Source: TPA_inf: Saccharomyces | Lineage: Eukaryota | Direction: 5' to 3' | Length of the DNA: 64,000 nt | NCBI GenBank assembly: GCA_000146045.2 | Contig: BK006945.2 | Location: forward strand, 672,001-736,000 | Shown: in pieces, positions 1 through 64,000 of the stretch | Layout: each line of letters starts with the position of its first letter | Position numbering within the stretch: the first letter of the stretch is position 1 | Made by a program: the position numbers and the translations under genes | Notes under the pieces: model-generated | Database searches by the model: none | Told to the model about the DNA's origin: nothing | The model's input: the letters and a program-made list of their open reading frames with translations, nothing else

Positions 1-1
1 G

Positions 2-823
2 GATATCAACATTCTCGACACTATATTTGGGCAACCTCCGTCCAAGAAGCAAAAACAATTCCACAAAAAGGAGAAAAAGAAGCAGCAGAAAAAGTTGACA
101 AACTTTAAGCCCATTATCGATGTCCCTTCCCAAGATAAACGAAACCTTAGGTCAAACGCTCCGACAAAACCCAAATCCATAAAAGTAAGTAAGCTGCGTA
201 CCGATAAGAAAGTTACAGGGGAAAAATCAAGCCCAGAAACAGCGGCAGAGAAAGTTGATGATCAAACTGTGCGTAGCAACGATGAACAAGCAATGAGCAG
301 AGCAACTAAAGAAAAGTGCTTTCCAGATGTCAATGAAGGCAAAGAAATTACTAAGGATGACGCTAAAGTATCTCTCGAGTCCAAAAAAAACAACGAAACT
401 TTTGTTGATTCAAGTGTAGTAGAAAAACATACCCCCCCAGACAAAGACTGTAACAATTGTAACATTACAGATATTTTGGAATCTACCACTGTTATCGACT
501 TGCAGTCACCCCATGGATTATCTGCTCCTGGTCAGAATACTTTCACAAACAAACTTCAAGAACAAATTTATAGTTCAATAAATCATTTTTCTAACGAATT
601 GGTAAGAAAAATTTCGATAATAAACCAAGAGTTAAATAAGAAAATCTTAAAAGAGTTGTCCGAAAAATACCAAAAACTATTCTCCGAATTACAAGATAAT
701 TTCCAGAATGATACCAATGAGATGCTTAAATTCATGGGCGAGATCAAAGACATGATGAATCTCCCGGAAGATCAGCTCGTTCATGCTATTAGGACAAGAA
801 AATTTGATAACAACAAGAGATAA
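2..823 (+). CDS. RED1: C-terminal part of the meiotic synaptonemal-complex lateral-element protein Red1 (YLR263W). The 5-prime end lies upstream of the window.
   Basis: The reading frame is open from nucleotide 2. The track ORF starts at a TTG codon at 95, which is not a true start. Gene order upstream of RPS28B and NEJ1 fits chr XII. The lysine-rich sequence is consistent with the Red1 C-terminus. Stop at 821-823. Confidence 0.75.
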
Positions 824-1130
824 ATAGTATACATATACGCAATTCTTTTTAGATTTAAGATGGCTAATAAAAGTAATATAGGCAAGCTTATTCATGTTCG
901 AATCTTTTTTTTCTCGCAGAGCTAGTACTCTGGCAATCGACACTTATTTCGTACAAAATGATCACGCAACTTTTGACAATTTTTTTTTTTTCATCTGTTT
1001 TCCAGGAAACTTGGATCTTTTTTGCTCCATAGCACTTTTGGTCTTCCTCAATTAAATATTTCTAGATCCCGGTAGTTCTTCTTCTTTGATCATTAATAAA
1101 AAATAAGCAAAGCATAAAAGAGCAGCAAAA

Positions 1131-1334
1131 ATGGATTCTAAGACCCCAGTCACCTTAGCTAAAGTCATCAAAGTTTTAGGCCGTACCGGTTCTCGTGGTG
1201 GTGTTACCCAAGTTCGTGTTGAGTTCTTGGAAGACACTTCCCGTACCATTGTCAGAAATGTCAAGGGTCCAGTTAGAGAAAACGACATTTTGGTCTTGAT
1301 GGAATCTGAACGTGAAGCTCGTCGTTTGCGTTAA
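1131..1334 (+). CDS. RPS28B: 40S ribosomal protein S28 (eS28), 67 aa, no intron.
   Basis: The translation [67 protein letters not shown] is the yeast S28 sequence. The B copy is assigned by synteny with RED1 and NEJ1. Confidence 0.95.
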
Positions 1335-2426
1335 AGGTATATTAAAAAATTTACTATTGGTGCTCTTCGAGCATTGTTTTTTTTCTATATTTACAAACAA
1401 CAGCTTATTTTTTAATATTTCTCAAAAAATGAAGTTCGAATGATTATTTTAATTGAGTTTAGTGATGAAATCGATTGCAAATAATATAAACGTTGGTAAG
1501 CTCATCTAAACAATCGAAAGGAGGGATAGAAGACAGTAGGTGTTTGTGCTTTGGTCGGTTTTTCCATTCGGTGAATTCATACATCTCCTTTATTAATTTT
1601 AATGGATTCTTTACAAGGGATTTTCGGTTGCCAAAAACAGAGAACAAATGCGTAGAAATACTCAATGATGTCAATTTTTCAAAAAATGAATTAAATGATT
1701 GAAGTCACTTAATTTTTGTGGTTTTTTGGAGGTGGGTTGAGTGTACAACTCACTATAATTGATGAGATATTCGACGAACTTGTTACTTTTTTGGATTCCA
1801 GAATGTTTACTGAATTTTAAGAATTAATTAATTTGAGGCTAACCTGTATGGCATGGAATAACGAATCGACAAGAAGTCTCTTACTGTAACTTTCTTTTTT
1901 TTTGGTGCATCTATCGTTAAATACAATTTAAATATTACATTCATGTACTTACTCAATATAATAATCTGATTACTTCATACAATAGAAGAGAAAGAAACAG
2001 TCTCTAAAACTGCTGTCATAACGCGTGGTGTTGTGGTTTTGCTTAATTTTTTTAGACCCATGCACCAGATATTGATCCAATTTTTTTTTGTGGCTCTTTT
2101 GCCAATCGCTCTTATTAAGTAAGTTTACATCCGCGGTTATGTTTTGCGTCTAAATTTCATTTACAGTGATGGCGAGCTTGCGCGGCTATTTTTTATGCAG
2201 TTTATCATTTAGACACTCAGAAGCTGCAGTGATGTAAGATACTGCTTGAAACTACCGTTAGATTAATAATAAACAATTAGAACTGTCCTAATACATATAA
2301 ACTTATATGCTCCCTATCAATGGCATAACGTTACCATTCAATAAATTAACATTATCAATGCGTCAACAAAGGAATAGAACTATTTGAAAGGTCCAACCTT
2401 AATTTTTGACGTTTAATTGACTTGCC

Positions 2427-3455
2427 TTAGTTTTTTATTCTCACCTTTCCAAATTTTCTTTTTTTCTGTGGGTATTCTTCGACCAAAGAAGAACTTGATT
2501 TTGTTTTTTCTGGTGTAGCCTCAGATTCAGAAAAATTCTCCAGGCGAAGTTGCGAACTGGTACTACTTTCTCTAGATTTTGGCTTGAAATCTGTCTTTGG
2601 TTTAATTTTACCGCGGCTATTTGGTCGAGCCTCATTTGTAGGGTCTGCTTGCAATTCAAAATCATCATTATAAAAATGATTCACCGCAGGAAATCTGACG
2701 CGCTCTTTTTTGTTAAGTTCTCCAGATTCTTCAAACCGCGACACATCTTGAAATTTGTTTCTTAAAGATAATAATGTTTTTAATGAGTCCGCCAGAAATT
2801 CTTGATGCTGGAATTTTCCTTTATGTAGTAATTTTTTGATTATGTCATCGTCTGTGCATTGCTGCAGAGATTCATAATTCTTAGAATTTTCAGGAGCCCA
2901 TTGACTGATAACTTTACTCCCACCGTCTAAATCACGAAGAGAAATTAAAAGAAAATCTAAGCATTTTTGCTTTTCATTCAAAATATCCCGTTGTACATAG
3001 TGGTATTGGGTGGAAAGGTTTACCAATTTTAATAAAAGCATGCATAAACTTTGCAAAATCATATAGAACATATCCTTAGTAACATGTGAAGGTACGCTAT
3101 TTATGGAAACTGTAATATCCGCAGATACATCGAAACTAAAAACCAAATTTGAATCTACCAATCCAATTTGGTTAATTTCTTGAGGAGCTTGTAGAATGTC
3201 CATTAGTTTTAGTTTAATTAGATTTAATGATATACTATCCGTAAAACCTTGGCTCTGGCATTGCTGTGATAATTGAGTTTGTGAAAGTTTGAAAACGTAG
3301 GGAACTAAGCGCTCCAAGGAAACTAAAACAATCATTACAATTGTGGTTGGAGATGACATCGGTAGAAATAATAGGAGACAATTTCCCTCACCATTAATTT
3401 TTTTAACACACCATTCTGCATCACTTAGCTGCTGCCCTTTCAACTCAGAATCCAT
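2427..3455 (-). CDS. NEJ1: NHEJ regulator Nej1/Lif2, 342 aa.
   Basis: The ORF MMDSELKGQQLSDAEW... has GTG as its first codon (3456-3458), so the real ATG is at 3453-3455. Size and position (YLR265C) match. Confidence 0.85.
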   Translation of the reverse strand: MDSELKGQQLSDAEWCVKKINGEGNCLLLFLPMSSPTTIVMIVLVSLERLVPYVFKLSQTQLSQQCQSQGFTDSISLNLIKLKLMDILQAPQEINQIGLVDSNLVFSFDVSADITVSINSVPSHVTKDMFYMILQSLCMLLLKLVNLSTQYHYVQRDILNEKQKCLDFLLISLRDLDGGSKVISQWAPENSKNYESLQQCTDDDIIKKLLHKGKFQHQEFLADSLKTLLSLRNKFQDVSRFEESGELNKKERVRFPAVNHFYNDDFELQADPTNEARPNSRGKIKPKTDFKPKSRESSTSSQLRLENFSESEATPEKTKSSSSLVEEYPQKKRKFGKVRIKN

Positions 3456-3585
3456 CACACATGTGTAAGATTAACCTCCTATCTGGCCGTTGTTATGGTT
3501 ATTCTCCATAGGGTTTCCACTTATATGACACTATTTTGTGTTTGCCCGCTGCCAACACTATCATCCCTTTTTGGGACGAAAAAAT

Positions 3586-3605
3586 CCATGTAAAAAAATA
3601 CATCA
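3586..3605. promoter_or_regulatory. a1-alpha2 haploid-specific-gene operator (CCATGT-N7-TACATCA) about 135 bp upstream of the NEJ1 ATG.
   Basis: ccatgtaaaaaaatacatca fits the hsg operator pattern YCRTGTNNWNANNTACATCA. NEJ1 is a known a1-alpha2-repressed haploid-specific gene. Confidence 0.6.
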
Positions 3606-3618
3606 ATCATAAATACAT

Positions 3619-5724
3619 TTATAAATCGAAATGATATTGTTTATAAAATTTCTTTTTGTCAATGGACCAAAGGTCTTTGGAAATCTCTTTGAACGTTTTC
3701 CAAACATCATTAATAAAATCTTCAATCATGAGATCACTGAAGTGCTCCATATTAATGCCCTTTTTCAGCCAAATTTTTTCAGTCTCTATTCTTGCTTGGG
3801 ACGCTTTATCGAATAAAACCCTACTTACGCGTTCAAACGCCAAAGTTGAAGTTAACTGATAAAAATTGGAAACTGCTTTTAACAATCGCTTATTTCTTTC
3901 ATTAACAGCAAATATGCTATCAATAATTTCGTAAAATCTTATTATTGTTCCTGAAAATGACAGAAATTTATCAGTCCTAACATCGAATCCTGTCAAAAGT
4001 TCATCAAAGTTTTCTTCTTCATATTTAATGAATTGTATTTTTTTCCCAGTGTCAAGGTCAATAAGGAAAAGGAATGCCTTCTCCCTGAAGATTAACCTAT
4101 TAAATGCTAAACTGTACACTTGCGATACTATTCGTATTAAAAGTGGATTGATTAGAATAATAGACAGTTTTAGCCCTTCAGTTAACACGTTCTCCTGGTC
4201 GTTGATAGGCTCTTTAAAATGAAATACCATTGTATTAACACAGACTGATATGGATATCAACAAGAACTGAACCATTCTGTTCTTATCTATGATTCTGCTT
4301 TGTTGAGCGATGATCATCTCAATATTGTATATACTAGCAACTATACTTAGAGATCTTGATAAAATCAATATATCAAAGGGATCAATATCAGAGTAGTAAA
4401 CTGAATTTGTATAATGTTCGATAGGTGAAAAGTTAGATTGTATAAATTCAATCAATCTCAATGAAAAAGTGGTCAATTTTTCGTTCATCTCTCTCTTGTG
4501 AATTTCACGAGTAGTGAATCGGGAAACATCTAAAAAATCGTGCATTAGCTTAACTCTCCTAAAGTCAATACTCGGTGATTGGAAATTCTGCGCAGTAAAT
4601 ATACTTAAGTCCAAAAGATCATCTGAAATAGACGGAGGATTACCTATATCATATGAGGTGGATACATCAAGGAATAAAGCCCAAAACCAAATACACCTCA
4701 AGTTTTGTTTGGTTTCCTCACTTTCGTTCAAATACCATTTATCAATATCATTTAAACCCAAACTTATGCACCCCTGGCATAGCTCGTTGATTAAGTCAAC
4801 GCCTTGAGTCGCATCCCATACACCGTCCGTGCAATTTATCATTACACTAATATAGGACAATAAGAAAAATTGTAGTTTTTCCACGAAATTTGAGCTCGAT
4901 GATGACAAGGACGCTGCACTTAAAGTGTGAAGGAAATGACTCACGGAAGAAGGGATATCTTGGTTATAATAGCCCAAGCAAAGAATTTGAAGTACAATGC
5001 CAAGATTATACTTATCTTTTGCATTACCTTGCAAATCGAGGAGGATGACTAGGTTCTTGTCCGTGGTATCTCTAATAAAAAGTCTGTCCAAGAGGGACAG
5101 AATATCGTCTTGGTTGAAGATATGCAATATGCCGAACAGCGGTCCAGCAAAAAAAGATTTAATACAGCTTTCCATTTGAGGAAAACTAGGCAAATCTGCT
5201 ACAACATCATTTTCATTTAATTGCGATTTAGTGCATTCAGGAAGTGGTTTCAAGACTTTCCATAAATTTTGAAACTCAGTTTGAAACTTATTTTGTTCAA
5301 ACAAAGATAAAGTTTTCCAGGAAGTGGGGCCAAACACATACCTCGAGCCATTATCACCTAAAACCGAAGTTCTCAGTGACCGTAATGGATTTTCTGAACT
5401 CCTGCAATACACCGGTTTCGCATTATTGTTATCGTTTTCCTTCAGTAGAGTCTGCAAATTCTCAATCTTCTGAACCAACGCTACATTGGGCACTTGCTCG
5501 AACAGTTCCGTATTAGACAAGGGATAGTTGAACTCTTCTGTGTAAACGCATTGCGGTAGTTTTCTAATTACACATTGCTGACACATAGGCCTGGCCTGAC
5601 TGCATTTCAGTTTTCTTTTTCTACAAAATGCACATGACTTGATGACCTTCCTCCTCTTGCCCTTCTTACCACTTGAAACGGGCTCTCCGGTAGTAGATTT
5701 CATAGGAAAATGGGATCCATCCAT
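3619..5724 (-). CDS. PDR8: Zn2Cys6 zinc-cluster transcription factor Pdr8, 701 aa.
   Basis: N-terminal CAFCRKRKLKCSQARPMCQQC zinc-cluster motif. Length and position (YLR266C) match. ATG confirmed at 5722-5724. Confidence 0.9.
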   Translation of the reverse strand: MDGSHFPMKSTTGEPVSSGKKGKRRKVIKSCAFCRKRKLKCSQARPMCQQCVIRKLPQCVYTEEFNYPLSNTELFEQVPNVALVQKIENLQTLLKENDNNNAKPVYCRSSENPLRSLRTSVLGDNGSRYVFGPTSWKTLSLFEQNKFQTEFQNLWKVLKPLPECTKSQLNENDVVADLPSFPQMESCIKSFFAGPLFGILHIFNQDDILSLLDRLFIRDTTDKNLVILLDLQGNAKDKYNLGIVLQILCLGYYNQDIPSSVSHFLHTLSAASLSSSSSNFVEKLQFFLLSYISVMINCTDGVWDATQGVDLINELCQGCISLGLNDIDKWYLNESEETKQNLRCIWFWALFLDVSTSYDIGNPPSISDDLLDLSIFTAQNFQSPSIDFRRVKLMHDFLDVSRFTTREIHKREMNEKLTTFSLRLIEFIQSNFSPIEHYTNSVYYSDIDPFDILILSRSLSIVASIYNIEMIIAQQSRIIDKNRMVQFLLISISVCVNTMVFHFKEPINDQENVLTEGLKLSIILINPLLIRIVSQVYSLAFNRLIFREKAFLFLIDLDTGKKIQFIKYEEENFDELLTGFDVRTDKFLSFSGTIIRFYEIIDSIFAVNERNKRLLKAVSNFYQLTSTLAFERVSRVLFDKASQARIETEKIWLKKGINMEHFSDLMIEDFINDVWKTFKEISKDLWSIDKKKFYKQYHFDL

Positions 5725-6211
5725 CCCAACAAACTAAGTGCCGTTTGCCTCTTTCTTATTCGTCCCGTACCAACCACGTGTTTTCCACCTGTCATGGGCT
5801 TTTCAAGAGTTTGTCAACGCGGAAAGGCGCCGCATTGCACCTTGTCGTGATGTATTCTAAGTACAAGTAGTAAAGAAGTAATGACCCTGTTGTTATTGCT
5901 CCACTGCTGACCGCTGTTAATGCCTCTTCATGATTTCTGAGTCATTGTTGTACCCTCTGGCGAATAAGCCACTGTTGGTTTTGTGTGCATGTTGGAAAGG
6001 CGTTGCAACGGACTGTAACTCCACACACGAAAGAACCCTTAATTTTCAGCCGCTCGTTATTTTATTCAGTTGATCATTTCTTGTATAAATAGATTTAAGC
6101 AAATTTAAAGTTGATGATTCTATCTTCACAGCTAGAGCTCTACGTGAAATTTGTGCAATATATAGGCTGTGATTTCGAAAGTTATATATTCTCCGGGTAG
6201 AAGTGAAAAGG

Positions 6212-7924
6212 ATGGTTGCCGCTTTAACGTATTTGCCTACTGAGCTTATCCAAAGGATATTTGAGTTCACTGTGGTGGAAACAGACTCTCAATATTGGTT
6301 GTACAATTTAGTGGCTCTAATTGATTTTTCTGTCTCTTCGAGAGGTGGTGGCTCTATAACGGAAGACTTCTTGACAAATTACGTTAGGAAGAATTTGATG
6401 GTTTTAGATCTGACCTGTGAGGCCACGCAAGACTCGATTTTACGAGCGGAGTACGGGTTTCTGAAGAGATTGTTGCCATACATTGACATGGACGCACAAT
6501 ATATCAGAGTTGTTGATTTGGAAACCAATGCTGACAAGGCCCAGAATTTAAAAGCAGAAAAACTTATTGTTATATTTGACGAATTCTCAGATTTGAAACT
6601 CATAGAAACCTTCTTCCCCTTGGCGAATTCCAATTCAAACATAATCGAGTTCGTATTCTGTGTTCGCAATATAAAGAGTTCGTTTTATTCACCTTTGGAA
6701 AAATTACATATTGCGAACATAGTCGCAGATATTGATATTAACACATTGTATCTGGACTTCGTGGATTCAAATATCTATTCGGATCAAAATTTCTTTGGGA
6801 TTTTTGATCCCGATATTTTTCAGCTGATTAATAAAAACTATAGAAACTTCTTTTCTAAGACTAACGAAAAGGGGAAGAAAAGACCCCCCATTTGCAAGAA
6901 AATCTGTTTTCCCTTTGTTGAAACATTGAATTTGGATTATATGGCCCTTGATTCATTCTTTAATTCGATACTGCATAAACTAACAACAAAGATAAAAACA
7001 TTTGAAAGGAACAATGAGTTTGACGTGGATAAAAATTTAAATTTAAACTCGACAACGACAGTAGCAGCTTTAATTATCAAGTCGATCTTGCAACAATTCT
7101 TCAACAATTTTCATATCAGCTTCCCTAATTTGGTTACCTTGAATTTTATTAAGATGTCTACCTACCCAAACAATAATGAGATTACCCAATGTTGTAACTT
7201 CATAGATTTATCTTCATATGTTCTAAACAAATGTTTAAGTGAGAATATCTCGATAAATTTCCTCTTTCAGTTGCACTCTTTGAAAAATTGGTCAATGCCC
7301 AAGATTAAAGAATTCACTGGGCACAAATTCAAGTATGACGAAACAACATTTTCAGGTTCACCAGAAAGGTACATCAAATCATTGAGGGGAAACATTAAAA
7401 TTTTGCAAGAAATGGCAATTAACGAAACCAACGATGGTACTTGCTATTTCAGAGTCAAGTTGATACCTGAGGGGGTAGAAAAAACTCAAATAATCAACTG
7501 GATCCCCTTTACTTCTTCATTTAGCGATGATACCTTCAAACAAAGACACCATTTAAAGAGGCCAATGATTTGCTTGAAGAACAACTCTTTAAGATCGCTC
7601 ACTGTCAAAATCATACGTATTGAAAAATGTTCATCCATCCGAATCCAGGGATTTTACCTACCAAATCTGCAGGAACTGTTCATCAACAATACCCTTTGCG
7701 ACACCACCCAACACCAAAAACAAGCGTCAAATGATATGAGTTGTATAGAGTTCACTTCATGGAATGAACTACCACAATGCAAGAAATTGGGATTTGCTCA
7801 ATTAGAGGACGACTCTAACTACGTTCTTAATATCAGTAACCTACAAGACCATTTACCAAATCTGGACCTGCGGGAGAGTTTCCCAACTTTCTTCGATATA
7901 AGACAGAAGTTTGTCGTGGTTTGA
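6212..7924 (+). CDS. BOP2: Bop2 (bypass of PAM1), protein of unknown function, about 570 aa.
   Basis: The track ORF starts at GTG 6203. The first ATG, at 6212, gives [19 protein letters not shown]... Position (YLR267W) matches. Confidence 0.75.
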
Positions 7925-8199
7925 GGTCTAATTTTCAACCAAACGTGTTGTACTAGCATATATAATTAAATAAATTTCTCTAGTTATCACTTGATTTATC
8001 TAATAAGAGACGTCATAAACGAATTTTTTTTTAGCAATAAATCCTCAACGCTTTTTGTTTTCATTTTTCGGTCTTTTTCTACCATAGAAGATAAACAAGT
8101 AGAGCCCATGTAATATAATATATCTACAACCTATTATTACCCAAAACCAACAAAAACCCTGACAGTGACACCCCGTTACACACTCACAATTAAGTAGGG

Positions 8200-8844
8200 A
8201 TGATAAAGTCAACACTAATCTACAGAGAAGATGGGCTGCCTCTTTGTACGTCTGTGGACAACGAAAATGATCCCTCATTATTTGAACAAAAGCAAAAGGT
8301 GAAAATCGTCGTTTCCAGATTGACACCACAGTCTGCCACGGAGGCTACTTTGGAAAGTGGCTCCTTTGAGATCCATTATTTGAAGAAATCCATGGTGTAC
8401 TACTTCGTCATTTGCGAATCTGGATACCCAAGAAACTTAGCATTCTCATACCTTAACGATATAGCGCAAGAATTTGAACACTCATTTGCTAATGAGTACC
8501 CCAAGCCTACCGTAAGACCATACCAGTTTGTAAACTTTGATAACTTTCTACAGATGACAAAAAAGTCATACAGTGATAAGAAAGTTCAGGACAATTTGGA
8601 CCAACTAAACCAAGAGCTTGTAGGTGTCAAGCAAATCATGTCCAAGAACATCGAAGACCTACTTTACAGGGGAGATTCTCTCGATAAAATGAGTGACATG
8701 AGTTCTTCTTTGAAAGAAACATCCAAAAGGTACAGAAAGTCCGCGCAAAAGATCAACTTCGATCTCTTGATCAGTCAATATGCTCCTATTGTCATTGTCG
8801 CTTTCTTTTTCGTCTTTCTCTTCTGGTGGATCTTCCTCAAATAG
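8200..8844 (+). CDS. SEC22: ER-Golgi R-SNARE Sec22, 214 aa.
   Basis: Longin domain, a SNARE motif and a C-terminal transmembrane segment (IVIVAFFFVFLFWWIFLK). The sequence MIKSTLIYREDGLPL is Sec22. Confidence 0.95.
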   Translation: MIKSTLIYREDGLPLCTSVDNENDPSLFEQKQKVKIVVSRLTPQSATEATLESGSFEIHYLKKSMVYYFVICESGYPRNLAFSYLNDIAQEFEHSFANEYPKPTVRPYQFVNFDNFLQMTKKSYSDKKVQDNLDQLNQELVGVKQIMSKNIEDLLYRGDSLDKMSDMSSSLKETSKRYRKSAQKINFDLLISQYAPIVIVAFFFVFLFWWIFLK

Positions 8845-8865
8845 ACGTCACCCCATCATCCCACA

Positions 8866-10238
<1,373 letters not shown>

Positions 10239-10736
10239 AGGTTGTTAAAATTCTCACATCATCCACCTTTTTCCTACTCTCATTTTCTTTTTTTGAAAGT
10301 TGTTTGTTTTATATACCTTAGTTTCACAACAACATAAGGCATGCCTATTTGAGATTTTGTGATTAAAAAATAATAGAATACGTACTATATAACCGTCGGT
10401 TTAAAGTAAATAAATTAAAGACTAAGAATGAAACAATTAAAAACACTGTTCAATAACGTTGCTCTATCCTCCTGAGTCTTCCGGATCCTGTCTCCATTTT
10501 TTTGTGTGGTGACGAGTTGAGATAAAAAGATTTCCACTGCTGAGAATAATATCTATAATCGATAATGAAAGTTAGAACGATCACGTTGACTCTGAAATAT
10601 AGTCAATAGAAAAAATTAGGTATCAATTCAATTGTAATATTTACTGGATTGAATTTAATTTAAGAATTACAGAATAAGAGGACGGACAATAAGAGGTACG
10701 CTACACATCTACCATCACTTTCAGGGAGGGCATAAA

Positions 10737-11561
10737 ATGGAGGAGAGTAAGACAAAAAGAAAAGAGGATCGCATAGATTTGAAGAATACACCGCCTCAGA
10801 AGAAGTCAAAAAGAGATTCAACAAATGACGAAACTGCACGCACATCACTACGTTCAATCATGCCCAGGGGTTATAAAATGATGGAAAACATGGGTTACAA
10901 AGAAGGAGAAACATTAGGTAGTAATGAAAGTGCCCTAAAAGAGCCTATTAAGGTAGAAATCAATACAAAAAGGAGGGGAATTCGTGCAGAAAAGCCCGAC
11001 CCATCAACAATGAATGACATGCAGATGAGTGAACAACGATTTATAAAAAGAGAAAGTGAAATGAAAAATAATAAGCGGTTAAAAAAAATTTGGTATAGGA
11101 TCCAAAAAGTTGCTTTTGAAATGATGGGTGATTCCGATTTATACAATCCAGGCGAAGATCCGAGAGACTTTAACGTACTTTGGAGATCTTACGTTATGCA
11201 ACTAAATGAGGAAGTAGCAAAAAATGACCTAAATAATCACAGTAACAATGATAATGAAGATAAGAATAATATGATACCAATGGTAAATGAAAGTTTGGAG
11301 GCTTCGCCTGCAATAAAAGGTGAAAAGTTTGGACGTCCTTCTACATTAATAGATTGTGATACTTCAATTATCGGTAGTCGCATTACAAAAGACACAGAAC
11401 TTGCTGAATTAGAAGAATTGAGCATTGAAAAAAGAATAACAAAATTGAATATATTCCTGAGGTCCGAGAAGTACTACTGTTTTTTTTGCGGAATCAAGTA
11501 TAAGGATGAAGGTGATCTCTACGAGCATTGCCCAGGAGTGAATGAAGACGACCACAAATGA
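10737..11561 (+). CDS. YLR271W: G-patch domain protein with a C-terminal C2H2-like zinc finger (YLR271W), 274 aa.
   Basis: G-patch-like motif MPRGYKMMENMGYKEGETLG. C-terminal CFFCGIKYKDEGDLYEHC. Confidence 0.85.
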   Translation: MEESKTKRKEDRIDLKNTPPQKKSKRDSTNDETARTSLRSIMPRGYKMMENMGYKEGETLGSNESALKEPIKVEINTKRRGIRAEKPDPSTMNDMQMSEQRFIKRESEMKNNKRLKKIWYRIQKVAFEMMGDSDLYNPGEDPRDFNVLWRSYVMQLNEEVAKNDLNNHSNNDNEDKNNMIPMVNESLEASPAIKGEKFGRPSTLIDCDTSIIGSRITKDTELAELEELSIEKRITKLNIFLRSEKYYCFFCGIKYKDEGDLYEHCPGVNEDDHK

Positions 11562-11671
11562 ATTTTATCGAGATAGGTAAAGTCATATTTCAAGAAGAAA
11601 GAAATGAACAGCTTTTATTTATATAATAACATATAATATAAAACGGAAGAAACGGGTAAACGTCAGTTCGA

Positions 11672-14600
11672 TTATTCTTTTGCGGATACAACCTTGAAAC
11701 CTTGCTCCAATAATGCAGTGACGTCTTCATTTTTGTATGGTAGATTGTTTAGTACGAATGCAATATCATCCCATTGCTTTTGGGTCTCGCACTTTCTCAG
11801 TCTTCCAACTAATTTCTCGTTTAATTGCTTTTGGTGCCGTTCCTTATCGATAAAAGTTAACAGAAATTTGATGATTTTCTTGAAACTCTCCTTACCCAAT
11901 AAATCATCTGACGATAAATTACTAAAGATATCGATGAATCCATTATAAATGGCGTTGTCCTTGGATGCTAACTCGGTGAAAAATAATCTGCACATATCAC
12001 TTATTCCCTGGTCTGGATTGTCTAGGCATTTGGCCATTTCTCCTAATTGTCCTTTAACCTTAACCTGTCCAGCTAAAATCAAGAAGGTAACTGTCATTAA
12101 ACATGTTCTTTGTACCATTAAGTTTTCATCATGCAAACGGCGATACAAATAATCTGTGTTTTCGTCTACTAAGTTGTTGAAGCATACTGCCATGTCACCT
12201 AGTCCTAAGACAGCATTTGAGCGAATAGTAGGATCAGGAGATTTTTCCATTACTGTGATTAATAGCGGCAGGCTCTTTTCACAATATTTTGATGATAAAC
12301 ACATTAGTTTTTCTAGACATAAGGTTGCCGTTCTTTGAAGCATTGGATCGCTAAACCTGCTTGAATTAGAAACAATCTCTTCTACAATTGGGCAAAACTT
12401 CCCTAATATAGATTTTTCTCCAAATAGTAATTCATTCTCTTTTACAAATTGAATAGCATCCGTGAAATCGTCCTCATTAGTACCTCCTATCATTTCTAGC
12501 TCTTTATCACCACCGTTATCTTGTGTGGTGTTAGTTACATCTGCACCTTGGTTTTTTACTTTACCGTTCCGAGTTTCTGCCTCGATCTTTCTTTTCTTGA
12601 ATTCTGCCTCACATTTCTCTAGATAGACAAGTGTTTTAATTGCCACTTGTCCTACAATGAATAATAATTGACTGAGAGAAACAACTCTAGATGATTGTTC
12701 TAACGACAAAATAGAGTCTTCCTCTTCAGGTTTACCAAATGTCATCATTGTCTTTTCTCTAATCAGATCTGTAGCTAGTATATCGGGCTTAGAAGAGATT
12801 GTAAACAGTGCACTAAGCGCTTGTTCGCACATAGGATAATATTCATTATCCTTGGTATAGTTGATAATTATGGCATACAACTTTTTCACTGCAACATCTT
12901 CAAGCTCTTGATTTATTGCCTTGGTAATAATAGTGCTTCTCTTGGGAACCATTCTCTCTAACGCTAAACAAGAATACCGACAAAGGGTCAGATCTTTTAA
13001 ACCAACGGCACCAAGTCCAATGTTTAAAAGTGACTCCAGTCCTTTTAATGCTATTTCGTTATCGGCTAACGATAACATTCCTAAAATAATAATAGAACCA
13101 TGAATTTGTTCCTTAGAAAACCCTTTTTCGGAGTCACGGTTGTTCACATTTTGTTCTTTCTGCATACTGGCCTTCGATGCAGAATTGTAAATAGCCCAAA
13201 GGATATTAATGACATGTTGATCAATCAATTTTTGTTCATACATCATTCCTAATAGCTGTTCCAAAGAGGCCAAGTCTGCAATAGATGCGCCGATGCTTAG
13301 ATTAATTAAATTTTTGGCAATATGTGCCGCCTTCTCCTGCATATTGCAACTATCTGGCGCGGTTAAAAATAGCTGCTTATAACATTCTATCAAATGTACT
13401 GATATACTCGTTCCTTCATCGTTTGTGCCCTTCATCCAAACCAAATGCAGCATTTTTTTTATACCAAATTCGCTTAACTCAATGTCAAAAGCGTCTGCTA
13501 AAACTAGGAAGTCCATTGATTCTAAAACTTCGTTTCTGTTCTTAGAAAACAGCAAATTAGATATCAATTCAATACTCTTGTGTATCTCTTTAATGAAACT
13601 AATGGCATCTTTATAGTAAACAATCATTAACTTTAGCTTCATGAGAACACTGGTATTTGTTGCATTTATATTCTCTACCTCATTTTCTATTCTAGAAAGT
13701 TCTGCGCTCTTATTGAAAGAACCTTCTAACTCGGTCCTACATTGACCTTCATCTTGTTCTACCTCTTCTTCAATCAAAGACCTTTCAATCGTGTCATTCA
13801 GAGTTTCTTGTGACTCTACTTTCTTTAAAGTGGAATTTAGCTGTGATTCAGATCCTTTGAGATATTCTTCCCATTCACTCAGCCTCAATTGGCTACCATG
13901 TATGGCCTTAAAAGGATGTTTTAGCAATAATTTTGAAAGTAACTTTACTGAGTTCCTACGAACTAAAGAGGAGCGGTCCTGCAATGATCGTACTGCCAAC
14001 GAAGTAAATTTAGCTTTGCTTTTGTTAAATTTCGAACTCAAATCGCAGATCTTTGAACACCCTTGTATCGCCTTCGTTCTAACGTAGGGATTTGAATCCT
14101 GGAATCTTTCTTCTAGTAACTCAATAAGTACGGCTATTTGTTGTTTATAATGTTCCATAGTTTGTGGGTCTTGAGCCAATTCAGCCACAATATTTCCACA
14201 TGCTTCTACAACGGAACATCTCAATGTTATAGAACTATTGTTGAGTAAGGTGATGACAAGATTCATCTGTCGAAGCATTATTCCTGGTGATAGCTCTGAT
14301 AATTTAATCAAAAAATTTGATATTGCCTTTGGGCCTGTGGTATCCTTTGCGTTAAATACCCTGGTGCTGATTTCTTTCAAGATATCTTCTGTTAGTTGTG
14401 GATAGTTATATTCATCATTCAATAGTTTTAGTAATTCTGCATTAAAAACCGACAAATGAAGAAAATAAGTTAAATTTGTCATCAATGAACTTTGTATACT
14501 TGAACTTTGACCGTGATTTTTAACACACATAGCCAAAATCCTTTGAATAAACATCTTTAGTGATGATACCTTCGTCACAGGTTCAATCTCTAATAACACA

Positions 14601-15202
14601 AATAATGGTCTTGTGAACAAACCAATAAACAAATCCTTTTCAGGAGTTGTCTGAAATATCTTAGATAAGTTAATCTCCAGTAGCTTTGTTATAGATTCAA
14701 GCAAGTTTTCCATTTGATTACAGTCTCTTTTAAACAGCTCGACGTTTGCACTATCATTCTTACTGTTTTTGGCAGAACGGTTTAGATTGGTAGACTGCGA
14801 GGAGACCTTATGTAACTCATCTTGTAAAAACGTCAAAAGTACCTGAATAAGGTAGCCATACTCTTCTAAATGCCTTTTCCACTGCGGTATCAGGCCACCA
14901 ATTTCAGTAAAGTTAACATTTGATGAGAGATTAGCCTTAATATCTTTTGACAGATTCGACAGAGATGAACTTATCAAATAGCTTAGTTGAGTTTGTAATT
15001 TCGGTGTTAAGTGCGGGAAGTCATGGCAAAGATCTATTAATGCTTCTAGTGAATCTGGACTAGCATCTATTTGTTCGGGTGAAACGGCCAATTGGTCTAT
15101 GATAACATTCAGTTCTCTGGATGGGTCCTGCAAGCGAGGATATGATTCTCGATCTGTTGTTTGGAACTTGGTCAGATACTCGGAAAGGCTAAAGCCGGAC
15201 AT
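11672..15202 (-). CDS. YCS4: Condensin non-SMC subunit Ycs4 (CAP-D2 homolog), 1176 aa.
   Basis: Large HEAT-repeat protein. Size and position (YLR272C) match. ATG confirmed at 15200-15202. Confidence 0.9.
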   Translation of the reverse strand: MSGFSLSEYLTKFQTTDRESYPRLQDPSRELNVIIDQLAVSPEQIDASPDSLEALIDLCHDFPHLTPKLQTQLSYLISSSLSNLSKDIKANLSSNVNFTEIGGLIPQWKRHLEEYGYLIQVLLTFLQDELHKVSSQSTNLNRSAKNSKNDSANVELFKRDCNQMENLLESITKLLEINLSKIFQTTPEKDLFIGLFTRPLFVLLEIEPVTKVSSLKMFIQRILAMCVKNHGQSSSIQSSLMTNLTYFLHLSVFNAELLKLLNDEYNYPQLTEDILKEISTRVFNAKDTTGPKAISNFLIKLSELSPGIMLRQMNLVITLLNNSSITLRCSVVEACGNIVAELAQDPQTMEHYKQQIAVLIELLEERFQDSNPYVRTKAIQGCSKICDLSSKFNKSKAKFTSLAVRSLQDRSSLVRRNSVKLLSKLLLKHPFKAIHGSQLRLSEWEEYLKGSESQLNSTLKKVESQETLNDTIERSLIEEEVEQDEGQCRTELEGSFNKSAELSRIENEVENINATNTSVLMKLKLMIVYYKDAISFIKEIHKSIELISNLLFSKNRNEVLESMDFLVLADAFDIELSEFGIKKMLHLVWMKGTNDEGTSISVHLIECYKQLFLTAPDSCNMQEKAAHIAKNLINLSIGASIADLASLEQLLGMMYEQKLIDQHVINILWAIYNSASKASMQKEQNVNNRDSEKGFSKEQIHGSIIILGMLSLADNEIALKGLESLLNIGLGAVGLKDLTLCRYSCLALERMVPKRSTIITKAINQELEDVAVKKLYAIIINYTKDNEYYPMCEQALSALFTISSKPDILATDLIREKTMMTFGKPEEEDSILSLEQSSRVVSLSQLLFIVGQVAIKTLVYLEKCEAEFKKRKIEAETRNGKVKNQGADVTNTTQDNGGDKELEMIGGTNEDDFTDAIQFVKENELLFGEKSILGKFCPIVEEIVSNSSRFSDPMLQRTATLCLEKLMCLSSKYCEKSLPLLITVMEKSPDPTIRSNAVLGLGDMAVCFNNLVDENTDYLYRRLHDENLMVQRTCLMTVTFLILAGQVKVKGQLGEMAKCLDNPDQGISDMCRLFFTELASKDNAIYNGFIDIFSNLSSDDLLGKESFKKIIKFLLTFIDKERHQKQLNEKLVGRLRKCETQKQWDDIAFVLNNLPYKNEDVTALLEQGFKVVSAKE

Positions 15203-15857
15203 CTCATAAAGTAACGAAGTCAGTTACCACCTATCAAAGGATAAAGATATTGTTACTGCTGCTTCCTTTACCTTTCTTTTTTTTGGTCAGTGACAGGTTA
15301 TTTTCTTTGTTTACTAAATGGTCGCAAGATTTTCGCGATGCGTTTAATTTTCATATTATTGCTTTCCAATTTACCCAAAGTGCAATTGACAAAGGCCATT
15401 AGTCTTTCTTTTTACAACAGTAAGAATATAAATATACAAGTGCAGTATTTAAGATACTTAATTCGAAAAGTGAAAAAAAAAAAAAAGAATCTGGAATTGG
15501 TTATTTTAATTTCTCATATGAATTGCTTTCCAAATTCTTGCAATCAATAACATTTTTTATTTATTTTTTTTTCAAGATCAGAACATGTATATATATATAT
15601 ATATATACTGTTCATACCAACAATTATCATTTAGTAGTAAAGTTTGTGATAACGATCAAGCTAGAAACTCCATAGATATCCTGACCCTTACTCGTTGTAA
15701 ATAAAAGGCTCGCGACAAGAAAACAACGCGTTACTTGATAATAATTTTAAAATCAAACAAAAGAGGTGGGGGAAAGAAGCCCTTACTATTGAATAGCAGA
15801 CATTTTATTCATCTCGCAATACTACTACATTTCTATGAAATATAACAGGTATAAAAA

Positions 15858-15931
15858 ATGATTTCGCCCAGGATCGAACTGGGGACGTTCTGCGTGTTAA
15901 GCAGATGCCATAACCGACTAGACCACGAAAC
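15858..15931 (-). tRNA. tV(AAC): tRNA-Val (anticodon AAC), 74 nt, no intron.
   Basis: The reverse complement GGTTTCGTGGTCTAGTCGGTTATGGCATCTGCTTAACACGCAGAACGTCCCCAGTTCGATCCTGGGCGAAATCA folds as a cloverleaf. Anticodon loop TTAACAC, T-loop GTTCGATCC. Confidence 0.9.
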
Positions 15932-15949
15932 CTATTATTTATGTTTAAT

Positions 15950-16240
15950 CCACGTTACACCACCAATTATACAAAAATAAAAAAGAATGACGGCAAAAAA
16001 GCAAAAAGTGACATTAATCATATTTGTTTATGTCTTATTCTACTGGTAGTATTCATCCATTAGTATATTACTCTCTGTATAAGGTTATAATGTTGAAATG
16101 ATAATCAACTATTGTGTATGATCAATTGGTGAATAATTTGATAATTGTTGGGATTCCATTTTGCTTAAGGCAATATAATATTATGTATACACAATATACT
16201 AGAAGTTTCTCCTCAAGGATATAAGACTCAATAACATGGA
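15950..16240. mobile_element. Degenerate LTR fragments next to tRNA-Val. They include a short delta-like 5-prime fragment (about 16091-16137) abutting an inverted delta 3-prime-end fragment (about 16138-16240).
   Basis: tgttgaaatgataatcaactattg resembles the delta start TGTTGGAATAGAAATCAACTATC. tgataattgttgggattccatttt...ctagaagtttctcctcaagga matches the reverse complement of the Ty1/Ty2 delta 3-prime end. Confidence 0.5.
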
Positions 16241-16368
16241 AACAACATTTCTCCACAAAATTTTGTAATTATCTTTCTTCCATTTTATATGTTTCACATC
16301 CTATTAATCCTCAATTCTCGCATGTTCGGTTTCATATTAAATTTGACTACTGTTTCACATAGTATATT

Positions 16369-16672
16369 TGTTGAAATGAAACTCTAAAATATCATTTATT
16401 AGTAGTATTCATGTTACTAGAATCTATTATCATATGCGGTGTAACAAGATGGCATAAAGATTGGGAAACAGTCATCAAATATAATGGAAGCTGAAATGCA
16501 AGGACTGATAATGTAATAGGACAATGAAACATATAAAACGAAAGGTGTAATAATTATAAGATTTTGTGGAGAAATATTGTTTCTCTTTTATTGATTCGTA
16601 TATTCTCGAGGAGAACTTCTAGTATATTTCACATACTCAATAATATAACGTTTACTAAAGATGGTGTTAACA
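16369..16672 (+). mobile_element. Diverged solo delta-type LTR (Ty1/Ty2 family), about 300 bp, plus orientation.
   Basis: Collinear similarity to delta. tgttgaaatgaaactc...tattatcatatgcggtgtaacaagatgg...ggaagctgaaatgcaaggactgataatgtaatagga...ctcgaggagaacttctagtatatttcacatactcaataatat aligns with the canonical delta sequence. Confidence 0.6.
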
Positions 16673-17082
16673 TGTTAAAAAAACTTCGATTGTTAAGAGT
16701 CCTTTTGTTATACAACTCTTTAAACGACTGTTTAAACCTATCATTTCATCACAAACTGTAAAGGTAAGAGTTAAAGCAGATATATCACCTATCAACTGCA
16801 GCTAAATATCGTGAAATGAAAAACTAATCGTTATTTGCACCAATAAAGAACGAAAATCCCCCACTGAATTTAAAATATTTCTAAAGAACTAAAGTCATTT
16901 CGACTAATGAGAAACTAAAGTCAGAAACAAAAATGCAAAAGCAATATTAACTTATGTGAGCAAAATATTTCATATCTAATCTATGAAGGCAAAAGAATAT
17001 GATTAACTATTTTATTAATTTTAATTAAAATTTTATTCTCTTCATTCCAAGGATTTTGTTATTATTGTAATATGGGCGATGG

Positions 17083-19029
17083 TTAGGGTGACGGCGACTT
17101 ATAAAAATAATCACGAAAAATGTGAATTTTATTAGGGCTAAGAGAGGTTCTCTCCTCATATTCTCCTGAGCTGTCACTCATATTATCACCTGGAAAAAAT
17201 GGTAATGAGGTTGTGGTATTCAAGGGAGAAATTTCCGGAGATGAGCTTTCCCTCCCGCTGTTGATATAATCTTGGTATAGTAAATCTTCTTCCGCCTTTA
17301 TGGTTGCAATGGATAACTGAGAACAAGAGGCTGATTCTACTGGTCGCTCCTCTTTTCTTTTCATCAATGTATCGGTAGAATTATTCCAAGTGGTGTAGGT
17401 GAAGGAAGTTCTATGCTCATCATCGTGTAATGGCGTCTCGTTTAACGTGGTCCTTGTCTTAGCGCTTTTCCACTCTTTGGCCAAATTATCTTCAAGCTTT
17501 TGTGTTTTTGAACCTAAGGTCCTATCATCGGTATTTAATGTGAATGTGTCATCTATTATGGGAGGCCTGCTAAAAGGCTCTGGTTTTGGATAATTTTTAA
17601 ATTGTAAGATATCTGAGTCAGCCAGTGCTTTCCCTAGTCCGTGGTTACTAAATTCCCAATAGTTAAAATCTTGTAGCGATAAGTCATATGAGCTATCGGA
17701 CATGTCCTCATTAGTTTGGGAATCAGGCGGTTCAAAGAAATAATTAAATGGTTCAATTTCACAATCAATTGTTTCAGCTTTGAAAGTTTGGGATACAGGT
17801 TCGGTTTTACAAGCCGCTTTTGTTTCAAACGATTGATAAAATTTGTGCTTTAACGGGGAGTCGTTGTAGTAATCTGTATCTTTAATGAATTTTCTGAGAG
17901 GCTTTTTAGAATTTTCATTATTTTTCGACATAGTAACCTCTGCATTGCTAGCCCCCATTTTGGAAGGCCCAAGATTGGAATTAAATATCGATGAATTCGA
18001 AACCGCACGATTTAGATTTATTGCTGACAAAGAGATCGTTATTTCATAGTTTTTATAGTCATTATTATCGTAAAATGATCTATATTCGAAACCATTTACA
18101 TCATAACGACAACAGAACTGCAAATTCAGGAGACAAGTAGTTTTCCTTTCAAAAAAGTTAGTGTAAATCAAGTTTTTTGATATTAGATTTAACTTCAACG
18201 CAGATATATCAATAATAAATTTGAATTCGTCAACATGAGGGGTGACAGACTTGTTGTAGTGTGCATTAATATAGTGAATATCTGCCCAGTTATTTAAAGT
18301 AAATTTTATCTCTATTTTTTTCTCGAAGTTCAAATTATTGACAAATATAAGGCCCCAGATTTGACAGTTACCAAAATTATTGCTACAAATATCCTCGTAG
18401 CTTACAGGATCAGATAGTTCTAATGAATGAACCTTTATATTTTGTCCATTTAAGTATTTGAAAATCTTGTCTTCCAACCCAGTAACGTCCACTTTATAGT
18501 CACTTTTGAATGGATTCAAATTATTACTGACCAGTTTCCAATCTGCCATATCGAATGTCTCCTCTTCACCAAAGCAGAGAATCTCCTTTTCAATGAACAT
18601 GCTACGATCATGCATAAGCATTGCATTATCCTCTACGTCACTCTCGTTGTCATACTCAACATCCTTATTGTCATATTCTAAATCACTGTAATCTAAAATG
18701 TCTAAACTATAACGATGATCTTCACCTCCAATGAAGGGGAACGTTAGTGGAATGGCATTGTTATGCAAATTTCTTGTAAGATTTGAAGCGGCTTTTTCTG
18801 ATATCGAGATAGGCGCCAATTTTGTGTTGAACTTTTTGACTGTGTATAAATGTGCAGCAAACCTTACCGATTTCCCTGATGATGAAGATGATGTCGACGA
18901 AGATGCAGATGTAGAGTCTTCTAGTGGTGAAAATGAATTAGAGGTTGTTGAGGAAACAAAAGAAGAAGTGGAGATTGTTTTTGCGAGTTTCAAAGACGGT
19001 TTAAGCTTCTTACCATGGCTGTAAGGCAT
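17083..19029 (-). CDS. PIG1: Putative Glc7 (PP1) glycogen-targeting regulatory subunit Pig1, 648 aa.
   Basis: The track ORF starts at TTG (19039-19041). The first ATG gives MPYSHGKKLKPSLK. A CBM21-like region is present. Size and position (YLR273C) match. Confidence 0.85.
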   Translation of the reverse strand: MPYSHGKKLKPSLKLAKTISTSSFVSSTTSNSFSPLEDSTSASSSTSSSSSGKSVRFAAHLYTVKKFNTKLAPISISEKAASNLTRNLHNNAIPLTFPFIGGEDHRYSLDILDYSDLEYDNKDVEYDNESDVEDNAMLMHDRSMFIEKEILCFGEEETFDMADWKLVSNNLNPFKSDYKVDVTGLEDKIFKYLNGQNIKVHSLELSDPVSYEDICSNNFGNCQIWGLIFVNNLNFEKKIEIKFTLNNWADIHYINAHYNKSVTPHVDEFKFIIDISALKLNLISKNLIYTNFFERKTTCLLNLQFCCRYDVNGFEYRSFYDNNDYKNYEITISLSAINLNRAVSNSSIFNSNLGPSKMGASNAEVTMSKNNENSKKPLRKFIKDTDYYNDSPLKHKFYQSFETKAACKTEPVSQTFKAETIDCEIEPFNYFFEPPDSQTNEDMSDSSYDLSLQDFNYWEFSNHGLGKALADSDILQFKNYPKPEPFSRPPIIDDTFTLNTDDRTLGSKTQKLEDNLAKEWKSAKTRTTLNETPLHDDEHRTSFTYTTWNNSTDTLMKRKEERPVESASCSQLSIATIKAEEDLLYQDYINSGRESSSPEISPLNTTTSLPFFPGDNMSDSSGEYEERTSLSPNKIHIFRDYFYKSPSP

Positions 19030-19400
19030 TTGTAAAAACAAAGAGTAAAATTATTGACCTTATAACAAGCGTCAAAGAAACGAGCATAGAAGTATTATAC
19101 GGCCTTTATTTGTCAGATTATACTCCAGACTTAGTAAAAAATTCAATTAAATTCCAAACTGCTTACCCCAGATTTAGTGAATAAGAGCCCTTTATTCTAC
19201 CCGCTTATCTCTGGATGTAAAACAAATAAACGCGTAATAGAGCAGTCAAACTAACAGCAGTAAACTGTCAATATCAAAAACGTAACAATTGATTCAAATC
19301 AGTTTATTCTAAGCCGCCTATGCCAGCCTTTAATTTTCTTCTCCTCCTCTTCACTCCCAGGTTAAGCCATTTAGTTTGTTGCTATGCGGTGTGTGGCGTG

Positions 19401-19416
19401 TTTCCCTTTTAGGAAA
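19401..19416. promoter_or_regulatory. Early cell-cycle box (Mcm1 P-box, TTTCCCTTTTAGGAAA) about 140 bp upstream of MCM5.
   Basis: A near-palindromic CC(W)6GG core flanked by TTT/AAA. MCM5/CDC46 is a known ECB-regulated M/G1 gene. Confidence 0.6.
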
Positions 19417-19554
19417 AGTGATTACTTGCAGTTTCGCGAAATCTCGAAGAATTTTTTCAACTTATTGAAAGAACATGAATATACTTGTTAACGTGATTAA
19501 ACGTTTTATCAGAACAACCTAAGAGTATCTCCTTGGTGAATTAGAAGCCAGATA

Positions 19555-21882
19555 ATGTCATTTGATAGACCGGAAATATACAGTGCTCCTGTTTTACAAG
19601 GAGAATCTCCTAACGACGATGATAATACTGAAATCATAAAGTCCTTTAAGAATTTCATTTTGGAGTTCAGACTTGACTCGCAATTTATTTACAGAGATCA
19701 GTTAAGGAACAACATCCTTGTGAAGAATTATTCTTTAACGGTTAACATGGAGCATTTGATCGGATATAACGAAGACATATATAAGAAACTATCAGACGAA
19801 CCTTCAGATATCATTCCATTATTCGAAACCGCGATCACACAAGTGGCTAAAAGGATAAGTATTCTAAGCAGAGCTCAATCTGCTAATAACAATGACAAAG
19901 ATCCAGAAAATACTAGTATGGATACTGATTCTCTCTTATTGAACTCTTTACCAACATTTCAATTAATTTTAAACTCCAATGCAAATCAGATTCCATTGAG
20001 AGATTTGGATTCTGAACACGTCTCCAAGATTGTCCGTTTATCAGGTATTATAATATCCACGTCAGTTTTATCTTCCCGTGCCACGTACCTTTCTATAATG
20101 TGCAGAAATTGCAGACACACAACATCAATAACAATCAACAATTTCAATTCTATCACAGGCAATACCGTCAGTTTACCACGTTCTTGCTTATCTACGATTG
20201 AGAGTGAATCTTCTATGGCAAACGAGTCGAATATTGGTGATGAATCGACCAAGAAAAATTGTGGACCTGATCCATATATTATTATCCATGAGTCTTCAAA
20301 GTTTATTGATCAACAGTTTTTAAAATTACAGGAAATCCCAGAACTGGTTCCAGTAGGTGAGATGCCTAGAAACTTAACAATGACTTGTGACCGATACCTA
20401 ACAAACAAAGTTATTCCTGGTACGAGAGTCACTATAGTAGGTATTTATTCCATCTATAATTCTAAAAATGGTGCCGGATCCGGAAGGAGCGGGGGTGGAA
20501 ATGGAGGAAGTGGTGTTGCTATTAGAACACCTTATATCAAAATATTAGGTATTCAGTCCGATGTAGAAACCTCCTCTATTTGGAATTCAGTAACTATGTT
20601 TACTGAGGAGGAAGAAGAGGAATTTCTACAGCTAAGTAGAAACCCGAAGCTTTATGAAATTTTGACCAACTCTATTGCCCCCTCTATTTTTGGTAATGAA
20701 GATATAAAAAAAGCCATTGTATGTTTATTGATGGGTGGTTCCAAGAAGATATTACCCGATGGTATGAGGTTAAGAGGTGATATCAATGTACTATTATTAG
20801 GTGATCCAGGTACCGCCAAATCTCAACTATTGAAATTTGTGGAGAAAGTGTCACCTATTGCGGTATATACATCTGGTAAGGGATCTTCTGCAGCTGGGTT
20901 AACTGCCAGTGTACAAAGAGATCCGATGACAAGAGAATTTTATTTGGAAGGTGGTGCTATGGTGCTTGCCGATGGTGGTGTTGTATGCATCGATGAATTC
21001 GATAAAATGAGAGATGAAGATAGAGTGGCCATTCATGAAGCTATGGAGCAGCAAACAATCTCCATCGCAAAAGCTGGTATCACTACAGTGCTAAATTCTA
21101 GAACTAGTGTTTTAGCGGCTGCTAATCCGATATACGGCCGGTATGATGATTTGAAGTCTCCTGGTGACAACATTGATTTCCAAACTACTATTTTATCCCG
21201 TTTTGATATGATTTTTATTGTTAAGGATGACCATAATGAAGAACGTGATATTTCAATAGCTAACCACGTTATTAATATTCATACAGGAAATGCTAATGCT
21301 ATGCAAAACCAACAAGAGGAAAATGGCAGTGAAATTAGTATTGAAAAGATGAAACGTTACATTACGTATTGTAGATTGAAATGTGCACCAAGACTTTCAC
21401 CGCAGGCCGCTGAAAAACTGTCATCGAACTTCGTCACCATTAGGAAGCAATTATTAATCAACGAATTAGAGTCAACGGAAAGGTCGTCTATTCCAATTAC
21501 CATTCGTCAATTAGAAGCTATTATTAGAATAACAGAATCATTAGCCAAGTTAGAATTAAGTCCTATTGCACAGGAGAGACATGTTGACGAAGCTATTAGA
21601 TTGTTTCAAGCTTCCACAATGGACGCAGCGTCTCAGGATCCAATTGGCGGCTTAAATCAAGCAAGCGGAACATCTTTGTCAGAAATCCGTCGTTTTGAAC
21701 AAGAACTAAAAAGAAGATTACCTATAGGCTGGTCTACTTCTTATCAAACTTTGAGGAGAGAATTTGTAGATACACATAGATTTTCTCAATTAGCACTGGA
21801 TAAGGCCTTATATGCCCTAGAGAAGCATGAAACAATTCAATTGAGACACCAGGGACAGAATATTTACAGAAGTGGTGTATGA
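19555..21882 (+). CDS. MCM5: MCM2-7 helicase subunit Mcm5/Cdc46, 775 aa.
   Basis: Walker [16 protein letters not shown] box, arginine finger SRFD. Length and position (YLR274W) match. Confidence 0.95.
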
Positions 21883-22377
21883 CAACAATAAAGTCTTAGC
21901 TTGACGCCTTTTCTACTTGTTTGCATGTAATGAATCTAAAAAATTCGCTACAAATACTTCATTATTATATTTCTATATAAATTCTGTAAACGAAATTATA
22001 CTTTTTGAGGTTTCATCTGCGTCTCATATTCTTTTTGTATAATAAACGCACAGACTTGATATGACCGTCAATCAAAATAATTCAAAGCTTCTTAAAAAAG
22101 AAATTGAAATCAAAGACATACGAAAGAAATTAGAAAATAGAGGTCGATTTACCACTGAACAATCCTACAGTACATGAGCTCTTGAAGTGACTTTATGGGG
22201 ACCAATTTGTCCTATCGTGATATTACTACGGGTAATACTACCAAATGAAAATTATCTTACTCAAAAGGTATGACAAGAACATCATCACTAGAACATCATC
22301 ATTCTTAATAGCAAGCGCCATCACGTTTGCCCCGCCTTTGACAGTTGATTAGAGGAGTATTATAAAACCGTTTTATC

Positions 22378-22800
22378 ATGTCGTATGTTTGATCTTAACC
22401 ATTTTTACATCCTATAATTTGGAGTGAATTTTTATATACTAACTTAAAAGTAATTGATTTGTATCTTTCCAGTTCACAAATAATTGATCGTCCAAAACAT
22501 GAACTCTCTAGAGCAGAATTAGAGGAACTAGAAGAATTTGAATTCAAACATGGTCCAATGTCCCTGATAAATGATGCTATGGTGACAAGAACACCTGTGA
22601 TAATCTCATTAAGAAACAATCATAAAATAATAGCGAGAGTGAAAGCTTTCGACAGGCATTGTAATATGGTTTTAGAAAATGTGAAGGAGCTTTGGACAGA
22701 GAAGAAGGGCAAAAATGTAATTAATCGGGAAAGATTCATAAGTAAACTATTCTTAAGAGGTGATTCAGTTATCGTTGTGTTAAAAACCCCTGTTGAGTAA
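22378..22800 (+). CDS. SMD2: Sm protein D2 (core snRNP), 110 aa. Two exons: 22378-22382 (ATGTC) and 22473-22800.
   Basis: ATGTC followed by the GTATGT 5-prime splice site at 22383. Branchpoint TACTAAC at 22437-22443. 3-prime splice site tttccAG at 22471-22472. The spliced product MSSQIIDRPKHELSRAELEELEEF... has an Sm fold. The track ORF (TTG start 22459) covers only exon 2. Confidence 0.9.
22383..22472 (+). other. SMD2: SMD2 intron (90 nt).
   Basis: GTATGT...TACTAAC...AG canonical yeast intron signals. Confidence 0.85.
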
Positions 22801-23045
22801 AAAGTAAGACAAGCAGCCCTCAATCAACAAGGAAAGCAAATCATCGTAAGAAACTTTACAGTCAGCGGAAAGCCTTTTTTTATTTTGGAAGTAAGACCAA
22901 TTATTATTGGCTGATTTTCTAGCTCTTGCGAAAGTATTATATTCAAGAAAACGAATAAAGCATCTATATTATCACATTTAACTAAAGAGCATTTTTAATA
23001 AGTAGATTTTTACATAAAATATAGAATAAATATCAATATTATTAA

Positions 23046-24830
23046 TCATTTGAAGTTCTTCAACGGGTCTACTTTACCATTCTTTGGCTTACTGACTCTT
23101 CCCTTTTTATGTGAATGGCGCTTCTTAGCATTGTGGAAAGGAACAAACTTGACTTTGGTTCCATTTCCTCTGGCTGATTCAGGAAGCAAGTAATCTGGAA
23201 CACGCTTTAAATGCTGTTGCACTCTTGCTGGATGTAATTCTTTATCGTGTCTTAAACTTTGTAGCTCTTTTGGATTCTCCTCAAAATGTCTTTTCAACTT
23301 CTCACTTGCCAATAGTTCTTGTTTCAACTCTTTGACCCTAGCTTCTCTAATGGCAACTTGAGTAACAGCACGGAAACCGTCTTCCATTCTGTAACGGAAC
23401 GCCTCGACCTGCTTTTGATCGAATTTGTAAGGCTGTAATTCTAATCCAAGTTTGCTCTGTTGTTTGATGATTCGTGAAAGAATCCTTTCATCCTTCTTTG
23501 CTGTCTGTAGCATTGATGGCTTATGCTTACCAAATTCTTTCAGTGGGACTACGAATGAAATTGCAGTACCGGTCTTTCCGCCACGAGCAGTTCTACCTAC
23601 TCTATGCACGTAGGACTTAGCCGTCGTAGGTAAATCGAAATTGAGGACACATGCAACATTTTTGAAATCAACACCACGAGAAACACCATATTCCTTATCT
23701 TTCTTCACTTGGACCTTCTTTTTCTTGCTTGGTTTCTTATCGTTCTCAGGCTCGCCTTCCAAGCTTTTTTCTTCTTGATTTTCTGTATTGTGCCCTTCTT
23801 CTATTTCGTCATCTTCCTCTTTTATGTACTCGGTGTCATCTGTGGCAATCAATAGTTGGTAAACGTTTTTATTGAATTGGTCAACAATATGTTGCCTCGA
23901 ATTAACGGGTAGCTCGCTGTTTAAAATACAGGACTTGATACCAAATTGTTCCATAACTAGCTTGAGCCTATATCCTCTGTCAATATTATTTACAAAAATT
24001 AATGTTTTACCCTTGATTAAGTTAAGTTTAAAAATGACATAGCATAGTAAGAATTTGTCAAATTCACTGACTTTAACGTAATATTGAAGTAATTTGTTTT
24101 GGTTCTTATTTATTTCCTCGTCATTGAATTTAAGAATAGCTGGAGAACGACAAAATTTTTGTTTCAAAGCCTGTATATCGTCATTTAGGGTTGCACTCAT
24201 CAAAAATGTTTGTAAATTTTTTTTCAATGGTAAGTACTCTCCAATTTTGTTTAAATCATCTTGATAACCAAATGTTAACACTAAATCCACCTCATCAACT
24301 ACTAAAAATTTTAGTTCGTTCAATGAGATAGAATTAATCTTTGTTTGCAACAAATCCAATAATTTACCAGGTGTACCAACTATGATTTCTGGTTGATCCA
24401 TAAGTAGAGTGCTCAAAACTGAGTCAGACATATCGGATGATATGTTCAGAGTTCTTATATCTTTTGAACAATATAAGACTAGTTTTTCTAAAACATTATA
24501 TACTTGTTGAGCCAGTTCTCTTGTTGGAACAAGTATAATACCTAGTGTACCATTTTCCTCTCCGTTATCAATTGTTTTTTTATATTCTAGGATAGTTTCA
24601 ATTACAGGAATGAGGTATGCCAAAGTTTTTCCGGAACCTGTAGCGGCCTTTGCTATAATATCTCTCTTCTGTTGTAAAGCCAAAGGAATAGCATGTGATT
24701 GAATTAATGTTGGGTACTGAAATCCTATATTCTTAATAGCTTGTAATAAACGAGAGTCGAGATGAAATGCTTCGAACGTTGTAGAATCGTCAATATAAGC
24801 GCCTTCCACAGACTTTTTCTCATAGCTCAT
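23046..24830 (-). CDS. DBP9: DEAD-box RNA helicase Dbp9 (60S ribosome biogenesis), 594 aa.
   Basis: Q-motif, Walker [15 protein letters not shown] box, SAT and [10 protein letters not shown] motifs. Length and position (YLR276C) match. Confidence 0.95.
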
Positions 24831-25155
24831 TTTTTTGATCTTTCGTTGCAGTTTTGGCTTAGTCTATTTCTTTTGTGAGATAAATTGTAGATTGACTATA
24901 ACTATCAGCCAAAACAAAAGGCTCTTACTCAATGAAAGAAATTAGAAGAATCGAAATGAAATGAGATGAGATGAGATGAGATGAGATGGTCTAGAAGAGT
25001 TATTCTTTATGTTCGTGAAAAAAAATTTTTAAAATTTCATCTCTAGGTTTCATTACGTAAAGAGTGATTAAGGTAAACAATAAAAGGCAGTTCTAACCAG
25101 ATTTTGGTTTGGTATTACTTCTATAAAGTAGTCTACTTAGTATGCGTAACTGTTT

Positions 25156-27495
25156 TTAACATAGCGGTGTGACCAAATTACCACCAATATTTAAGAGGCT
25201 TTCCACCCTACCTTTCAAAGGATTTGAATTACATTCTAAAATTTTCATATTGTTGAAGTCAATCTTAGCAGTGCTTTTACCTATGGTAACCACTCCAGTT
25301 ATAGTTTCCTCTTTATTACTTGCATATTCATCTTTATTGAGAAATAAAGTAAAACAGTCACCAAACTGTTCTTTAAACAACCTTGAGATTTGCTTCACCC
25401 TCTCAACTTCATCAATCTTACCTTGTGCATTAGACTGCACATTGTTATGATCATGATCATCACAAGAATGACTCGAAAGCTTGACACTGGCGGGAGCTGA
25501 ATCCACATTCATAAGTATAGCAATAATGGAGTCTGCTACAGTGTCATTCATTAAATCTTGAGTCCATTCCACAACGGCTAGAGTATTAACAATAGTTAAC
25601 TTAATATCACCCATTATCTGTAGAATCAATTTACCTGTATTGGTCAGATTGTCTTTTGACTCTTCTTTAACCTTTGGTTCTTGATTTGTTACTCTATCAT
25701 CATCTTGAAGAACTTCAGCCTCTCCAAACATTTGTAAAATGTGCCAGTAAATTAGCTCCTTTTTACAATTTACACGAACTGACTGGCGCTCTCTTAATAT
25801 CGTTGTAGAAAGATCGGGATGGTGCTCTCTTAAATCAGACAAAGAAAGGAAGTCTAATTCGAAATTTTTGTCATCTGAAACTAGAATCCCAGAAACGACT
25901 ATGTCTTTGTGTTCCTCTTCATCAACCAAACCTTTTTCTGCTTGAGAATCCAAGTTGTCTTCGTTTTCTTCCTTTATAGGTTCAATTTTAGCCGCAATTT
26001 CTTCCTTTATCTCTACGTTTTCTTCTTTATATATTTCGTTCACAATATTTCCCACAGCTTTTGCAACCTTGACACCTTGAAATTCAAGATCTACTTCAAC
26101 ACAGTTTCTAGGATTAAAAACATGGACTTCATTATCTGTACCCTTTAAAGACGCGAAATTGGATAACAATGCAGATTTCAAACGGCCCATGGGATTGGCT
26201 TCTCCATGAACAAGGATGATATTTGGCGCACTAATCTTTTCAATAAATTCTAAATTTTCCTGGAAGTCAACGTGTGCGGCAAAGGAGATTTCTTCAACTT
26301 GACAACGTCTTGGAATGGTTATTTCCGGATTATTTATGGAAGGTATTGTATCTGGCTCAAGCATAATAAATTTCGCCATTGTTCCTTCGATGGAGTAACC
26401 GGTGATTAGTACTAGATTTTTATCTTCAGGGCACCACCTTTCAAGTAAATCTCTTGATAACCCACTTTGCAGCATACCTGGTGAGGCCAACATCACACTG
26501 GGACCAAAATCTTGGAAATCCTCCAAGTTTCTAAGATAAGATATATTTTTGAATATGAAGGGATTAGTCTGAGAGTCTCTAAATTTTTTTCTAATGTCAT
26601 CATTCATCATATTTACATAGGTTTGAAAAACGCTCATACATTTTTTTGCCAAATTTGATGCATAAAATATTGGGACTTGTCCACCACCGAGTTCATCAGC
26701 ATGTTGAGACCAGTACTCATCCAGTATAAGCATGATTTCTTGAGCTCTCCCTAAAGCAAAAACAGGCAGTAGAACACGGCCTCCTCTCATCACTGTGGAA
26801 TGGATTAGTTGGGTTAGCTTCCTTTCTCTATTTAAACGGGGCTCGTGAGTAGCGGTACCAAAGGTAGATTCCACAATTAATACGTTGGATGAAAGTGGAG
26901 GCACCTCAGCAGAATTTAAGTGACGATCTACTTCTCTCGAATAGTCACCTGTGAATAACACCCTAAGGCCAGCAATCTCTATTTGAAACATCGCTGCACC
27001 CAATACATGGCCTGCATGGAATGCCGTAAATTTGATACCATTGACGTCAACAGTAGAATGATAGTCCACCGTTTCAATTTTATCGAAAGAATCAACTAAA
27101 TCCTCATCTGAGAATAGACCTTCGTCTTTAGTCCCCATAGAGGAGGATGAAGAACCTATACTAGTAACTCTTACAAAATCTCGCAGTAGCCATCTGTAAA
27201 TGGCTTTGGTTGGATGTGTCATGAAAACTCTGCCTTGAAAGTTAGTCCGTTGCATCACATACGGAAGTGAAGCGGCATGGTCTAAATGGAAATGTGATAT
27301 CAGTAAGATATCGACTTTGGAAAGATCAAATTCATCGTAAAAAGGTAATGAAGCTAATCCTTGATATGCCGGATGAATTCCTGCGTCGAGCATCACTGTT
27401 TTACCTTTATATTGCAATATATGACATGATCGTCCAACTTCGTTACTTCCTCCCAATGAAAAAAATTTGAATGTTGTTGTATTTGTTCGCTCCAT
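25156..27495 (-). CDS. YSH1: CPSF-73 homolog Ysh1/Brr5, the mRNA 3-prime-end cleavage endonuclease (metallo-beta-lactamase/beta-CASP), 779 aa.
   Basis: HFHLDHAASLPY metallo-beta-lactamase signature. Length and position (YLR277C) match. Confidence 0.95.
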   Translation of the reverse strand: MERTNTTTFKFFSLGGSNEVGRSCHILQYKGKTVMLDAGIHPAYQGLASLPFYDEFDLSKVDILLISHFHLDHAASLPYVMQRTNFQGRVFMTHPTKAIYRWLLRDFVRVTSIGSSSSSMGTKDEGLFSDEDLVDSFDKIETVDYHSTVDVNGIKFTAFHAGHVLGAAMFQIEIAGLRVLFTGDYSREVDRHLNSAEVPPLSSNVLIVESTFGTATHEPRLNRERKLTQLIHSTVMRGGRVLLPVFALGRAQEIMLILDEYWSQHADELGGGQVPIFYASNLAKKCMSVFQTYVNMMNDDIRKKFRDSQTNPFIFKNISYLRNLEDFQDFGPSVMLASPGMLQSGLSRDLLERWCPEDKNLVLITGYSIEGTMAKFIMLEPDTIPSINNPEITIPRRCQVEEISFAAHVDFQENLEFIEKISAPNIILVHGEANPMGRLKSALLSNFASLKGTDNEVHVFNPRNCVEVDLEFQGVKVAKAVGNIVNEIYKEENVEIKEEIAAKIEPIKEENEDNLDSQAEKGLVDEEEHKDIVVSGILVSDDKNFELDFLSLSDLREHHPDLSTTILRERQSVRVNCKKELIYWHILQMFGEAEVLQDDDRVTNQEPKVKEESKDNLTNTGKLILQIMGDIKLTIVNTLAVVEWTQDLMNDTVADSIIAILMNVDSAPASVKLSSHSCDDHDHNNVQSNAQGKIDEVERVKQISRLFKEQFGDCFTLFLNKDEYASNKEETITGVVTIGKSTAKIDFNNMKILECNSNPLKGRVESLLNIGGNLVTPLC

Positions 27496-27998
27496 ATATG
27501 CGTATACTTATTAATGTTAACTTATTATGTTACTTTTTATTTCCTCAATGGACAAAATTCAATTGATAATACAATGTTTCTTTTGTGCTGTAACTTTTGA
27601 AGTACTGAAAACAAGGGTAAAAGAAATAAACGCTTATACCCGTGAACATTTTGAACCTATTAGATGTGATCTCAATATGTATTGCGCTGAAGCAGTAGAA
27701 GTTGTTAAAGATCCGCTAGTTTTTCATAATTTTCGGCCAGAATAACTGCTTACCCGTATTTATTTGCAAACACGCTACTTAGTCTTTTGGAGAGGACTTT
27801 ATACAGGAAAGAAAGAGTTTTATTGATTTTAAAAACAATATAAATGAAAGAAAAAAATGTGTTTTAGATTAGGCTTATAAGATATGACCCATATCATAAT
27901 TAAAAAAAGCGATTTAGTTGTTCTTTTAAAAAAAAAGAGAAAAAAAAAAAAAAAAAAAAAAGGAATGAGTTTGTACATACTATTATATTAATGTAGTA

Positions 27999-30900
27999 TC
28001 ACGTTAAAAAGCCGTAGTCATCATTAATCGTCCAAAAGTCTTCTACCGGACCAGATGTCATCATGTTATCCCAGTTAGAACGCTTTTTCCTGATGTCTGC
28101 GTTAGTTACTGTAGGAATAACATTGTCGAAATGCAGATTTGCGCTAGTGTTTGCTTCCACCTGTGTTTTAGGTCCATTCTTCTCTGTTTCGTCAAGATTA
28201 TATTGTACACCTTCCTGATTGGACATCATGAACAAATTTCTGTTATACGAAGGGTCATTCTGCGTCTGTTGAAAATTATTAGCGGTTACATTGTTTTCAG
28301 AACACATATTTTGTTGTTGATGTTGTTGCTGCTGTTTGTCCATGGACAGAGATGAAGGCTCTTGACTCTGGGGAAATATTGTTTGTAGTATGGACTTGCT
28401 ATTCAAAGCATCTAGAACGGAGTTATTGGTCCAGGTGGAAATATTGTTGATCATGTCATGAGCACCGTTGCTGAAAAGTATATCGCCCGAAGAAGAGCCA
28501 TTTCGAGCTTGTTTGACACTGACCGGAATTGAATTGCTAGTAAATGACGCTGGTATCGAGGAGATAATATTATTGCCATAATCTGCTCTTAGGGGTGATG
28601 TACTGAAATTTGATTCTTCGACATCTCTTAATTGCTTATTTTCACTTGTATGGTTAGAGAATATTGCAGATTGTAGAGGATTACTGTTGATCATACCATT
28701 GTTTAATTGATTCGTAAAATTGCTTTCTGAGAATCTTTGTGGAGAAGTAATATGTTGTTGTGGCTGCTCCCGCTGTTGTTGCGGCAGTGGTCGTGATACA
28801 TGCTGTTGCGGTAGCATATTGGAAGTTTGAGGATATGGAGTTGGGCTTTGCGTCATCGCTATTGGAATCGGATCCGAATGCGAAGAGGCTGTAGATATGC
28901 TAGAAGATTTTGAAGGACTTCTATTGGTCATAGTATCGGTGTTCAGGGACGATAGATACGCTTGTAAATTGTGCTGAGCTAGTTGCTGTTGTAGAAAGGC
29001 CTGCTGTTGAAATACTTGCCAATCAAACTCTGTTTGGTTGGTTGGTTTCTTGACGATATATTGGTCTTGAATAGGCCTTTCTACATCATTTTCCATAGTT
29101 ACGTTGTTGTTACGAACATACTGGCTGTTGTTGCCATTATTGCAGCTGTTGTTGGTAGTGCTTCTGCTATTACTTTCATTATCATTATTATTAACATTAT
29201 TATTATTATTACTATTATTATTATTATTGTTATTATTATTATTATTATCATTATTATTGTTGTGATTATTGTTGTGTTCTCTGTTGACGCTGCTGATGGT
29301 CATACCATTGTTATCATTGTTTACATTGATTTTCAGGTTTTTTTCTTGGGAAGAAGGAAACGATAATGTCGACGATGATGACGAAGAAGAAGATGATGAC
29401 GAAGAAGATGTTGTATAAGACATTGAAGAATTTGAAATACGTGACCTGTCATCCATTTTGGTTAATAGGTGAGCTAAACTTTTGGGTACAGAGGTCTTTT
29501 CTAAAACACCTTGCTTCTTCTTGAATTTCTCTTGTTCAGCCAAATCCACTTGTGAATTTTCCACAAAACCGGCGTGCTCTTCAGCTTGTCCTTTACCAAA
29601 TATTCTAGCCACAGCAGGCGGCATACCGCCATTATGAGATATATTTTTATCGTTTGAATTGGATAGATTAGCTGCATTTGCGGAGTTAGAATCATGAAGA
29701 GTATCCCCAGATGAAATTGCCTTATTGGCCTCATCATTGATGTTCTTGGGTTCAGTACGCTTGGCGACACTACTAGCCATGAAAATTAACTCAGAAGAGT
29801 CTGGACCACATCTTTCAATCAAATTACCTACCGTGGCATTCATTAACTGATCGAAAGTATCTCTAAAGGTTCTTGCAAAATTAGACCTTTCTGTCATAAC
29901 ATATAAACAAACGGAGCAAGCTCTCAAATCATCCATCGTCGAAAAGAGACTTGCACTGATTAAAGGTCTAGTATGCTTCGAAGCATCGCCTAATTTCTTC
30001 CTCCTTTGATCGTCAAAATTCCTGGCTAACCACATACAGTAGATTAAAGTTACGCCAGCTACAAAAACCGTATGCACTGCTGGTGTAGAATGACCATTAA
30101 GCGTTTTTTGATGGAATATCTTGTATAACTGACAAATTTGACCCGCAGCAGCTTGACATTCTCTAAATAGTCTATCCTCCGGGGCGAAAAATTCCAAATA
30201 TGGTTGTATAAGCAATCGCACTGATCTATAGTAATAAAGTTTTAGTGTCTCGTTTTCGAAATTTTTCACGTCAAGAGTGGAATAACTTTTTCTCCAAACT
30301 TCCAAATCTTCAAAAAATTTTCGTACTAGGGGCAATTGATCAATGGATTGCTTCACTGACCTGGAATCGTTTTTCAATAGCTGTAAAGTCTCTACAAATT
30401 GAGATTCAATTCTTCGCAGCTTTAGAGACTGATTGATGAATTGCACACCATGGTCATTGGTTGATGGAGCCGCCGCATGCACACCTTTTGTATAAAAAGA
30501 GTCGTTATTGAAAAGAGGTAAATTTATTTCCGACTCCTTGATTGTATAAGGTTTCCCCACAGCAACACAAATCATTCTTTCCAACAGGTAAACACACCAA
30601 AATAGTCGCAGTTTCTTATTTGCAAATGGATCATTAGGATACCATTGATTTAGATGAAGTTTCTTCTTGGATATGCCCATGACATCCTTGATTATGTCAT
30701 ATAGTATCAGAGAATCTCTATCAGTCCTAATAATGTAAAGGACAAGCAATGTCAACAGTTCTATTTGCTGAACATAATTCAAATGTAGACCACACTTAGT
30801 GATGTGACGGATAGCGGTGGAGAAATATCGGTGAGGTGGAAACCCCTTGTACTTACCTGTGGTCATCAGTAAGTAGGCGCTGATGCTGAAGACAAGCCAC

Positions 30901-32024
30901 ATTCTGCCGGATAGAAAATGAAATTCTATTTCAGAATACGAATGTGAATTCGACGGTGGTGCTGCGGAAGACGTGGCGGGAGAAGATGGTGGGATAAGAA
31001 TCTTGTTGTGGAGGTAGTGGTCATAAAAAGTATAGATTTCTTGTTCGTCTAAGATAGGGTACTTGAATTGTAATCTTGTGAAAAAAGTGTCCAAGAAGGA
31101 ACGTGACAGCTTCTCATTCAGTTCAAAAATAGGGTCATACATCAAAAACTCTTTTTTCAAATTGTATTTGGCAAAAATACACTTAGTGAAGTCCAGCGTC
31201 TCTAAAGGGTCATTCAAAAGGCTCGCGGATTGGCAGATAGCATTATTGTTGTTTATGTTGTTCGTACTGGCCGATGTATCGTTAGTGGCCGCATTAACGT
31301 TGCTGCCGTTATTGTTTGTGTTCTCCAGGGGTTTGTTGGAAGGAGATGGCAGCGGCAGTATGACCATATTGCTGCTGTTCGGTCTAGAGTAATCAGAAGT
31401 GTTGTTACTGAACAAATGAGAAACCTTCTTGTACTGGGATAATTCGTAGTTGTACTGGTTGCATCCCGGCGATAAATCGAGCAAAGTCTCCAAACTTTTT
31501 AGTTTTTTCTCCAAGAAAATCGTATACTGATCTTTGTCTTGCCTCATCAGGTTTGGATTGGAATTTGTCGTGACGGACTTTATCGTTTTCCTGAATTCAT
31601 TCGCGTCGCCAGCATCAACATTACTATTGCTAGTGGAAATGGGTTTTATTATCGTCATGTCATTCAGAGAAGTGGCAGCGCCAGCGCCAGCGCCAATACT
31701 GCTATCTTGCAGCTCACGTTTTATTACAGGATGAGGTGTAGGAGGTACAGTGCCAGCTGTAGGGGTGTTGTTGTTGGTGTTACTGTTCGAAGTGGAAGAA
31801 GAGTACTTGGAGGGCTGCACGCACTTTATTCCTGCTTTCAAACAGGCGGTACAACTGGGTAATTTATGGTCGCATCGTTGCTTTCTTCTTCTACAAAGAA
31901 GACAAGACCTGGAACGGCCCTTTTTGTCTTGCAACAAGACGTCTGTCCTGTTACCGGCCAGCTCCAGTTCTCTCTTCAACTGTTGTATTTTCTCCTGGCT
32001 AACATTCTTCCTTGGACGGCCCAT
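27999..32024 (-). CDS. YLR278C: Zn2Cys6 zinc-cluster protein YLR278C, 1341 aa, with long Asn-, Ser- and Gln-rich low-complexity regions.
   Basis: N-terminal CLLCRRRKQRCDHKLPSCTACLKAGIKC. A fungal transcription-factor middle homology region. Poly-N and poly-S tracts. Confidence 0.9.
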   Translation of the reverse strand: MGRPRKNVSQEKIQQLKRELELAGNRTDVLLQDKKGRSRSCLLCRRRKQRCDHKLPSCTACLKAGIKCVQPSKYSSSTSNSNTNNNTPTAGTVPPTPHPVIKRELQDSSIGAGAGAATSLNDMTIIKPISTSNSNVDAGDANEFRKTIKSVTTNSNPNLMRQDKDQYTIFLEKKLKSLETLLDLSPGCNQYNYELSQYKKVSHLFSNNTSDYSRPNSSNMVILPLPSPSNKPLENTNNNGSNVNAATNDTSASTNNINNNNAICQSASLLNDPLETLDFTKCIFAKYNLKKEFLMYDPIFELNEKLSRSFLDTFFTRLQFKYPILDEQEIYTFYDHYLHNKILIPPSSPATSSAAPPSNSHSYSEIEFHFLSGRMWLVFSISAYLLMTTGKYKGFPPHRYFSTAIRHITKCGLHLNYVQQIELLTLLVLYIIRTDRDSLILYDIIKDVMGISKKKLHLNQWYPNDPFANKKLRLFWCVYLLERMICVAVGKPYTIKESEINLPLFNNDSFYTKGVHAAAPSTNDHGVQFINQSLKLRRIESQFVETLQLLKNDSRSVKQSIDQLPLVRKFFEDLEVWRKSYSTLDVKNFENETLKLYYYRSVRLLIQPYLEFFAPEDRLFRECQAAAGQICQLYKIFHQKTLNGHSTPAVHTVFVAGVTLIYCMWLARNFDDQRRKKLGDASKHTRPLISASLFSTMDDLRACSVCLYVMTERSNFARTFRDTFDQLMNATVGNLIERCGPDSSELIFMASSVAKRTEPKNINDEANKAISSGDTLHDSNSANAANLSNSNDKNISHNGGMPPAVARIFGKGQAEEHAGFVENSQVDLAEQEKFKKKQGVLEKTSVPKSLAHLLTKMDDRSRISNSSMSYTTSSSSSSSSSSSSSTLSFPSSQEKNLKINVNNDNNGMTISSVNREHNNNHNNNNDNNNNNNNNNNNSNNNNNVNNNDNESNSRSTTNNSCNNGNNSQYVRNNNVTMENDVERPIQDQYIVKKPTNQTEFDWQVFQQQAFLQQQLAQHNLQAYLSSLNTDTMTNRSPSKSSSISTASSHSDPIPIAMTQSPTPYPQTSNMLPQQHVSRPLPQQQREQPQQHITSPQRFSESNFTNQLNNGMINSNPLQSAIFSNHTSENKQLRDVEESNFSTSPLRADYGNNIISSIPASFTSNSIPVSVKQARNGSSSGDILFSNGAHDMINNISTWTNNSVLDALNSKSILQTIFPQSQEPSSLSMDKQQQQHQQQNMCSENNVTANNFQQTQNDPSYNRNLFMMSNQEGVQYNLDETEKNGPKTQVEANTSANLHFDNVIPTVTNADIRKKRSNWDNMMTSGPVEDFWTINDDYGFLT

Positions 32025-32492
32025 TATTATTTACGTGTATTGTTGGTAGTTAGCCCGAAGATTATGAGTACGTGAAATACACTTGTCTTTATGAAAGAGT
32101 GGAAAAATGGTGGGGAGTAAGTTATACTATTGACGTGTAAAAAAAAAAAAAAAAAAATGTTAATGGAACGACCGATCTAAAGAACCATATATAATGAATG
32201 ACTAAAAAAAGCAAAATAGTTAAGAATCCAAGAAAGATACTAAGAAAAGGCGAAAAGAAAAAGAAAAAGTATGTCCGCTAACAAAGATTAGCGTATAAGC
32301 ACCACACGATGCGATTCAGGTCTCAACGTGCAGTGTGCAGGAGCAGGAACTATTCAATGTATTGTTGTTCCAGGGTTTTTGTTCGCAACCCACGTCTTGA
32401 CCGACGGTACCCGCAGGTGAAAATTTTAGCAAAGTTACACTTTTTTTTTCATTTTTTTTTTTCTTTTCTCCTCCATCTAATTTCACCTGCGG

Positions 32493-32960
32493 TTACCGGC
32501 GGAATAACTCGCGCACCATTTCTCTGTCTCGGGCCTCGCGTTCCTCTTTTTCGACTCGAGCGGCCTCTTCACGCTGCTCGTACTTCGCGACGCTGCGCCG
32601 GCGCTGCGAGCGTTTCTGTTGACGGTGCCACTGTAGAAGCGCCTCCTCTCTGGACGGCATCGTGTCGTACGACGCCGCAAGTTCGCGCGCGAGCTTAAGC
32701 CGGGCAAGCTTTCGATTTTGCTCACGTGACCGCGTTTCTTGGCACTCGACAACGATCCCAGTGGGTTCATGCCGTAGTTGTACCTTAGAATTACACTTAT
32801 TAATCTTTTGGCCACCGGGCCCTCTGCCGCCATGAAGGAATTTCTCAGTGCATTGTGCTTCCATCTCTGGCGTGAACTTTGGTCGCGGTGGTAGCTTGTT
32901 CTTTTTAATCAGCAGCACTGCGGCACTGCTGATTGACCTCTTACTCGCTCCCCTCATCAT
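32493..32960 (-). CDS. YLR281C: Release-factor-family (RF-1/peptidyl-tRNA hydrolase domain, GGQ motif) protein YLR281C, 155 aa. Likely a mitochondrial ribosome-rescue factor.
   Basis: GGQ motif in HGGRGPGGQKINK and a basic C-terminal tail. The coding sequence is strikingly GC/CpG-rich for yeast. Confidence 0.85.
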   Translation of the reverse strand: MMRGASKRSISSAAVLLIKKNKLPPRPKFTPEMEAQCTEKFLHGGRGPGGQKINKCNSKVQLRHEPTGIVVECQETRSREQNRKLARLKLARELAASYDTMPSREEALLQWHRQQKRSQRRRSVAKYEQREEAARVEKEEREARDREMVRELFRR

Positions 32961-33185
32961 AGTTTACTAGTCTCGGATTCTTCTGCGCTTTTTCCAGGGT
33001 CGCATAGCTTGTAGGTTGGTAGCATAGACTTATATATAAACTCATATCCGTTCTAGGAACGTATAGCGCGCTATGGTAGTCCGGGGAAAATGCACAGTTT
33101 AGTTAAGTGTATAGTAATTTTATCGATAAAGGAAGAATGGAAGAGGTTTATGTATACATGTAAACTCTGAACATCTAATAGACTA

Positions 33186-34130
33186 ATGATGCGGTTAATA
33201 CGTACATTGCCGCTTCGATGCTTCAAAACTAGAATACGGCGGCAAGGCTCGTTGTTGTGTTTGCGGTGCTTTAGTTCGTATTCAAAACCACTTTTGCAGA
33301 AATCAATGTCATTGAAAAATATCCAGTTATCAGACCTATCCTCATCGCCATTATCCAAGAACAAGGAGAAGCAGGAGAAGCCAGAGAAGGAAAACGAAGG
33401 AAAGCACTCCATTGGCCTGTTAGACAGATTTTCAGAGGACTTTATTACTCAGGGCAATGGATTGAAACCTACTACTTCACAAAATCAATTGGATACTATA
33501 AAGTTTTATCAAATGCTTCGTGAAAGAGGCAATTTTTCCGATGAACAATGTAAAATTATCATAGCTCTATTGTTGCAACTACTAAATGATCAGTTTTATT
33601 CCTGTTACAATGATTTGTTCTTAAGGGATATGGAGCTGAATAAACAATCACATTTGTTCAGCTCGCTAGAAACAGAATTGAAATTCGCAATTCAAAACTC
33701 TAGAGACACGCAACTAAATGAGCACCACTTGCAATTATTAAAACTCAAGAGAGAACTTAACTCAATCCATGATGAACTGAATGAAATCATAATAGATCTT
33801 TTGCAAAAGGACGCTAAATTAGAATTTAACAATCAAAAATTAGAAAACACCCTTTTGTATCGACAATTAAACCTGAAATTGAACGACTGTTCTAACAAGA
33901 TTCAAACCAAGATACTGGGGGATATCAGGTCACATATCGAAAATTTAAGATGGCAGACAACCAGAAGCGGTCTTTTGGTAATATTAGTCCTTGTTTGTTC
34001 GATTATGATCGGTGTAAGCGCATCTAAGAAGGAACGCCCAGGTTTACAGGAACCTGAGGAACCTGAAATTTTAGCACCAAAGGAAGACATTGATACTACC
34101 TTCCCTCAAGATCAACATGATATAGATTAA
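33186..34130 (+). CDS. YLR283W: YLR283W, a 314 aa coiled-coil protein with a C-terminal transmembrane segment. Probably mitochondrial.
   Basis: A basic/amphipathic N-terminus (MMRLIRTLPLRCFKTRIRRQ) suggests a mitochondrial presequence. Hydrophobic segment LLVILVLVCSIMIGV. Position matches. Confidence 0.8.
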   Translation: MMRLIRTLPLRCFKTRIRRQGSLLCLRCFSSYSKPLLQKSMSLKNIQLSDLSSSPLSKNKEKQEKPEKENEGKHSIGLLDRFSEDFITQGNGLKPTTSQNQLDTIKFYQMLRERGNFSDEQCKIIIALLLQLLNDQFYSCYNDLFLRDMELNKQSHLFSSLETELKFAIQNSRDTQLNEHHLQLLKLKRELNSIHDELNEIIIDLLQKDAKLEFNNQKLENTLLYRQLNLKLNDCSNKIQTKILGDIRSHIENLRWQTTRSGLLVILVLVCSIMIGVSASKKERPGLQEPEEPEILAPKEDIDTTFPQDQHDID

Positions 34131-34197
34131 TTAGCATACATATTGTCTGTACATAAGTATATTGTGTGTGCGTTTTGTTTCACTGAGAAAGCGGACG

Positions 34198-35040
34198 TCA
34201 TAAACGATGCTTCCTTTGTTTCGAGCCCAGCTGCCTAAATCTTTTTAAGGGCTCTCCATCTACCCAATACTTGAGAGATTCATTTACTTCCACTGAGTTA
34301 GCCTTATTGAATGCATCGATGTGGTTCGATTTCAGCAATTTTTTCATCCCTAAGCAACTGGGCAGGTATAGCCCTTTCACTTTCTCCCTCAATTCTTCTA
34401 AGACCTTTGCATTGAACGCTTCAGCGTTTGAAGATGGCATGTTAAAATTCTTGCTTATAAATCCGTTCTCGCACATTATATCGTACTTGAATGGTTTGTT
34501 GAACATGAGGCATTCATACGTCGTATTTGTGCCAAACTTCAATGGCAAAGAGACCGTTGTACCACCTTCGGTAATTAGTCCTAAGTTAGCAAAGGGGTAT
34601 AGCAAATAAACCTTGTCATTTATACTGTACACAATGTCACATAACGCTACCAGTGCCGCGCTCAACCCTATTGCTGGTCCATTCAAACAGCAAATTAAAA
34701 CTTTGGAATGCTTGATGAAGGCATCAGTGACATAAACATTTCTAGCGACAAAATTTGACACCCACTTGCTTGTTTCCGAAGGATATTTATTGGTATCATC
34801 CCCTTGGGCTTTTGCAATACCCTTGAAATCAGCACCACTGGAAAAAAATCTACCACTGCTTTGTATAATTGTAAAATATACATCACGATTTCTGTCCGCT
34901 AGTTCTAGTAACTCTCCTAAATAAATATAGTCTTCACCTTCTAGTGCATTCAAATTGTCAGGGTTCATTAAGTGAATAATGAAGAATGGTCCTTCAATAC
35001 GATAACTGATTTTCTCATTTTGCCTAATTTCTTGCGACAT
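34198..35040 (-). CDS. ECI1: Peroxisomal delta3,delta2-enoyl-CoA isomerase Eci1, 280 aa, with C-terminal PTS1 -HRL.
   Basis: Crotonase fold. C-terminal KQRKHRL. The real start is MSQEIRQNEK (ATG 35038-35040). The track ORF extends upstream to an in-frame Met codon. Confidence 0.85.
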   Translation of the reverse strand: MSQEIRQNEKISYRIEGPFFIIHLMNPDNLNALEGEDYIYLGELLELADRNRDVYFTIIQSSGRFFSSGADFKGIAKAQGDDTNKYPSETSKWVSNFVARNVYVTDAFIKHSKVLICCLNGPAIGLSAALVALCDIVYSINDKVYLLYPFANLGLITEGGTTVSLPLKFGTNTTYECLMFNKPFKYDIMCENGFISKNFNMPSSNAEAFNAKVLEELREKVKGLYLPSCLGMKKLLKSNHIDAFNKANSVEVNESLKYWVDGEPLKRFRQLGSKQRKHRL

Positions 35041-35190
35041 ATTGTTCTTCCTTCCTTTACTGTGCGAGCAATTTGTGCCATACACTCCAATTATCTATCC
35101 ATATGTTCATCTTTCAGTTCTTATATATAGTGCTTCACTTTTATTAACCGCTCTTGGGGTAAAAGAGAAACGGTCACTGCTACAGCCTTT

Positions 35191-35213
35191 CGGAATAATA
35201 TTTCTTATGCCCG
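35191..35213. promoter_or_regulatory. Oleate response element (Oaf1/Pip2 site) in the ECI1 promoter.
   Basis: On the minus strand, CGG-GCA-TAA-GAAATATTATT-CCG fits CGGN3TNAN9-12CCG exactly, about 150-175 bp upstream of the ECI1 ATG. Confidence 0.6.
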
Positions 35214-35359
35214 TCGCCAATTTCAGATTCTTTCCTTCGTGCCGCATTTATTTTATTTTTCAAAATGACGAGAAGTTAAAATCTAAAATCAGGAAAAAGA
35301 ACAGTTGCAGATGACGAAATACTTCGAGCATTATCGCAATAAATAAGGCGTGTAAACGT

Positions 35360-36145
35360 ATGTCAGATATAGAATCATTGGGAGAGGCAGCAGGTTTATT
35401 TGAGGAGCCAGAGGATTTTCTTCCTCCTCCACCAAAACCTCATTTTGCAGAATATCAAAGGTCACACATCACAAAAGAGTCCAAATCAGATGTTAAAGAC
35501 ATCAAACTCCGTCTCGTTGGAACGTCACCACTTTGGGGTCATCTCTTGTGGAATGCAGGAATATACACCGCAAATCACTTGGATTCTCATCCAGAATTAA
35601 TAAAGGGGAAGACTGTTTTAGAATTGGGTGCTGCTGCTGCTTTACCTTCCGTTATTTGTGCTTTGAATGGGGCTCAAATGGTTGTTTCAACTGATTATCC
35701 AGATCCTGATTTAATGCAGAACATCGATTATAATATAAAGTCTAACGTTCCTGAAGATTTTAATAATGTCAGTACGGAGGGTTATATTTGGGGAAACGAT
35801 TATTCTCCATTGTTGGCACATATCGAAAAAATAGGTAACAATAATGGAAAGTTTGACTTAATCATTTTAAGTGATTTAGTCTTCAATCATACGGAACATC
35901 ACAAATTACTTCAAACAACAAAGGATTTATTAGCTGAGAAAGGTCAGGCGTTGGTAGTATTTTCACCGCATAGACCAAAATTGTTGGAGAAGGATTTAGA
36001 ATTCTTCGAATTGGCTAAGAACGAGTTCCATTTGGTTCCTCAGCTAATTGAAATGGTTAATTGGAAACCGATGTTTGACGAAGACGAGGAAACAATCGAA
36101 GTCAGATCTCGTGTTTATGCGTACTATTTAACACATGAAAAGTAG
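35360..36145 (+). CDS. NNT1: Class I SAM-dependent methyltransferase Nnt1/Efm7 (eEF1A N-terminal methyltransferase), 261 aa.
   Basis: Methyltransferase motif [13 protein letters not shown]. Size and position (YLR285W) match. Confidence 0.85.
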
Positions 36146-36447
36146 TAAGTGGGCGGAATTGGCATTCTCAACAATCATTTTTATGTTTGTAAACCAGTGT
36201 CCTTTGATATGTAACAATTAAATAAAATAAGTCATGATGGGGCACGAATTCGCAAAATGGTAGAAACACAGTAAATCGAAGAAAATTAAATAATTCGTTA
36301 TAGATATAAAGTAGTCGATTATAAAAACGTAAAAACATGAAGGCAGGGTACCTTGACGAAATAAAAGAGAGGCGGTGAGATGAGGTGAAAAATAAAGAAT
36401 ATTGCAAAAAAAAATATTCGGACTCTATGAATCAATCTCTAATAACT

Positions 36448-38136
36448 TTAAAAGTAATTGCTTTCCAAATAAGAGAAATTACATTGGGTATAGACTGAGT
36501 CGCCGGAGTCATAAGCATAACATGTGGTTCCAGAAGCACATTCCATGTAAACCCAAGCGCTATGATCACAAACGGCGAACTTCCCATCAGCAGAGCATGC
36601 AATTTCACCTTCAGTACAGGTAGATTTACCGTTCAATTTACCAGCCGCATATTGAGCATTCAATTCTTTAGCCAATGTACGAGCTGTACTGTCTGAGCTT
36701 GTACTACCTGAGCTTGTACTACCTGAGCTTGTACTGGTCGTTGTTGGGGAAAGCGTACTAGTAGTAGCTGTCTGTAGGGAAACGACAGAAGAACTCTTCG
36801 TTGCTGGCGAAAGAGTACTAGTGATAGCTGTTTGAATTGGGGCCGAAGAAACTATGCTAGTAGTAGTTGTTTGAGGGGTCACCAAGGCAGCACTGGTTAT
36901 TTGGGAAGATAGAGTAGTTTTCATACTTGTGATAGCAACTGAATTTAAAGTGCTCTCTGTTGTGGTGGTACCTAGACTAGATTTTGTCTTGGTGCTACTC
37001 GTCAATGTTTTTGTAGTTTGAGTAATTGATGTTTTGATAGCGCTGCTTGCAGTTGGAGATAAAGTAACTTTGCTTTTACTTTGTGTAGATGTCGTAGATT
37101 GTGTGGTCTTTTTCTGAGAAGTTGAAGCAGATGAAGTTGAAGCAGATGAAGTTGAGGCTGCTGAGGTTTTTGAGGTGGCAACTGTAGTAGTGGCGGTCTG
37201 GCTAGCACTTGTTAGCAAATTCTTCAAAATCTCAACATATGGTTCACCATTTAGCTCGTTGGAAAAGGCTTGAGATGCATCCCATAACGCAATACCACCA
37301 AAAGAACTTGAAGAGGCAATATCTGCAATAGTTGATTCCAATAAAGAAGTGTCAGAAATATAACCAGAGCCAGCAGCAGAAGCAGAACCAGGTAAACCTA
37401 AGAACAGTTTGATATTTTTATTTGGGGATACAGTTTGAGCATAGGTTAACCAAGTATCCCAATTGAATTGACCACTCACACTGCAGTAATTATTGTAAAA
37501 TTGGATGAACGCAAAATCAATGTCTGCATTTTCCAACAAGTCACCAACAGAAGCATCCGGGTATGGACATTGTGGTGCGGCAGAAAGGTAATATTGCTTT
37601 GTACCTTCGGCAAACAAAGTTCTTAACTTGGTAGCTAACGCACTATAGCCTACTTCGTTGTTGTTTTCAATATCAAAATCAAAACCATCAACGACTGCTG
37701 AGTCAAATGGTCTCTCACTGGCACCTGTACCTTCACCGAAAGTATCCCATAAAGTTTGTGCAAAAGTTTCCGCTTGAGAATCATCTGAAAAGAGGTAGCT
37801 ACCAGATGCACCACCTAATGATAATAGAACTTTCTTTCCTAGGGACTGGCAAGTTTCAATATCTTCAGCAATCTGGGTGCAGTGAAGTAAGCCATCAGAA
37901 AAAGTATCAGAGCATGCGTTGGCAAAGTTCAAACCAAGGGTTGGAAATTGGTTCAAGAAAGATAATAGGAAAATATCAGCATCAGAAGATTCACAGTAAG
38001 TAGCTAAGGATTCTTGCGTTCCTGCTGAGTTTTGACCCCAATAAACAGCAATATTTGTGTTAGCAGACCTATCAAAGGCATCGGTTGGCAGTAGTAAGAA
38101 TTGTGTGAATAGAAGAATGATGTAAAGGAGTGACAT
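36448..38136 (-). CDS. CTS1: Endochitinase Cts1 (GH18) with a Ser/Thr-rich linker and a C-terminal chitin-binding domain, 562 aa.
   Basis: Signal peptide, GH18 catalytic region (DGFDFDIE), long S/T-rich repeats, C-terminal Cys-rich domain. Confidence 0.95.
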   Translation of the reverse strand: MSLLYIILLFTQFLLLPTDAFDRSANTNIAVYWGQNSAGTQESLATYCESSDADIFLLSFLNQFPTLGLNFANACSDTFSDGLLHCTQIAEDIETCQSLGKKVLLSLGGASGSYLFSDDSQAETFAQTLWDTFGEGTGASERPFDSAVVDGFDFDIENNNEVGYSALATKLRTLFAEGTKQYYLSAAPQCPYPDASVGDLLENADIDFAFIQFYNNYCSVSGQFNWDTWLTYAQTVSPNKNIKLFLGLPGSASAAGSGYISDTSLLESTIADIASSSSFGGIALWDASQAFSNELNGEPYVEILKNLLTSASQTATTTVATSKTSAASTSSASTSSASTSQKKTTQSTTSTQSKSKVTLSPTASSAIKTSITQTTKTLTSSTKTKSSLGTTTTESTLNSVAITSMKTTLSSQITSAALVTPQTTTTSIVSSAPIQTAITSTLSPATKSSSVVSLQTATTSTLSPTTTSTSSGSTSSGSTSSDSTARTLAKELNAQYAAGKLNGKSTCTEGEIACSADGKFAVCDHSAWVYMECASGTTCYAYDSGDSVYTQCNFSYLESNYF

Positions 38137-38676
38137 TCTATTATTAATTATTTTATATTTAAATTAGAATTTCAATGTATTGGAAAAAGAGTGGTTTTAA
38201 AAAAGGTAGGTTGTGAAACGAGCGACAGTTATTATTTTTGGATATAAAAAGGTTCAAAGGAATGACAGGTTTATTTTTTTTATGTTATTGAGTCTTAAAT
38301 GAGTGAAAGATCTTCAATGTTATGAAAAAACTTGACTGATATAATCTTAATGTAATGTATTGTTGTTGTCCATTCTATAAATTATACAAGGAAAGGTAAG
38401 TGAGACGTTTTTCCTCCATCCAAGGACCTAATACCTGCATCTTTTTATATCTTTGACCAATGCCTATGAAGCCAAATACTTCCGTCCATATTAGTTTTTT
38501 TTTGTTCCTTGAATCCTGCACCGAACCATCGAGGGGCTTAGTTCTTACACCAATGCTAATGTTTACTCAACATCTGAAACACATAAACAAATAAACAAAC
38601 ACCAAACATTGCACGTTAGAAACTCATATTTACTCGCACATATCTGTTAAGGCGAGGCTGGTTATTTTTTCAAGGG

Positions 38677-38702
38677 ACCAGCATTTCCAATTTTTCACCA
38701 GC
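38677..38702. promoter_or_regulatory. Two Ace2/Swi5-type ACCAGC motifs 20 bp apart, about 540-565 bp upstream of CTS1.
   Basis: ACCAGC at 38677-38682 and at 38697-38702. CTS1 is the classic Ace2 target, with its upstream activating sequence in this region. Confidence 0.5.
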
Positions 38703-38990
38703 GGCAAAGAAAAATACCAACAAGCAGGAATCACACCCACGCATCTCATTTTGCGTTACTATGACAACTACAAAATTTGAATTTGTTAACGAGAATGACG
38801 TATATAAGTTCGATTTTGTTGAGGATATCCCACATATTCCCACCAACCAACCACTATATTAATGGACATGGTTTTTGCCGTGACCGTGGATCTCGCAGCT
38901 ACACAATGATATCTCTTGTATCCGTTTTAGCATGAATTTCTAAACAAGACTGATTATATACCATGCACTGTAACATTCAGAGAAAATATA

Positions 38991-40058
38991 CTAAAACAAT
39001 TCATTGAATTTTATCTCCCATGTGTCAATCCATTTCTTTCTTTTTGGATCACCTTCATATAGTTTACTCATTTGGATAAGAACTTTTTTAGTTACTGCAA
39101 CTAATGCAGCCTGTTCTTCTTTTACCTCCTCATTGGTAAAGTTCTTCGGCTCAAATTGTACAGTGGATACCACTTCATCCAAAAGTAACTGTATTTCCTT
39201 CAGATATGTATGTATACTGTCTAAAGTTTCTGCTTGATTCCTCTTAGGAGTAAAATCTTTTGACACCAGAGTTTTCCTGAAAGTTGATACAAGTAATTTG
39301 ATTAGCTTTATCTTCCTCGTAAACCCATCGAAAAACAACTTTATATTTTCATAGACCTTTTCCTGGTCAAATTCCTCTTTCTGTGAATCAGATTCGGATT
39401 CTGAATCCTCAAAATCCAAAAATATATCGTCCGAGTTTGCTGAAAAATCGGGTTCCTCAAGCCACTCTTTTATTTCATTCATTGTATCGTCCATTATGGC
39501 CACATTATCTTTTAAGATGTTTGCTAGGATCCCATAAGGTCCAGCCTTGGAACAATTAGAGAGAGAATCGCACGCATTGAATATTTTACCAACTGAGGTT
39601 AACCTTTCTTTGTCTAGAGATGCATTTTCGTCATTTTTCAATCTTTCTTGTAATTCGGCAATGAAATCTCTCAAGCCATCGAGCAATTGTAGCGTACTTT
39701 CATCCAGTTGGTCTGTAAAGTATTTGGGGCAATCCTTGTTATTGTAAAACAAAGGGAATAAACTTAGTAAGTAGAATAATGGCCTACTAAAATTTTGGAT
39801 TTCGGTAATCACAACTTTATGATTGTTATCAAAAGTTCCTGGCTTGCAAACAATACCTATTTTTGTGCAATGTGCCTTCAATACAGAGGCTAATTTGTCT
39901 AGTTCCTTAGTTGGGGTGGAACCTTGTAGTTTGGTAGTAGAGGAGATTTTACGCAAGTCTTCCGGCTTTTTGTATGGCACTAAAAACTGTTCATCTATAG
40001 AATTCAGCAGTTCCAATAATTTGACGTCATCCTTTCTATCACTGCTTCCAGTAGACAT
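38991..40058 (-). CDS. YLR287C: YLR287C, protein of unknown function, about 355 aa.
   Basis: The track ORF starts at TTG (40125-40127). The first ATG gives MSTGSSDRKDDVKLLELL... Position is between CTS1 and RPS30A. Confidence 0.75.
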   Translation of the reverse strand: MSTGSSDRKDDVKLLELLNSIDEQFLVPYKKPEDLRKISSTTKLQGSTPTKELDKLASVLKAHCTKIGIVCKPGTFDNNHKVVITEIQNFSRPLFYLLSLFPLFYNNKDCPKYFTDQLDESTLQLLDGLRDFIAELQERLKNDENASLDKERLTSVGKIFNACDSLSNCSKAGPYGILANILKDNVAIMDDTMNEIKEWLEEPDFSANSDDIFLDFEDSESESDSQKEEFDQEKVYENIKLFFDGFTRKIKLIKLLVSTFRKTLVSKDFTPKRNQAETLDSIHTYLKEIQLLLDEVVSTVQFEPKNFTNEEVKEEQAALVAVTKKVLIQMSKLYEGDPKRKKWIDTWEIKFNELF

Positions 40059-40536
40059 TATTGTATAACTGGTATTTCTCTTATAAAGTTTATAATAGGC
40101 GTCTCTGGTGATGCTTGTTGACCTCAATGGATTTTGTTAAAAGGAGGCTTCATGTCATCGTCAAGATCATTGCAGTTTTTTTCTAGTTTTTTTTTTTTCA
40201 TTGCCACATTATGAAGCGCCCATTCAAAAACAACTAGAAAAACGTTTGCCAACCCTAGGTACGGCAAGATCCTCCTTATTAATAAAAGCATCACACCAAG
40301 ACAGCAAAGAAGTAAATCGATAATATGAATAGCATAATTTTGCGAAGTTAAAGTCCTAAAGAAATAATTTATAGTTAACACTACTTACATAATTTCAATA
40401 CTGCTTTATATTTAAAGTAAAAAACGCATAACGGAAATACAAATACAAGTCAAAAACTATCTTGAAGTAAAGATGGCATGACTGCTATTTTGTTTCTTGT
40501 TACTTTTAAGCTCCTTTTCCACAACTGTTAATTTTC

Positions 40537-41158
<622 letters not shown>

Positions 41159-41372
41159 ATTTGCGTAGTTTTTGTATGGGGATATGGAAGATTATTACAG
41201 TGGCAAATTTAATGTGCAGTTCATGTAGCCTTTAAAATGCAACATACCGTTCGTAAGGCTGTTTTGTTCTATCTATTTTTTCTGAGGTTTCCGACAACCT
41301 CACGACATTTTTTTTTTTCGAACGGAAAAAAGAAAAGCAGTTAGTATGTAAAGCACGGATTTTTTTATACAT

Positions 41373-41384
41373 ATGTACGGATGT
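41373..41384. promoter_or_regulatory. Candidate Rap1 site (ACATCCGTACAT on the minus strand) about 215 bp upstream of RPS30A.
   Basis: Resembles the ribosomal-protein-gene Rap1 consensus ACACCCRYACAY with two mismatches. A T-rich tract follows. Confidence 0.35.
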
Positions 41385-41479
41385 GATAGTCTGCAACTCT
41401 GCAACTCTGCAGTTCTCAGCCATGTCAGATTTAAAGAGTTTCCTTAGCAACGTAGCAAAGAAATGTACCGCTGTAGGGT

Positions 41480-42904
41480 TTACAAGCCCTTCGATCTTGC
41501 TATATAATATATGATTTGTCCTCTTTCCCTTGGTTTTTCCACATCTTCGCTATCTTCCAAGCTACCACGATCCAACGAACAGTGGAATACGCAGGATTCG
41601 TCGTGAGAAATCGCCAAAACAACTTCTTCAAATGCAGCGTATAACTTGGAACACACCTTCCAATCTTTGCAACGGATGATTACTTCATGTGTGGACGAAC
41701 TTTCCTGTTCAGCCTTTTCCACCATAACGGATATGTCATTAAATTCAGTATCACCGCTAGTATCAGCTGTGTAAATGTTTCCCCGCGTATCTGCGATCGA
41801 GCTATCCTCAATTCTTAATAAATCTTCATCGTAGCGGATATTTTCTTCCATCTCTCGATCTCTAGTATTGGTATATAGTGAAGACATCGGTTTATCCGCT
41901 TCGATAATCGGAAGAGATCCTTCCTCCTGCCGGCCGTCTGTGTCGATGTGCTGGTTTTGGGAAGGATTGTCAGTGAGCCCTTCTTGGCGTTGTATCACAG
42001 AGTCTAAGGGTCCATTCCAGCATATTTCCAAATGCCAATCTAATTCATTCACAATTATCTTAAGTTCTACATCATCACCTTCATTTCCATGCTCCTTTTT
42101 TTTGACTCCCATTAAATGAATGTGGTTGACATTACTGTACCGTTCAACACGTCTAATAAACCCGTGGAAGGCGGAGCCAAACTCGCCCGATATTGGTGGC
42201 AGCTTGTACATCATCAGTTGAATATAGTTAATCATTGGCTCTTGTATTCGCGTATCTTGTGCTCGGAATAATAGTTTGACAGGTACTTTGAACGAATGCA
42301 TGATAACCTTATTGCTTGCGAGTAGATTTCCTGTGCCTACTGTGGTTGGTAAACCATTGTGCTCATCCACTCCCCCATTCATAACTATAGCGTCATTTGG
42401 GCCGCTAGTATGTACAATTTCTTCGAATGTTATACCTAGAGCACAAATGGGGTTCGGTTTTGAGGTTGTATCTACGCCTCCTGCTGTTCCTCCTGAAAGT
42501 GTTCCGTTATTTGTATTCCATTCTGGCATTGACTGTAGTTTTATAGTCATATTAGAGGAAGATCCTTGGTTCATTACTCGATCATACCTTTTAAACACAC
42601 TCAATAAAGAATCACAATTACACTCCATTGTTATTGTATTGAGCTCGCGAGCTGATATAACTGTATATAATCTGAATACATCATGAGGAATGGTACACCA
42701 AAGCTGACCAGTATCCCCTCGTAATATTGTACCGTTGTTACTGCTGTTGAGTGATGATTTTGGAGTGGATATTATTGTCAATCTTTCACTATTAAATCTT
42801 AAGATAGCCGTCTTTCGTAGCGAAGCAACTGTATTGATAGTAGTTCTTAGCAATTTATAATCATCAGGTGCTTCACAACCATTTACTATCAATTTTAATT
42901 TCAT
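41480..42904 (-). CDS. MEC3: DNA damage checkpoint 9-1-1 clamp subunit Mec3, 474 aa.
   Basis: Size and position (YLR288C) match. ATG confirmed. Confidence 0.85.
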   Translation of the reverse strand: MKLKLIVNGCEAPDDYKLLRTTINTVASLRKTAILRFNSERLTIISTPKSSLNSSNNGTILRGDTGQLWCTIPHDVFRLYTVISARELNTITMECNCDSLLSVFKRYDRVMNQGSSSNMTIKLQSMPEWNTNNGTLSGGTAGGVDTTSKPNPICALGITFEEIVHTSGPNDAIVMNGGVDEHNGLPTTVGTGNLLASNKVIMHSFKVPVKLLFRAQDTRIQEPMINYIQLMMYKLPPISGEFGSAFHGFIRRVERYSNVNHIHLMGVKKKEHGNEGDDVELKIIVNELDWHLEICWNGPLDSVIQRQEGLTDNPSQNQHIDTDGRQEEGSLPIIEADKPMSSLYTNTRDREMEENIRYDEDLLRIEDSSIADTRGNIYTADTSGDTEFNDISVMVEKAEQESSSTHEVIIRCKDWKVCSKLYAAFEEVVLAISHDESCVFHCSLDRGSLEDSEDVEKPRERGQIIYYIARSKGL

Positions 42905-43088
42905 TTAACTGAATTAAGACACACCTTTTGTCTTCTTTTTTCTCTCATCATCTCCGTATGTTTATGTTGCTATTTTGATGTAAATAAAAAAGTTGAATAA
43001 TAGACGAGGGCAAGTATAACTCGCCTATATTTGTAGCCGCAACCATTGAAAAAGAGCCATGAATATGGGAAACTAGTTGCACATAAAA

Positions 43089-45026
43089 ATGCTGAAATTT
43101 AGAATTAGGCCAGTGAGACATATACGGTGTTATAAACGACACGCATATTTCTTACGATATAACCATACGACTACCCCTGCACAGAAGTTACAAGCACAGA
43201 TCGAGCAAATACCTCTCGAAAATTACAGAAATTTCTCTATAGTTGCCCATGTTGACCATGGGAAGTCAACCTTAAGTGACAGACTGCTGGAAATAACGCA
43301 TGTCATCGATCCCAATGCGAGAAATAAACAAGTTTTGGATAAATTGGAAGTCGAAAGAGAAAGAGGTATTACTATAAAGGCGCAAACATGTTCGATGTTT
43401 TATAAAGATAAGAGGACCGGAAAAAACTATCTTTTACATTTAATTGACACGCCAGGACATGTGGACTTCAGAGGTGAAGTTTCACGGTCATATGCGTCTT
43501 GTGGGGGAGCAATTCTTTTGGTTGATGCATCACAAGGCATACAAGCACAGACGGTTGCTAATTTTTATTTAGCCTTCAGTTTAGGATTGAAATTAATTCC
43601 AGTAATAAACAAAATTGATCTAAATTTTACAGATGTTAAACAGGTAAAGGATCAGATAGTGAATAACTTTGAGCTCCCCGAGGAAGATATAATCGGAGTA
43701 AGTGCTAAAACAGGATTAAATGTAGAGGAACTGTTACTACCGGCTATAATTGATCGTATACCACCACCAACGGGGAGGCCTGATAAACCCTTCAGAGCAT
43801 TATTAGTGGATTCTTGGTACGACGCATACTTAGGAGCGGTTCTTCTAGTGAATATTGTTGATGGTTCTGTACGTAAAAATGACAAGGTTATTTGTGCTCA
43901 GACAAAAGAAAAATACGAAGTCAAAGATATTGGAATCATGTATCCTGACAGAACCTCTACAGGTACGCTAAAGACAGGACAGGTTGGCTATCTAGTGCTG
44001 GGAATGAAGGATTCTAAAGAAGCAAAAATTGGAGATACTATAATGCATTTAAGTAAAGTAAATGAAACGGAAGTACTTCCCGGATTTGAAGAACAAAAAC
44101 CCATGGTATTTGTGGGTGCTTTCCCGGCTGATGGGATTGAATTCAAAGCCATGGATGATGATATGAGTAGACTTGTCCTCAACGATAGGTCAGTTACTTT
44201 GGAACGTGAGACCTCCAATGCTTTGGGTCAAGGTTGGAGATTGGGCTTTTTAGGATCTTTACATGCATCTGTTTTTCGTGAACGACTAGAAAAAGAGTAT
44301 GGTTCGAAATTGATCATTACTCAACCCACAGTTCCTTATTTGGTGGAGTTTACCGATGGTAAGAAAAAGCTTATAACAAATCCGGATGAGTTTCCAGACG
44401 GAGCAACAAAGAGGGTGAACGTTGCTGCTTTCCATGAACCGTTTATAGAGGCAGTTATGACATTGCCCCAGGAATATTTAGGTAGTGTCATACGCTTATG
44501 CGATAGTAATAGAGGAGAACAAATTGATATAACATACCTAAACACCAATGGACAAGTGATGTTAAAATATTACCTTCCGCTATCGCATCTAGTTGATGAC
44601 TTTTTTGGTAAATTAAAATCGGTGTCCAGAGGATTTGCCTCTTTAGATTATGAGGATGCTGGCTATAGAATTTCTGATGTTGTAAAACTGCAACTCTTGG
44701 TTAATGGAAATGCGATTGATGCCTTGTCAAGAGTACTTCATAAATCGGAAGTAGAGAGAGTGGGTAGAGAATGGGTGAAGAAGTTTAAAGAGTATGTTAA
44801 ATCACAATTATATGAGGTCGTTATACAGGCCCGAGCTAATAACAAGATAATAGCTAGAGAAACAATTAAGGCAAGAAGAAAAGATGTTCTCCAAAAGCTG
44901 CATGCTTCTGATGTCTCACGAAGGAAAAAACTTTTGGCGAAACAGAAAGAGGGTAAAAAGCATATGAAAACTGTAGGTAATATTCAAATCAACCAAGAGG
45001 CATATCAGGCTTTTTTGCGCCGTTAG
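43089..45026 (+). CDS. GUF1: Mitochondrial translation GTPase Guf1 (LepA/EF4 homolog), 645 aa.
   Basis: G1 [10 protein letters not shown]3 DTPGH, G4 NKID, LepA C-terminal domain. The track ORF starts at TTG 43077; the first ATG is at 43089 (MLKFRIRP...). Confidence 0.92.
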
Positions 45027-45144
45027 CATTGCATATTATTGTTATTACCATTTTAAAATTATACCAAGCTGTATATAGTTAAGTACTTTTCATTTGTAAA
45101 TAAAAGAGAAAAATAGATTAATAAATATAATAATGGCATAATCA

Positions 45145-56954: not shown

Positions 56955-58301
56955 ATGCTTTCGCTTAAAACGTTACTGTGTACGTTGTTGACTGTGTCAT
57001 CAGTACTCGCTACCCCAGTCCCTGCAAGAGACCCTTCTTCCATTCAATTTGTTCATGAGGAGAACAAGAAAAGATACTACGATTATGACCACGGTTCCCT
57101 CGGAGAACCAATCCGTGGTGTCAACATTGGTGGTTGGTTACTTCTTGAACCATACATTACTCCATCTTTGTTCGAGGCTTTCCGTACAAATGATGACAAC
57201 GACGAAGGAATTCCTGTCGACGAATATCACTTCTGTCAATATTTAGGTAAGGATTTGGCTAAAAGCCGTTTACAGAGCCATTGGTCTACTTTCTACCAAG
57301 AACAAGATTTCGCTAATATTGCTTCCCAAGGTTTCAACCTTGTCAGAATTCCTATCGGTTACTGGGCTTTCCAAACTTTGGACGATGATCCTTATGTTAG
57401 CGGCCTACAGGAATCTTACCTAGACCAAGCCATCGGTTGGGCTAGAAACAACAGCTTGAAAGTTTGGGTTGATTTGCATGGTGCCGCTGGTTCGCAGAAC
57501 GGGTTTGATAACTCTGGTTTGAGAGATTCATACAAGTTTTTGGAAGACAGCAATTTGGCCGTTACTACAAATGTCTTGAACTACATATTGAAAAAATACT
57601 CTGCGGAGGAATACTTGGACACTGTTATTGGTATCGAATTGATTAATGAGCCATTGGGTCCTGTTCTAGACATGGATAAAATGAAGAATGACTACTTGGC
57701 ACCTGCTTACGAATACTTGAGAAACAACATCAAGAGTGACCAAGTTATCATCATCCATGACGCTTTCCAACCATACAATTATTGGGATGACTTCATGACT
57801 GAAAACGATGGCTACTGGGGTGTCACTATCGACCATCATCACTACCAAGTCTTTGCTTCTGATCAATTGGAAAGATCCATTGATGAACATATTAAAGTAG
57901 CTTGTGAATGGGGTACCGGAGTTTTGAATGAATCCCACTGGACTGTTTGTGGTGAGTTTGCTGCCGCTTTGACTGATTGTACAAAATGGTTGAATAGTGT
58001 TGGCTTCGGCGCTAGATACGACGGTTCTTGGGTCAATGGTGACCAAACATCTTCTTACATTGGCTCTTGTGCTAACAACGATGATATAGCTTACTGGTCT
58101 GACGAAAGAAAGGAAAACACAAGACGTTATGTGGAGGCACAACTAGATGCCTTTGAAATGAGAGGGGGTTGGATTATCTGGTGTTACAAGACAGAATCTA
58201 GTTTGGAATGGGATGCTCAAAGATTGATGTTCAATGGTTTATTCCCTCAACCATTGACTGACAGAAAGTATCCAAACCAATGTGGCACAATTTCTAACTA
58301 A
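56955..58301 (+). CDS. EXG1: Exo-1,3-beta-glucanase Exg1 (GH5), 448 aa.
   Basis: Signal peptide. GH5 catalytic motifs, including IELINEP. Confidence 0.95.
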
Positions 58302-58824
58302 GTCGCCCTCAGTCCGCTCATTTTAGCTGAATTTTCTAATGTTATTTTTCATCAGCAAAACTTAACAGAACGTTAATTTATCTACCCCTTTTAGTTCATT
58401 ATCTCTTTTTTATCCAACATTTTACAGAGATCTCTCACTTAAGTCTAAGTAAAGACATTATTTTATATGGTACACTTATAGAATATACGATAATAATAAT
58501 AAAAACTATGTAACATAACCTTCAGAATTTAATATTAGTTTCCTTTTTACCTCATTGCACTAATAAAAAAATTCTACAGAATCTCCGAAAAAGAAAATCC
58601 AGCTTACTCTTTTTGTTTTCTTCTTCACACGTGAGCTTTTCCGCCGGCATACGTTCCGTTCCGTGTCGTCTTGCATAAAATTTCCGAATCACATGTTCGT
58701 AAAACAACCGGAAGTGCCCCGAATATAAAGTCAATTCTCACCGCTGTTGTAACTGGAGCTTTAAGGTGTTATCTAAGGAAGGATAAAAGAACTTAAACAA
58801 CAACAAACAAAAAATTAAGTTACA

Positions 58825-59559
58825 ATGCCAGCATTATTAAAAAGATTATTGTTTCAAGTGGGTCCTCATCCAAACGAAAGAACATTCACCTTATCCTCTG
58901 TTTCAACTGATGGGCACTATATTTCCTTGAGACCATTTGTTAAGCCAAGCGGTGATGAGTTATCTTTTCCTTTCGAATGGGCCTTTGCCGGTACAAACGA
59001 AACAGTTAAAGCTAATGATCAAGGAAACGGTGTCGTTACTCAAGATTTCAATTTCTGGTTGGATACAAATGTGTACTTGAACGTTCCAAACACCCATCGT
59101 GGCGAAGTGAACACCACTTGGAAAAATTGGGATTCTGGTTGTGTCGAGGAAACAGGCGCTGTTTACCCATTCGGTGCCGACAAAGAAAGCGTCTCTTTCA
59201 GAGAATTGTGGCAACCAGTTGACCCATCAAGAGAAGATCTAGTCATCGTCTCACCAAACAATGAGAAGTTCTCGTCGAATGCTAGGTCAATTGTCCTCAA
59301 AGTTACTGACGAAGCTTATGATGGTTTGGTTATTGTTATTGGTAGATGGATTCAAGGGTTTTTGTCCCAAAAGAATAATAACACTATTGAAGGCTTGAAC
59401 TTCATCAGATTACTTGAAAAAGATTCAGGTAAATCTGAGTTCTTATTAAGCTACGGTAAGGAAGTAAACAAAATTCCACAAAGCTACGAAAATTTGAAGA
59501 AAGGTTCCACTGTAACCAGCAATGGGTTGAACTGGGAAGTTATTGAATATCACGCTTAA
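58825..59559 (+). CDS. HRI1: Hri1 (Hrr25-interacting protein), 244 aa.
   Basis: Size and position (YLR301W) match. Adjacent to the tRNA-Leu/delta locus upstream of MET17. Confidence 0.8.
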   Translation: MPALLKRLLFQVGPHPNERTFTLSSVSTDGHYISLRPFVKPSGDELSFPFEWAFAGTNETVKANDQGNGVVTQDFNFWLDTNVYLNVPNTHRGEVNTTWKNWDSGCVEETGAVYPFGADKESVSFRELWQPVDPSREDLVIVSPNNEKFSSNARSIVLKVTDEAYDGLVIVIGRWIQGFLSQKNNNTIEGLNFIRLLEKDSGKSEFLLSYGKEVNKIPQSYENLKKGSTVTSNGLNWEVIEYHA

Positions 59560-59667
59560 TAAAGGAGAATAAATCGTTTTCTACTTTCTTCTGCTGCTAT
59601 AATAAGCACCTATGGGATCTATATAGTATTTTTATAACGATAGACTTTATAAAAGAAAATACCTAAG

Positions 59668-60000
59668 TGAAAATTTGGTGAATTTTGAGATAATTGTTGG
59701 GATTCCATTTTTAATAAGGCAATAATATTAGGTATGTAGAATATACTAGAAGTTCTCCTCGAGGATTTAGGAATCCATAAAAGGGAATCTGCAATTCTAC
59801 ACAATTCTATAAATATTATTATCATCGTTTTATATGTTAATATTCATTGATCCTATTACATTATCAATCCTTGCGTTTCAGCTTCCACTAATTTAGATGA
59901 CTATTTCTCATCATTTGCGTCATCTTCTAACACCGTATATGATAATATACTAGTAACGTAAATACTAGTTAGTAGATGATAGTTGATTTTTATTCCAACA
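59668..60000 (-). mobile_element. Solo Ty1 delta LTR (about 333 bp), minus orientation, about 90 bp from the 5-prime end of tRNA-Leu.
   Basis: Matches the canonical delta end to end (reverse complement): tgaaaatttggtgaattttgagataattgttgggattccatttttaataaggcaataatattaggtatgtagaatatactagaagttctcctcgaggatttaggaatccataaaag...gtaaatactagttagtagatgatagttgatttttattccaaca. Terminal TG...CA. Confidence 0.85.
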
Positions 60001-60089
60001 CTAAGAAATAATTTCGCCATTTCTTGAATGTATTTAAAGATATTTAATGCTATAATAGACATTTAAATCCAATTCTTCCAACATACAAT

Positions 60090-60190
60090 GGGAGTTTGGC
60101 CGAGTGGTTTAAGGCGTCAGATTTAGGTGGATTTAACCTCTAAAATCTCTGATATCTTCGGATGCAAGGGTTCGAATCCCTTAGCTCTCA
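60090..60190 (+). tRNA. tL(UAG): tRNA-Leu (anticodon UAG) with an intron of about 19 nt in the anticodon loop, about 101 nt.
   Basis: GGGAGTTTGGCCGAGTGGTTTAAGGCGTCAGATTTAGG[intron]TCTCTGATATCTTCGGATGCAAGGGTTCGAATCCCTTAGCTCTCA. Long variable arm, T-loop GTTCGAATC. Confidence 0.85.
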
Positions 60191-60216
60191 TTATTTTTTG
60201 CTTTTTCTCTTGAGGT

Positions 60217-60273
60217 CACATGATCGCAAAATGGCAAATGGCACGTGAAGCTGTCGATATTGGGGAACTGTGG
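60217..60273. promoter_or_regulatory. MET-regulon promoter elements upstream of MET17: a Cbf1 site CACGTGA (60242-60248), a near-match TCACATGA (60217-60224), and a Met31/Met32 core AACTGTGG (60266-60273).
   Basis: Exact matches to the Cbf1/Met4-Met28 and Met31/32 motifs, about 270-300 bp upstream of the MET17 ATG. Confidence 0.65.
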
Positions 60274-60430
60274 TGGTTGGCAAATGACTAATTAAGTTAG
60301 TCAAGGCGCCATCCTCATGAAAACTGTGTAACATAATAACCGAAGTGTCGAAAAGGTGGCACCTTGTCCAATTGAACACGCTCGATGAAAAAAATAAGAT
60401 ATATATAAGGTTAAGTAAAGCGTCTGTTAG

Positions 60431-61876
<1,446 letters not shown>

Positions 61877-62377
61877 GTGTGCGTAATGAGTTGTAAAATT
61901 ATGTATAAACCTACTTTCTCTCACAAGTACTATACTTTTATAAAACGAACTTTATTGAAATGAATATCCTTTTTTTCCCTTGTTACATGTCGTGACTCGT
62001 ACTTTGAACCTAAATTGTTCTAACATCAAAGAACAGTGTTAATTCGCAGTCGAGAAGAAAAATATGGTGAACAAGACTCATCTACTTCATGAGACTACTT
62101 TACGCCTCCTATAAAGCTGTCACACTGGATAAATTTATTGTAGGACCAAGTTACAAAAGAGGATGATGGAGGTTTCTTTACAATAAAGAAGCACATGTGT
62201 GTTAACGTTTTTAGTATTTGCTTGTTATGTAAATCAGGAAAACTTCGCGGGATTTGGTTGGATGCTACTTTCCATACAATAAATATTATAGATCTAAAAA
62301 GCCAAATTACAAGTAAAGATTAGTAAAGCTGTTGGAATTCCATCGTTGATAAAAATGTTAGTTATTAAATATAAAAG

Positions 62378-62671
62378 TCAGAATAGGTGAACTTGGATTT
62401 AATTGTTGGCATTTCGTTGCTGCTAGAGGCCATAATATTAGATAGCCAGGACATACTAGTTCTCCTCGTGGTATAGGAATCCATAAAATGGAATTGGTGA
62501 TTCTATGTGATATATTCACATTCTTACTACATTATCAATCCTTGCACTTCAGCTTCCTCTAACCTCGATGACATCTTCTCATAACTTATGTCATCATCTA
62601 ACGCCGTCTATTATAATATATTGATAGTATAAGTATTAGTTGATAGACAATAGTGGATTTTTATTCCAACA
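62378..62671 (-). mobile_element. Diverged solo delta-type LTR (about 294 bp), minus orientation, about 130 bp upstream of tRNA-Ile.
   Basis: ggtgaacttggatttaattgttggcatttcg...ctagttctcctcgtggtataggaatccataaaatgg...tattagttgatagacaatagtggatttttattccaaca is collinear with the reverse-complement delta, at about 75 percent identity. Confidence 0.7.
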
Positions 62672-62801
62672 GTGTCTTTGTTCGTCTCAGATATAGTCGG
62701 ATTGCCCTTTTAAGCAATCAATAGTGTTTTATTTGCAACAATGTCGTCATAGTTTAATATGTCCTATAAGATGTTAACTTGCTCAACATTCAACAAAGTT
62801 T

Positions 62802-62875
62802 GGTCTCTTGGCCCAGTTGGTTAAGGCACCGTGCTAATAACGCGGGGATCAGCGGTTCGATCCCGCTAGAGACCA
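62802..62875 (+). tRNA. tI(AAU): tRNA-Ile (anticodon AAU), 74 nt, no intron.
   Basis: GGTCTCTTGGCCCAGTTGGTTAAGGCACCGTGCTAATAACGCGGGGATCAGCGGTTCGATCCCGCTAGAGACCA. Anticodon loop CTAATAA. Confidence 0.9.
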
Positions 62876-63211
62876 TTTATTTTTAAATTCGACCGTCTGA
62901 CAGACGGTGCACTTATTACTTAATTTTTTTTTTTTTTTAATCCTCGTTAAACTGAGTACATAATCAGCAACAATATAATATAAAAGTTTTGCTTTTTTAT
63001 GTACGTACAATAGGGGTACTTAAATAAATAAATAAACAATAAAACAATCAATAAATAAATAATATACGATCATAAATTACGAGATATATTTCATAGTCTT
63101 GACTTCTCCAGCCGAACGTCATTAAATTTAAGGCAGAAAAGATAAACAAGGGTACGGTGTACAGAAGACAAAATAAATAATAACCTTTAAAAGATTATAA
63201 CAATGTTTTCA

Positions 63212-64000
63212 TTATTTCTTCTCATCGGCCTTAATTTTATTTAAGGCAGAACCATATTTGAACCATTCAATTTGCTCATCGTTGAAAGTATGGGTCAACA
63301 CAGCATCCCATGGCTTACCATTCTTTGGATGAACTCTCATTGTTACAGGCTTACCTGGAGCCAATTCAGCTAGACCCAGAATATCGATTCTGTCATCAGG
63401 GTTGATCTTGTCATAGTCAGCTGGGTTCTTGAAGTTCAATGGCAATAGACCTTGTTTTTTCAAGTTAGTTTCATGGATACGAGCGAAAGACTTTGTGATG
63501 ATAGCGAAACCGCCCAAGAATCTTGGTTCCAAAGCAGCGTGTTCACGAGAGGAACCTTCACCAAAGTTTTCATCACCAATAACAACCCACTTGATACCTT
63601 GGTCTCTGTAATCTCTAGCAGTGTCTGGAACACCTTTGTATTCACCAGTATATACATTTTTAACACAGTTAGCCTTCTTGTTTTCAGCATTAATAGCACC
63701 AATCATATAGTTATTAGAAATGTTTTCTAAATGACCTCTGTATTTCAACCATGGACCAGCCATAGAAATATGATCAGTAGTTGTCTTACCGACGGCCTTA
63801 ATCAAGATTGGCATGTCTTTAGCATCCTTACCATCCCAAGGTTTGAATGGTTTCAACAGTTGTAGACGGTCTGAAGTTGGAGAAACTTTAACTTCAACGG
63901 TGCTACGGTCTGCAGGTGGAGCTTGGTAAGTGTTCTCACCAGCATCATAACCTCTTTGAGGCAAACCATCACCATGTGGTGGTTTCAACATGAACTCATT
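63212..64000 (-). CDS. ACO1: C-terminal part of mitochondrial aconitase Aco1. The 5-prime end lies beyond the window.
   Basis: Aconitase swivel-domain sequence ([23 protein letters not shown]...). The frame is open to the window edge. Confidence 0.9.

Follow-up and report, generated by a model that had tools for sequence, protein, structure and literature searches.

The window, that is, the whole 64-kb stretch of DNA that was analysed, contains the gene RSO55/PTH3 (YLR281C) between a Zn-cluster gene (YLR278C) and a CCDC90-like gene (YLR283W), and the coding sequence of RSO55 forms the core of a GC- and CpG-rich island. The intergenic regions on both sides of the gene, the shoulders of the GC-rich domain in the two neighbouring genes, a hairpin, an inverted repeat and two additional open reading frames (ORFs) overlapping RSO55 are listed in Table 1. 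The locus probably lies at about 703.9-705.2 kb of chrXII, with a window offset of about 672,000.

Table 1 Features of the RSO55/PTH3 locus, with positions counted from the first letter of the window
Feature	Position	Strand	Remarks
YLR278C (Zn-cluster gene), first ~450 codons	30674..32024	-	Silent-site shoulder of the GC-rich domain
Intergenic region, RSO55 3' region and YLR278C promoter	32025..32492		AT-rich, GC 0.35, long poly(dA:dT) tracts
Antisense ORF, 129 aa	32309..32698	+	By-product of low stop-codon density; no Pfam match
Inverted repeat, 22 nt	32401..32502	-	Arms 32401-32422 and 32481-32502; A-rich spacer between the arms; RSO55 stop codon within the span
+1-frame ORF on the strand of RSO55, 116 aa	32483..32833	-	Probably a by-product; no Pfam match
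Island summit	32486..32785		3' two-thirds of the gene, encoding the basic C-terminal extension; peak GC 0.603
RSO55/PTH3 (YLR281C) coding sequence	32493..32960	-	155 aa, 468 nt; core of the GC/CpG-rich island
Hairpin (DNA palindrome), 12-bp stem and 4-nt loop	32907..32934	-	RSO55 codons 9-18; MFE fold
Divergent promoter RSO55/YLR283W	32961..33185		225 bp; GC 0.38 in S. cerevisiae
YLR283W (CCDC90-like), first ~100 codons	33186..33485	+	Weaker shoulder, on the opposite side

The GC content of the RSO55 ORF was 0.558-0.561, compared with 0.369 across the whole window. When the 64 kb were scanned in 300-nt segments, the highest value was found at the island summit (z about 5) and the runner-up anywhere reached 0.527, which confirms that this is the most extreme compositional anomaly in the window, as a preliminary description of the DNA had claimed. 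The CpG count was also maximal here: the 300 nt from 32478 onward hold 41, while the mean across the window was 8.2 (sd 3.7). Composition by codon position was compared among the 32 ORFs of at least 150 aa in the window, and RSO55 was an outlier at all three positions (GC1/2/3 = 0.63/0.45/0.60); its CpG density of 10.0 per 100 nt was five times the usual one, the other ORFs having 1.7-3.9. The scan of GC and CpG and the comparison of codon usage and GC3 with the neighbours, both of which the preliminary description had proposed, single out the same coding sequence. The limits of the island had to be redrawn. It had been described as starting at 32290 and as including the sequence just downstream of the gene, but it begins at about 32480, and the ~200 nt downstream of RSO55 are not GC-rich (GC 0.418 at 32309-32492, with long T runs). 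Within the gene, the GC content per 60-nt block was 0.57-0.62 over the last 290 nt and 0.47-0.50 over the first 180 nt, and the peak lies at the same place in all seven Saccharomyces species.

The anomaly is largely one of codon choice. Arginine is encoded by CGN in 19 of 24 codons, leucine by CTN in 11 of 12 and alanine by GCG in 6 of 13, and the local pool contains no rarer codons than CGG, CGC, CGA, GCG, CCG, ACG and TCG, all of which RSO55 uses. When codons for the same protein were sampled from local codon usage, the expected GC content was 0.443 ± 0.014, from which the observed value departs with z = 8.7; about two-thirds of the GC excess is synonymous and about one-third comes from a shift in amino acids. 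By the numerical definition used for vertebrates (>200 nt, GC >50%, CpG o/e >0.6), RSO55 would count as a CpG island. However, GpC is enriched equally (o/e 1.36, with 1.31 for CpG) and the background CpG o/e in the window is already 0.81, so the excess is due to CGN and GCG codons; the segment is CpG-rich, as had been noted, but is not a CpG island in the vertebrate sense. S. cerevisiae is not known to have cytosine methylation, so that a methylation-escape logic for CpG does not apply.

The earlier identification of the product as a release-factor-like GGQ protein was borne out by its match to Pfam PF00472 (RF-1; 67.1 bits, cut-off 35, E = 1.7e-18, residues 45-129), and the protein is 99% identical to S. 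cerevisiae Rso55p. The catalytic GGQ lies within GPGGQKINK, and G49, G50 and Q51 are invariant in 18 orthologues. Full-length RF1/RF2 models match residues 46-122 only, and codon-recognition domains are absent; the protein ends in a basic C-terminal tail with 14 Arg and 3 Lys. The preliminary description had suggested a comparison with both ArfB and C12orf65/ICT1. The closest PDB structures, 2rsm_A and 7a5h_C, are both C12orf65 (E values of 5e-15 and 3e-14), and an assignment to ArfB/ICT1 was ruled out because the NCBIfam ArfB equivalogue NF006718 gave 36 bits against a cut-off of 100, its match covering residues 45-65 only, that is, 21 residues around GGQ. By profile and structure-database matches, and in line with published work (PMC7940416), Rso55/Pth3 is placed in the C12orf65/mtRF-R/Pth3 branch and not with ArfB/ICT1. 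The members of this branch (human 7a5h and the mouse homologue 2rsm) likewise consist of the GGQ domain alone with a basic C-terminal extension, and Rso55 does not differ from them at the family level; within the yeasts, the tail is Arg/Ala-rich in Saccharomyces Pth3 and Lys-rich in other orthologues. ArfB (YaeJ)/ICT1 (MRPL58, yeast Pth4) shares with Rso55 the small GGQ peptidyl-tRNA hydrolase, the unstructured basic tail and the rescue of stalled ribosomes. The gene and its function are already known: experiments are reported in which S. cerevisiae Pth3, which is Rso55 (YLR281C), is mitochondrial and acts as a peptidyl-tRNA hydrolase on stalled mitoribosomes (Hoshino et al. 2021, PMC7940416). 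The pth3 phenotype described there concerns respiratory growth with tetracycline-type antibiotics, and a different yeast gene, PTH4/YOL114C, is the ICT1/ArfB orthologue (PMC7940416).

The order of the CCDC90-like gene, the RF-1 gene, the Zn-cluster gene and YSH1 is kept across Saccharomycetaceae (12 loci), which allowed the orthologues to be compared in place. The island is common to all seven Saccharomyces loci, with a GC content of 0.52-0.64 and GC3 of 0.54-0.79 in the coding sequence, and in three tabulated species Arg is encoded by CGN in 17-19 of 22-24 codons. By contrast, the syntenic orthologues of Z. rouxii, V. polyspora, K. lactis, N. glabratus and K. africana have a GC content of 0.31-0.45 (z <1.1), and only 1-5 of their Arg codons are CGN, most being AGR. 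In the AT-rich, yeast-like metagenome loci L014-L020 the GC content of the orthologue differed from that of its flanks by -0.02 to +0.04, and over 33 other homologue loci from metagenomes the median composition z was 0.63 and a comparable island was not found. The orthologue in one very AT-rich outgroup yeast (L012) stands out by a weaker GC blip (GC3 0.39, neighbours 0.06-0.24), which hints at some gene-specific component. GC-richness is therefore conserved among the seven Saccharomyces species but not in other Saccharomycetaceae. Orthologues of ordinary composition, which the preliminary description had named as the sign of a lineage-specific quirk, are what was found outside the genus, and the anomaly is accordingly a lineage-specific, vertically inherited compositional event. 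A GC requirement intrinsic to the gene was rejected, since the five syntenic outgroups and the 33 metagenome loci lack a comparable island, with L012 as a weak exception. The link that had been drawn between the atypical composition and the bacterial-type domain also does not hold: with ordinary outgroup composition, conserved synteny and Saccharomycetaceae orthologues as the nearest homologues, neither bacterial ancestry nor recent transfer can be the cause of an island shared across Saccharomyces, and a bacterial origin by horizontal transfer was rejected.

A codon alignment revealed the changes that took place in the genus. At family-conserved Arg sites, AGR in the outgroups is replaced by CGN in every Saccharomyces species; further changes are TTR to CTN (Leu) and ATH (Ile) to CTY (Leu), and in the tail AAR (Lys) becomes CGN or CAG, with Lys replaced by Arg and Ala. 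The ratio R/(R+K) is at least 0.61 in the six listed Saccharomyces species, compared with 0.39 ± 0.08 in 111 other homologues, and is equalled only in Eremothecium gossypii/A. aceris, which are GC-rich genome-wide, and in one unknown yeast. The shift from AT to GC is present at synonymous and non-synonymous sites and, in S. uvarum and S. eubayanus, also in non-coding DNA. Synonymous sites are under no extra constraint, because divergence at 4-fold sites is 0.20-0.56 in RSO55 and 0.13-0.51 in its neighbours.

The anomaly is regional and not restricted to the RSO55 coding segment, since the shift in GC3 reaches the silent sites of the neighbouring genes. Both YLR283W and YLR284C have raised GC3, as does YLR278C over its first ~450-500 codons; the values drop with distance (6-7 species), and YSH1, ~5 kb off, is at background (0.29-0.35). 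In YLR278C, GC3 per 50 codons is 0.44-0.60 in the first ~450 codons and 0.26-0.48 in the remainder. The gradient recurs in five further Saccharomyces species, S. uvarum and S. eubayanus having the steepest one (0.44-0.72). In YLR283W it is 0.48-0.50 in the first ~100 codons and 0.32-0.42 further in, and for the whole gene it reaches 0.57-0.58 in S. uvarum and S. eubayanus. The intergenic DNA of the locus has a GC content of 0.42-0.49 in these two species (0.48-0.49 in the RSO55/YLR283W promoter), compared with 0.35-0.38 in S. cerevisiae, where the flanks are not raised; in the S. cerevisiae region 32025-32492, an A19 run occupies 32139-32157 and T-rich runs lie at 32441-32466. Purifying selection that preserves AT-rich promoter and terminator signals could explain the low intergenic value in S. 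cerevisiae, but so could a cause limited to the coding sequence. Overall, the GC-rich domain extends over ~3 kb in S. cerevisiae and is wider and stronger in S. uvarum and S. eubayanus.

The direction of recent change seems to differ between lineages. Third-position parsimony gave 34 W>S and 59 S>W changes in the S. cerevisiae clade, with an implied equilibrium GC3 of 0.44 against a current 0.54-0.62, the apparent erosion being inflated by the bias of parsimony polarisation towards common-to-rare changes. For the branches of S. uvarum and S. eubayanus the counts were 10 and 9, and the implied equilibrium of 0.79 equals the current value. In the control gene YSH1 of the S. cerevisiae clade the implied equilibrium was 0.41 and the observed GC3 0.29-0.31. 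Judged from these counts, S. uvarum and S. eubayanus have apparently reached equilibrium at the island, which seems to be eroding in the S. cerevisiae clade.

A foreign origin would mean that homologous recombination with a GC-rich relative or another donor replaced RSO55, or a few kb including it, in the Saccharomyces ancestor, and that the sequence has since been ameliorating. It would account for the atypical composition and for the S>W erosion that is apparent in most lineages; Lachancea kluyveri provides known examples of introgressed GC-rich blocks (PMC9246145, PMC7449078), and the orthologue of Eremothecium gossypii, whose genome is GC-rich, has 60% identity, one of the highest values outside the genus. 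However, that similarity is what convergent enrichment in Arg and Ala would give, the gene order on both sides is identical across the Saccharomycetaceae loci, and the best protein matches are all Saccharomycetaceae orthologues, bacterial release-factor models reaching 36-52 bits only. In addition, GC3 forms a gradient over the neighbours and not a sharp-edged block, and in S. uvarum and S. eubayanus the island is apparently at equilibrium instead of ameliorating. We therefore regard a foreign origin as very unlikely. A further sequence with 60% identity (P0008) was dropped as an intermediate because it appears to be a chimeric assembly.

Two structured elements were found in and next to the gene. 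The hairpin at codons 9-18 has 92.9% of its cells paired over the seven species, with changes on both sides at three pairs, some of which alter amino acids; only 4 of 500 shuffles matched this pairing percentage, and slid registers were at most 57% paired. Its folding z was -2.1 to -5.4 in six of the seven Saccharomyces species, and it is absent in six outgroups. The arms of the inverted repeat are 91% complementary and are kept in six species with 88% of the cells paired, and compensatory changes were not seen in these species. The RSO55 mRNA as a whole folds better than its dinucleotide shuffles (z = -3.26). An Rfam search of 31800-33400 returned nothing at E <= 1, and the covariation term of RNAalifold for the coding sequence and 3'UTR was negligible (-1.16), so a hidden ncRNA was dropped; scans for bacterial-type promoters and terminators are irrelevant to a yeast locus.

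As an alternative explanation, selection on the mRNA or its codons may favour rare CG-containing codons and a stable, GC-rich structure in RSO55. Cytosolic translation of the short mitochondrial precursor might be throttled or paced so that a potentially harmful hydrolase stays scarce, time might be gained for co-translational targeting, or the transcript structures might be functional. That the codons are the rarest in the local pool, that the mRNA folds better than its shuffles, that the 12-bp hairpin is kept in six of seven species through paired changes, even amino-acid-altering ones, that the anomaly is bounded by the coding sequence in S. cerevisiae and that the L012 orthologue is also GC-elevated would all agree with such selection. 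Against it, the five syntenic orthologues and several yeast-like loci work with ordinary codons, the neighbouring genes are shifted too, as is the intergenic DNA of S. uvarum and S. eubayanus, there is no reduction in synonymous divergence, the island is apparently decaying in the S. cerevisiae clade, and the GC-ward amino-acid changes would not be predicted by selection on codons. We consider this explanation unlikely.

The two additional ORFs had both been described as antisense. This is correct for 32309-32698(+), whose position we take to be that of the dubious ORF YLR279W, whereas 32483-32833, presumably the dubious ORF YLR280C, shares its strand with YLR281C and is read in the +1 frame. 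The proposal that these long overlapping ORFs are an effect of composition was upheld, as they are explained by the low density of stop codons in GC-rich DNA. An ATG-initiated ORF in the YLR279W frame exists only in S. cerevisiae and an S. paradoxus-like locus, and the antisense open frame is no longer than synonymous-codon shuffles predict (p = 0.4-0.9). The +1 frame is stop-free for ~137 codons in all seven Saccharomyces species, with synonymous-shuffle p values of 0.02-0.2 per species which have to be read against the five alternative frames examined post hoc. Within this stretch, TA-ending codons never precede codons starting with A or G, a succession common in the outgroups (p = 0.0075 in S. 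cerevisiae), although the 5'-3' GC gradient confounds where TA-ending codons fall. The ATG of the +1 frame is not conserved among the seven species, being absent in S. arboricola and opening only 29 codons in S. uvarum, and the identity of the alternative-frame protein is 0.48-0.79, compared with 0.87-0.97 in the main frame.

If one of these frames were a real gene, avoidance of stop codons could have kept the RSO55 region GC-rich, as the stop-free +1 frame and the avoided codon pairs would suggest. This dual coding is extremely improbable in our view, because the frame lacks a conserved start, conserved protein sequence and a Pfam match, 4-fold divergence is like that of the neighbours, the two caveats just given apply to its statistics, and the antisense frame has the expected length; overlapping genes were rejected on these grounds. 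Fortuitous ORFs with long stop-free frames on both strands have also been described from parts of yeast genomes that are rich in GC and hot for recombination (Vakirlis et al., bioRxiv 10.1101/119768); those are intergenic, whereas the ones at RSO55 overlap a conserved gene and show no sign of protein-level conservation. It is likewise quite unlikely, we think, that selection at the nucleic-acid level partly keeps RSO55 GC-rich, in which case the hairpin, the inverted repeat at the stop codon and the stop-free +1 frame would serve a structure-based control of expression or mitochondrial targeting, or a frameshifted or alternative product. If this were true, the L012 blip would be a second, independent case.

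The island arose only within Saccharomyces, and with moderate confidence we regard GC-biased gene conversion (gBGC) from the two flanking promoters as its most likely driver. Once Saccharomyces had separated from its sister genera, fixation of G/C over A/T would have been favoured at all site classes around RSO55/PTH3. Such a bias would swap AGA/AGG for CGN, TTR for CTN, A/T-ending for G/C-ending codons and Ile for Leu, and in the basic C-terminal extension it would replace Lys (AAR) by Arg (CGN), by Gln (CAG) and by Ala. Gene conversion would spread from meiotic recombination-initiation sites in two nucleosome-free promoters, the putative sites being the divergent RSO55/YLR283W promoter and the YLR278C promoter on either side of the 468-nt gene. 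From the sequence comparisons we infer that gene conversion was at work, and not another GC-favouring force, and that both flanking promoters are hot for recombination; 32025-32492 would be one nucleosome-free site of initiation by double-strand breaks, and 32961-33185 is a second candidate. The bias would seemingly still be active in the S. uvarum/S. eubayanus lineage and would have weakened in the S. cerevisiae clade, where the island may be slowly decaying.

Local GC3-rich peaks in Saccharomyces have been ascribed to gBGC near promoter-associated initiation sites (Stoletzki 2011, PMC3096941; Lesecque et al. 2013, PMC3649680; Cope & Shah 2022, PMC9246145), and in S. uvarum strong GC3-rich regions have been reported that cluster physically (PMC9246145). 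As at RSO55, GC-ending codons are enriched in these peaks irrespective of translational optimality, the effect is strongest in a short promoter-near gene with a gradient over the neighbours, S. uvarum exceeds S. cerevisiae, and amino-acid usage is shifted GC-ward. RSO55 differs in its amplitude, which is unusually high for a yeast gene: GC content is raised by 19 points, GC3 reaches as much as 0.79, the CGN fraction is 0.79 and the C-terminal tail has been rewritten. The literature search returned no paper connecting YLR278C to a hotspot, and the literature on YLR281C, RSO55 and the neighbouring ORFs consisted of functional or screen papers only, in which the gene was not named for its composition.

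Some points count against gBGC. Outcrossing is rare in S. cerevisiae, and a GC3 of 0.8 requires a strong or long-lived local bias. The gBGC measured in S. cerevisiae is weak (PMC3649680). A local mutational bias, in which error-prone repair or replication- or transcription-associated AT>GC mutation acts on a ~3-kb region of Saccharomyces, shares with gBGC the regional extent, the involvement of all site classes and the lineage specificity, features by which sequence comparisons alone cannot separate the two. We nevertheless rate it as decidedly unlikely, and we know of no mechanism that would target a stable spot of 1-3 kb for tens of millions of years. Moreover, spontaneous mutation in yeast is AT-biased, and the documented local force favouring GC is conversion (PMC3649680, PMC3096941).

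Recombination-linked GC peaks in yeast are a known phenomenon, of which RSO55 is an extreme example. It appears to be an unusually clean natural case, in which most Arg and Leu codons were rewritten into the rarest yeast codons by a non-adaptive bias; the same bias would also have shifted a functional basic tail from Lys-rich to Arg/Ala-rich and produced spurious long ORFs. The locus offers a built-in comparison: S. uvarum and S. eubayanus seem to maintain the island, in the S. cerevisiae clade it seems to be eroding, and the outgroups lack it. The locus lends itself to tests that distinguish gBGC from codon-usage selection, and it also cautions that an atypical composition together with a bacterial-type domain does not equal horizontal transfer. 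Finally, RSO55 is expected to be translated poorly with its native codons, which may bear on work with Pth3.

The ORF studied here, RSO55 (PTH3, YLR281C), encodes a product 99% identical to Rso55p. A Pfam RF-1 domain (67 bits, cut-off 35) and the GGQ motif are both present, as expected from the preliminary description, which called it a GGQ-motif factor and proposed comparison with ArfB and C12orf65/ICT1. The C12orf65 side of this comparison held, the nearest solved structures being mouse and human C12orf65 (2rsm_A, 5e-15; 7a5h_C, 3e-14); identity with ArfB was rejected, since at 36 bits the equivalogue model fell well short of its cut-off of 100. According to published work, YLR281C is the C12orf65 homologue of yeast and acts in mitochondria as a peptidyl-tRNA hydrolase that rescues stalled mitoribosomes, and the yeast ArfB/ICT1 homologue is a separate gene, PTH4 (PMC7940416). 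The gene and its protein family were therefore already known.

Features at and around RSO55 (window positions)
Feature	Position	Strand	Description
RSO55 CDS	32493-32960	-	155-aa ORF, 468 nt
Antisense ORF (position of YLR279W)	32309-32698	+	overlaps RSO55
Same-strand ORF (position of YLR280C)	32483-32833	-	+1 frame relative to RSO55
Hairpin	32907-32934	-	codons 9-18 of RSO55; 12-bp stem, 4-nt loop
22-nt inverted repeat	arms 32401-32422 and 32481-32502		spans RSO55 stop codon and 3'UTR, within YLR278C promoter
Poly(dA:dT) tracts	32139-32157 and 32441-32466		YLR278C promoter; A19 run; tandem T9CATT / T9CTTT runs

The GC content of the RSO55 coding sequence was 55.8-56.1%, against a window mean of 36.9%, and the highest-GC 300-nt stretch of the whole 64 kb (32486-32785) reached 60.3% (z about 5; second best 52.7%). 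CpG peaked at 41 per 300-nt window (mean 8.2, sd 3.7). RSO55 was the sole outlier among 32 long ORFs, at every codon position (GC1/2/3 = 0.63/0.45/0.60), with 10.0 CpG per 100 nt compared with 1.7-3.9 in the others. The gene is thus the GC- and CpG-rich, most atypical coding segment of the window, as had been claimed; the sequence just downstream, also described as GC-rich, is not (32309-32492, only 41.8% GC, with many T runs). The suggested comparison of codon usage with the neighbours showed that RSO55 usage is strongly non-yeast: Arg was encoded by CGN at 19 of 24 positions (31% in the pooled neighbours), Leu by CTN at 11 of 12 (pool 42%) and Ala by GCG at 6 of 13 (pool 12%). When the protein was recoded by sampling local codon usage, a GC of 0.443 +/- 0.014 was expected, and the actual value lay 8.7 sd higher. 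Since GpC is enriched in the island (observed/expected 1.36) just as CpG is (1.31; background CpG 0.81), the CpG excess exists but the 'CpG island' is a codon effect.

Orthologous loci with flanks of up to 10 kb were compared from S. uvarum, S. arboricola, S. kudriavzevii, S. eubayanus and an S. paradoxus-like and an S. mikatae-like locus (named by YSH1 nucleotide identity to S. cerevisiae, 91.5% and 86.7%), with five other Saccharomycetaceae as outgroups (Z. rouxii, V. polyspora, K. lactis, N. glabratus, K. africana). The gene order was conserved (CCDC90-like gene, RF-1 gene, Zn-cluster gene, YSH1), which indicates vertical inheritance of the locus. Alignment of orthologues had been proposed as a check on whether the GC-richness is conserved, and it is so within the genus only. 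Each of the seven Saccharomyces species has the island (CDS GC 0.52-0.64, GC3 0.54-0.79), always with its peak in the final 200-300 nt of the gene. The three tabulated species had 17-19 CGN among their 22-24 Arg codons and about 10-13 CpG per 100 nt, and the codon alignment showed the same CGN pattern in the remaining ones. None of the five outgroups had an island (CDS GC 0.31-0.45, z below 1.1), their orthologues having only 1-5 CGN Arg codons and a GC3 inside the range of the neighbouring genes. At the family-conserved Arg positions (PPR, TRSR, NRK, AR), this alignment showed AGA/AGG codons for the outgroups and CGN throughout Saccharomyces, where Ile ATH was also replaced by Leu CTY, and the tail changed from Lys-rich (e.g. 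KKSKERKAKGKHE) to Arg/Gln/Ala-rich (KRSQRRRSVAKYE...REEAAR...). Of the 18-point GC excess over neighbouring genes, about 12 points came from synonymous codon choice, about 4 from the Saccharomyces-specific amino-acid shift and about 2 from the family's intrinsic amino-acid composition.

A scan of metagenome contigs added 33 homologue loci from diverse eukaryotes, with a median z of 0.63 and a value above 3 in one only; AT-rich yeast-like loci (L014-L020) differed from their own flanks by -0.02 to +0.04 in GC. The single exception, L012 (Logan SRR6475891, L012:10001-10531), belongs to an extremely AT-rich member of the Saccharomycetaceae (locus GC 0.28), in which the RSO55 orthologue has a GC of 0.46 and a GC3 of 0.39 (neighbours 0.06-0.24), with a CGN fraction inside the neighbours' range. 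The L012 protein, too, is rich in Arg, with an R/(R+K) of 0.68, compared with at least 0.61 in the six Saccharomyces species listed and 0.39 +/- 0.08 in 111 other homologues, among which only Eremothecium gossypii and A. aceris (0.65; genome-wide GC-rich) were otherwise comparable; the AT-richer E. cymbalariae retained the Lys-rich tail. L012 may represent a second, weaker and independent GC elevation of the same gene. This would favour selection on codons or mRNA structure as the cause of the island, whereas the ordinary composition of the outgroup orthologues argues against such selection. The protein P0008 (Logan contig, 1022 bp) was left out of the analyses; its N-terminal half is identical to the S. 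mikatae-like Rso55 and its C-terminal half is Kluyveromyces-like, and it appears to be a chimeric assembly.

In S. cerevisiae, YLR278C has a GC3 of 0.44-0.60 in its first ~450 codons and of 0.26-0.48 further in, and YLR283W has one of 0.48-0.50 in its first 100 codons. The entire neighbourhood was raised in S. uvarum and S. eubayanus: RSO55 0.76-0.79, YLR284C 0.54-0.56, YLR283W 0.57-0.58 overall, the first ~500 codons of YLR278C 0.44-0.72, and both intergenic regions 0.42-0.49. Since YSH1, about 5 kb off, was at background (0.33-0.35), RSO55 is the peak of a GC-rich domain that covers a few kb, in agreement with the strong, physically clustered GC3-rich regions published for the S. uvarum genome (PMC9246145). 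That neighbouring genes are affected too is a further point against selection on codons or mRNA structure. By within-genus parsimony over all codon positions, G/C to A/T (S>W) changes outnumbered the reverse (W>S) by 114 to 55 in the S. cerevisiae-S. arboricola clade, and by 17 to 1 on one internal branch. Third positions of the S. cerevisiae clade gave 34 W>S and 59 S>W changes and an implied equilibrium GC3 of 0.44, below the current 0.54-0.62, but parsimony is biased toward common-to-rare changes (in the YSH1 control of this clade, 0.41 implied versus 0.29-0.31 observed), so that the extent of erosion is uncertain. On the terminal branches of S. uvarum and S. eubayanus, 10 W>S and 9 S>W changes implied an equilibrium of 0.79, equal to the current value. 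Ancestral RSO55 was probably richer in GC than the present S. cerevisiae gene. Such decay could also be expected from introgression of foreign DNA followed by amelioration; the conserved synteny, the GC3 gradient over the neighbours and the apparent equilibrium in S. uvarum argue against this origin.

Four-fold-site divergence over species pairs was 0.20-0.56 in RSO55, on par with YLR283W, YLR278C and YSH1 (0.13-0.51), an Rfam search gave no match at the locus, and RNAalifold on the CDS plus 3'UTR gave a covariation term of just -1.16. There is thus no evidence of special selection on silent sites overall, and the normal synonymous rate again speaks against selection on codons or mRNA structure. 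The two overlapping ORFs had both been described as antisense and attributed to the GC-richness; only the plus-strand one is antisense. Dual coding, in which an overlapping ORF would be a real gene, finds little in this antisense ORF: it has no Pfam match, its ATG-initiated ORF is not kept outside the closest species, and its length is within the expectation from synonymous shuffles. The +1 frame offers more, being stop-free for ~137 codons in seven of seven Saccharomyces species (shuffle p = 0.02-0.2 per species), with TA-ending Leu/Val/Ile codons in this stretch never preceding a codon that starts with A or G, a test confounded by the position of TA-ending codons in the less GC-rich 5' half. 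However, its start codon is not conserved (S. arboricola lacks one, and the S. uvarum ORF runs for just 29 codons), and its protein identity is 0.48-0.79 versus 0.87-0.97 for the main frame. Long ORFs due to low stop-codon density are a known effect in GC-rich DNA (bioRxiv 10.1101/119768); both ORFs were treated as by-products of this kind, in the +1 case only probably so.

The hairpin at codons 9-18 is a local feature in favour of selection on codons or mRNA structure. Six of the seven Saccharomyces species have it (folding z between -2.1 and -5.4), and it was absent from the six outgroups examined; the S. arboricola and S. uvarum versions are perfect DNA palindromes of 28 nt. Over the seven species 92.9% of cells were paired, a level reached by only 4 of 500 shuffles (slid registers at most 57%), and three pairs had changes on both sides, e.g. 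AGT>GGC with CTG>CCG (Ser>Gly, Leu>Pro). A function at the mRNA or DNA level is possible (as a translational or targeting element, or a protein-binding palindrome), and so is an origin by template-switch 'palindrome-perfecting' mutations. RNAalifold also predicted a second short hairpin at 32550-32575, within the 3' half of the CDS, which is GC-rich; one of its pairs is A-U in three species but G-C in another three. The arms of the inverted repeat are 91% complementary across an A-rich spacer of 58 nt, and its core (CCGCAGGTGAAA ... TTTCA(C/G)CTGCGGG) is conserved in six species; since no compensatory changes were found among these, it looks more like paired protein-binding sites than an RNA stem. 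Near-invariant blocks in six Saccharomyces species (e.g. AACAACAATACA, CTGCTCCTGCACACTGCACGT, ATCGCATCGTGTGGTGCTTATA) also lie in the RSO55-YLR278C intergenic region (32160-32330), presumably as promoter or 3'-end signals.

Taken together, the W>S shift at synonymous and non-synonymous sites, and at non-coding sites in some species, with its gradient over neighbouring genes, its lineage-specific gain and decay and silent sites without extra constraint, is best read as the signature ascribed to GC-biased gene conversion (gBGC). Local mutation bias is a rival that only polymorphism data can separate from conversion. It has been reported that in yeast GC-ending codons of all kinds are scarcer in longer genes and farther into a gene, and more frequent where recombination is higher, for which conversion gradients out from promoter double-strand breaks were proposed (PMC3096941); a crossover-linked transmission bias has been measured at b = 0.013 (PMC3649680). 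On one side of RSO55 (468 nt) lies a divergent promoter of 225 bp, on the other the YLR278C promoter of 468 bp. The A19 and T-rich tracts of the latter are typical nucleosome-excluding poly(dA:dT), which makes this promoter a candidate recombination-initiation site; the likely initiation sites would be the two promoters flanking the gene. Since RSO55 is short and lies between them, each of its bases is within a few hundred nt of a likely initiation site, and this closeness would explain the position of the summit.

No mention of RSO55 composition was found in the literature searched. The island is real, striking and genus-wide. It lies on a known gene and is evidence neither for a foreign origin nor for a new kind of element; the best reading is a known evolutionary process in an extreme form. 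Its interest is modest, with some value as a test case for gBGC versus selection and as a caution in annotation and HGT screening.

Follow-up and report, generated by a model that had tools for sequence, protein, structure and literature searches.

The spacer between RSO55 and YLR278C in Saccharomyces cerevisiae holds an inverted repeat directly after the RSO55 stop codon. By aligning the Saccharomyces loci we show that both arms, taken as boxes of sequence, were present in the ancestor of the genus and that purifying selection has since preserved each box for its own sequence. The same alignments show that the pairing between the two boxes has not been maintained by compensation. Since the sequence of the arms is conserved and their pairing is not, we tentatively read the repeat as ordinary conserved spacer DNA, that is, as two sequence-constrained boxes flanking a poly(dA:dT) tract of the terminator/promoter spacer, and not as an RNA hairpin. 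This is a possible reading that we prefer without holding it firmly, and the alternatives are weighed against it below.

Anatomy and setting of the repeat

The window (the whole 64-kb stretch of DNA that was analysed) contains the following features around the repeat.

27999-32024, minus strand: YLR278C, the downstream tandem gene (1341 aa), with Zn(2)Cys6 and Fungal_trans domains.
32182-32198, minus strand: the TATA-like sequence TTATATATG, conserved in the spacer alignment and called TATA-like from the consensus.
32296-32373, minus strand: three more spacer footprints, with conservation at least that of the arms and up to 100% identity over 12 nt.
32401-32422, minus strand: the 3' arm of the repeat, in mRNA sense TTTCACCTGCGGGTACCGTCGG, with its perfect core at 32411-32422 and a weakly conserved outer part at 32401-32410.
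32410-32427, minus strand: the footprint AAAATTTTCACCTGCGGG, which includes the 3'-arm core and has a column identity of 0.89-0.92.
32423-32480, minus strand: the loop of 58 nt, A-rich in the mRNA and poly(dA:dT) in the DNA, which holds a T9 and a T11 run on the plus strand and is poorly conserved in both sequence and length.
32481-32502, minus strand: the 5' arm, in mRNA sense CCGCCGGTAACCGCAGGTGAAA, as given by the repeat finder, with its perfect core at 32481-32492.
32493-32502, minus strand: the outer part of the 5' arm, formed by the TAA stop and the last Arg-Arg codons of RSO55.
32493-32960, minus strand: the RSO55 (PTH3, YLR281C) ORF of 155 aa, with an RF-1 domain and ending in ELFRR before the stop.

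The product of the 32493-32960 frame is 99% identical to Rso55p (YLR281C), which is a mitochondrial release-factor-like rescue factor. The gene is also listed as PTH3 (PMC7940416). The spacer between RSO55 and YLR278C measures 468 bp; it is at once the terminator of RSO55 and the region upstream of its tandem neighbour YLR278C. An earlier reading of this DNA from its letters (the sequence-only reading) had taken the YLR278C promoter for a divergent one, which was wrong. Because both genes share the minus strand, the repeat (387-468 bp from the YLR278C ATG) lies in a tandem spacer and not in a divergent promoter. The conserved TTATATATG at 32182-32198 is probably the core promoter of YLR278C, and an RSO55 3' UTR could then reach no further than this element. 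RSO55 and YLR278C follow each other in the same order in S. paradoxus, S. mikatae, S. arboricola, S. uvarum and S. eubayanus (6 of the 7 lineages fetched), and at the S. kudriavzevii locus no downstream gene was called. The best GC-corrected fold of the window is an inverted repeat within the YLR278C ORF. Text searches on YLR281C, RSO55, YLR278C and the arm sequences found no literature on the repeat at the spacer.

On the plus strand the perfect arms, 12 nt each, are ccgcaggtgaaa (left, 32411-32422) and tttcacctgcgg (right, 32481-32492). The sequence-only reading had described them as perfect reverse complements enclosing about 58 nt and adjoining the YLR281C stop codon, and we found its coordinates and sequences to be correct, with a spacing of 58 nt and with tta at 32493-32495 being TAA on the minus strand. 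Its 12-bp core stands as well, but not its extension to about 14 bp with one bulge: the repeat finder gave arms of 22 nt (32401-32422 and 32481-32502), complementary at 20 of 22 positions and without a bulge. With the right arm extended to 22 nt, the stop codon and the last three RSO55 codons fall inside the repeat. As for the homopolymers said to lie in the loop, the T9 run is present (32441-32449), but the supposed T10 is a T11 (32452-32462). The 3' arm is followed in mRNA sense by GUCAAGACGUGGG (GUCAAGACG), with no U-tract, and the right arm is followed on the plus strand by AAUAACUCGC.

Taken by itself, a perfect inverted repeat with arms of 12 nt is no more than chance would give in 64 kb. 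With loops of at most 100 nt, the window had three other non-low-complexity arms of this kind, and a score of 12 was reached by most dinucleotide shuffles of the window. The extended repeat scored 16, which was the top of the window and above 60 of 60 shuffles (shuffle maximum 15). The minus-strand RNA of 32395-32510 folded at -36.0 kcal/mol (z -5.4), the plus-strand RNA of the repeat at -31.8 kcal/mol (z -4.8), and its single-stranded DNA at -21.3 kcal/mol (z -6.4). The stable minus-strand stem of the sequence-only reading is thereby borne out, with 20 pairs and -32 to -36 kcal/mol, provided that both arms are transcribed. When all 116-nt windows on both strands were ranked with correction for GC content, the repeat came about sixth (z -3.5), and five regions folded at least as well. 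The repeat is real and non-random, yet a fold of this strength is not rare.

Conservation of the arms and of their pairing

The whole spacer was aligned across the genus. S. paradoxus was represented by its reference assembly (L023) and by a second lineage (L001-L003), and S. mikatae by a locus (L004) whose protein clusters at 90% identity with that of S. mikatae IFO 1815; the other loci were those of S. arboricola, S. kudriavzevii, S. uvarum and S. eubayanus. We observed that in the eight Saccharomyces lineages both arms were conserved above background, while the A-rich loop was not. Against a mean column identity of 0.68 for the spacer, the 5' arm had 0.81-0.88 and the 12-mer core of the 3' arm 0.92, which is the 93rd percentile of intergenic 12-mers; the loop had 0.25-0.5, and the outer part of the 3' arm (32401-32410) had 0.60-0.69. 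The pattern CGGTRACCGCNGG of the 5' arm was invariant in the 7 Saccharomyces species, and the footprint AAAATTTTCACCTGCGGG could be generalised as TAAA(T)nTTTTCA-N-CT-N-CGGG. The arms were also unchanged in ten further S. cerevisiae strains, except for one wobble-compatible C>T, and the homopolymer length in the loop differed among 10 S. cerevisiae strains. The ancestral arms, as we infer them, were already complementary at 11-12 of 12 positions, and the repeat is thus as old as the genus Saccharomyces.

Conserved arms with a free loop are the classic pattern of a hairpin. RSO55 might accordingly carry a functional RNA hairpin that sequesters the stop and the last codons and so modulates translation termination, 3'-end processing or mRNA stability, with the lineages differing in their solution (S. 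cerevisiae with a long-range stem, one S. paradoxus lineage with a local one). We consider this unlikely, although several observations speak for it. The S. cerevisiae fold is very stable (-36 kcal/mol, z -5.4), the arms are invariant in 11 S. cerevisiae strains but for the one C>T that keeps a wobble, and RNAalifold gave a consensus stem of -16.3 kcal/mol. The long-range stem was predicted with a probability of at least 0.93 in 4 of the 7 species. Three directional substitutions in S. paradoxus, described in the next section, also created a local hairpin at the stop codon.

The behaviour of the individual pairs argues against such a hairpin. The sequence-only reading had proposed as a check that the inverted repeat be conserved in the sensu stricto yeasts with compensatory changes. 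The pairing potential was indeed partly retained in the relatives, but the compensatory changes were missing, since none of the 20 pairs had changed on both sides in the Saccharomyces alignment. By a hand count on the pair table there were about 25 stem substitution events, of which about 14 break pairs and about 10 lead to wobble pairs, and these counts are close to what transitions alone would yield. Paired cells made up 87.7%, which equals the 88.2% expected from shuffles. The covariation term of the RNAalifold consensus was +0.39, which is a penalty and no bonus. At column 135 of the 3' arm, for instance, the base may be C, G or T, and its partner stays G.

The strength of the fold also varied greatly between the species. 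Only S. cerevisiae (z -5.5) and S. kudriavzevii (z -3.2) had an exceptional fold, which was not clearly better than shuffles in the other five of the seven (z -1.6, -1.1, -0.06, +0.15 and -0.17). The long-range stem taken alone had -31.8 kcal/mol in S. cerevisiae vs -8 to -21 kcal/mol elsewhere, and its predicted probabilities in the seven species were 1.0, 1.0, 1.0, 0.93, 0.43, 0.16 and 0.00, with core-pair probabilities of 0.16 in S. arboricola and 0.00 in one S. paradoxus lineage. Outside the genus, in the four outgroup yeasts C. glabrata, N. dairenensis, K. africana and Z. rouxii, no hairpin was present at the stop or beyond it (z +0.8, +1.6, -0.1 and +2.0), and the downstream neighbours of the RSO55 orthologue differ in them. 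The repeat belongs to no Rfam family, as Rfam 15 gave no match over 31500-33500 at E of 1 or below. Furthermore, cleavage of the transcript is predicted just upstream of the 3' arm, in which case the 3' arm would be lost from the mature mRNA.

As far as the aligned loci can tell, the evolution of the repeat offers no evidence that an RNA structure was selected. That a genus-old RNA structure enclosing the stop (long-range in most species, and re-evolved as a local one in one S. paradoxus lineage) tunes RSO55 termination or 3'-end choice seems to us improbable. A comparison may be made here with the double-stranded structures that stabilise yeast mRNA 3' ends, in which U-rich tracts reportedly pair with the poly(A) tail or with 3'-end sequences. 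Stabilising structures at yeast mRNA 3' ends are the subject of a paper by Moqtaderi, Geisberg and Struhl (PMC4178928). The RSO55 repeat resembles them in that its stem is made from 3'-UTR sequences near the mRNA end; it differs in that its loop is A-rich and its 5' arm includes the stop codon.

The S. paradoxus palindrome and other proposed origins of the repeat

In the S. paradoxus reference, the post-stop box has undergone one derived change (A>C), and the second S. paradoxus lineage, represented by three independent samples, has two further changes (G>A and A>G). We observed that all three changes give a Watson-Crick pair where a local imperfect palindrome previously had a mismatch or wobble. 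As a result, the second lineage has UUCCACCGGU-AACC-GCCGGUGGAA, a perfect 11-bp local hairpin around the stop (-19.8 vs -6.3 kcal/mol before), and this local stem abolishes the long-range stem. Three random substitutions would reach the same pairing score with a probability of about 3e-4 (a post hoc estimate). The pattern fits selection on a structure or DNA palindrome, selection on a symmetric protein site, and quasi-palindrome-templated mutation, and does not discriminate among the three. A local stop-codon hairpin was rejected as a conserved alternative structure, since across the species 74% of its cells pair, which equals shuffles, and covariation is zero.

Templated mutation might also lie behind the repeat as a whole. 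It would then be a neutral palindrome, made and occasionally re-perfected by template-switch (quasi-palindrome) mutation in replication, and its apparent conservation would come from its overlap with unrelated constraints, those on the end of the coding sequence, on the context of the stop codon and on signals nearby. The S. paradoxus changes are what one would look for, since in 3 of 3 the derived base is the complement copied from the other half-site, which is how quasi-palindrome correction shows itself, and each completes a palindrome pair as at known template-switch hotspots. However, they are spread over both half-sites, so that at least two separate events would be needed, and the mechanism is read only from the pattern. 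Neutrality also agrees with the fact that comparable folds are common in the window. In addition, it is the outer stem that puts the S. cerevisiae repeat above chance, and this outer stem is itself unconserved. The core of the 3' arm, on the other hand, is more conserved than most of the intergenic DNA (93rd percentile) and is part of no ORF, which makes pure neutrality unlikely for the 3' arm. On balance we doubt that the whole repeat is neutral.

We also evaluated whether the repeat is the relic of a mobile element (with MITE-like terminal inverted repeats) or of a tRNA-Glu gene, and find this very improbable. Inverted repeats of 22 nt do surround an A/T-rich core, but one of these "terminal repeats" is conserved coding sequence. 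A MITE was rejected because a target-site duplication is absent (the flanks are ...cttga and aataa...) and the window has no further copies. As regards a tRNA, a tRNA-Glu(TTC) gene lies in antisense 21 nt (K. africana) and 109 nt (N. dairenensis) after the stop of the RSO55 orthologue, and a few short collinear matches to tRNA-Glu can be seen by eye. Local alignments were nevertheless equal to shuffles (both orientations, three scoring schemes, seven species), and this origin was rejected; neither ARAGORN nor Rfam found a tRNA in the region.

The sequence-only reading had likened the repeat to a bacterial intrinsic terminator and suggested that it may shield the YLR278C promoter. As such an element, the repeat would end RSO55 transcription. 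This is scarcely credible. The repeat does sit between two tandem genes, and a GC-rich stem is common to it and to intrinsic (Rho-independent) terminators. However, the loop of such terminators has 3-8 nt vs 58 nt here, the homopolymers are inside the loop (as A in the mRNA), the stem is followed by no U-tract, and the promoter to be shielded is tandem and not divergent. An intrinsic-terminator scan of 31900-33100 gave 0 sites. RSO55 is a eukaryotic gene transcribed by RNA polymerase II, which is not known to terminate by the intrinsic-terminator mechanism.

Finally, a stimulator of stop-codon readthrough, giving a C-terminally extended Rso55, has next to no probability. The RSO55 stop is followed by C, which is a weak termination context, and beyond it the frame meets no further stop for 58 codons in S. 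cerevisiae and for 120 in the second S. paradoxus lineage (L001), but the structure includes the stop codon rather than beginning a few nucleotides beyond it. A conserved readthrough extension was rejected, since five other species (5 of 7) have in-frame stops after 4-26 codons.

A possible reading: two sequence-constrained boxes in the spacer

In the reading that we tentatively prefer, the two boxes would be sequence-specific cis-elements instead of the arms of an RNA stem. Their cores are GC-rich (CCGCAGGTGAAA and TTTCACCTGCGG) and bracket the A-rich tract that starts at the RSO55 stop. The 5' box would represent the context formed by the last Arg codon, the stop and CCGCNGG. Its sequence is CGG-TRA-CCGCNGG, in which the final Arg codon CGG never varies, unlike the third position of the codon before it. 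CGG is a rare Arg codon in yeast. The 3' box, AAAATTTTCA-N-CTGCGGG, is a candidate protein-binding site in the YLR278C upstream region, and the CGG/CCG-rich palindromic character suggests a factor of the zinc-cluster type. The A-rich tract between the boxes may act as a positioning element and as a nucleosome-excluding tract.

Alternatively, the 3' box may be the Y(A)n cleavage site and U-rich element of a predicted RSO55 poly(A) signal. The yeast 3'-end signal consists of an efficiency element, an A-rich positioning element, a Y(A)n cleavage site and U-rich flanks. Here, the mRNA sense has A11 (T11 of the plus strand, 32452-32462) and A9 (T9, 32441-32449), and then GCUAAAAUUUUCA, which is conserved in the 7 species. 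The sequence thus has a putative A-rich positioning element followed by Y(A)n with U-rich flanks, as in a yeast poly(A) signal, and TAAA(T)nTTTTCA-N-CTGCGGG stands 10-25 nt after the A-rich tract in all seven species. A UA-rich efficiency element, however, is not evident upstream here. Such a spacing of the 3' box is compatible with Y(A)n cleavage next to a U-rich flank, and also with the DNA site of a factor. In the two-box reading the strong S. cerevisiae hairpin would be a by-product. Should the transcript be cleaved where predicted, at GCUAAAA immediately 5' of the 3' arm, the hairpin would form only in nascent or read-through RNA.

The rest of the spacer is in keeping with constrained boxes of this type. 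Footprints with conservation equal to or above that of the arms were found at 32356-32373, 32326-32350, 32296-32313, 32206-32217 and 32080-32091 and at TTATATATG, and so many equally or more conserved footprints give the usual picture of a yeast regulatory spacer. As with other Saccharomyces intergenic footprints near poly(dA:dT), islands of 85-100% identity stand in a spacer of 60-70%, beside a homopolymer of variable length. Unlike those, the two islands here are mutual reverse complements 58 nt apart, and they have been assigned no factor motif.

The arms were compared with a set of known yeast-factor motifs. A Reb1-like CGGGTA was not conserved, an E-box was of the form CA-N-CTG and not CACGTG, and an RRPE-like TGAAAATTTT was conserved. 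None of the motifs of Reb1, Mig1, Ume6/URS1, UASINO, Mot3, Abf1 and Rap1 appeared to match the positions that are truly conserved, and they were rejected. The box was absent from the promoter of the YLR278C orthologue of Z. rouxii. When the window was searched for an arm with 0-1 mismatch, only the two arms and one unrelated site were found. This near-copy (38693-38704, upstream of a 562-aa ORF, with a GCTGGT core) is at chance level and was rejected.

Several points count against the two-box reading. Independent constraints leave unexplained why the two 12-mers were complementary in the ancestor, and this complementarity needs a common cause: one and the same protein motif could serve in both places, the boxes could go back to an ancient inverted duplication or a template switch, or weak selection may have favoured their pairing. 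The freely varying positions differ between the arms, which counts weakly against one shared protein motif. A further point is the long-range stem, modelled with a probability of at least 0.93 in 4 of 7 species. Another is that the S. paradoxus changes, all three of which improve the local stem, could reflect selection for structure.

As plain cis-elements, the two boxes would be one more footprint pair, of use only for annotating the regulation of RSO55 and YLR278C. If the pairing is functional after all, a genus-wide hairpin enclosing a stop codon would be an unusual form of post-transcriptional control for a nuclear-encoded mitochondrial translation factor. In S. paradoxus, the stepwise perfection of the palindrome is a natural example of either structure selection or quasi-palindrome-templated mutation.

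Palindrome and reading frames at the RSO55 stop codon

In S. paradoxus, a palindrome was observed at the RSO55 stop codon, at the following positions:

L001 (second S. paradoxus lineage), 3450-3480, and likewise in L002 and L003 of that lineage: stop-codon palindrome
L023 (S. paradoxus reference locus), 1950-1995: stop-codon palindrome

This palindrome has been perfected stepwise within the species, with one change in the reference and three in the second lineage. All of these changes raise pairing (-19.8 vs -6.3 kcal/mol), and the probability of such pairing-improving substitutions was about 3e-4, a figure obtained post hoc.

Past the RSO55 stop (window 32319-32492, minus strand), S. cerevisiae has 58 open codons in frame and one S. 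paradoxus lineage has 120; in five other species an in-frame stop follows after 4-26 codons. Two mechanical ORFs overlap both the RSO55 ORF and the inverted repeat 3' of its stop: one of 129 aa (32309-32698, plus strand) and one of 116 aa (32483-32833, minus strand), the latter ending within the right arm. We found no evidence for gene status of either one. The 3' half of RSO55 (32496-32700, minus strand) has a GC content unusually high for yeast and many CGN arginine codons. The final codon is the rare CGG, invariant in seven species.

When we examined the orthologous loci of other yeasts, a tRNA-Glu(TTC) was seen antisense past the RSO55-orthologue stop:

L020 (N. dairenensis), 2167-2238, minus strand: tRNA-Glu(TTC), 109 nt past the stop
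L021 (K. africana), 1992-2064, minus strand: tRNA-Glu(TTC), 21 nt past the stop

At the corresponding position in Saccharomyces this tRNA is absent, and a test for a relic of it was negative.

Other repeats in the window

The 1341-aa zinc-cluster ORF contains a perfect 13-bp inverted repeat, TGTAGAAAGGCCT (28990-29002 / 29073-29085). Once GC content is corrected for, no other 116-nt stretch of the window folds as stably as 28981-29096 on the plus strand (-42.5 kcal/mol, z -5.0).

CCGCTGGTGAAA (38693-38704, minus strand), in the spacer 5' of the 562-aa ORF 36448..38136 (minus strand), has one mismatch to the repeat-arm sequence, a similarity at chance level. It contains GCTGGT, with AACCAGC close by; we take these to be Ace2/Swi5-type cores.

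Conserved sequences 5' of YLR278C

An 18-nt plus-strand A run, poly(dA:dT) (32140-32157), and the conserved TTATATATG (32182-32198) lie 120-170 bp 5' of the ATG of YLR278C. The other species also have the homopolymer, though its length differs among them.

Alignment of seven Saccharomyces species revealed three near-invariant intergenic blocks within 32296-32373:

GGAACAACAATAC: conserved block
CTGCTSCTGCACA(TT)CTGCACGT: conserved block, 100% identity at 32326-32337
ATCRCAYCGTGTGGTG: conserved block

The complement of GGAACAACAATAC contains ATTGTT, an HMG/Rox1-like sequence. No Rfam match was obtained for the blocks (31500-33500 searched, E<=1). A coding role is disfavoured, since S. uvarum and S. 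eubayanus carry a 2-nt indel there. The blocks are probably upstream elements of YLR278C.
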